From positions 1-33,071 of the forward strand of contig JAWXCN010000055.1 of NCBI GenBank assembly GCA_034408725.1: DNA of 33,071 bases. Direction: 5' to 3'. The translations under genes were made by a program, and so were the position numbers. Shown piece after piece: positions 1 through 33,071 of this stretch (position 1 is the stretch's first letter; each line of letters begins with the position of its first letter). The notes beneath the pieces are model-generated. The model was not told the DNA's origin. It was given only the letters and a program-made list of their open reading frames with translations, and did no database searches. The stretch comes from Candidatus Hydrogenedentota bacterium. GTDB taxonomy: Bacteria; Hydrogenedentota; Hydrogenedentia; Hydrogenedentales; SLHB01.

Positions 1-984
1 AAGAAATGCTTTTGCGTTATAGGGACTGCCTTCGAAAACGCCAAACGAAAAACCCTCCCGCGCGCGATTATTGGCGGAGATGGTTTCTCTGGCGCGTTTC
101 AATTCGAGGTCGTCGCGCAGACGCAATGCCAGCGCAAGCGCGATGTCGGCGGCGGCGGCGCGTTCGTTGGGTTTCAGCTTATCGCTCGCCGCCTGTAACG
201 CCATTTGCACCGGCAGCGTGCGCTCGGTGAACTTTCGCCGCTCAAGGTCGTAGACGGCTGTTCGCGCGAGTTCGTAATTGAGATTGATAACCAGTGCATT
301 ACCGGGTTTTGCGAGTGCAAAACCTAAGGTCTTGTTATCAGCGCGCAACAGCAGCGTTCCGTAGTCTTTTGTTTGCCAGAACAAGACCTGCGGCACGTAT
401 CCAGCCCCAGGCGCTACGATCAGCGCGGGCAACCCTTTTTCCCGCGGCTGGCCTTGCGCGCGGGCGTCGGCGTCGAAAACCGGCCAGCAAGTTGCTTCGA
501 TGGCGCAATCGTTGAGGTCGGTGAGATACATGAACTGATCGCCGAACGTGCCGCGCGCGCGGAAATCTTCCCAGCGCATGAGCTTGCCTTGCGCGTCGTA
601 CGCCATGATAACGATGCATGCCGCGGGCGGCAGTTTTATGTCGAGAGTTGGCTCGCCCTTGTATGCATAGATGCGCGGGGCATTGCTATAGATGCCGATG
701 CCATCCTTGTTTTCGTTCGCGGGCGGCTGGACGATGACATAGCCGGGTGCCAGCGGTTTTTCGGAAGTTAGCGAGATCGCGCCGGATGCGTCTGTCGAAC
801 CTTGGGCAATGACGGCGAACGACGCATCGGTGATCGCAACGTAGGCGTAAGGAATCGCGGCGTTGGACTGCGCGTCGCGCACGGTGCCTGAGCACGATGG
901 CTGCGCGTGCGAGCACAGGCAGGAAGCGGCGAGCGTGGCAATGAGGAAGACGCTATTTTTCCGGCGCGACGCGAATGTTCTCAT
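1..984 (-). CDS. Secreted protein, partial (runs off the left edge). N-terminal carboxypeptidase-regulatory-like beta domain, possibly followed by a GH10-like domain
   Basis: Not in the ORF track because it has no stop in the window. Open frame from ATG at 984: MRTFASRRKNSVFLIATLAASCLCSHAQ (signal peptide), then SGTVRDAQSNAAIPYAYVAITD...STDASG. It ends ...LELKRARETI...FSFGVFEGSPYNAKAFL, reminiscent of the lead-in to GH10-like barrels (weak). Start overlaps the upstream gene by 32 nt. Confidence 0.7.
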   Translation of the reverse strand, partial: MRTFASRRKNSVFLIATLAASCLCSHAQPSCSGTVRDAQSNAAIPYAYVAITDASFAVIAQGSTDASGAISLTSEKPLAPGYVIVQPPANENKDGIGIYSNAPRIYAYKGEPTLDIKLPPAACIVIMAYDAQGKLMRWEDFRARGTFGDQFMYLTDLNDCAIEATCWPVFDADARAQGQPREKGLPALIVAPGAGYVPQVLFWQTKDYGTLLLRADNKTLGFALAKPGNALVINLNYELARTAVYDLERRKFTERTLPVQMALQAASDKLKPNERAAAADIALALALRLRDDLELKRARETISANNRAREGFSFGVFEGSPYNAKAFL

Positions 985-1831
985 CAAGAATGCCGTCAAG
1001 AAGGAGGTTTGCGATGCGTGGACCATCGCCGGTCATGGTGACCCAAACGACGTGGTCAAATTCGCCGTATTCGAGGCCCCGCATTTTGCTGCTTCCGCCG
1101 GTGGTCGCGAACACGAAATACTTGTGGCCGTGTCGGTGGTATTTCATGTACGAGTGGCGGTGCCCGGTGAACACGGTGTGTGGCCGGTCTTTGAGCATGT
1201 CTTCGATGCGCGCCCAGCCGTTATCGCCTTCGTAGTCCCATAGTGGTTTGTGCATGAACACGAGGGTCCATCGGACATCCGTGTTTTCGGCGAGGGCTTT
1301 ACGGACATATTCATCCTGCGCGGCGCTCATGTTGTTCGCGGGCGGGTCTTCGGTGTTGAGGCAGAGGAAGAGCACGTCGCGATATCGGAAGTGGTAATAG
1401 ATGGGGCCGAACCTGCGCCGCCATTCTTCTGTCATTTTGTCGCTTTGCATGTCGTGGTTTCCGGGCACGAGAAAGAACGGCATCTCAAGATTTCCGACGA
1501 TGCCCATGAATTCTTTCCATTGCGCATCCACGGTGGCCATGTCGTCCTTTTCACCTTCGATGAGATCGCCGATGCTCATGACGAATTCGGGTTGCAGGAG
1601 ATTTACCTTTTCGACGGCAGACTCGAATATACCGGGGCGCGCGCCGCCGGTGCGGTCGGAGACAATGACGAAATGGAATTTATTGGGGTCGTTATTGAGA
1701 TCGAGACTGGTCCACGGTTTTTCGGCGGTCTTAACGTCATGGTGGACGTGATGCGTGTGCGCGCAGCCCAGGAGGACGATGCAGAGCGTTACGACCGCGG
1801 CAATCGCGGGATACTGGTTACGGCTTGTCAT
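953..1831 (-). CDS. Calcineurin-like metallophosphoesterase, probable lipoprotein
   Basis: Motifs VSDRTG, IGDLIEG, PGNHD, FMHKPLW and TGHRH. Start reassigned to ATG 1831 (MTSRNQYPAIAAVVTLCIVLLGC, lipobox LLGC), overlapping the upstream stop. Confidence 0.9.
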   Translation of the reverse strand: MTSRNQYPAIAAVVTLCIVLLGCAHTHHVHHDVKTAEKPWTSLDLNNDPNKFHFVIVSDRTGGARPGIFESAVEKVNLLQPEFVMSIGDLIEGEKDDMATVDAQWKEFMGIVGNLEMPFFLVPGNHDMQSDKMTEEWRRRFGPIYYHFRYRDVLFLCLNTEDPPANNMSAAQDEYVRKALAENTDVRWTLVFMHKPLWDYEGDNGWARIEDMLKDRPHTVFTGHRHSYMKYHRHGHKYFVFATTGGSSKMRGLEYGEFDHVVWVTMTGDGPRIANLLLDGILDENIRVAPEK

Positions 1832-3323
1832 CTGTGCGCTCCGCGATGGTCTTGTCGAGGTGCGCAATACAATACGGAAGCGCGGTGGCGGCTGCGAATA
1901 CCATCCACCAAATCTTTTGCTGCAATGCGTGAAGGAACAGGCCGCAGAAGATAAATGCAAGCAGGCTGACAGTAATGCCGGCGGCGAGCAATGCGAACTG
2001 GACATCGCCCTGTTCGCGCAATTTTTTTTCGGCGCGTTGGGAATTCAGCAGGGCGCGCAGGACAAAGAAAAGCATAATAAGCAGACCGACTGCACCTGTT
2101 TCCGCGCCCAACTGTAGGTAGAAGTTGTGGGGACCGTAGTAAATAGGGTTCCAGCCAATGTTGTCAACCATCCAACGCAGCATCGCGGAGGTGTCGGTGT
2201 TTTCGTCCTGGAAGCGCGGGCCGAAGCCAGCGAGGCCGATGCCGACGATGGGGTAGTCCTGCATATAAGACCAGGCGTAATGCTGCAACTCGACGCGCGC
2301 GGCGGTGGACTCGCTACGCGAATATTTCGTGAAGTCAATGACGCGCTCTTTATAGGCTTCCGGCAAGACAAACCAGGCGAGGAGCAAGGCAACAGCGACG
2401 GCGCAGACGCGTTGTGGCGTGAGGTGTACGAGGCGTTTGGCGAGCAATACGAAGCCAACGATGAGTCCGACGAGTAGGCCGAGCCGGGTGAATGTGAGCA
2501 CGAGCGCAGCCAACTCGATGAGAATGGCGGCGGCCACTAGTGCGCGGCCCAGGGAAGACACCCGCGTTTTATACCAGTAGACATTCAAGGGCAGCACGAG
2601 CAGTAGCGTGAACGCGAGCCAGTTCGAGTGGCCCGTGCCGCCCGTCACGCGGATGGCCGCGCCGGACGCCGTGCCTTCGGGATCGATGAAGGCGAGGTCG
2701 GTGCCCGCGCCGATGCCTTCAATACCGGCGACACCCGCGGCCTGCAGCGATGGCATGAAATACTGCATGATCGCGTAGACGCCCATGGCCGCGGCGCATG
2801 TCGTGATGATGATTACGTACTTGTGAATTTTTGCGCGCGTGTCCAGGACGTGAATGGCGAGCACGAAATAACCGATGACCGTCATCAGCCGCGACCATTC
2901 GGGCAATTGGATGCGCCAGATGAGCGACATGCTGATGCCAACAAGTGCCCAGGCGGCAAACGCGAAGACGGTCCAGAATTCCCAGCCGGTGCGGAACCGC
3001 TTTCCATAGGAAAGCGTGTGGAGCAGCCAGGCAGCAATCGCGGCCATTCCGCAGAATTTCGCGGCGGCTTGCGGGAGGGCTACGTGCGTGCCGCCGACGG
3101 GAATGGAGATGCCTGACACCAGCAATAGAATTGTGGTCAGGTACAGGCCGATGACGGGTCGTTTCGAGAAAATGACGAGCAGGAACGCCCCGATGAGCGC
3201 TGCAATCGCCCACTCCCCGGCAGCAACCACCGCAATGGCGAGTGCGGCTCCGAGCAGGATAACGAGCAATACGGAGGCAGGGCTGTGCGCGGTAGCGGCG
3301 TCATCGCGGGAAAGGGCGGCCAT
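1818..3323 (-). CDS. O-antigen ligase / Wzy_C family membrane protein
   Basis: Multi-TM protein with RVTGGTGHSNWLA, LTFTRLG, PIVGIG and PHNFYLQLGAETGAVG motifs. GGAG RBS upstream. Confidence 0.9.
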   Translation of the reverse strand: MAALSRDDAATAHSPASVLLVILLGAALAIAVVAAGEWAIAALIGAFLLVIFSKRPVIGLYLTTILLLVSGISIPVGGTHVALPQAAAKFCGMAAIAAWLLHTLSYGKRFRTGWEFWTVFAFAAWALVGISMSLIWRIQLPEWSRLMTVIGYFVLAIHVLDTRAKIHKYVIIITTCAAAMGVYAIMQYFMPSLQAAGVAGIEGIGAGTDLAFIDPEGTASGAAIRVTGGTGHSNWLAFTLLLVLPLNVYWYKTRVSSLGRALVAAAILIELAALVLTFTRLGLLVGLIVGFVLLAKRLVHLTPQRVCAVAVALLLAWFVLPEAYKERVIDFTKYSRSESTAARVELQHYAWSYMQDYPIVGIGLAGFGPRFQDENTDTSAMLRWMVDNIGWNPIYYGPHNFYLQLGAETGAVGLLIMLFFVLRALLNSQRAEKKLREQGDVQFALLAAGITVSLLAFIFCGLFLHALQQKIWWMVFAAATALPYCIAHLDKTIAERTDDKP

Positions 3324-3423
3324 GCTGACTCCATTTCTATTTTTAGCAGTTCGGCTACTATATATAGCGTATTTCTGATGAAATGTCCACTATTTGGTGG
3401 CTTCATGCCCCAGAAATCAAATT

Positions 3424-3796
3424 CTATAGGAGTTGGTTCGTGGCGAGAAAATCTTTTACTTCCCGCTCAAGCTTGTCCGAGTTTTTAATACTTTTGATCA
3501 CTCGGGTCAATATGATTTTCGAGACAGGAAAGTTTCTGATTATTTGTCCACTTTCCTCACTCAACTGCAATTTTTCAACCATGCCAAGCCGGGCGCGCGA
3601 AAGTGCAACGGTAGAAGTCCGGCGAATGAAGGGGTGTTCGCTCGGTTCGACCGCACAAGGAGCATCATCCCATTGGTCCAACGTCATGAAGTTTAAGATA
3701 ACGACTTTGTCGTCAATTGGATCATGCAGCAAAAAATACAGATGGGAACCGGGAACCGCTAGGAAAAACGAGTCGCCCCCGGCCCAATCCCCCCAT
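3424..3796 (-). CDS. Putative toxin downstream of Panacea (PemK/MazF-like by inference); start codon irregular
   Basis: Frame is open from the Panacea stop (3801) to 3424: WGDWAGGDSFFLAVPGSHLYFLLHDPIDDKVVILNFMT...VEPSEHPFIRRTSTV. The ATG at 3796 is one base out of frame in a G6 run. The first in-frame start is TTG at 3732. Confidence 0.55.
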
Positions 3797-3801
3797 CGAG
3801 T

Positions 3802-4362
3802 CTAGTTTCCGAGGACTTTCGTCAAAAAATCGTCTTCTTTTCTATTCTGCTCAATTTCGGGAAGTTCATTCTCGCGACCGATGGCAACCACAATATCTTC
3901 AAGGGGATTGTTTTTGCTTGAAGCGCCACGCTTGTTCTTGCTTACTTCGGGTAAATTTCCAACGTAATCGAGCATCTGCTGCAACGACTTGTCTTTATAC
4001 TGTGCGAAGATTGTCTGCAGTTTTTTCACTTCGTATTCGGACAGGTACGAGGTATCGGGGTGGCTCTTGAGGACGAGATCGTAGCCCCGCGTTTCAAAAA
4101 ATTTATTCCAGTATTCGCCCTGTTCGTCCGAAATTTGCGGGGACTCGCGAATCAAATCACAAATACGGCTCAACACGGGACCACGGGGCATCGCGACTGG
4201 CGTGTCTCCGCTGATTGGTTGTCCGACTTCCTTCAAACTTTCCCGATCCGCGAGATAAAGCATCTTGAGCAGCATCGTGTAGTTAAATCGGTGGTTGGGG
4301 GCGTCGCGAAGTATGACACCGACTTCCTGGACGACCTTTGACAGGCGGAAAGTAAAGGACAT
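3802..4362 (-). CDS. Panacea-domain (DUF4065/SocA-like) antitoxin
   Basis: LLKMLYLADRESLKEVGQPISGD...AMPRGPVLSRI is the Panacea signature (L.K.LY...GPV). GGAG RBS precedes ATG at 4362. The track's longer N-terminus overlaps the flippase. Confidence 0.88.
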   Translation of the reverse strand: MSFTFRLSKVVQEVGVILRDAPNHRFNYTMLLKMLYLADRESLKEVGQPISGDTPVAMPRGPVLSRICDLIRESPQISDEQGEYWNKFFETRGYDLVLKSHPDTSYLSEYEVKKLQTIFAQYKDKSLQQMLDYVGNLPEVSKNKRGASSKNNPLEDIVVAIGRENELPEIEQNRKEDDFLTKVLGN

Positions 4363-4381
4363 TGTGGTCTCCGTATATAAA

Positions 4382-4390
4382 AGTATATCA
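4382..4390 (-). promoter_or_regulatory. Extended -10 element (TGaTATACT) for the Panacea pair
   Basis: Minus strand reads tgtgaTATACT, about 20 nt upstream of the ATG. Confidence 0.5.
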
Positions 4391-4424
4391 CAGTACGGGG
4401 CGTGAATACTGAAAATACGTTCTG

Positions 4425-5687
4425 TTATTTCGTCTGCGTGATGGCGAGAGCATAGGTCAGGACGCCTGCGCCGCCCTTCACCAGTGCGACGGTCCAGGCC
4501 ATGCCGATAACTCCGAATCGGGGCACGAAGAGAATTCCGCCGATCAGGATGCCGGCCAATTTCGCGAATTCGATCAATGCGATGCTGCGCGATTTGCCGA
4601 GGCCGTAGAGGGCCGCGCCGGCGGGGGCGCTGCCGACGGCAAATGCGGCGCCGACGAGGAGAATCGCGAAGAGATGGCCAGTTTGCGCGTATGCAGCGCC
4701 GAAGGTCAGACGCGCTACGATGCCGGAGCATAGCGTCAATATTACGAGGCTTAAAAAGGCGAATAGGGTGGGCATGCGAAATCCGCGGAGGAACGCGCGC
4801 AACTCATCGCGTGTGGCCAAACTGCTTGCGTGCGGGAGGAGGATGGTGAACAGGGTCACGTTCACGAGATCGCCGAGCAGGGTGAGTTGGAGCGCAGCGC
4901 CGTAATCACTGATGGCTTCGGCGGGAAGTTTGTAGGCCGCGACGATGAAGACGTCGAGCCGTTGAAGGAGACTCGTACACAGGCAGGCTACCGCGACCCA
5001 TTTCGCGAAACCGACCAAGTCCCGCCATATGCGTGGTTCAATGGAAACGCGAGGTGTTGATGGCAGCCAGAGGGATGCCAGTGCGGCAACCAGAACGGGG
5101 GCGGCGGTATACGCGAGGAAAAGATTGCCGATGGAATCGTGTTGTGTGTATGCGAGCGTTGCTATGGCCGCGAGTCGAAGCAAGGCGGATGCAACTTCGA
5201 ATACGGCGCATGCGGTGAAATGTTGCCGGGCCTGAAAACAGGCGGGGACGTACATCGCAACGATCATCAGTGCCGCGCCGGTAAAGGCCAGGGCGAGGGT
5301 GGAAAGGAAGACCTCGACGCCTTCGCGGGCAAAGACCAGATGATGCAGAGGGATGAGGATCGCGGCGCCCATGAGCAGGGTTACAGCAGCAAGCAGTAAC
5401 TTGGCGCGTAGAACTGCGCGGGCGTAGGCGGCGGCATCGGCTGCGTTGTCTTTTGCCGCGCCGGAAAACCGCACGAGCGCGATGTCCAACGCGGGGCTGA
5501 AAAGTTCCGCGGCGACCTTCACGATCGTTATCAGGATAACGAAATCGCCGTAGTGCGCGCGGCCGAGGGTCCGGCCCAGAATAGCAATCACGAGGAAGGT
5601 GGCGGCGCTCGCGACAACGCGCGCGATGAAAAGGGAAGAGAACGAGGCCAGCCAGGAAGCGCGCGGCTTCGCGGGTGTCTGGGTCAC
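4425..5687 (-). CDS. Oligosaccharide flippase (Wzx/MOP superfamily)
   Basis: About 12 TM segments, RTLGRAHYGDF, RLDVFIV and VPRFGVIGMAW. GTGA overlap with the upstream gene. Confidence 0.88.
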   Translation of the reverse strand: MTQTPAKPRASWLASFSSLFIARVVASAATFLVIAILGRTLGRAHYGDFVILITIVKVAAELFSPALDIALVRFSGAAKDNAADAAAYARAVLRAKLLLAAVTLLMGAAILIPLHHLVFAREGVEVFLSTLALAFTGAALMIVAMYVPACFQARQHFTACAVFEVASALLRLAAIATLAYTQHDSIGNLFLAYTAAPVLVAALASLWLPSTPRVSIEPRIWRDLVGFAKWVAVACLCTSLLQRLDVFIVAAYKLPAEAISDYGAALQLTLLGDLVNVTLFTILLPHASSLATRDELRAFLRGFRMPTLFAFLSLVILTLCSGIVARLTFGAAYAQTGHLFAILLVGAAFAVGSAPAGAALYGLGKSRSIALIEFAKLAGILIGGILFVPRFGVIGMAWTVALVKGGAGVLTYALAITQTK

Positions 5688-7102
5688 CGCGCGCCTGTGC
5701 CGGTGATGACGACCTGCAGCGTGCGCATGATGATACGGATGTCCTGTTCGAGCGACCAGTTGTCGATGTAGGCGAGGTCAAGTTCGACCCATTCATCGAA
5801 GCTGACATCGCTGCGTCCGCTGACCTGTTGCAGACCGGTGATGCCGGGGCGGACGCTAAGCCTGCGGCGCTGGTCCCACGTGTAGGCCTCGACTTCGCGC
5901 GGTACAGGCGGGCGCGGGCCGACAAGACTCATGTCGCCGAGGAACACATTGAGGAACTGGGGAAGCTCGTCGATACTGGTCTTTCGAATAAATTTTCCGA
6001 TGCGGGTCATGCGCGGGTCCTGGCGCATTTTGAAGACAGGTCCATCGGCTTCATTTCGATGGGCTAACTCGTCCTTAAGCTGTTCGGCGTTCTCGACCAT
6101 CGAGCGGAATTTGATGCACTTGAAGCGGCGGCCATTGAGGCCGACGCGGTCTTGCAAGAAAAACATGGGCCCTTTGGAATCGAGCTGGATCAAAAAGCCG
6201 AGAATCGGAAAGAGCCACCATGCAACCGTCAGAAGAAACAACGCGGAACCGGCCATATCGAGGGCGCGCTTGAGCACAAGCTGGCTCTGCGCTTCGGGTA
6301 TCGTGGAAAGCGAGAGCAAAGGGATGTCGTCCATCTGATGAATGTGGCTCGTCGCGACGCGCAGTGGAAAAAGATCGGCGATGAGCCGCACAGACACTCC
6401 GACGCCTTCGCACAGATGCGCGGCGCTATTGATGGTGGTGTAGTACTTGCGCACGGGAAGGCAAATATAGACTTCATCGACAACCTGGCCAAGCAGGATG
6501 CGCTCGAGATCATGGACTGCGCCGAGATAGGGGACGCCGAAATCGTCCAAATATTTGATCCGTTCAGGTTCGTCGTCCAATAGCCCAATGAGGTGGTATC
6601 CATATTGGTCGTGACCGATCATGACCTCGACGAGGTGGCGCGCGCGGGGGTTCGCGCCGACGATGAGAATCTGGCGGAAGTTGTAGCCTCGGCGGCGAAT
6701 ACTCCAAAGGAACAGGCGCATCGTGACCCGGAACACCAGGATGTAAGCAACAACGGCGGCGCCGAAAAGCATGAAGTAGTTCTGATCAAATCCTTTGCGA
6801 AAGAAGAACAGAAAGAGGAACAGAGTAATGCTGAGTGAAATGACAAGGGTCCGCATGAGGGTAAACAACTGCGCGCGAAGACTGTCGCCGCGCTGCGACA
6901 TAAAAAGGCGCTGATCACCCGCGCCCACGAGCCAGACAATTACAAGGAGGCCGACGTAGTACCGGTGATCAAGGAAATGTTCCTGAAATGCGCCATCGAC
7001 GAGAATCCAGGACGCGGTCAGTCCGCCGGCAACAATGCAGGCAACGTCGCACGCGACAAGCGTGAACGTCATGAGTCCGGCGTTTCGTTTAAGGAAGTTC
7101 AT
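5684..7102 (-). CDS. Polyprenyl glycosylphosphotransferase (WcaJ/WbaP-like priming sugar transferase)
   Basis: N-terminal TMs, a CoA-binding-like domain (ILIVGA), then KRALD, KFRSM, DPRMTRIGKFIRKTSIDELPQFLNVFLGDMSLVGPRP and PGITGLQQVSGRS. Confidence 0.96.
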   Translation of the reverse strand: MNFLKRNAGLMTFTLVACDVACIVAGGLTASWILVDGAFQEHFLDHRYYVGLLVIVWLVGAGDQRLFMSQRGDSLRAQLFTLMRTLVISLSITLFLFLFFFRKGFDQNYFMLFGAAVVAYILVFRVTMRLFLWSIRRRGYNFRQILIVGANPRARHLVEVMIGHDQYGYHLIGLLDDEPERIKYLDDFGVPYLGAVHDLERILLGQVVDEVYICLPVRKYYTTINSAAHLCEGVGVSVRLIADLFPLRVATSHIHQMDDIPLLSLSTIPEAQSQLVLKRALDMAGSALFLLTVAWWLFPILGFLIQLDSKGPMFFLQDRVGLNGRRFKCIKFRSMVENAEQLKDELAHRNEADGPVFKMRQDPRMTRIGKFIRKTSIDELPQFLNVFLGDMSLVGPRPPVPREVEAYTWDQRRRLSVRPGITGLQQVSGRSDVSFDEWVELDLAYIDNWSLEQDIRIIMRTLQVVITGTGAR

Positions 7103-7460
7103 GGCGTTGGTCGTGTGATTATGGGCCTGCGCCGCACAATGTCGGTAGGCGAAGGTGAGCGTGATGTAGAGTCAGAACGGTTAACCCCACAATTGAGTCG
7201 TTAAGCAGTGGCCGCATTTTCAGCGAGAGCCTTGCGCAATGGCCCCGGTTCGTCAAAAAATACCGCCCGATAATATCGCGTATCGCTCGTGAATGTCAAA
7301 AAAAATGGACGAAATTCGAAGTGTTGGAGCTGGCAGGGGACGGCTTCAGACGCGATTTCCAGCTACGGAAAATTGTAGTAATACGAATGGCCCGGTCCGT
7401 TGGATCGGTTGGAAATCGCCTGCGTTTGTGATGCATCGTGCAGCCAGTTATTGTCAATTC

Positions 7461-8408
7461 ATGATTTGGTCAATTTGGTCGAAAATGCTTGGTCTGGCGT
7501 GGAACGCCGTGCGCATAATCTCCAAGGTCGGACATCCAGGCAAACGAGTATCAAAGGTTGCGGCTATCGGCCGTATTCTTGATGAATCTTCTAACGAGTA
7601 CCAGCCCGACGACCTACTAGCGAGAGCTTGGTTTGTCGAAGAGATTGATACGCTAACGTCGATACTCCGAGCTGGCGACCGCATTGCGACGGGCGAACGC
7701 CATAATCTGCCGGGCGCGATAATTGAACTTCAATTGTCCATATCACTATCGTTGCAGATATTGCCGTGCGAACACGGGGAATCCACTACGGCAAGTCCGT
7801 TCTGGGCCGATATAACCAGCGATTTCGGACAAGCCGCCTCGCGGTGGGCGCTTGATAATCACAAGCTGAAACCGGAACAGGTGTGGCATCGCGTCCCAAT
7901 GGGGTCTTTTCGCTCGACGATTTTCCGCGAAGATTGTGTGCGGCTCTTTGCCATTGATCCGTTTTCAATTGATGTGTTTACACAAGCGGAGCACATACGT
8001 ATCAGGCGCGCATTGCAAGAATGGCTCGGGGAAATGGGGCCTCGAATACTTAGCAAGGCGGTGTTCAGTCCTGTACATTTTTACAACAACACGTTTCTTC
8101 TGCTGGAGCTTGCCGCGCGTGTTTTTGCGGCCATCCTAATTCTGATCGATGATGAACCGGACGATGATTTGAAAAGGCGGATCGAACCAATCCTTGCTTG
8201 GCTTCACACCCTCGACAAGGGTCAGGTGTTGGCATTTGCGGCAACAAATCTCATGGCGTTCGCGTTGCTCGATGAGAATGCAAATGGACACATTATTGCT
8301 GGCAGAAAGACGCTGAAGGATATATACGGCGAGATCGGTTTGCTCCGGCTTCAGTGGGTCACGGAATTAATTAAAGAACATCAAAAGTCTGATGCGCCAC
8401 CTCTGTAA
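7461..8408 (+). CDS. Hypothetical protein (orphan, probably helical); start uncertain (7293/7461/7485)
   Basis: Long ORF filling the gap between two minus-strand genes, with AT-richer codon usage and no recognisable motif. Confidence 0.6.
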   Translation: MIWSIWSKMLGLAWNAVRIISKVGHPGKRVSKVAAIGRILDESSNEYQPDDLLARAWFVEEIDTLTSILRAGDRIATGERHNLPGAIIELQLSISLSLQILPCEHGESTTASPFWADITSDFGQAASRWALDNHKLKPEQVWHRVPMGSFRSTIFREDCVRLFAIDPFSIDVFTQAEHIRIRRALQEWLGEMGPRILSKAVFSPVHFYNNTFLLLELAARVFAAILILIDDEPDDDLKRRIEPILAWLHTLDKGQVLAFAATNLMAFALLDENANGHIIAGRKTLKDIYGEIGLLRLQWVTELIKEHQKSDAPPL

Positions 8409-8485
8409 TTCTGGTTCCACATAACGCGAGTTCTTCTCGAGTGGAATCCTTCATGTCGCTCCACTGCCTCTGCTTCGATACGGGC

Positions 8486-9559
8486 CTATCGCAACGGGAT
8501 CGCTGCGTGTTTTGATTCGCGGCGGGACTGGTAGGCGTATTGCATAAGCTCGGTGAGTTGGGCGCCTTCTTCGAGGCCGAACGGAATTGGTTCGTCGCGG
8601 AGGATGCCATCTACCCAAAGTTGGAGCGTTGGCGGTAGTGCCGGAGGAAGAGTTTCTGGCGTAATCCAGGTTTTGCCGTCATCGAGTTTGCGGGAACGGA
8701 TGCGGACCGATTTTTCGTCAGGTCCGCCGACGATGAGGCTGCCTTCGGTGCCAGAGAGTTCGAGGGTGAATGGGCTGAAGGTCGACATGAAACTCGTGTC
8801 GGCAATGCCGAGGCAGCCGTTGTCGAATTCGATGGTGGAGATGGCGTTGTCCTCGACTTCTTTCTTCAGGAGATAGTTGAACGTCGAAGAGATACGTTTG
8901 GGTTGGCCGCCGAACCAGCGGCAAAGGTACATCGGGTGCGCGCCGAGGTCCATCATCGCGCCACCGCCGCATTCTTCCTCGCCCCAGAAATGATTCGGGA
9001 GCCAGCCCGCGCTGCCAGCGTCGTGCGCAATGCGCGCACGGACGAAAGTGAGCCTGCCGAGGAGACCGTCGTCGAGTGCCTGTTTTGCGTAGAGTACTTC
9101 GGGGCGGGTGCGGAATGGAAACGATATGCAGAATTTTACGTTGTTTTGTTTCACCGCCGCGGCTATTTGATCGCATTCGCCGATGGTGAGCGCCATTACT
9201 TTTTCGGTGAAGACGTGTTTGCCGGCGTTTGCGGCTGCGACCATGATTTCGGCATGACGGTTTGTAGGGGCGTTGCAACAAATGGCGTCGACGTCTTCGC
9301 GCTGGAGGAGCGCGGCGTAGTCCGGTTCCCACTGCGCGTCGAGCTCTTTCGCCCATCGCTGGCCGCGCGCGGGCACTTCGTCCCAGACCGTGGTAATTTT
9401 CACGTCGGGCATGTCGGCGAGTGTCCTACCGTAACCTTTGGCGTGCGAGTGCCATTGGCTGATCATTGCGACGCGCAGCATGGGCTGGTCTCCTTGGGCG
9501 ATATGTGGCGCGGCAATCGCGGCAGCGGTGGTTATCAAAAAATCCCGGCGAGTATTCAT
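8486..9559 (-). CDS. Gfo/Idh/MocA family oxidoreductase with Tat-like signal
   Basis: MNTRRDFLITTAAAIAAP (twin-arginine), VDAICCNAPTNRH, GKHVFTEKVMA and GGGAMMDLGAHPMY. Confidence 0.92.
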   Translation of the reverse strand: MNTRRDFLITTAAAIAAPHIAQGDQPMLRVAMISQWHSHAKGYGRTLADMPDVKITTVWDEVPARGQRWAKELDAQWEPDYAALLQREDVDAICCNAPTNRHAEIMVAAANAGKHVFTEKVMALTIGECDQIAAAVKQNNVKFCISFPFRTRPEVLYAKQALDDGLLGRLTFVRARIAHDAGSAGWLPNHFWGEEECGGGAMMDLGAHPMYLCRWFGGQPKRISSTFNYLLKKEVEDNAISTIEFDNGCLGIADTSFMSTFSPFTLELSGTEGSLIVGGPDEKSVRIRSRKLDDGKTWITPETLPPALPPTLQLWVDGILRDEPIPFGLEEGAQLTELMQYAYQSRRESKHAAIPLR

Positions 9560-9593
9560 AATGTCATCCACGGATTTTAATTCAATTCGATAC

Positions 9594-9727
9594 GTCCACA
9601 GATTACACAGATTTACACAGATTTAATTCAATTCAATTTTCGATTCAAAGGCGGCTCAGCTCATTCAGAAGTGAACCGTTATTTGGGTTTTGCATTTTCA
9701 TTTCTCAAATCTGTGTAATCTGTGGAC
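9594..9727. repeat. Perfect 21-bp inverted repeat (GTCCACAGATTACACAGATTT) around a 92-bp AT-rich spacer; MITE/REP-like
   Basis: Arms 9594-9614 and 9707-9727 are exact reverse complements. The left arm is built of tandem (T)ACACAGATT units. Confidence 0.85.
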
Positions 9728-9732
9728 AGCGC

Positions 9733-11403
9733 TTAAGAATGGAATTCGTGGCGCATCGCTTTTAGTTCTTTCATTGCGGAATCGCCGCCTTTGCGGCCAA
9801 AGAGATCGTGGAGGCGCAGGTAGATCGCGTAGAGCTTTTCGTAGGCGGCGTGGGCTTCCTTTTTGGGACGGTAGACGGTGTCGCGCAGTCGCGCCATTGT
9901 TTTTGCGGCCTCGGTGATATTTTTGTAACCGCCGTTTTCGACGCCGGCGGCGACTGCGCCCCACATGGCCGAACCGAGTGCGACGGTTTGGTCGCTCGCG
10001 CTAATACGAATTTCGCGGTTCGTGACGTCCGCGAAGATTTGCATGAGGAGCGGATTCTTGCCGGGGAGTCCGCCGCAGGCATACAACTCGGAAATGGGCA
10101 CGCCGCCCTGCTCGAGTTGGCGGATGATGGTGTAGGTTCCGAATGCGGTACTTTCAAGAATGGCACGGTACATTTCCGCGGGTGTAGTGGCGAGGGTCAT
10201 GCCGACCATGAGTCCGCTGAGATCGGTATCGACGAGGATGCAGCGGTTTCCGTTCCACCAATCGAGACAGACGAGACCGGATTCGCCCGGACGCAGTTGC
10301 GCGGCTTGATTGCCGAGATAGGCATGTATATCGAGGCCAGCGCGTTTTGCCTCGTCTCCGATGGATGCCGGAACACAGTTTTTGACGAACCACGCGAAGA
10401 TATCCCCGACGGCGGATTGACCGGCTTCGTAGCCGTAGAAACCGGGGAGGATGCCGTCTTTCACGACGCCGCACATGCCGTCGATGATTTTTTTGTCCGT
10501 GCCGCATACCATGTGACAGAGGCTGGTGCCCATGATCATGACCATTTTGCCAGCGCCGGTAACGGTTGCCGCGGGGACCGCGACGTGAGCGTCGATACCG
10601 CCAGTGGCTACGGCGGTGCCGGGCTTCAGGCCGAGTTTTTTCGCGATGTCCGGGAGCAGACCGCCCGCGCGCACACCTGCGGGATAAATGTCGCCGCGCA
10701 TTTTTTCGGCGACGACATTCTCGAAGCGCGGGTCGAGTGCTTTGAAAAATTCGGTGCCGGGATAACCTTCATCCCAGATCGCTTTGTATCCCGCGGCGCA
10801 GGCGTTGCGCTTTTCTTCCCCGCAGAGTTGGAGGACAATCCAGTCGCCTGCTTCGATGAACCGGTCCGCGGCGGCGTAGACCTCGGGCGCTTCATCGAGA
10901 ATCTGGAGCGCCTTCGCGAAGAACCATTCGCTTGAAATTTTTCCGCCGTATCGCGCGAGGAAATCTTCCCCGCGCTTTTGGGCAGTTTCATTGATGCGGT
11001 CCGCTTCCGGTTGGGCGGCGTGGTGTTTCCACAGTTTGACCCAGGCGTGCGGGTTGCTGGTGAATTTTTCGGTCATGCACAGCGGGGTCCCGGTCTTGTC
11101 GATGGGCAGCATGGTGCATGCGGTGAAGTCCGTGCCGATGCCAATGACGTCATCGCCGGAAACGCCCGCCTCCTTGAGTGCGCGCGGGACGATTTGTTCG
11201 AGTACGGAAAGATAATCGCGCGGATTCTGGAGCGCCCAATCCGGCGGAAGTTTTTTTTTCGTCGTGGGCAGAACATCGTCGATGACGGCGTCGGGATAGC
11301 CTTCGACGGTGCAGGCGACTTCTTCACCGTTATCGATGGCGACGAGTAACGCGCGCGCGGATTCCGTGCCGTAGTCCAATCCGAGGACATACTTGCGGCT
11401 CAT
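9733..11403 (-). CDS. araB: Ribulokinase (FGGY family)
   Basis: LGLDYGTESARALLV, IGIGTDFTACT, PHAWVKLWKHHAAQ, YGGKISSEW, YEAGQSAVGDIFAWF and LDWWNGNR are AraB-typical. Confidence 0.95.
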   Translation of the reverse strand: MSRKYVLGLDYGTESARALLVAIDNGEEVACTVEGYPDAVIDDVLPTTKKKLPPDWALQNPRDYLSVLEQIVPRALKEAGVSGDDVIGIGTDFTACTMLPIDKTGTPLCMTEKFTSNPHAWVKLWKHHAAQPEADRINETAQKRGEDFLARYGGKISSEWFFAKALQILDEAPEVYAAADRFIEAGDWIVLQLCGEEKRNACAAGYKAIWDEGYPGTEFFKALDPRFENVVAEKMRGDIYPAGVRAGGLLPDIAKKLGLKPGTAVATGGIDAHVAVPAATVTGAGKMVMIMGTSLCHMVCGTDKKIIDGMCGVVKDGILPGFYGYEAGQSAVGDIFAWFVKNCVPASIGDEAKRAGLDIHAYLGNQAAQLRPGESGLVCLDWWNGNRCILVDTDLSGLMVGMTLATTPAEMYRAILESTAFGTYTIIRQLEQGGVPISELYACGGLPGKNPLLMQIFADVTNREIRISASDQTVALGSAMWGAVAAGVENGGYKNITEAAKTMARLRDTVYRPKKEAHAAYEKLYAIYLRLHDLFGRKGGDSAMKELKAMRHEFHS

Positions 11404-11432
11404 GGTCTCTCCTTGCTTCGACCGATGTTCGA

Positions 11433-12449
11433 TCAGGGATTTGTTGTTTGCACGGGCGGAAGTTTGCCCGGCGGCGCCGCGGTCGTGCCCAGGAGCGCGT
11501 AGGTATTCAGGCTGCCGATGCCACCGTCGAAATCAAACGTTATGAATCCGCGTGGAGCCTGGCGTTGTGCGGGGTTTCGGACAAATGTGATCGTCAATAT
11601 ATGCTCGGCAGCCGGCGAGGCAGGTAGGGCGACTTCGCGAATCTCGCATCCACGCGCGGAAACACGGGTGATTCCAAAGGGTTTCCCCTTCGTATGCTTG
11701 AGGTTGACGGTTGCCGTGACTTCGTTCTGGTCTTTCTCGAATGTGGCCTTGATAGGATTGGGATCGATCTGCACGAGACCAAGAATGGTTAGGGACACGA
11801 GGACGTCCTGGGTGGCCTTGCCATTGAAATCGTATTCGAGCGTTGCGCGGACGGTGCGTTTGCCGACGGGCAACGGTTCCGTGGATTTCACGAGAAGCGC
11901 AGGGCCATTTTTTTGCGTGGAATCGAGAGAGACGTCGAAGCCGCGTCCGCGCGATGTGACGCCGAGAATCTTGAGTGACTCGGCTTCCTTCGCAAGCTGC
12001 AAAGGAATGCGGTGGTCTACGGGTTCGCCCTGTGGAACTTCAATCGCGATGTCCTTCATATCGATCTGAATATAGGGGTTGAACGTCGCGCTTGCGGTGA
12101 AGATGGGGGGATCGGCCAGTGGCGGGTCGGTCGTGACGCGCATGTTGATCGTGCGGCGGCCCGCGGACGTGCCCTTCATTTCGTAGGAGACTTCGCCGCG
12201 TTCACCGGGCAGAATATCGCCCTTGTCGTTAACCGCGGTTGTGCAGTGGCACGACGATTTCACTTCGACAATTTTGAACGGTACCTTGCCGGTGTTTTCC
12301 ACCTCGAACGTGCCCTTGACGGAGGCGCCGACGAAAAACGTGCCGCTGTCTTTGCCTGCTTCGACGAGCCGTCCCTGGGGCTGGTCCTGGGCGAGAACAG
12401 TTGACGCTGCACAGAAGATCAACGGGAGAATAGACAGGGTGTTGCGCAT
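11433..12449 (-). CDS. Secreted DUF1573 (Ig-like) domain protein
   Basis: Signal peptide MRNTLSILPLIFCAASTVLA, then FEVENTGKVPFKIVEVKSSCHCTTA...ILPGERGEV (DUF1573 'SCxCT'), followed by further beta-rich modules. Confidence 0.82.
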   Translation of the reverse strand: MRNTLSILPLIFCAASTVLAQDQPQGRLVEAGKDSGTFFVGASVKGTFEVENTGKVPFKIVEVKSSCHCTTAVNDKGDILPGERGEVSYEMKGTSAGRRTINMRVTTDPPLADPPIFTASATFNPYIQIDMKDIAIEVPQGEPVDHRIPLQLAKEAESLKILGVTSRGRGFDVSLDSTQKNGPALLVKSTEPLPVGKRTVRATLEYDFNGKATQDVLVSLTILGLVQIDPNPIKATFEKDQNEVTATVNLKHTKGKPFGITRVSARGCEIREVALPASPAAEHILTITFVRNPAQRQAPRGFITFDFDGGIGSLNTYALLGTTAAPPGKLPPVQTTNP

Positions 12450-12556
12450 ACCGATTTCCCTCTGGGGGTTTGTTGAGAAAGGCCAGTATAGCGAATGGAG
12501 GGGGGCGGCTTCACGGAGGACGGAGTTGGCTGACAATTCCCGGCTACGCCGGAGTT

Positions 12557-12586
12557 AAAGCGGTAGCGGCGGCTACCGCAATCCAT
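12557..12586. repeat. REP-like short palindrome AAAGCGGTAGC-ggcg-GCTACCGCAATCCA
   Basis: 8-bp perfect stem (12560-12567 / 12572-12579) in the divergent intergenic region. Confidence 0.5.
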
Positions 12587-12632
12587 AGGCGGAGGGGGTA
12601 TACTCGACGCATAACTTTTGGGAGAGGAAATT

Positions 12633-14042
12633 ATGTCATTGGATAGAAGCGACATGGGACGGCGAGACTTTTTCCGGCGCGCGGGGGCTGGGGCTGCCGT
12701 GGTCGGATTGGGACTTGCCGCGCGGGAGGCATCCGCGAAGAAGATTGCGCGCGTCGATCCGCATTCACCAAAGACCGGCGGGTTGCTAAAAGAAGGTGAG
12801 GTGATCGGTATCGGGATGATTGGTGTCGGCGGCATGGGCAGCGGGCACGTCGGAGAATTGCTTGATCGCGAGAAGGGCGGGGAAAAGCAGCAGATTCGCG
12901 CCATCAGCGATTGTTACATGCGGAGGAACAAACTCAGCCAGAAGCGCGTGAAGGAGACGGTGGGCCGGGACGTCGAATACCACTTCGATTACAAACAGTT
13001 GCTGGAACGCGATGATATTCATGCCGTGGTAGTTGCGACGCCAGACCATTGGCATGCCCAAATCAGCATGGACGCTATGCGCGCCGGCAAGGACGTGTAT
13101 TGCCAGAAGCCGGTGACGTTGACGGTGCCGGAATCGGTGGAAGTTCGGAATGTTTGTTATGAAACGGGCCGGGTGTTTCAGTGCGGATCGCAGTTTTGCT
13201 CGCAGGATTTTTATTGGCAAGCGAAGAAGTTTATCGAGAAAGGCGGCATCGGCAAGGTGCTGTGGGCGCAGGCGGATTACAGCCGCAACTCCGCCGATGG
13301 TCCCAACGGACGTGGCGGCGAATGGAATTATCACATCGATTCAGATGCCAGCCCCGACAAATCCGCGGGCGACGGTTACATTGATTGGACTCAGTGGCTC
13401 GGTCCCGCGAAGAAGCGCGCGTTTTCCAAGGCGCGGTTCTTTCAATTCAGAAAGTATTGGGATTATTCCGGCGGTATTGCGACGGACTTGTTGTACCACT
13501 ACATCGCGCCGTTGACGATTGCGCTGGGCGTGAGCGCGCCGGAGCGCGCGTGCGGCGCGGGCGGTATTTTTGTGCAGAACGACGATCGCGAAGTTCCGGA
13601 TACGTTCATGGTAACGCTGGATTATCCCGAGGATGTGACGCTCGTATTGACGTCGAGCATGGCGAACCGGCAGGCGAACCCGTTGATGATCCGCGGACAC
13701 AAGGCGACGATTCGTCCGCACAAGGACGGCATGCAGGTGACGGCGGAAAACGAGTTCAAGGAGTGGTTCACGAAAGAATTTGGCGCGGAGGAGATCATCG
13801 TCAAGAACGAAGCGCGCGAAGACCACATGACGAATTTCCTGAATGCGTGCAGGTCGCGCGGGGCGACGCATTGCGATGCGGAAACCGCGTACCGCGCGAT
13901 GGCCGCGACGAAGATGGGCTGCGAGTCGTGGCGTCAGGACAAAATTCTGTTTTGGGATAGTGAGAAGGAAAGGCACGTGAACAAACACCCGAGGCCGAAC
14001 CGCAAATCGCGTTGGCCACAGGAACCGGAGCCGGTCGCATGA
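12633..14042 (+). CDS. Gfo/Idh/MocA family oxidoreductase with Tat signal
   Basis: GRRDFFRRAGAGAAVVGLG...EASA, IGVGGMGSGH, AVVVATPDHWH, GKDVYCQKP and FRKYWDYSGG. RBS GAGG upstream of 12633. Confidence 0.93.
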   Translation: MSLDRSDMGRRDFFRRAGAGAAVVGLGLAAREASAKKIARVDPHSPKTGGLLKEGEVIGIGMIGVGGMGSGHVGELLDREKGGEKQQIRAISDCYMRRNKLSQKRVKETVGRDVEYHFDYKQLLERDDIHAVVVATPDHWHAQISMDAMRAGKDVYCQKPVTLTVPESVEVRNVCYETGRVFQCGSQFCSQDFYWQAKKFIEKGGIGKVLWAQADYSRNSADGPNGRGGEWNYHIDSDASPDKSAGDGYIDWTQWLGPAKKRAFSKARFFQFRKYWDYSGGIATDLLYHYIAPLTIALGVSAPERACGAGGIFVQNDDREVPDTFMVTLDYPEDVTLVLTSSMANRQANPLMIRGHKATIRPHKDGMQVTAENEFKEWFTKEFGAEEIIVKNEAREDHMTNFLNACRSRGATHCDAETAYRAMAATKMGCESWRQDKILFWDSEKERHVNKHPRPNRKSRWPQEPEPVA

Positions 14043-14395
14043 GCGACGACATGAAACAACCGATTGCCCGGCGTGCGTCAGCGGTCCTGATGCTGATATC
14101 GGGCGTGACGCACGTCGTGCAGTTGTATTTTTATCCCGCCGAACATTCCGCGTGGGGCGCGTCGATCTTCGGCGCGATTTATTTTGTGCTGGGGCTGATG
14201 CTGTTGGGAAATGGGCGGTTGGCCTTGTGGTTGACGGTGATATTGCCGTCGATCGGCGGGACGCTGGGGGTGATCCGATTTTTAAGCATGCACCGGAACC
14301 CGTTCAGTGTGTTTCATGTGCTGATCGATTTGGTGGTAGTGCCGTGTTGCGTGTATTTGCTAGTGAAGGGGCGGAAGCAAAAAAGCGACGTGTAG
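14039..14395 (+). CDS. Small four-TM membrane protein
   Basis: ATGA overlap with the upstream stop and four hydrophobic segments. Confidence 0.8.
   Translation: MSDDMKQPIARRASAVLMLISGVTHVVQLYFYPAEHSAWGASIFGAIYFVLGLMLLGNGRLALWLTVILPSIGGTLGVIRFLSMHRNPFSVFHVLIDLVVVPCCVYLLVKGRKQKSDV
14302..14377 (+). repeat. Direct repeat copy 1 (76 bp; 3' end of the membrane-protein gene)
   Basis: 70/76 identical to 16295-16370, with a 50-bp exact core. Confidence 0.93.
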
Positions 14396-14429
14396 CGGTC
14401 CTGGTAGGGCCATCAATAGGAGATGTAGC

Positions 14430-16274
14430 GTGATCCACGGAATAAGAAGGCTAATTTTCTTCGCGCTTGTATGTCTGTTGCCGTTATGTTTTGCGGCGGC
14501 TGACGTGCCACACGGAGCCGATGCTGTTCATTCCAAAGGAGCCTCCTTCTCCGACGTTGCCCAAGCTATCATTAAATTCGATTCCGTCTATACAGAGAAC
14601 ATGTACGCATCAGGTTCCATTATTTCGTATAGATTTGGTCCCTACGATTTGACTGCTAGTGGAGCGTGGGAATTAACGTTGGGACCGGATAGGGCTGCGC
14701 TACAACTGCAACGCGACAGTCCTCGGTTCGAAACGGTGGCTCAACTCGTCGGTTTGCCCACGCCCCCCGGCGTAGACCCAGACGCACTGACTAAATTCGG
14801 TAAACGGGGCTTCTTATTTCATCCTTTGATGGTAAGTATCTGGAATTCTGAGTATTACGCGACAACGCTAATCATTGACGAATACGTCTTGACCATAGGC
14901 ACGGGTGACCGTCTTGTTCAGAATCCGATTGGGGGTGGCGCTATCATAGAATTTTCCCGTCCATGGAAACCGCCGTTCTATAATCAGGGGAACAACCCCA
15001 CGCTTGAAAATTATCTGATGTGCCTTGGTCGAGGTTTTGGAGAATATTTGTTCTCGCAGGATAACTCGGATGAAAGTATATCGACAGATGAAAATGGCTG
15101 CTACGTAATGTCGTGGAAAACTTCTGCGTTGGCCGCAGTTAATCTAGTGGTTGATCCTCGCGCCGATTACATCGCTCGAAAAGTAAGTGTTGTTGTTGCA
15201 AATCCGGGAGGGACCGAAACCAAATACGTGGAATTATCTTCTGATGGAATTACACAAGGGCCAACCGGATATGCGCTCGCAAATGCTAAACTGAATAGAC
15301 CGAACAGGGGATTTTTTTTGCATTTGATGACCGATGAAATCGCGCTAAATTTTAATGATGAGATGTTAAGCAGATGCGCATTGTACACTCGTGCGCCAGT
15401 TCCATCGGCAGATTCTACAACAGTCCACGACACCAGGGTAAAACCGACATTGTCGTACTCCGTTAAACGTAACGGCGAAACTACTGTCTATAAGACTCAT
15501 AGAGGCACTAGGAAGAGTGCCGCTAGCAATACTCTCCGTTCCGAACGCGCCGTAGAAATAGCTGAGCCGCAAGGAGTGTTTTGGCTCGAAGAGCTGTACG
15601 ATTTTCCGATATGCAGCGAGCGGTTACGAATCCGAGACATGGAAAGCAAGTCAGACGCGGCACTTCTGCCGAAATTTCAAGAACCCTTTCTGATTGAAAA
15701 GGACGAAATCTTATTACACGTTTTAGATCGCCTGGTGAAAGCATCTGACGGCAGAGCGAAGTGGCGATTTTCGAATGACGTAGCTTATCTTGCGCCGAAA
15801 GTTTCCGATGATACTGTTGAACAAAATGTGATGGAGAGAAGAATTTCAGTCCCATTAAACTCGTTGAGTGCATGGGAATCGCTTCGCGAGGTCGCGCGGG
15901 TTGTTAACAGCTCTGCGGAAGCGCCACGCATTTTCGCTATTGTGCCTCCTGGAACAGACAGGACGCATTCGCACAAACCCCCGGCCGCGTTTTTGGAAGA
16001 AAAAACTATTACGCTACGTCTAGAAAATGTCACAGTGCGAGATGCAGTTACGCAAATTTTTCAAGCCTCCTCATTCCCTATGAGCTACCACTACTTTCCC
16101 GCTCCGATTGGGCATGACGGGGCGGACCGTTTGATGCTTTCTTTCCTGACAAAGGGAATTTCCAATCCGCCCACCGAAGAAGATGAAGCATTTTGGAAGG
16201 CCGAATTCCAGAGGATGGACGAGGTCTTTTCCGCATCCCGAGACGAAAGACATTCCAATACGGTTAAGAGATAA
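14430..16274 (+). CDS. Secreted hypothetical protein, 614 aa, atypical codon usage
   Basis: AGGAG RBS and GTG start, signal peptide (RRLIFFALVCLLPLCFAAA). The C-terminal part has a secretin-N/STN-like pattern (TITLRLENVTVRDAVTQI), weak. Confidence 0.8.
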   Translation: MIHGIRRLIFFALVCLLPLCFAAADVPHGADAVHSKGASFSDVAQAIIKFDSVYTENMYASGSIISYRFGPYDLTASGAWELTLGPDRAALQLQRDSPRFETVAQLVGLPTPPGVDPDALTKFGKRGFLFHPLMVSIWNSEYYATTLIIDEYVLTIGTGDRLVQNPIGGGAIIEFSRPWKPPFYNQGNNPTLENYLMCLGRGFGEYLFSQDNSDESISTDENGCYVMSWKTSALAAVNLVVDPRADYIARKVSVVVANPGGTETKYVELSSDGITQGPTGYALANAKLNRPNRGFFLHLMTDEIALNFNDEMLSRCALYTRAPVPSADSTTVHDTRVKPTLSYSVKRNGETTVYKTHRGTRKSAASNTLRSERAVEIAEPQGVFWLEELYDFPICSERLRIRDMESKSDAALLPKFQEPFLIEKDEILLHVLDRLVKASDGRAKWRFSNDVAYLAPKVSDDTVEQNVMERRISVPLNSLSAWESLREVARVVNSSAEAPRIFAIVPPGTDRTHSHKPPAAFLEEKTITLRLENVTVRDAVTQIFQASSFPMSYHYFPAPIGHDGADRLMLSFLTKGISNPPTEEDEAFWKAEFQRMDEVFSASRDERHSNTVKR

Positions 16275-16294
16275 TTTCCGCACGTTTGGCGAGA

Positions 16295-16379
16295 GTTCAG
16301 CGTGTTTCATGTGCTGATCGATTTGGTGGTAGTGCCGTGTTGCGTGTATTTATTGGCGAAGGGGCGAAAGGGAGTTTAG
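16295..16379 (+). pseudogene. Direct repeat copy 2: displaced 3' fragment of the membrane-protein gene, with its own stop
   Basis: Reads FSVFHVLIDLVVVPCCVYLLAKGRKGV* (TAG at 16377-16379), compared with ...VYLLVKGRKQKSDV* in the intact gene. Confidence 0.88.
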
Positions 16380-16505
16380 TGTGCCTCGCTTTCAGCTACT
16401 CCGGCGCAGAGAGACGCAGTAAGTTCCGATTCGTCCGCATTCCCAATTCGCGCACATATTCGTAATCGCTCCCTTCGCATTGAGTATCGGCCCATTTCGC
16501 TGCGC

Positions 16506-18065
16506 TCAACTCCCGCCCACCTGCCGCAAACTAAAAGCAAAATTCACCATTCCCCTATCGCTACTTTCCAAAAACAAATCTCCGCCATGCGCCCGCGCTA
16601 TCTCCCGCGCGAGGCTTAATCCCAATCCTGCCCCCTCGATGCGGCGCGTGCGCGCGTCATCAACACGCACAAACCGATCAAATATCCGTTCACGCTTTTC
16701 CGCGGGAATGCTTCCAGAATTCGCAATGGACAAATTGGCCACCCCATTTCCAGCATGAAGGGTCATTTCAACGCTCCCGCCCGCCGCGTTATATTTCACG
16801 GCATTGTCCACGACGTTCTTCAACGCCTGCCCCAGGAGCACGCGATCCGCCGCGACGGTAATTCCCGGATCGATTTTGGCCGTTACCCGAATATCCGGAG
16901 CAGATATCTCGATGTCTTCCGCCAACTGGCGCACAAATCCGGACAAATCTACAGGCTCTATGTGCATGCTTAGTTGACCCGCGTCCGCCCGCGCGAGCAA
17001 CAACAATTTCTGCGTAATCGATTTTAGCCGATGCACCTCATCAAGGAGGTGGCTTAACACCACTTGCTGCTCGGAGGGAGCGGATTGCAACGCATCCTCG
17101 ATTTCGCCCTGCAATACCGCCAGTGGAGTCTTCAATTCATGCGCGGCATCCGCTCCAAATCGCGCCGCTTGCGCGAAACTGCGTTCGAGCCGTTCCATCA
17201 TGCGATTGAACTGCGCGACAAGGTGCTGGATTTCCTCCGGCTCGCCTTTGCCTGGGACACGCTGATCGAGTCCCCGCGCCGTGACGAGCGCGATAGCATT
17301 GCCGAGCCGTCCAATCGGGCGCATCGCTCGAGTGGCTAGATACCAACTGCCCGCCGCGACGAGCGACAGACTCAATATAAACGCAGCCAGAAAACCTGCG
17401 CGCGCCACGGCGATTCGCGTTGAGTAGCGGCCCATCTCGACGGCAATGGCAATGGTGACTTCCGAATCGCGAAATACCGCCGCGCGCCATGATTCGCCAT
17501 TATCCGATAGCGTCGCGATTTCGAGTTGCGTTATCGGATGGCGTCCAGGCGGTGGCGGCGGCCTCGGCGCGTCTCTGTCCTGATTTTCTCCGCGGGCCGG
17601 AGGAGGGCGGCGGAGTTCATGTGTTCCCCGCGGCGAATGTCGTGGATGAAACCCGGATCGCATACTTGGCGGCGGCGGAGGGGGTGGCGCGTCCGGCGGC
17701 GGATACTGGGGCGCCGGTTGCGTGGAAGCAGCTCCGGGTATCCCGCGCAATACACGCAGTGCGTGCGGCCACCGCTCGGTCCGATACAGCAGCTTGCCAT
17801 CCGAGTCCACAACCAACAACACCACGCGACCGGTATCTTCGCCAAATACAAACTGCAGGGAATGGTCAACCTGCGCCCAATGCGATGGATCGTGCGGAAT
17901 CATGAGGTGGCGGTGCGCAATTTCCCGCAATGAATCGTCCACGCGCCCGAGGTTTGCACGCTGGACCATGTACCAGGCCCATCCAGCAAAACCCGCCAGC
18001 ACCAATCCGGACAAACAAACAGAGAGCAGCGCGAGCCGGACACGGAATGAACCAAACCGCGCCAC
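16506..18065 (-). CDS. Sensor histidine kinase (HAMP-HisKA-HATPase; CusS/CzcS-like) with a Pro-rich periplasmic insert
   Basis: Two TMs, HAMP, FGADAAHELKTPL, NVVDNAVKYN, IFDRFVRVDDAR and GAGLGLSLAREIARAHGG. Confidence 0.95.
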   Translation of the reverse strand: MARFGSFRVRLALLSVCLSGLVLAGFAGWAWYMVQRANLGRVDDSLREIAHRHLMIPHDPSHWAQVDHSLQFVFGEDTGRVVLLVVDSDGKLLYRTERWPHALRVLRGIPGAASTQPAPQYPPPDAPPPPPPPSMRSGFHPRHSPRGTHELRRPPPARGENQDRDAPRPPPPPGRHPITQLEIATLSDNGESWRAAVFRDSEVTIAIAVEMGRYSTRIAVARAGFLAAFILSLSLVAAGSWYLATRAMRPIGRLGNAIALVTARGLDQRVPGKGEPEEIQHLVAQFNRMMERLERSFAQAARFGADAAHELKTPLAVLQGEIEDALQSAPSEQQVVLSHLLDEVHRLKSITQKLLLLARADAGQLSMHIEPVDLSGFVRQLAEDIEISAPDIRVTAKIDPGITVAADRVLLGQALKNVVDNAVKYNAAGGSVEMTLHAGNGVANLSIANSGSIPAEKRERIFDRFVRVDDARTRRIEGAGLGLSLAREIARAHGGDLFLESSDRGMVNFAFSLRQVGGS

Positions 18066-18068
18066 CGG

Positions 18069-18737
18069 TCACTCCTTTCTGAACCGGTAGCCGACGCCCC
18101 GAATCGTTTCAATCAAGGAGTCGCCTGGCGCGTCGAGCTTTTTGCGCAGCCGTTGTATGTGTACGTCAACAAGGTTCGTGTTCGGATCAAAATCGTAGCC
18201 CCACACATGTTCGAGAATTTGCGTGCGCGTGTAAACGCGCCCCGGCGCGCGCATCAGGTATTCCAACAATTCGAATTCACGCGCCGTCAAGCGCACGTCC
18301 TTTTCGTTGCGGGTGACCTCTCGCGTCACCAGATTGACGGCGAGCCCTTCGGACTGCAGAATCGTTAACGTCTGCCCACTAGAGCGCCGCCCCAACGCGT
18401 GCAAACGCGCGATCAGTTCTTCGACGTAGAAGGGCTTCGTAAGGTAATCATCGGCCCCAAGGTTGAGTCCTTCAACCCGTTCATCAAGCGCGCTGCGGGC
18501 GGTCAGCAATATTACCGGTACTGCGTTCTTCTTCTCGCGTAGTTGGCGCAATACACTCAAGCCGTCTCGCCCCGGCAGCATGATGTCGAGCACGACAACG
18601 TCGTAGGTGTGCGTACTCGCGCGGTCCAACGCATCGTCGCCGTTATCGCAGATTTCGACGGTGAATCCCGCTTCGTCCAGCCCCTTTCTGACGAATTGCA
18701 AAATTCTCTGCTCATCTTCGACAACAAGCACTTTCAT
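18069..18737 (-). CDS. OmpR-family response regulator (CusR/CzcR-like)
   Basis: VLVVEDE, LDIMLPGRDG, GADDYLTKPF, VWGYDFDPNTNLVDVHIQRLRKK and IETIRGVGY. Confidence 0.96.
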   Translation of the reverse strand: MKVLVVEDEQRILQFVRKGLDEAGFTVEICDNGDDALDRASTHTYDVVVLDIMLPGRDGLSVLRQLREKKNAVPVILLTARSALDERVEGLNLGADDYLTKPFYVEELIARLHALGRRSSGQTLTILQSEGLAVNLVTREVTRNEKDVRLTAREFELLEYLMRAPGRVYTRTQILEHVWGYDFDPNTNLVDVHIQRLRKKLDAPGDSLIETIRGVGYRFRKE

Positions 18738-18773
18738 GGCGCGGAGTATAACACCGGCGCGCGCGCCCGAATC

Positions 18774-18789
18774 ATTACAGAATCTTCAT
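18774..18789. promoter_or_regulatory. Candidate CusR/CopR/CzcR-type operator ATTACA-gaat-CTTCAT
   Basis: Imperfect palindrome of the AT[T/G]ACA-N4-TGT[A/C]AT type, lying between the regulator and the divergent gene. Confidence 0.5.
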
Positions 18790-18878
18790 GTTTAAGCGTG
18801 TCTGCCGTTCATCATGCCGTGTCACAGTTTCGCTGGAACAGCGCGCAGCCGCGCAATAACAATGGAGGATACGAAGCC

Positions 18879-19520
18879 ATGAAACGAGTGATAAAGCAGG
18901 ATAGGACACGGCGCATGTGCCACGCGGCAACTACGCTGGCATGTGCCGCATGGTTACTAATGGCGCCCGCGACGGCATTCGCGCAGAACGATGCGCCGGC
19001 GCCACCCGAAGAACACTTCGCCGCGCCGCCTTCTTCTGCAACGCCCTCGGATGATGGGATTGCGCCACCGCCTCCACCGCCTCCTCCTCTTCCGCCTTCC
19101 CGTGACGACAGCAACAATCCGCCGCAGCCGCCGGCGCGACCGCAACGTTTCGAGCGGGGTGATCGACCTCATCCAAACTATCCATCCGATGCTCCCCGCC
19201 ATCACGACGACGTTCACGCGCCACATGGGGACGACGCCGAGTTTCCGCCCATGTCCCCGGACGGTGAGAAAGGTGACGGCCCGCGGCGCCATGGATTAGG
19301 TGGACCCGGCATGCCACCACCACCGCCGGAATTTGAAGACTTCGACACGAACGGCGATGGCAGCATCTCCCGCGCGGAATTCGACGACATGCTCGCCCGG
19401 CGTCCACACCGTCCAATGCATGATAGACGTCCAGATCGGGAACGTCCGGGCGGGAAAATAGACCAGCACGGGCACGAAGGCGATATGCCGCGGCGCCCAG
19501 TTTCGCCTGACCGTCCGTAG
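18879..19520 (+). CDS. Secreted Pro/His/Asp-rich protein with an EF-hand
   Basis: GGAGG RBS, signal peptide ending ATAFA-Q, polyproline tracts and a canonical EF-hand loop DTNGDGSISRAE. Confidence 0.82.
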   Translation: MKRVIKQDRTRRMCHAATTLACAAWLLMAPATAFAQNDAPAPPEEHFAAPPSSATPSDDGIAPPPPPPPPLPPSRDDSNNPPQPPARPQRFERGDRPHPNYPSDAPRHHDDVHAPHGDDAEFPPMSPDGEKGDGPRRHGLGGPGMPPPPPEFEDFDTNGDGSISRAEFDDMLARRPHRPMHDRRPDRERPGGKIDQHGHEGDMPRRPVSPDRP

Positions 19521-19578
19521 CAGCGGCGCGACGTCCCGCCTTGTGAGATTCTGTGCGGGGCGGGACGTCCCCAGCTAC
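19517..19578. repeat. GTAG...CTAC-bounded inverted repeat (REP doublet-like / bidirectional terminator) between convergent genes
   Basis: GACGTCCCGCC (19530-19540) pairs with GGCGGGACGTC (19559-19569). The GTAGC and GCTAC ends contain the stop codons of both flanking genes. Confidence 0.65.
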
Positions 19579-19958
19579 GATAGATACTCGTTCAGAAGTG
19601 ACTCGATGCGCGAACGGTGGTCGCCCTGAATCTCGACAGTGTTCTCACGTGCCACGCCGCCCGCCCCGCAACGTTTCTTGAGGAGGTTGAGCAATGACTC
19701 GGCATCACCACTCACATTGCCAATGATGGTGACCACTTTCCCGCCGGGACGTTTTTCGATCGAGAGCGGCATGCCACCCTTGCGCGTCTTCTGTATCGAG
19801 AATGGTGCGGATGATTTCGGACGCACGATCTCCGCGATGGGTTTGGGTGGTTCCGGTGCGGTGTCCGGCAGCTCGGGCTTCAACGCCGCGAGCGCACCGA
19901 AAGGGTTCGACGTAAGACCTTGCTCGTCACCGGACTTGTCTGGGCGATGAGGTTTCAT
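19575..19958 (-). CDS. yciH: Translation initiation factor SUI1/eIF1 family
   Basis: NPFGALAAL, EKRPGGKVVTII, LKKRCGAGG and VEIQGDHR. Confidence 0.88.
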   Translation of the reverse strand: MKPHRPDKSGDEQGLTSNPFGALAALKPELPDTAPEPPKPIAEIVRPKSSAPFSIQKTRKGGMPLSIEKRPGGKVVTIIGNVSGDAESLLNLLKKRCGAGGVARENTVEIQGDHRSRIESLLNEYLS

Positions 19959-19999
19959 CGTGTTTTGGCGTACGGCGGCATCCACGCAGTCGTGAATAC

Positions 20000-20038
20000 A
20001 AATGAAACACGCCGCACGTGGATATCGCGTGCGGCGTG
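20000..20038 (-). terminator. Intrinsic terminator ending the small-peptide operon
   Basis: 11-bp stem CACGCCGCACG / CGTGCGGCGTG (20008-20018, 20028-20038), followed on the minus strand by TTTCATTT. Confidence 0.75.
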
Positions 20039-20061
20039 CTTATGCCTTTATGCCGCGCGGG

Positions 20062-20175
20062 TTATGTCCACCAACGCGCGAACATGTCAATAAATGCGAA
20101 TTCCGCCGGAATAAGTCCGCGGAATACGAAGCTCGAAAATGCGGTCCCTTGAAGCAGAATGTAAATCAAAAGCAT
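20062..20175 (-). CDS. 37-aa hydrophobic peptide (not in the ORF track)
   Basis: AAGAGGGG RBS, then MLLIYILLQGTAFSSFVFRGLIPAEFAFIDMFARWWT*. It fills the gap between the upstream ORF and the terminator. Confidence 0.6.
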   Translation of the reverse strand: MLLIYILLQGTAFSSFVFRGLIPAEFAFIDMFARWWT

Positions 20176-20202
20176 GGTTCGGATTCCCCTCTTAATTAGT
20201 CT

Positions 20203-20472
20203 TTAGCGAGTGCCGTCGCCATCACCGTCGCCGTCACCATCTCCGTCGCCACCCGTGCCGTCACCGTCTCCACCACCGCCGCCACCGCCGCCGAAAAATC
20301 CCTTGTAGGGAATGCCGTCGCCCACGTCGAATACGAAATTGTTGACCTCGCCAAAGAAGCGGTAAAAATTCGACGCGTAAACAAGCAGCGTTTCGTACTT
20401 CAGTTGCTGCACGGTTTGGGCAACCGCCGGTTCGCGTGTAATCTTCCTCAAATGCACTTTCGATTCTTGCAT
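20203..20472 (-). CDS. 89-aa small protein: basic leader, Phe-rich core, Gly/Asp repeat tail
   Basis: AGGAAGG RBS, RKITREPAVAQT leader and tail G8-DGDGTGGDGDGDGDGDGDGTR. Confidence 0.75.
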   Translation of the reverse strand: MQESKVHLRKITREPAVAQTVQQLKYETLLVYASNFYRFFGEVNNFVFDVGDGIPYKGFFGGGGGGGGDGDGTGGDGDGDGDGDGDGTR

Positions 20473-20527
20473 GTTAGCCTTCCTGTAAAAAGTTGCGGTC
20501 GAACGACGCGAAGAATTGGTTGCTCAT

Positions 20528-20725
20528 CTATGCTTCTTCTTCATCATCCGGGAAAATGACTTCGAAAAATGTGCCCAACGAAAGGGAGTTGAAAAACAGC
20601 GAGCCAAATATAACGGCTGAATTCTGGGTTACCATGCTCGAAAGTTCCTGCTTGAAAAATAACTTCGATGCATAGGCGGACTGCGCCTTGGCCGGGCGCC
20701 GCGAAATTGCCTTCGTATGCTTCAT
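20528..20725 (-). CDS. 65-aa small protein: basic leader, Phe-rich core, acidic tail
   Basis: GGAGG RBS before ATG 20725. Sequence MKHTKAISRRPAKAQS...FFEVIFPDDEEEA. Confidence 0.72.
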   Translation of the reverse strand: MKHTKAISRRPAKAQSAYASKLFFKQELSSMVTQNSAVIFGSLFFNSLSLGTFFEVIFPDDEEEA

Positions 20726-20937
20726 CCCCGTGATTCCTCCCAGTTGGCTCGCTCGAGCCGTTGCTCGTGTTTGTGCTTGGGCTCCCCGGTAATCGGGATG
20801 CGCGCACACCACAACGTCGTCAACCAATTAATCTATCCCGCGCACTGAACGCCAGCGCCGGGAATTCGTTTTTCAGGCCCCTTAAAACGCTGTCCAATCC
20901 GAACTTTCATGCTCCATTACAATCCGGTTGGCCCTTT

Positions 20938-20968
20938 ACTATACACCCTGAACCATGATTTGTGTCAA
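20938..20968 (-). promoter_or_regulatory. Candidate sigma70 promoter for the peptide operon (TTGACA-N19-TATAGT)
   Basis: Perfect -35 and 5/6 -10, but a long 19-nt spacer. Confidence 0.4.
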
Positions 20969-21011
20969 CCGTACAATTATCGGATTGCGCATTTGAAAAT
21001 TTTGGCCCCTT

Positions 21012-22655
21012 TCACAACTGCGGACCAGCCACCTCCGCCAGCCGTTTCCCTTCCGGTGTCATGTCAAACCGTTTGAAATTGGTGATGAACATTTCGGCCA
21101 GCTTCCGCGCCATTCCATCGTATTCGCCTTTGTCGCGCCAGTTCTCGCGCGGGTTCAGGATATGCCCGTCCACGTGCCGCACCGCTCGGGGGATTTGCAA
21201 GCCAAACAGCGGCATCTCATCGTACCCCGCTTCGGAAAGAGAGCCGTCCAATATCGCATCAATGATATGCCGCGTGTCAGCCAACTCAATTCGGTGTCCC
21301 GCCCCGTAACCACCCTTGATCCACCCCGTATTCACCAGATAGGCCTCAGCATGGTGCTCCCGCATCTTCGTACCGAGTATCGTCGCGTAGTCGGTTGGAT
21401 GGACAGCCAGGAAAGCCGCGCCGTAACACGTCGAGAAAGTCGCCTTCGGTTCCGTTACGCCAAGTTCCGTGCCTGCCACTTTCGCCGTATACCCGCTAAG
21501 ATACTGGTACATCGCTTGATCCGGAGTAAGTTTGGCTACCGGAGGCAGCACGCCAAATGCGTCGCACGCCAAAAATATGATGCGGTTCGGGTGCCCCCCG
21601 CGCGACACCGGCTTGACGATATTCGGAATATGATAAATGGGATACGATACCCGCCCATTCTCCGTCTTGCTGATATCTTCAAAATCCACGCTGCCGTCGT
21701 CCCGCACTTTCACGTTTTCGAGCAAAGCGTCTCGCCTGATCGCACGGTAAATGTCCGGCTCGTTTTTTTCGGACAGGTGAATGGTCTTGGCGTAGCAACC
21801 ACCTTCAAAATTAAACACGCCGTTCTCATCCCATCCATGTTCATCGTCGCCGATCAGCAGTCGATTCGGATCCGCGGACAACGTAGTCTTCCCCGTCCCC
21901 GATAAACCAAAAAACAGCGCCGTGTCGCCCTTCTTCCCCATATTCGCGGAACAATGAAAAGCCCCGATCCCCCGCAGCGGCAGAAAGTAATTCATGATGG
22001 TGAAGATGCCCTTTTTCATCTCCCCGCCGTACCACGTCCCGCCAATCACCGTAAGCCGTTCCTGAATGTTGAATGAAACAAACACCTCCGAATGCAGCCC
22101 CCACTTCTCCGCGTCCGGGCACGAAGTCTTGCTCGCGTTGAGAATCGTCCAATCCGGTTTGAACGCCGCAAGCTCTTCCTCAGACGGACGGATGAACATG
22201 TTCTTGCAAAAATGCGCCTGCCACGCCACCTCCGCGATGATCCGCACCGACAACCGCGTATCGGGATTCGCGCCGCAAAACCCGTCTATGACGTACAGGC
22301 GTTTACCGTTCAGTTGTTCAACCGCTATTTCTTTGAGATGCGCCCACGTCTTCTCGGTCATCGGCGCGTTATTGGACCCGGGATGATCGGGCGTCGCCCA
22401 CCACACCGTATCGCGGCTAGACGCCTCCTCGACGATGTATTTGTCCAGCGGAGATCGGCCGGTGAATCGGCCCGTATCCACGGCGACCGCCCCAAAACTC
22501 GTCACCACACCGGCTTCATGCCCTTCGAGATTCGGGTCGGTTTCATGCTCAAACAACACGTCATACGAAGGATTGTGAAAAAGTTCGCTCCACTCTGTTA
22601 TACCAACCGTCCGTAAGTCCGGTGCGACACGCAACGGCAGTCCTCCAGAGTCCAT
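21012..22655 (-). CDS. pckA: Phosphoenolpyruvate carboxykinase (ATP)
   Basis: [42 protein letters not shown] and [17 protein letters not shown] before ATG 22655. Confidence 0.97.
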
Positions 22656-22786
22656 GCAATTTTCTCCTTTTCCGATTTCCACCTGCGGATTGTAACAAAT
22701 ACAGTGTTGCTTTACCGCCAAACTCTTGATAGCATTCGACACCGGATTCCCCGCATACAGCGCAAGTTGCGCATCCAAGGAGCATT

Positions 22787-23398
22787 ATGGCCGACTTGAA
22801 GAATCACGTTTTCACCAGCGGAGAAGTCGCGCAAATCTGCGGCGTCTCCCCCGATACGGTGTCGCGATGGTTTGACATGGGGCAAATCGACGGTTATCGG
22901 CTCGGACCCGGAGGCGACCGCCGCATTCCCTATGAAAGCCTGCGGCAGTTCATGCTTAACCACGGCATTCCACTGGACCGCCTCGAAGAAGGCGAACGCA
23001 GGGTCTTGGTTGTTGACGACGACCCCTACTACCTCGACGTAATTCCCGCCGCGCTCACCAAAGTAAGCGATTACCAGGTGTACGTTGCATCAACCGGTTT
23101 CGACTGCGGCGCACTCGTGGCCGAACATAACCCGCATTTGATCATTCTCGATATCCACCTCTCCGACATGGACGGCCGCATGGTATGCGAACGGGTAAAA
23201 TCTCGGCCAGAAACCAAGAACACGCGCATCCTCGCCATCTCCGGCTACATCGACGACGACGAAGCCAAAATGCTCTCCGAATACGGGTTCGACGATTATT
23301 TGAAAAAACCGTTTAGCCTCGTAGATTTGAACGAACACGTGTCAAAGTTGTTGGCCCTACCGGCATCAAAGATAGCCCGCCCAAAACAACAGGCCTAA
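22787..23398 (+). CDS. Response regulator with N-terminal excisionase/MerR-like HTH and C-terminal REC domain
   Basis: FTSGEVAQICGVSPDTVSRWFD...GGDRRI, then VLVVDDD, IILDIHLSDMDG and YLKKPF. AAGGAG RBS. Confidence 0.92.
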   Translation: MADLKNHVFTSGEVAQICGVSPDTVSRWFDMGQIDGYRLGPGGDRRIPYESLRQFMLNHGIPLDRLEEGERRVLVVDDDPYYLDVIPAALTKVSDYQVYVASTGFDCGALVAEHNPHLIILDIHLSDMDGRMVCERVKSRPETKNTRILAISGYIDDDEAKMLSEYGFDDYLKKPFSLVDLNEHVSKLLALPASKIARPKQQA

Positions 23399-23526
23399 TG
23401 AAGCACCGAATTCCGAAAAAACAAGCGGCAGGAAATGGCAGTCGTTGACTGAGGTGAGCTACATTAATAGTGCGCTAGAAGTCGTCAGAATTCGCTGTTC
23501 GCATCACACACCCAGTGATAGTTGAA

Positions 23527-25404
23527 CTATTTCGAAAGTGTGCGCGGTTTGATGCCGTGTCGAGCAAGCTTGTAGTAAAGTGCGCTACGTGACATCCCCA
23601 GGGCACGCGCCACCTCCAGCACATTGTTGTCGTGATGGCTCAGCATTTGGAGTAGATGTTGGCGCTCGAGTTCGTCGAGCGAAACCAGTACCGTTGGGTT
23701 CCCACTGTACGTCGCGTGGTTGTCTATCTGAATATCATCACTGGCAACCAACGTGGTACGCGCCAGGTAGGATGCGCGCTCGATCACATTGCGTAGCTCC
23801 CGTGAATTCCCCGGCCAGTCATATAGTCGAAGTTTATCGATCGCGTCTTGTGTAAATCCTTTTGGGTGATTTGGGGCATGCGGAGCCGCCAAGCTCAAGA
23901 AATAGCCAGCTAGTTCGAGAATGTCTTCTTTTCGTTCTCGAAGAGGCTTAATCCGGATTAGTATGCCGGCCAAGCGATGATACAGGTCTGCTCGAAAGTA
24001 CGTGTTGCTTGTGTCCGGTAGCGGCCTGTTCGTTGCGCAGACAACGCGCACGTCCACTTGCAATTCTTTTTCAGAGCCGACTGGCCGGAAGGCGCCAGTC
24101 TCCACCGCACGAAGCAATCGCGCCTGATTCGGAAGAGAAAGCTCCGTGACTTCGTCAAGAAAAAGCGTACCACCTTGCGCCTGTTCGAATAACCCCTTTT
24201 GCCTGCGAATCGCGCCAGTAAACGCTCCGCGTTCGTGACCGAACACCTCGCTCTCGAACAATTCGGTCGAAATTGCCGCGCAGTTTACAACGACGTAGGG
24301 CCCGGCAGCGCGCGCGCTCAGATCGTGCAGTGCGCGCGCGGCCAATTCTTTTCCAACGCCCGTCTCTCCCTGGAGCATCACGTTTACGCGCGCGATCGCG
24401 GCACTACGAAGTTCTGCTTTTAACCCTTCCATTGCAACGCTGCTGCCGAGCATTTGCATAGGCTTTGCTTGCCATCGTGAAACAGTTTCTGCATCCCGGC
24501 GCAACTGTTCCAGCAGTTCCGCGCCGCGCATTAACGGAGCGCAACTCTCGGATACGATCGCCAAATATTGCAGGTCGAATTCGTTAAATTCTTCAACATT
24601 GGGGCCTCTCTGCGCGACGATTGCCCCGAAAGGCCCGCCCCCGTGCATCAGCGGCGCGCAGATTAAGGATTTCACGCTCGCTTCACCTGGCACCGACAAT
24701 ATCATGCCTGTACCGCTAGCGCAGCACTCCTCCATGATCTCGAATGGCGCGCGTTGTGTTTCTTCCGGCGACTCGGGCGGCAAAAGCACCATGTTTTCAC
24801 GCACATCGCGGCGCCAACCGATCCAAAGTTTTTCCGATTTCAATCGCTTGGCTACGTAATCCTTCAGACGCTGGACCAACACTTCAACTGATTCCGCCTG
24901 CCCCAGCGATCGCAGGAGGCCGAGCAATCCGTGCACGCGGCTCGCCAAACGGGGGTCCTGCAAATACGCGTCCGCATCGAATTCGGCGCGAAGTGCAATC
25001 GCGTCTGCAAACGATCGCGTTGTACGGAACTCCGCGGTGTCACTCTCGGAAGGCGCCGCCGGACTAGACGTATAATCCACGATCAACAACGAATTCGCGA
25101 ACGAAATCGTGTCGCCCGGCGACAAGGTCGCCTCGTCACTGGCGCGATCGTTGACGCACGTTGGATTGTGCTGCCCCATGCTCCGCAACCGCAGGACACC
25201 GTCTTCGTTCGCGATCTCGCACTGCACGCGAGATACATGAGGATCGTCAATGCGCACGTGACAGCCGATCCCCCGTCCGATCGCCGTCACCGGCTCCGTC
25301 AAGCCCCACGTCTTCCCCACGGCGTCCCCCGCAACCATGCGAAGGCAAAATCGATCCGCTGGCGGATTGATTGGCGAGGTACTACGTTGTGGCGTCTCAC
25401 TCAC
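23527..25404 (-). CDS. Sigma54-dependent enhancer-binding protein, FHA-GAF-AAA+-Fis HTH
   Basis: FHA (IGRG...VSRVQC...NPTCVN), GAF (SLICAPL...FGAI), GETGVGKE, intact GAFTGA, LFLDEV, WPGNSREL and HTH ARALGMSRSALYYKL. Confidence 0.95.
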   Translation of the reverse strand: MSETPQRSTSPINPPADRFCLRMVAGDAVGKTWGLTEPVTAIGRGIGCHVRIDDPHVSRVQCEIANEDGVLRLRSMGQHNPTCVNDRASDEATLSPGDTISFANSLLIVDYTSSPAAPSESDTAEFRTTRSFADAIALRAEFDADAYLQDPRLASRVHGLLGLLRSLGQAESVEVLVQRLKDYVAKRLKSEKLWIGWRRDVRENMVLLPPESPEETQRAPFEIMEECCASGTGMILSVPGEASVKSLICAPLMHGGGPFGAIVAQRGPNVEEFNEFDLQYLAIVSESCAPLMRGAELLEQLRRDAETVSRWQAKPMQMLGSSVAMEGLKAELRSAAIARVNVMLQGETGVGKELAARALHDLSARAAGPYVVVNCAAISTELFESEVFGHERGAFTGAIRRQKGLFEQAQGGTLFLDEVTELSLPNQARLLRAVETGAFRPVGSEKELQVDVRVVCATNRPLPDTSNTYFRADLYHRLAGILIRIKPLRERKEDILELAGYFLSLAAPHAPNHPKGFTQDAIDKLRLYDWPGNSRELRNVIERASYLARTTLVASDDIQIDNHATYSGNPTVLVSLDELERQHLLQMLSHHDNNVLEVARALGMSRSALYYKLARHGIKPRTLSK

Positions 25405-27827
25405 GTTCCATCGTCCTGACGTAGTCTAAATGTATGAACGCGAGTCGGCTCGACTCCCTGTAATTCAATGCCTTCCAATTCCGGGCCGGGTAATAAGGCA
25501 CAGAGTGTTTCGCCCGCATCAGGAGTTTTGGCCAGGAAGAACGCGCGATTGTCGTGAGTCCATTGGAGGTGATGCGGCTCAGAGCCCAGTGGACCGGGGA
25601 AAAGATCGATCACGAGACGTGCTTGCCATTTCCCATCTACGAGTCGCGCCGACCACAATTCTTCTCCGTGCACGCCATCATTGGCAGTGAAAAGAATGTA
25701 GGATCGGCCCGCAACCAGGTTATACGGCTCACTCGAATCGGACCCTGGCATTACATCGGCCACAAGCATCGTGCCTTGAATAGTCCCGTCCGTCACCCAC
25801 AACTCACGCCCGTGCATGTCGTCTTTGGCGCGGAAAAAAATATGGTCGGCGGCCAAAACGAATCCATAGGGATCGCTGTCACCCGCTCCAGGATTAATGT
25901 CAAAGATTTGACTCGTGTCCACAGGATTGCCGAGCGCGATCCAAAGTTCTGCTCCCGCTTCGGGTGTTCGCGCCTTAAAAAAGGCACGACCGCCGATGCT
26001 GAAGAATTCGGAAGGATGGGACGAATGAGGGCCGGGCCAAATGTCGTGTAGCAGCCCAAATTCCTGAGAACCCTCATCAAAGTTCCACAACTCATATCCC
26101 TCAGCATCGCTGGAATTGGCAAACAATAAGTGCCGCAGAACTTGTGTCATACTTGCGGCATGCTCTCCAACATCGGCAATTTCCCGCAGGCTCCCGTCCG
26201 AATAACTGTAGAAATACAACGTAGCTCCGCGCGAAACATCTTTTTGCAGAACGAAATAGACACCGTCAGCGGTCTTGTAGCCTCCCCGGGACCCGGCAGC
26301 GCTTTCCACACCCCGGTACGTATCTGCGACCATCACGGTTTGATCTGCGTCTATACCATTCGTACGCCAAAGCTCTCGTCCGACGCTGACGTTCGTTGCG
26401 AAAAACAGGACCGTCTCGCCGTCGGACGCAACCGCTTCGGGATTGCTGCCTATAGGACCTTGTACGATGTCTTTAATTATTCGCGCGTTATTCGATTTCG
26501 AGTCTGAGCCGTCGCAAAAGTACAATTCTGCACCCGCCTCCGTTGAATCAGCCGTGAAAACGAAGCCGCCACTCTCGCGAACAAGGAAGTGGCGAGGATT
26601 GCTCGAAACCGACCCGGGAGCAATGTCGGCTGCCAACTTACACGTATTGTCGGCACCGATTTCGCTGCACCAAAGTTCATTTCCATGAATACCGTCATCT
26701 GCCCCGAAGTAGGCCGTATTTTCCACCACCAACAAGTTGCTTGCCTTCGGATCCTGAGTCACAAAAACTGGGGCCGTTGGCTGCGCGTCTCTTCCGGGAA
26801 AAATCAGATATCCCGCTATCGCCGCGCAAATGAGGAATGCACCAAACAACGATGCCAACAACGCAAGGCGTCGTCGCCGAGGTGTAACGACGTCTGAACG
26901 TTCGGCATCTACGCGCGGTGCCGGCTCAAGTTCAACATAATTCCTAATTGAAAGGGTGTCCAGCGCGCATCCCTCTAATTCAGGTGTTTCGCAGAGCGTT
27001 GCCAGCGCGGCACGTGCGCTCGCCGGCCTCGCCAAAGGATCGTGTGCGAGCATGAATGCGACAAGATCGGACAACGCGTCCGATGTATCCGGTACAACCG
27101 TCTTCAGCGGCGGAGGATTCGTCGTGAGGATCGCTTTCATCAGCGCGGCGAGTGTCGGGCTTCGAAACGGCGGGACGCCCGCAATCGCCTCGTAGATCAA
27201 CGCTCCCGCCGCGTACAAATCCCACTGCGGCGTAATCGCGCCGCCTTCCCACGCCTCCGGTGGACAGTATTGCGGCGTTCCCCACATCGGACTTGTTATC
27301 GGAGCGGAGGTCGACTCCGACGAAGGACCGAGCGCGCCACTATCGTACAGCGCGCGCGCAATCCCAAAGTCGGTGAGCATCACGTGCCCATTGCGCGTGA
27401 CCAGCAGATTGCCCGGCTTCAGATCGCAGTGAATGACCCCTTGCTCATGACACGCGATCAGCGCCTCAAGCACTTGGCGCAACAGGTCGGCCGCGTCGCG
27501 CGGCGAGATGGGCCCGGAACGCAGCAGCACATTCAGCGGCGTGCCGTCGATGTACTGCATCTCGATGGCCAAGCGCCCGTCATGCGTATCCACGCGGTAC
27601 ACCCGCACGACATTTGGGTGCTCGATGCGCGCCGCACGTTTCGCTTCCTTCTCGAACCGCTCCGAAATCGCGGGGTCCGCCAACAAATGCGGGTGCACCA
27701 TTTTCAGCGCGACGCGTCGCTCCAACCGCGTGTCCCACGCCTCGTGGACGACCCCCATTCCGCCGCTTCCCAAGACACGGTCTAAGCGATAGGGCCCACT
27801 TTTTCCAAGGTTACGCTCATTACTCAT
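25401..27827 (-). CDS. Membrane Hanks-type Ser/Thr kinase with extracytoplasmic ELWxxDGT-repeat beta-propeller
   Basis: LGSGGMGVV, VALK, HCDLKPGN, DFG and GTPQYCPPE; TM after RRRR; about 8-9 repeats (GNELWCSE, GRELWRTNG, GRELWVTDGT, etc.). GTGA overlap with the activator gene. Start 27827 or 27866. Confidence 0.93.
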   Translation of the reverse strand: MSNERNLGKSGPYRLDRVLGSGGMGVVHEAWDTRLERRVALKMVHPHLLADPAISERFEKEAKRAARIEHPNVVRVYRVDTHDGRLAIEMQYIDGTPLNVLLRSGPISPRDAADLLRQVLEALIACHEQGVIHCDLKPGNLLVTRNGHVMLTDFGIARALYDSGALGPSSESTSAPITSPMWGTPQYCPPEAWEGGAITPQWDLYAAGALIYEAIAGVPPFRSPTLAALMKAILTTNPPPLKTVVPDTSDALSDLVAFMLAHDPLARPASARAALATLCETPELEGCALDTLSIRNYVELEPAPRVDAERSDVVTPRRRRLALLASLFGAFLICAAIAGYLIFPGRDAQPTAPVFVTQDPKASNLLVVENTAYFGADDGIHGNELWCSEIGADNTCKLAADIAPGSVSSNPRHFLVRESGGFVFTADSTEAGAELYFCDGSDSKSNNARIIKDIVQGPIGSNPEAVASDGETVLFFATNVSVGRELWRTNGIDADQTVMVADTYRGVESAAGSRGGYKTADGVYFVLQKDVSRGATLYFYSYSDGSLREIADVGEHAASMTQVLRHLLFANSSDAEGYELWNFDEGSQEFGLLHDIWPGPHSSHPSEFFSIGGRAFFKARTPEAGAELWIALGNPVDTSQIFDINPGAGDSDPYGFVLAADHIFFRAKDDMHGRELWVTDGTIQGTMLVADVMPGSDSSEPYNLVAGRSYILFTANDGVHGEELWSARLVDGKWQARLVIDLFPGPLGSEPHHLQWTHDNRAFFLAKTPDAGETLCALLPGPELEGIELQGVEPTRVHTFRLRQDDGT

Positions 27828-27839
27828 GACGCATATTCT

Positions 27840-27876
27840 ATCCAATTTCCAGGACTTTATGTCCAAAAATCTGGAT
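27840..27876. promoter_or_regulatory. Paired candidate upstream activator sites TCCA-N6-[A/T]GGA, 21 bp apart
   Basis: TCCAatttccAGGA (27841-27854) and TCCAaaaatcTGGA (27862-27875), about 100-130 bp upstream of the -24 box. Confidence 0.6.
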
Positions 27877-27927
27877 TATCATCAGCCCCGTCCTAACCAA
27901 TCTTTATTTATACCTATCATTAAATCT

Positions 27928-27936
27928 AGCATACCA
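27928..27936 (-). promoter_or_regulatory. Extended -10 element (TGgTATGCT) for the kinase-activator operon
   Basis: Minus strand reads tgTGGTATGCT, about 100 nt upstream of the kinase start. Confidence 0.45.
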
Positions 27937-27970
27937 CAAAGGTTACAGGTCTTTCTACTGAGATTAACTC

Positions 27971-27987
27971 TTGGCATATATCTTGCT
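27971..27987 (+). promoter_or_regulatory. Sigma54 (-24/-12) promoter TTGGCATATATCTTGCT
   Basis: GG (27973-74) and GC (27985-86) are exactly 10 nt apart, in a TGGCA...TTGCT context, oriented toward the large surface-protein gene. Confidence 0.82.
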
Positions 27988-28118
27988 TTAAGATTCTCCG
28001 CCAAGGGGTTTCGTGCGGACAGACTCAACTTCTTTTTTAGCGATTGACAATTGTCGCGGAATCGTAATCCGTTCTCAGCTAACGGACTAGTGTAACGGGA
28101 TGAATGGAGGTTCATAAG

Positions 28119-31100
28119 ATGGTTGCCCACGTCAGTCGCGGTTCCTTTATAAAAGGCTGTTGGCTAGTAGTCCTCGCCTTAATTTCAAGCTTCGGTTTGA
28201 CGGCAACCGCAAGTGTCATACCGACGCAAGGCAACTGGTCCAGCCCAATAGAGGTTCTCGACGAAGAACCAGATTTTTTTACAGTTGAGATACCGATACC
28301 ACTAGGCGCAACTAGGGTGGAGCTAAGTGTAAACGGGGAAGACTACGGATGGCCAGCGATTGATAATATTAGCGATGTTGCAAAGTTTTTTGTCGATGGT
28401 CATTATCAGGTCGAGATTAGCTGCGCACCGGCTAAGGGTAATGCAACAATATCAAATCTAGCGGGGGGCGGGACCTTACAGGCTAAGTTTTTCGCTTGCA
28501 GTACGAGCATAAATTATGAAGACCATGACTCCACCATAAAGTGGATGTTCGATTTTAGGGATTCATATAACAATCCTGTTGAGGATGAGCCTGGTAACTG
28601 TGAGCCGCATTGCGATACTTTTTGCGGCGGCAGGACAGCGCTGGAATGCGGCATCGATTTTATCTCCGATGCCGCGGAGGAGGTTGCTCGAGTAACGGAG
28701 GAAGTCTGGGGAATACTCAAGGGGGTCTACGGCGATGATATTAATCCCGATAGTCAGTTTGTGGATATCTGGTCCGCACCTGGAACCAAGCCCATCATGT
28801 ACCGCCCATTTTGGGGCAGGGCTCTTGGCCCTCACTGGATCGAGGCACCTACATTCCCAGAGGTAGAATCGGATACCGTAGACTTTATGGCTGGCTGCAC
28901 AGCTTCTCACGGTTGTGACGACTACCGTTGGTTTCTGGAACGATTGGATCCAGACGTTGGATTCGTGCCAGTACAGACGTTCCCGCCGTCCGAGGACGAC
29001 CCCAGATTTGAGAACGGCGAGTATATGACAAAGAATGCATTCACCCGAATGCCCGGTTTTAACTGGGACGGCACGCTCTATCGCTCAAAAGTATACCAAT
29101 CCGTTCAAGACCGCCATGAATGGACTCTAGAGCATGATGACTGGAAGTATTTCTTCAACGGCATACCGGATACCCCCCCCGTACCGCCCGCATTGATTTC
29201 TCCAAGGAACGGAGAGGTGGCCGGCGGTAACTCGGTTGTGTTTGTTCTGCAAAACCGAGGCACCGAGATGATGCACCCGGCATTCAAGTATCGCGTAGAA
29301 GTGTACAAGGCAAATCCAGACGGAACGATACCCGAGGGAACCCAATTGAATGAGAATGTCAATTGGTGGATTCTGGGTCCTGATCAAATCAAGGTTCGAA
29401 GTCGCGGCAACGTACCTCCGATGGGTTTTAACATAGAACCTTTTGAACTTCAAAACGATACTGCTCTCTACTATTGGCGAGCCCTTGCTACGTTCGCACC
29501 CGATTTCAGTAACCCCAATAAGGTGACGAGCAGCAAAATCACCGGCTTCAATACCACAAAATTGAACCAAAGCGGGACCAGGTTTAGCGCGTATGGGCAA
29601 AATGTGGATATGTATAACACGACTTCTGTAGTCGGTGCGCCATACACTGCAATTGGCTTTCAGGAACAAATTGGCGAGGTGACAGTTTTCGAAAAAGTGA
29701 ATGACACATGGGAAGACGTCGCAAGTCTGCTCCCGGATACGCCGGAGGAATATGATCAATTCGGATACGACGTCGCACTCGGTGACAGGCGCCTTGTTGT
29801 CGGTTCGCCGGGAAGAGGAGACTTTGGGCGCGCCTTAGTGTACACGCGTAGTGCAACCGGCTGGAACTTGTCGCAAACGTTTGGGCCCGGCTTAACCGAA
29901 ACTACTAATCCTTTGTTCGGTCGTTCAGTGGAGATCGATGGTCTTACTGTATTGGTCGGCGCTCCGAACGGTTTCAATGGCAAAGGCATTGTCTACTCGT
30001 TCGAAATAGGTAGCGTCGGTGTAGATAGAACCATTATTGCTAGAGACAGCTCTGGAAACCCTGAGGGACAAATAAACGGCGAATTCGGCGCCTCACTGGC
30101 TATTTCAGGCGGAGACCTGTTCGTCGGAGCACCGCGGGCAAATAATCAGGATGGTTTGGTCTACGTCTATCATCGCCAAGGGTCGAACTGGGTGCAAGAC
30201 TCCAAGATCAGTCCCCCAATTAGCGGACTGGCCGAGCATTTTGGCTACGCGCTGAGTATTGAAGGTGGAACACTGATGGTCGGCGCGCCAGGCGAGGACG
30301 TCTATCACCTGGCGATGAACCCCGACACTGGGGGATTCTTTAAGTCCGCACAGAACAGTTCCGTATATGTATATGAAAAGCAGGCGGAAGAGTGGGAACT
30401 AATCAGAGAACTACCGACGGACAATTTGGAAGCCGACGCCGCCTTTGGGTTCGACGTCGCGCAATCGCCAGGACTCTTGCTTGTTGGTGCTCCCGCCAGT
30501 GATCCAACGGGCCTGCCAGGCTCGAATATAGGAAGCGTACCGGTATTTCTCCGTGCGGCTCCGAGTCCCGTGTCTATTTGGTCGCAAATAACCACGCTTA
30601 CGGACCATGGCATAAACCAAGGAAATCATGGCGCCGAAGACGCGCAATTTGGCAGCAGCGTCGCTCTTTGGGGGCACAGTGCTATTATCGGGGCTCGATA
30701 CGACCGTTACGAGTTCGATGGGATTGAAAACCTTTTGCCCGAAGATAAACATCCTCTTGAGAATGCAGATATCGGTGGCACATCAGGTTGGAAATGTTTT
30801 CATAGCGTGATAAATGAGTGTAGTCACAATTGCCTTGTAACCAATACGAGCACGACGACGCGCCAAGATGTACAACTACCAGATTACCTTGCGCCTTTAA
30901 TTGATGTCGGAGGGCTATCTGTCCGATTTGGCGGCACTGCAGTTCGAATAGGTGGGGGTGATAATATTCCAGCCGACTTCGTGCTCCATTTTTATGACGG
31001 TACTGCTTTCCCGAGTCTCGATTGCTCCGATGAAAGCATTGGAAATTTCTTACGCGAAGAGAGAAATCGCGTCCTGATAGCGGAGAACACTCCTTGCGGT

Positions 31101-32747
31101 TTCGAAGCGAATCCCATCGAGGTTGCGGTACCACCCTTCACGCGCTGGATCCAATTTCGCATGGAACAGGTCAACAATCAAGACTGGGCCGGGACAGACT
31201 TGCAACTAGAGCTGATCCAGTCGGATCGGCGTGGCACGGTGTCCTTCACTGATATAGATACCGTTCCGCCAGTCGCGAATATCATCGCAGCTGAACCAGC
31301 CTATCTCACAAATCAAAACAGCCTAACGTTTACGGTCATATTTAGCGAGCCGGTTCGAAATGTGAATGCGGAGAATCTGATTGTTGAGGTCGATGGGAGT
31401 ATCTTGCATGATAATCCACTAATCGCATCAATAGATGAAGGCAAGATATGGGAGGTTGTACTAACGGGCATTAGTGGGAATGGAAACATACACTTAAGAG
31501 TTTCAGATTCTTCCGCGAAAAGCGCAGCCAAGATTCAAGACCTTGCCGGAAATAACTTGGTGGCAACAGTGAAGAGCACAGTAAGGATTGATCAGACTGC
31601 GCCTGCCTTATCACGAAGTTTTGTCGTCAGCCAGCCTAGAGCTTCAGCCGGACAAACCTTGCAGATTGCACTTACTTTGGCCGAAGATCTGAGAAGGCCC
31701 CCGATACTTACTATCAACGGGAATGAGGCGACAGTCATTTCTGCGATCACCGGAGAGGCACCAGATTTCGAGGTTGATTACATCTTTAAATATACCGTGA
31801 CGAATACGGACGATATTGGTCCTGCAACCCTACACTTCCAAGCTGCAGACGACGCTGGCAACCCGCTACGCCTAGTTCGTGACAATCTAATCACAATAGA
31901 CCCGCCGGCACAAACGCATTCGCTCACGATCCAAAGTTCTCCGGATACAGGAGCGGCGATCGCCGTCAGTCCGAACGATAACACGTCGCAAGGAAACGGC
32001 ACGACCAACTTCACGCGAACATACAACCACAATGCCGCGGTGCAATTGACGGCGCCAGCAACGTTCAACGGCAAGACATTCGTTCGCTGGAACAAGGACG
32101 GCGTACAACACGCAACAACTCCTACCACGTCAGTGACGATGGATATTAATCACACCATGGTAGCGGTCTACCAGACATCAACCCGCACGCTGACGGTGCA
32201 AAGTTCTCCGGATATCGGCACGGCGGTCATGGTGAGCCCGAACGATAACAGCGGGCAAGGCAACGGCACGACCAACTTCACCCGCACGTACAACCAGAAC
32301 GCCGCGGTGCAATTGACGGCGCCAGCAACGTTCAACGGCAAGACGTTCGTTCGCTGGAACAAAGACAGCGTACAACACGCAACGACTCCTGCCACGTCAG
32401 TGACGATGGATATTAATCACACTATGGTAGCGGTCTACCAGAGCATTAATTCAATTACAGTTACTAAACCTAACGGAGGTGAGGCGTGGAAGAAGGGAAC
32501 TCGCCGAACCATTACGTGGCTCAAATCGACTAATTCGGGTGCAAATGTAAAGATCCAACTAAAGCGAAAAGGCGCGATTGTAAAGACTATTGCAACTAGT
32601 ACGCCTAATGACGGTAGTTTTTTATGGACCGTGAACAGTGATCTTTTGGTCGCACGCGGCTATAGAATCTGGGTGACAAGCACAACCAATGTACAAATTT
32701 TAGATTCCAGTGACGGCACGTTCAAGGTCAAAAAAGCGGCAAAGTAA
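28119..32747 (+). CDS. Large secreted multidomain surface protein: novel N-terminal region, seven FG-GAP repeats, Ig-like domains, two InlB-B-like repeats, C-terminal 'PNGGE' Ig-like domain
   Basis: Signal peptide (WLVVLALISSFGLTATAS), seven FG...GAP-type blades, FTVIFSEPV...IQDLAGN Ig-like domain and ITVTKPNGGEAWKKGTRRTITW. Start 28104 or 28119. Confidence 0.9.
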   Translation: MVAHVSRGSFIKGCWLVVLALISSFGLTATASVIPTQGNWSSPIEVLDEEPDFFTVEIPIPLGATRVELSVNGEDYGWPAIDNISDVAKFFVDGHYQVEISCAPAKGNATISNLAGGGTLQAKFFACSTSINYEDHDSTIKWMFDFRDSYNNPVEDEPGNCEPHCDTFCGGRTALECGIDFISDAAEEVARVTEEVWGILKGVYGDDINPDSQFVDIWSAPGTKPIMYRPFWGRALGPHWIEAPTFPEVESDTVDFMAGCTASHGCDDYRWFLERLDPDVGFVPVQTFPPSEDDPRFENGEYMTKNAFTRMPGFNWDGTLYRSKVYQSVQDRHEWTLEHDDWKYFFNGIPDTPPVPPALISPRNGEVAGGNSVVFVLQNRGTEMMHPAFKYRVEVYKANPDGTIPEGTQLNENVNWWILGPDQIKVRSRGNVPPMGFNIEPFELQNDTALYYWRALATFAPDFSNPNKVTSSKITGFNTTKLNQSGTRFSAYGQNVDMYNTTSVVGAPYTAIGFQEQIGEVTVFEKVNDTWEDVASLLPDTPEEYDQFGYDVALGDRRLVVGSPGRGDFGRALVYTRSATGWNLSQTFGPGLTETTNPLFGRSVEIDGLTVLVGAPNGFNGKGIVYSFEIGSVGVDRTIIARDSSGNPEGQINGEFGASLAISGGDLFVGAPRANNQDGLVYVYHRQGSNWVQDSKISPPISGLAEHFGYALSIEGGTLMVGAPGEDVYHLAMNPDTGGFFKSAQNSSVYVYEKQAEEWELIRELPTDNLEADAAFGFDVAQSPGLLLVGAPASDPTGLPGSNIGSVPVFLRAAPSPVSIWSQITTLTDHGINQGNHGAEDAQFGSSVALWGHSAIIGARYDRYEFDGIENLLPEDKHPLENADIGGTSGWKCFHSVINECSHNCLVTNTSTTTRQDVQLPDYLAPLIDVGGLSVRFGGTAVRIGGGDNIPADFVLHFYDGTAFPSLDCSDESIGNFLREERNRVLIAENTPCGFEANPIEVAVPPFTRWIQFRMEQVNNQDWAGTDLQLELIQSDRRGTVSFTDIDTVPPVANIIAAEPAYLTNQNSLTFTVIFSEPVRNVNAENLIVEVDGSILHDNPLIASIDEGKIWEVVLTGISGNGNIHLRVSDSSAKSAAKIQDLAGNNLVATVKSTVRIDQTAPALSRSFVVSQPRASAGQTLQIALTLAEDLRRPPILTINGNEATVISAITGEAPDFEVDYIFKYTVTNTDDIGPATLHFQAADDAGNPLRLVRDNLITIDPPAQTHSLTIQSSPDTGAAIAVSPNDNTSQGNGTTNFTRTYNHNAAVQLTAPATFNGKTFVRWNKDGVQHATTPTTSVTMDINHTMVAVYQTSTRTLTVQSSPDIGTAVMVSPNDNSGQGNGTTNFTRTYNQNAAVQLTAPATFNGKTFVRWNKDSVQHATTPATSVTMDINHTMVAVYQSINSITVTKPNGGEAWKKGTRRTITWLKSTNSGANVKIQLKRKGAIVKTIATSTPNDGSFLWTVNSDLLVARGYRIWVTSTTNVQILDSSDGTFKVKKAAK
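31921..32442 (+). repeat. Intragenic tandem duplication, 267-bp (89-aa) period
   Basis: CAAAGTTCTCCGGATA at 31932 and 32199, and GCGGTCTACCAGA ending at 32175 and 32442. The two units are near-identical. Confidence 0.95.
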
Positions 32748-32908
32748 TTTCCAACTAGCAATAAGAGTTGCGCTGTCTTTTGAGCTTGCATGGGTACTGA
32801 TTGAACCAAATGGAGCCGCAAACGTGCTCCTGAATTTCTCGGTGACATGAGCTGTCCAAATCCTATGGTTGGGCATTTTCTCTCGGATCGGGCGCTACCG
32901 TTCGCTTT

Positions 32909-33071
32909 GTGGGTATCGGCCACGAAGCTCGATGTCTCTGGTGAAATCAAAATGAGAGTTGCAAACATCACCGGCGGCAGCGATTTGGCGGAGAAGTTCG
33001 AGGTGCGCACGGTTGCCAACACGAAGATTGAGCCGGGGATGGTGGTGTGCATTGATCCGGACAAGCCGGGA
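32909..33071 (+). pseudogene. Fragment of a trimeric fibre-type protein C-terminus (peptidase G2/intramolecular-chaperone-like); runs off the right edge
   Basis: TKLDVSGEIKMRVANITGGSDLAEKFEV...IEPGMVVCIDPDKPG. The preceding VGIG lies in another frame, and there is no room for the N-terminus. Confidence 0.6.

Follow-up and report, generated by a model that had tools for sequence, protein, structure and literature searches.

The window analysed here, a stretch of 33,071 nucleotides from a Candidatus Hydrogenedentota genome, carries on its minus strand three short genes, which we call A, B and C (Table 1). The original prediction had described three co-oriented short ORFs, each with a ribosome-binding site, closed by a single terminator and preceded by a candidate promoter and a leader of about 200 nt, and all of these elements are indeed present. 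A, B and C are real genes of one self-contained operon.

Table 1. Features of the small-protein operon (positions in the window).
Feature	Position	Strand	Details
Gene A (alpha type)	20725..20528	minus	65 aa, stop included; Shine-Dalgarno GGAGG 20740..20736
Gene B (beta type)	20472..20203	minus	89 aa, stop included; Shine-Dalgarno AGGAAGG 20484..20478
Gene C	20175..20062	minus	37 aa, hydrophobic, WW-T end, stop included; Shine-Dalgarno GAGGGG 20191..20186
Candidate promoter	20968..20938	minus	-35 TTGACA 20968..20963, 19-nt spacer, -10 TATAGT 20943..20938
5' leader, ~205 nt	20931..20726	minus	putative transcription start; second conserved box GGTTGAC 20825..20819
Intrinsic terminator	20038..19998	minus	11-bp stem, 9-nt loop, then TTTCATTTGT

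Both promoter hexamers are invariant in an alignment of 7 genomes from 2 genera, 17 of 44 distinct loci have the identical arrangement 5' of the gene pair, and TTGACA-N19-TATAGT occurs a single time in the genome. This promoter is absent from the list of our consensus scan because the scan was limited to spacers of 16-18 nt. The GGTTGAC box in the leader of A is conserved in the alignment of relatives; with a folding z-score of -0.21, the leader is not unusually structured, and we gave up the view of it as a structured regulatory element. No Rfam family matched the 5' leader, and over positions 19900..21100 Rfam gave two sub-threshold matches only, both over the terminator. The terminator stem is G+C-rich and is followed by the tract TTTCATTT, as read in the sequence itself, the terminator scan having listed part of it.

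Small proteins of such size are routinely overlooked or called hypothetical. Against the nearest relative, the proportions of changed sites were 0.26 non-synonymous and 0.74 synonymous for A, 0.18 and 0.78 for B, and 0.15 and 0.86 for C; since non-synonymous change is lower than synonymous change in all three genes, their conservation is of the coding type, and purifying selection acts on A, B and C. Such coding-type conservation, on which the original prediction had staked the family, was thus found for every gene of the operon. All 4 same-genus genomes, and further genera as well, have orthologs of A, residues P55 and K57 of B are invariant in 21 aligned beta-type sequences, and C is conserved across 8 aligned sequences.

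A and B share an N-terminal module, the basic tail M-[KR]-H-x-[RK]-x-[IV]-[ST]-[RK]-x-P-x-x-A-Q-[ST]. In the family, this tail of about 16 residues is near-fixed, its His and Pro being almost invariant; position 8 carries a hydroxyl residue in 38 of 38 first-gene and 37 of 38 second-gene proteins, flanked by [IVLM] and a mostly basic residue, with Pro at +3. The first 16 residues have a net charge of +5 in A and +2 in B, hold no hydrophobic stretch, and are the only basic part, the remainder of both proteins being hydrophobic or acidic. The tail leads into a core, predicted to be helical, and then, in most members, into an aromatic-Lys motif, namely P-[YW]-K, invariant in the 21 beta-type sequences, and F-x-K in many alpha-type proteins. 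A low-complexity Gly/Thr/Asp tail is usual in the beta type; in B, the motif reads P-Y-K and a Gly/Asp tail comes after it. The original prediction was accurate on the basic N-termini, the Phe-rich cores and the acidic or Gly-Asp tails. Some lineages have Thr, Ser, Val or Lys in place of the Gln of A-Q-[ST]; head-to-tail cross-linking between Gln and Lys was set aside, as this Gln is not conserved in one genus. When the six-frame translation of the 5.17-Mb genome was scanned for the leader motif, exactly 2 matches were obtained, both at this locus, and the reversed-translation control gave 0. The description of the pair as a conserved leader with a variable core holds between paralogs, whose cores differ, but not inside each orthologous group, where the cores are conserved and have their own motifs.

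The A-type and B-type profiles match each other (hhalign probability 97.3%, E 2.5e-11), and A and B are paralogs within one undescribed, unannotated small-protein family. The family profile matched 104 of the 133 genomes searched in the order, which contains nearly all of the phylum, at E<=0.01 (73 of the 84 high-quality ones), and, at E<=0.001, 92 of the 135 genomes of the phylum. A library of 1.84 billion proteins yielded 96 matching clusters, all of them 39-123 aa in size, hence no fused forms, and all the matches that can be placed taxonomically are Candidatus Hydrogenedentota. The profile search and this taxonomic range thus support the lineage-specific family with a common N-terminal module that had been proposed. 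Each genome carries 2-4 copies. A single-protein search of this genome's own contigs returned no paralogs; with the family profile, two more members came to light later, namely a third paralog with E about 1e-4, located on another contig, and a fourth with a weak E of 0.029. In two family-level lineages the family is common, with matches in 46 of 53 and 14 of 15 genomes. As it is sparse in two others, where 3 of 14 and 4 of 10 genomes had a match, and the syntenic slot is empty in two genomes of lineages short of it, it does not serve a universal core function.

Annotation resources were searched at several levels. In Pfam, A and C had no match at E<=0.1, and B had one low-complexity match far under its cut-off. 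No significant match was obtained in NCBIfam (best E 0.045, in 1 of 25 members), in PADLOC (best E 0.033, in 1 of 25) or among PDB sequences (best E 5.1), and the scattered single matches in PHROGs (best E 0.00045, in 1 of 25 members) were not counted as significant. Matches of B to large repeat proteins in the single-protein search for relatives were rejected as spurious products of its Gly/Asp tail. In the ESM Atlas, the best feature score for B was 0.77, below the meaningful level, and A had no usable feature match; the structure rows, which are short helical look-alikes, were given no weight. Relatives with names (4 of 17 matches) are all called "hypothetical protein [Candidatus Hydrogenedentes bacterium]", and a cluster look-up gave no name for the 8 family proteins found out of 9 looked up. 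The sequencing runs listed number 8, all of them DNA. Our search of the literature on Hydrogenedentes small proteins and Hydrogenedentota genomes found no description of the family, which may still be in print; the main text of one genomic paper (PMC11406978) does not treat the family's genes and makes no mention of RiPPs, bacteriocins, pilins, peptides, or small or hypothetical proteins.

The family usually occurs as an ordered tandem pair, alpha first and beta second: at least two tandem copies, the first mostly shorter than the second, were present in 46 of the 50 fetched loci, some of which are the same place twice. Alpha measures 41-46 aa in its minimal form and beta about 65-95 aa. We aligned 38 distinct alpha/beta pairs. 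Minimal lineages have cores of about 25/25 residues and extended lineages of about 40-60, and over 37 pairs the core length of one partner rises with that of the other (Spearman 0.87, shared ancestry uncorrected). Lineage history alone could yield such a covariation, a point against taking it as a sign of pairing. Of the 44 distinct loci, 12 have gene C after the pair, all in three genera, and the other 32 lack it; the three genera are those whose alpha has an extra hydrophobic segment. C is a later addition to the pair. Tandem small helical proteins are also found in WXG100/Esx pairs, which A and B resemble as tandem paralogous small proteins, predicted helical and of covarying length, a combination suggestive of a heterodimer. 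However, A and B are smaller, have neither a WXG motif nor a Pfam WXG100 match, and no type VII secretion genes are found in 18 annotated loci.

The pair sits between pckA or an ABC-F ATPase gene and a convergent gatCAB-rsfS-kinase operon. A Pkinase gene lies directly downstream, convergent, in 11 of these 18 loci, spread over at least five family-level lineages, and RsfS is nearby in 11 of the 18. This kinase is a minimal Hanks-type Ser/Thr kinase of 276-288 aa, made of the kinase domain only, and stands tail-to-tail with the pair in many genomes. In the genome studied here, the rsfS-kinase operon is on another contig, adjoining an unrelated gene; the flanks in the window are pckA and SUI1 (SUI1/YciH), and tyrS is also among the neighbours in relatives. 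The locus is fixed in this neighbourhood across at least five family-level lineages, and the setting of the pair thus seems to be a housekeeping one rather than mobile or biosynthetic. That no peptidase, modifying enzyme or transporter is adjacent, as had been remarked for this locus, was borne out across the 18 loci: within about 5.5 kb, we found no modifying enzyme, exporter or secretion gene, and only 1 of the 18 has a peptidase-domain gene nearby, a Peptidase_M6 with Calx-beta at a distance of about 2 kb. Elsewhere in the genome, there is one prepilin peptidase gene, and two genes with a C39-peptidase domain lie on other contigs.

AlphaFold2 predicts a single helix for each protein, at residues 17-47 of A (mean pLDDT 70, with a block of 80-87 at residues 21-40) and at residues 15-53 of B (mean pLDDT 60); residues 1-15 are extended, and the A-Q-[ST] triplet forms the helix start. 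Placed there in the models, the triplet suits the role of a helix cap no less than that of a cleavage site. The confidence of the models is modest, and orphan peptides are often modelled as one long helix. The conserved stretch after the tail (L-Q-V-K-L-D-F and similar) also alternates hydrophobic and polar residues in the manner of a beta-strand. A complex prediction for A with residues 1-64 of B, each with its own alignment, scored 0.00 in both runs, made without controls, and has no bearing either way on binding. The usual 19-residue hydropathy threshold for a membrane segment is about 1.6; the maxima are 1.46 for A (peak at residue 36), 0.57 for B, 1.50 for C and 2.04 for the third paralog. 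A, C and the third paralog may thus lean weakly towards the membrane, and the core of B is too polar to be a membrane helix.

Tentatively, as a possibility which we put somewhat below an even chance, we propose that A and B work unprocessed and are not exported, pairing through cores of matched length. Neither alpha nor beta would be cleaved, and the A-Q-[ST] triplet would cap the long amphipathic helix. The two cores would pair side by side, their lengths changing together across lineages, and the assembly would be cytoplasmic or lie against the inner side of the membrane, where, for the lineage studied here, the hydrophobic peptide C and alpha's extended segment might hold it. The working part would then be the two near-identical basic tails, docking onto a conserved putative partner. 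Against this unprocessed model, the common N-terminus, divergent cores, aromatic-Lys motif and Gly/Thr/Asp tails can also suit leader-bearing precursors or surface proteins.

Such precursors are the subject of the original prediction. Along its lines, the 16 N-terminal residues would be a leader for a machine encoded elsewhere, cut at or near A-Q-[ST], so that A and B would become exported filament or surface subunits, or else RiPP- or cofactor-like precursors, using for example the aromatic-Lys pair. A near-fixed module common to paralogs with different cores is what one would expect of a leader, as are proteins of 39-123 aa in 2-4 copies per genome, the invariance of P-[YW]-K together with the frequent F-x-K, and beta tails resembling many extracellular linkers; prepilin peptidase and C39-domain genes are present elsewhere in the genome. 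RiPP families do exist that have a common leader and genes distant from their enzymes, such as those of the Nif11 and nitrile-hydratase types, and A and B are like them in being several small genes with a common N-terminal module, differing C-termini and no adjoining enzyme. Here, however, the module covers only about 16-24 residues and has no double-glycine end, no leader family of Pfam or NCBIfam is matched, the cores are not hypervariable but under purifying selection among orthologs, and the locus, fixed in its housekeeping place over at least five family-level lineages, has no modifying enzyme or exporter within about 5.5 kb in the 18 annotated cases. The PqqD-type domain (PF05402), a leader-recognition domain that not every RiPP class requires, had 0 matches in this genome, which is 92% complete. 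No Sec/Tat signal was found in A or B, residues 1-16 being polar or basic with Pro and no hydrophobic run following directly. The comparison with a class III (pilin-type) signal, which had been part of the argument for processing, failed. Such signals have Gly at -1, about 20 hydrophobic residues after the site and Glu at +5. Type IV pilins are like A and B in having a short positive N-terminus on a small protein, and a prepilin peptidase is available in the genome; unlike pilins, A and B lack both Gly at -1 and Glu at +5, the site is followed by Lys, Gln and Glu within 10 residues instead of a hydrophobic helix of about 20, and the N-methylation and pilin models of Pfam are not matched. Ahead of the proposed site stand A-Q or, in relatives, A-T, A-V or A-K, which do not make a prepilin peptidase motif, and the Gln itself is exchanged between lineages. 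We consider this leader unlikely, and the RiPP or export reading of A and B found no support, though enzymes acting in trans may exist. Class IIb bacteriocin operons, made of two peptides and a small immunity gene, are similar in outline, with two small related amphipathic peptides and then a small hydrophobic ORF in one operon, and C would be the immunity protein. This is very improbable indeed: A and B have no double-glycine-type leader end (GG, GA or GS), no C39/ABC exporter occurs in the 18 loci, the genes keep one conserved chromosomal site phylum-wide instead of varying by strain, and C, confined to three genera, does not occur in 32 of the 44 distinct loci.

Two further explanations take the neighbours as a guide. 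By the one, the tail element [IV]-[ST]-[RK]-x-P would be a phospho-acceptor or docking site for the neighbouring Hanks-type kinase, making alpha and beta regulated adaptors; the near-perfect hydroxyl at position 8 with Pro at +3, and the recurrence of the convergent kinase directly downstream in 11 of 18 loci, speak for it. We hold it to be improbable on this sequence evidence, since convergent genes are not co-transcribed and their adjacency may be inherited synteny, the kinase operon of this genome is on another contig, and the kinase stays in place in two genomes that lack the family. By the other, which we regard as distinctly improbable, the pair would be translation-associated small proteins whose basic tails bind ribosomal RNA or a translation factor, the operon being part of a translation neighbourhood. 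Many ribosomal-protein operons have a near-consensus promoter, good Shine-Dalgarno sites and a long 5' leader, and the operon described here has a conserved near-consensus promoter, good Shine-Dalgarno sites and a long leader, next to SUI1/YciH in the window and to gatCAB, rsfS, the ABC-F ATPase and tyrS in relatives. Against it, only the first 16 residues form a basic stretch, the rest being hydrophobic or acidic, the leader is unstructured, and two lineages of the phylum do without the family.

Hydrogenedentota are a widespread phylum known, to our knowledge, only from metagenome-assembled genomes. What is new here is an undescribed protein family, known from its sequences: a compact, strongly signalled pair is kept at one chromosomal site by most of the phylum, with a tail near-fixed across family-level lineages that no current library explains. 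More speculatively, and quite doubtful in our eyes, the 16-residue module might be a phylum-specific address tag for a putative machine, with alpha and beta as its dedicated clients, forming either an exported two-subunit surface structure or a peptide product derived from the aromatic-Lys motif; if true, this would add a kind of leader or signal that is new and unrelated to anything in current libraries. A tail that turned out to serve targeting or modification would make a new class of one; otherwise, it still marks a lineage-specific structural or regulatory module. With so sharply defined a tail motif, the pair offers a tractable way in, the tail peptide being suited as bait for a partner. 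As to the almost invariant His of the tail, it stands third in 36 of the 38 first-gene proteins and at a variable distance from the start in second-gene proteins; given this spacing, an N-terminal metal site of the X-X-His type is mentioned here as a remark only.

Judging from its sequence, the region singled out by the original prediction is a complete minus-strand transcription unit, in which each of the three small genes studied here (A, B and C) is preceded, 5–11 nt ahead of its start codon, by a purine-rich Shine-Dalgarno sequence. The flanking pckA and SUI1/YciH genes lie on the same strand as the unit.

Coordinates of the A-B-C unit, its signals and neighbours, and the further paralogs
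Feature	Position	Strand	Remarks
Candidate promoter	TTGACA 20968..20963; 19 nt; TATAGT 20943..20938	minus	named in the original prediction
Gene A	20725..20528	minus	65 aa; Shine-Dalgarno GGAGG
Gene B	20472..20203	minus	89 aa; Shine-Dalgarno AGGAAGG
Gene C	20175..20062	minus	37 aa; Shine-Dalgarno GAGGGG
Terminator 3' of C	20038..19998	minus	11-bp G+C-rich hairpin, then TTTCATTT; consensus scan listed part
pckA (PEPCK_ATP)	22778..21012	minus	upstream neighbour
SUI1/YciH gene	19985..19575	minus	downstream neighbour
Third paralog	contig C7:45847-45990 (locus L083 8845-9042)	plus	outside the window; hydropathy 2.04
Fourth paralog	contig C141	minus	outside the window

Orthologs of A and B are adjacent and in the same order in 4/4 same-genus genomes, as well as in further genera, and C is conserved in eight aligned sequences. 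In the comparison with the nearest relative, all three genes are saturated at synonymous but not at non-synonymous sites; the changed fractions (non-synonymous/synonymous) are 0.26/0.74 in A, 0.18/0.78 in B and 0.15/0.86 in C. A six-frame scan of the genome (5.17 Mb) with the proposed leader motif found two matches, both here, and none in the reversed-translation control; profile alignment of A-type against B-type sequences (hhalign probability 97.3%, E 2.5e-11) makes A and B paralogs, as had been supposed.

The candidate promoter is missing from our consensus scan because its 19-nt spacer exceeds the 16–18 nt allowed there. An upstream alignment of seven genomes from two genera speaks in its favour, both hexamers being invariant while the surrounding sequence has diverged. 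Of the 44 distinct loci examined, 17 have the arrangement TTGACA-N19-TATAGT ahead of the pair; in the source genome it occurs only once, and other consensus-like promoters there mostly have 17-nt spacers. We infer an mRNA leader of about 205 nt, in which neither unusual structure (folding z −0.21) nor an Rfam family match was found; the seven-genome alignment reveals a conserved GGTTGAC box inside it (20825..20819, minus strand). GGTTGAC thus occurs twice, at the −35 box (20963-20970, minus) and again ~145 nt downstream in the leader (20819-20825), with both copies conserved in the seven genomes; the repeat may mark paired operators or a second promoter, and that alignment shows no conserved −10 behind the second copy.

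A family profile built from 25 A- and B-type sequences (alignment A4) matches 104 of the 133 genomes of the order and 73 of the 84 that are at least 90% complete (E ≤ 0.01), as well as 92/135 genomes at the phylum level (E ≤ 0.001). At E ≤ 0.01, it is near-universal in some family-level lineages (46/53, 14/15, 6/6 and 20/23) and rare in two others (3/14 and 4/10). Exhaustive HMMER searching of 1.84 billion representative proteins (E ≤ 0.001) found 96 clusters, all spanning 39–123 aa and hence without fused or multidomain forms; by BLASTP, all 96 match Hydrogenedentota loci, and in 47 cases identity is 50% or higher across at least 60% of the cluster protein. Candidatus Hydrogenedentota/Hydrogenedentes is the source of all four named proteins among 17 family hits and appears in the record titles of three of five related loci. 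A contig labelled uncultured Nitrospiraceae (locus L094) was probably misfiled (misbinned or mislabelled), since it carries the full A-B-C trio and a convergent kinase of the kind seen in one Hydrogenedentota genus.

No significant match to the family was found in Pfam, NCBIfam, PADLOC, PHROGs or PDB sequences, no looked-up cluster is named in any source, and the libraries and literature searched (the latter by term search) returned no description of it. At the level of sequence, then, this is an undescribed family. Orphan small conserved proteins are frequent in candidate phyla, but it is rare for them to combine a motif this sharp with such regular pairing and such a wide within-phylum spread.

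The A type (alpha) precedes the B type (beta) in all 38 distinct pairs. Both begin with the module M-[KR]-H-x-[RK]-x-[IV]-[ST]-[RK]-x-P-x-x-A-Q-[ST], followed roughly by L-Q-V-K-L-D-F; the module's His and Pro never vary in the 25-sequence alignment. Alpha starts M-[KR]-H, has 41–46 aa in its minimal form and often ends F-x-F-x-K-[TG]; in beta, the core ends R-Q-x-P-W-K (P-Y-K in place of P-W-K in the window's lineage; 21 beta sequences all retain P55 and K57 of B) and a Gly/Thr/Asp/Ser/Asn-rich tail usually follows. In 18/38 distinct beta proteins (related loci L040-L089), this tail ends in a hydrophobic residue, often after an acidic one (...L-E-I, ...T-E-I, ...G-F-F), an ending reminiscent of a short docking tip at the C-terminus; B in the window ends G-T-R instead. 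AlphaFold2 with family alignments predicts for A and B an extended tail (residues 1–15) and then a single helix, over residues 17–47 in A (mean pLDDT 70, blocks of 80–87 over residues 21–40) and 15–53 in B (mean pLDDT 60), which would place the A-Q-[ST] triplet at the helix start. A (1.46) and C (1.50) are borderline in hydropathy; B scores low (0.57) and the third paralog high (2.04).

We surveyed the neighbourhood of 18 annotated A/B loci, drawn from seven or more family-level lineages. In 11/18, the next gene downstream of the pair is a convergent minimal Ser/Thr kinase (276–288 aa), with rsfS behind it in 11/18 and gatB, gatA and gatC farther out; on the other flank are an ABC-F ATPase (7/18) or PEP carboxykinase (three loci and the window). 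Adjacency to the kinase is not obligatory, as the source genome has its rsfS-kinase operon on a separate contig, without small genes. Two genomes of a family-less lineage (L102 in G088, L103 in G086) have pckA and the Ser/Thr kinase tail-to-tail with an 8–25 nt gap, so that the small-gene cassette appears as a clean presence/absence at one intergenic site; the absence in these genomes is real and no search failure. Another family-negative genome lacks an rsfS match as well, and the region is therefore probably unassembled.

A and B had been read as processed or exported peptides cleaved at or near A-Q-[ST]. The pilin-type (class III) signal invoked for this fails on every testable feature: position −1 is not Gly, the site is not followed by a hydrophobic helix and Pfam gives no match. 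That they are RiPP-like precursors is unlikely, even if the leader-like N-terminal module and a conserved aromatic-Lys pair speak for it and enzymes encoded elsewhere might act in trans. The usual companions are missing: the original prediction rightly saw no modifying enzyme or transporter adjacent, and the 18 loci have no radical-SAM enzyme, cyclodehydratase, lanthipeptide enzyme, exporter or secretion gene, the sole peptidase nearby being a Peptidase_M6/Calx-beta protein ~2 kb away in one locus. Moreover, the source genome (92% complete) yielded no PqqD-type domain, and the cores, previously described as variable, are conserved among orthologs rather than hypervariable. A two-peptide bacteriocin encoded by the operon is also unlikely, the locus being fixed throughout the phylum and devoid of a double-glycine leader or exporter.

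The comparisons show, at the sequence level, a conserved small-protein pair (here a trio) with its own transcription and a near-fixed basic tail. Our model of its function is tentative, and as a whole we hold it to be possible, with chances somewhat short of even. Alpha and beta would remain in the cell unprocessed, with the A-Q-[ST] triplet as a helix cap; they would pair via their length-matched cores (~25/25 residues in minimal lineages, ~40–60 in others), both tails docking onto a conserved partner, and a membrane hold would be added in the window's lineage by C together with the extended alpha segment. Against the model, AlphaFold2 confidence is modest, the conserved stretch alternates like a beta-strand, and the covariation of partner core lengths (Spearman 0.87, 37 pairs) was computed without correction for shared ancestry. 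Naming the kinase as the docking partner, with the pair as its substrate, is a variant we consider quite improbable, and a translation-side partner has a slimmer chance still.

C lies downstream of the pair in 12/44 distinct loci, all from the three genera whose alpha has an extra F-x-N-x-L-x-L-G segment. Elsewhere, on separate contigs, the source genome (G000) carries a third and a fourth paralog (E about 1e-4 and 0.029), both more hydrophobic, in which the same N-terminal module precedes strongly hydrophobic Gly/Ala/Thr-rich cores; these are likely membrane proteins. The paralog on C7 has orthologs in two same-genus genomes and adjoins a DUF494 (Smg-like) gene, and in one genome an Rce1-like protease is found ~1.8 kb away.

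Elsewhere in the window, a SocA/Panacea-domain (antitoxin-like) protein (3802-4731, minus) sits within a polysaccharide-synthesis cluster (Wzy_C, Polysacc_synt and Bac_transf genes). A proline-rich ORF of uncertain start (18543-19520, plus), divergent from a two-component regulator pair, has one EF-hand match near its C-terminus, under Pfam cut-offs. The 1547-aa protein encoded at 28104-32747 (plus) combines FG-GAP and Listeria-Bacteroides repeats with a Kre9/KNH-like Ig domain and is probably a large protein of the cell surface.
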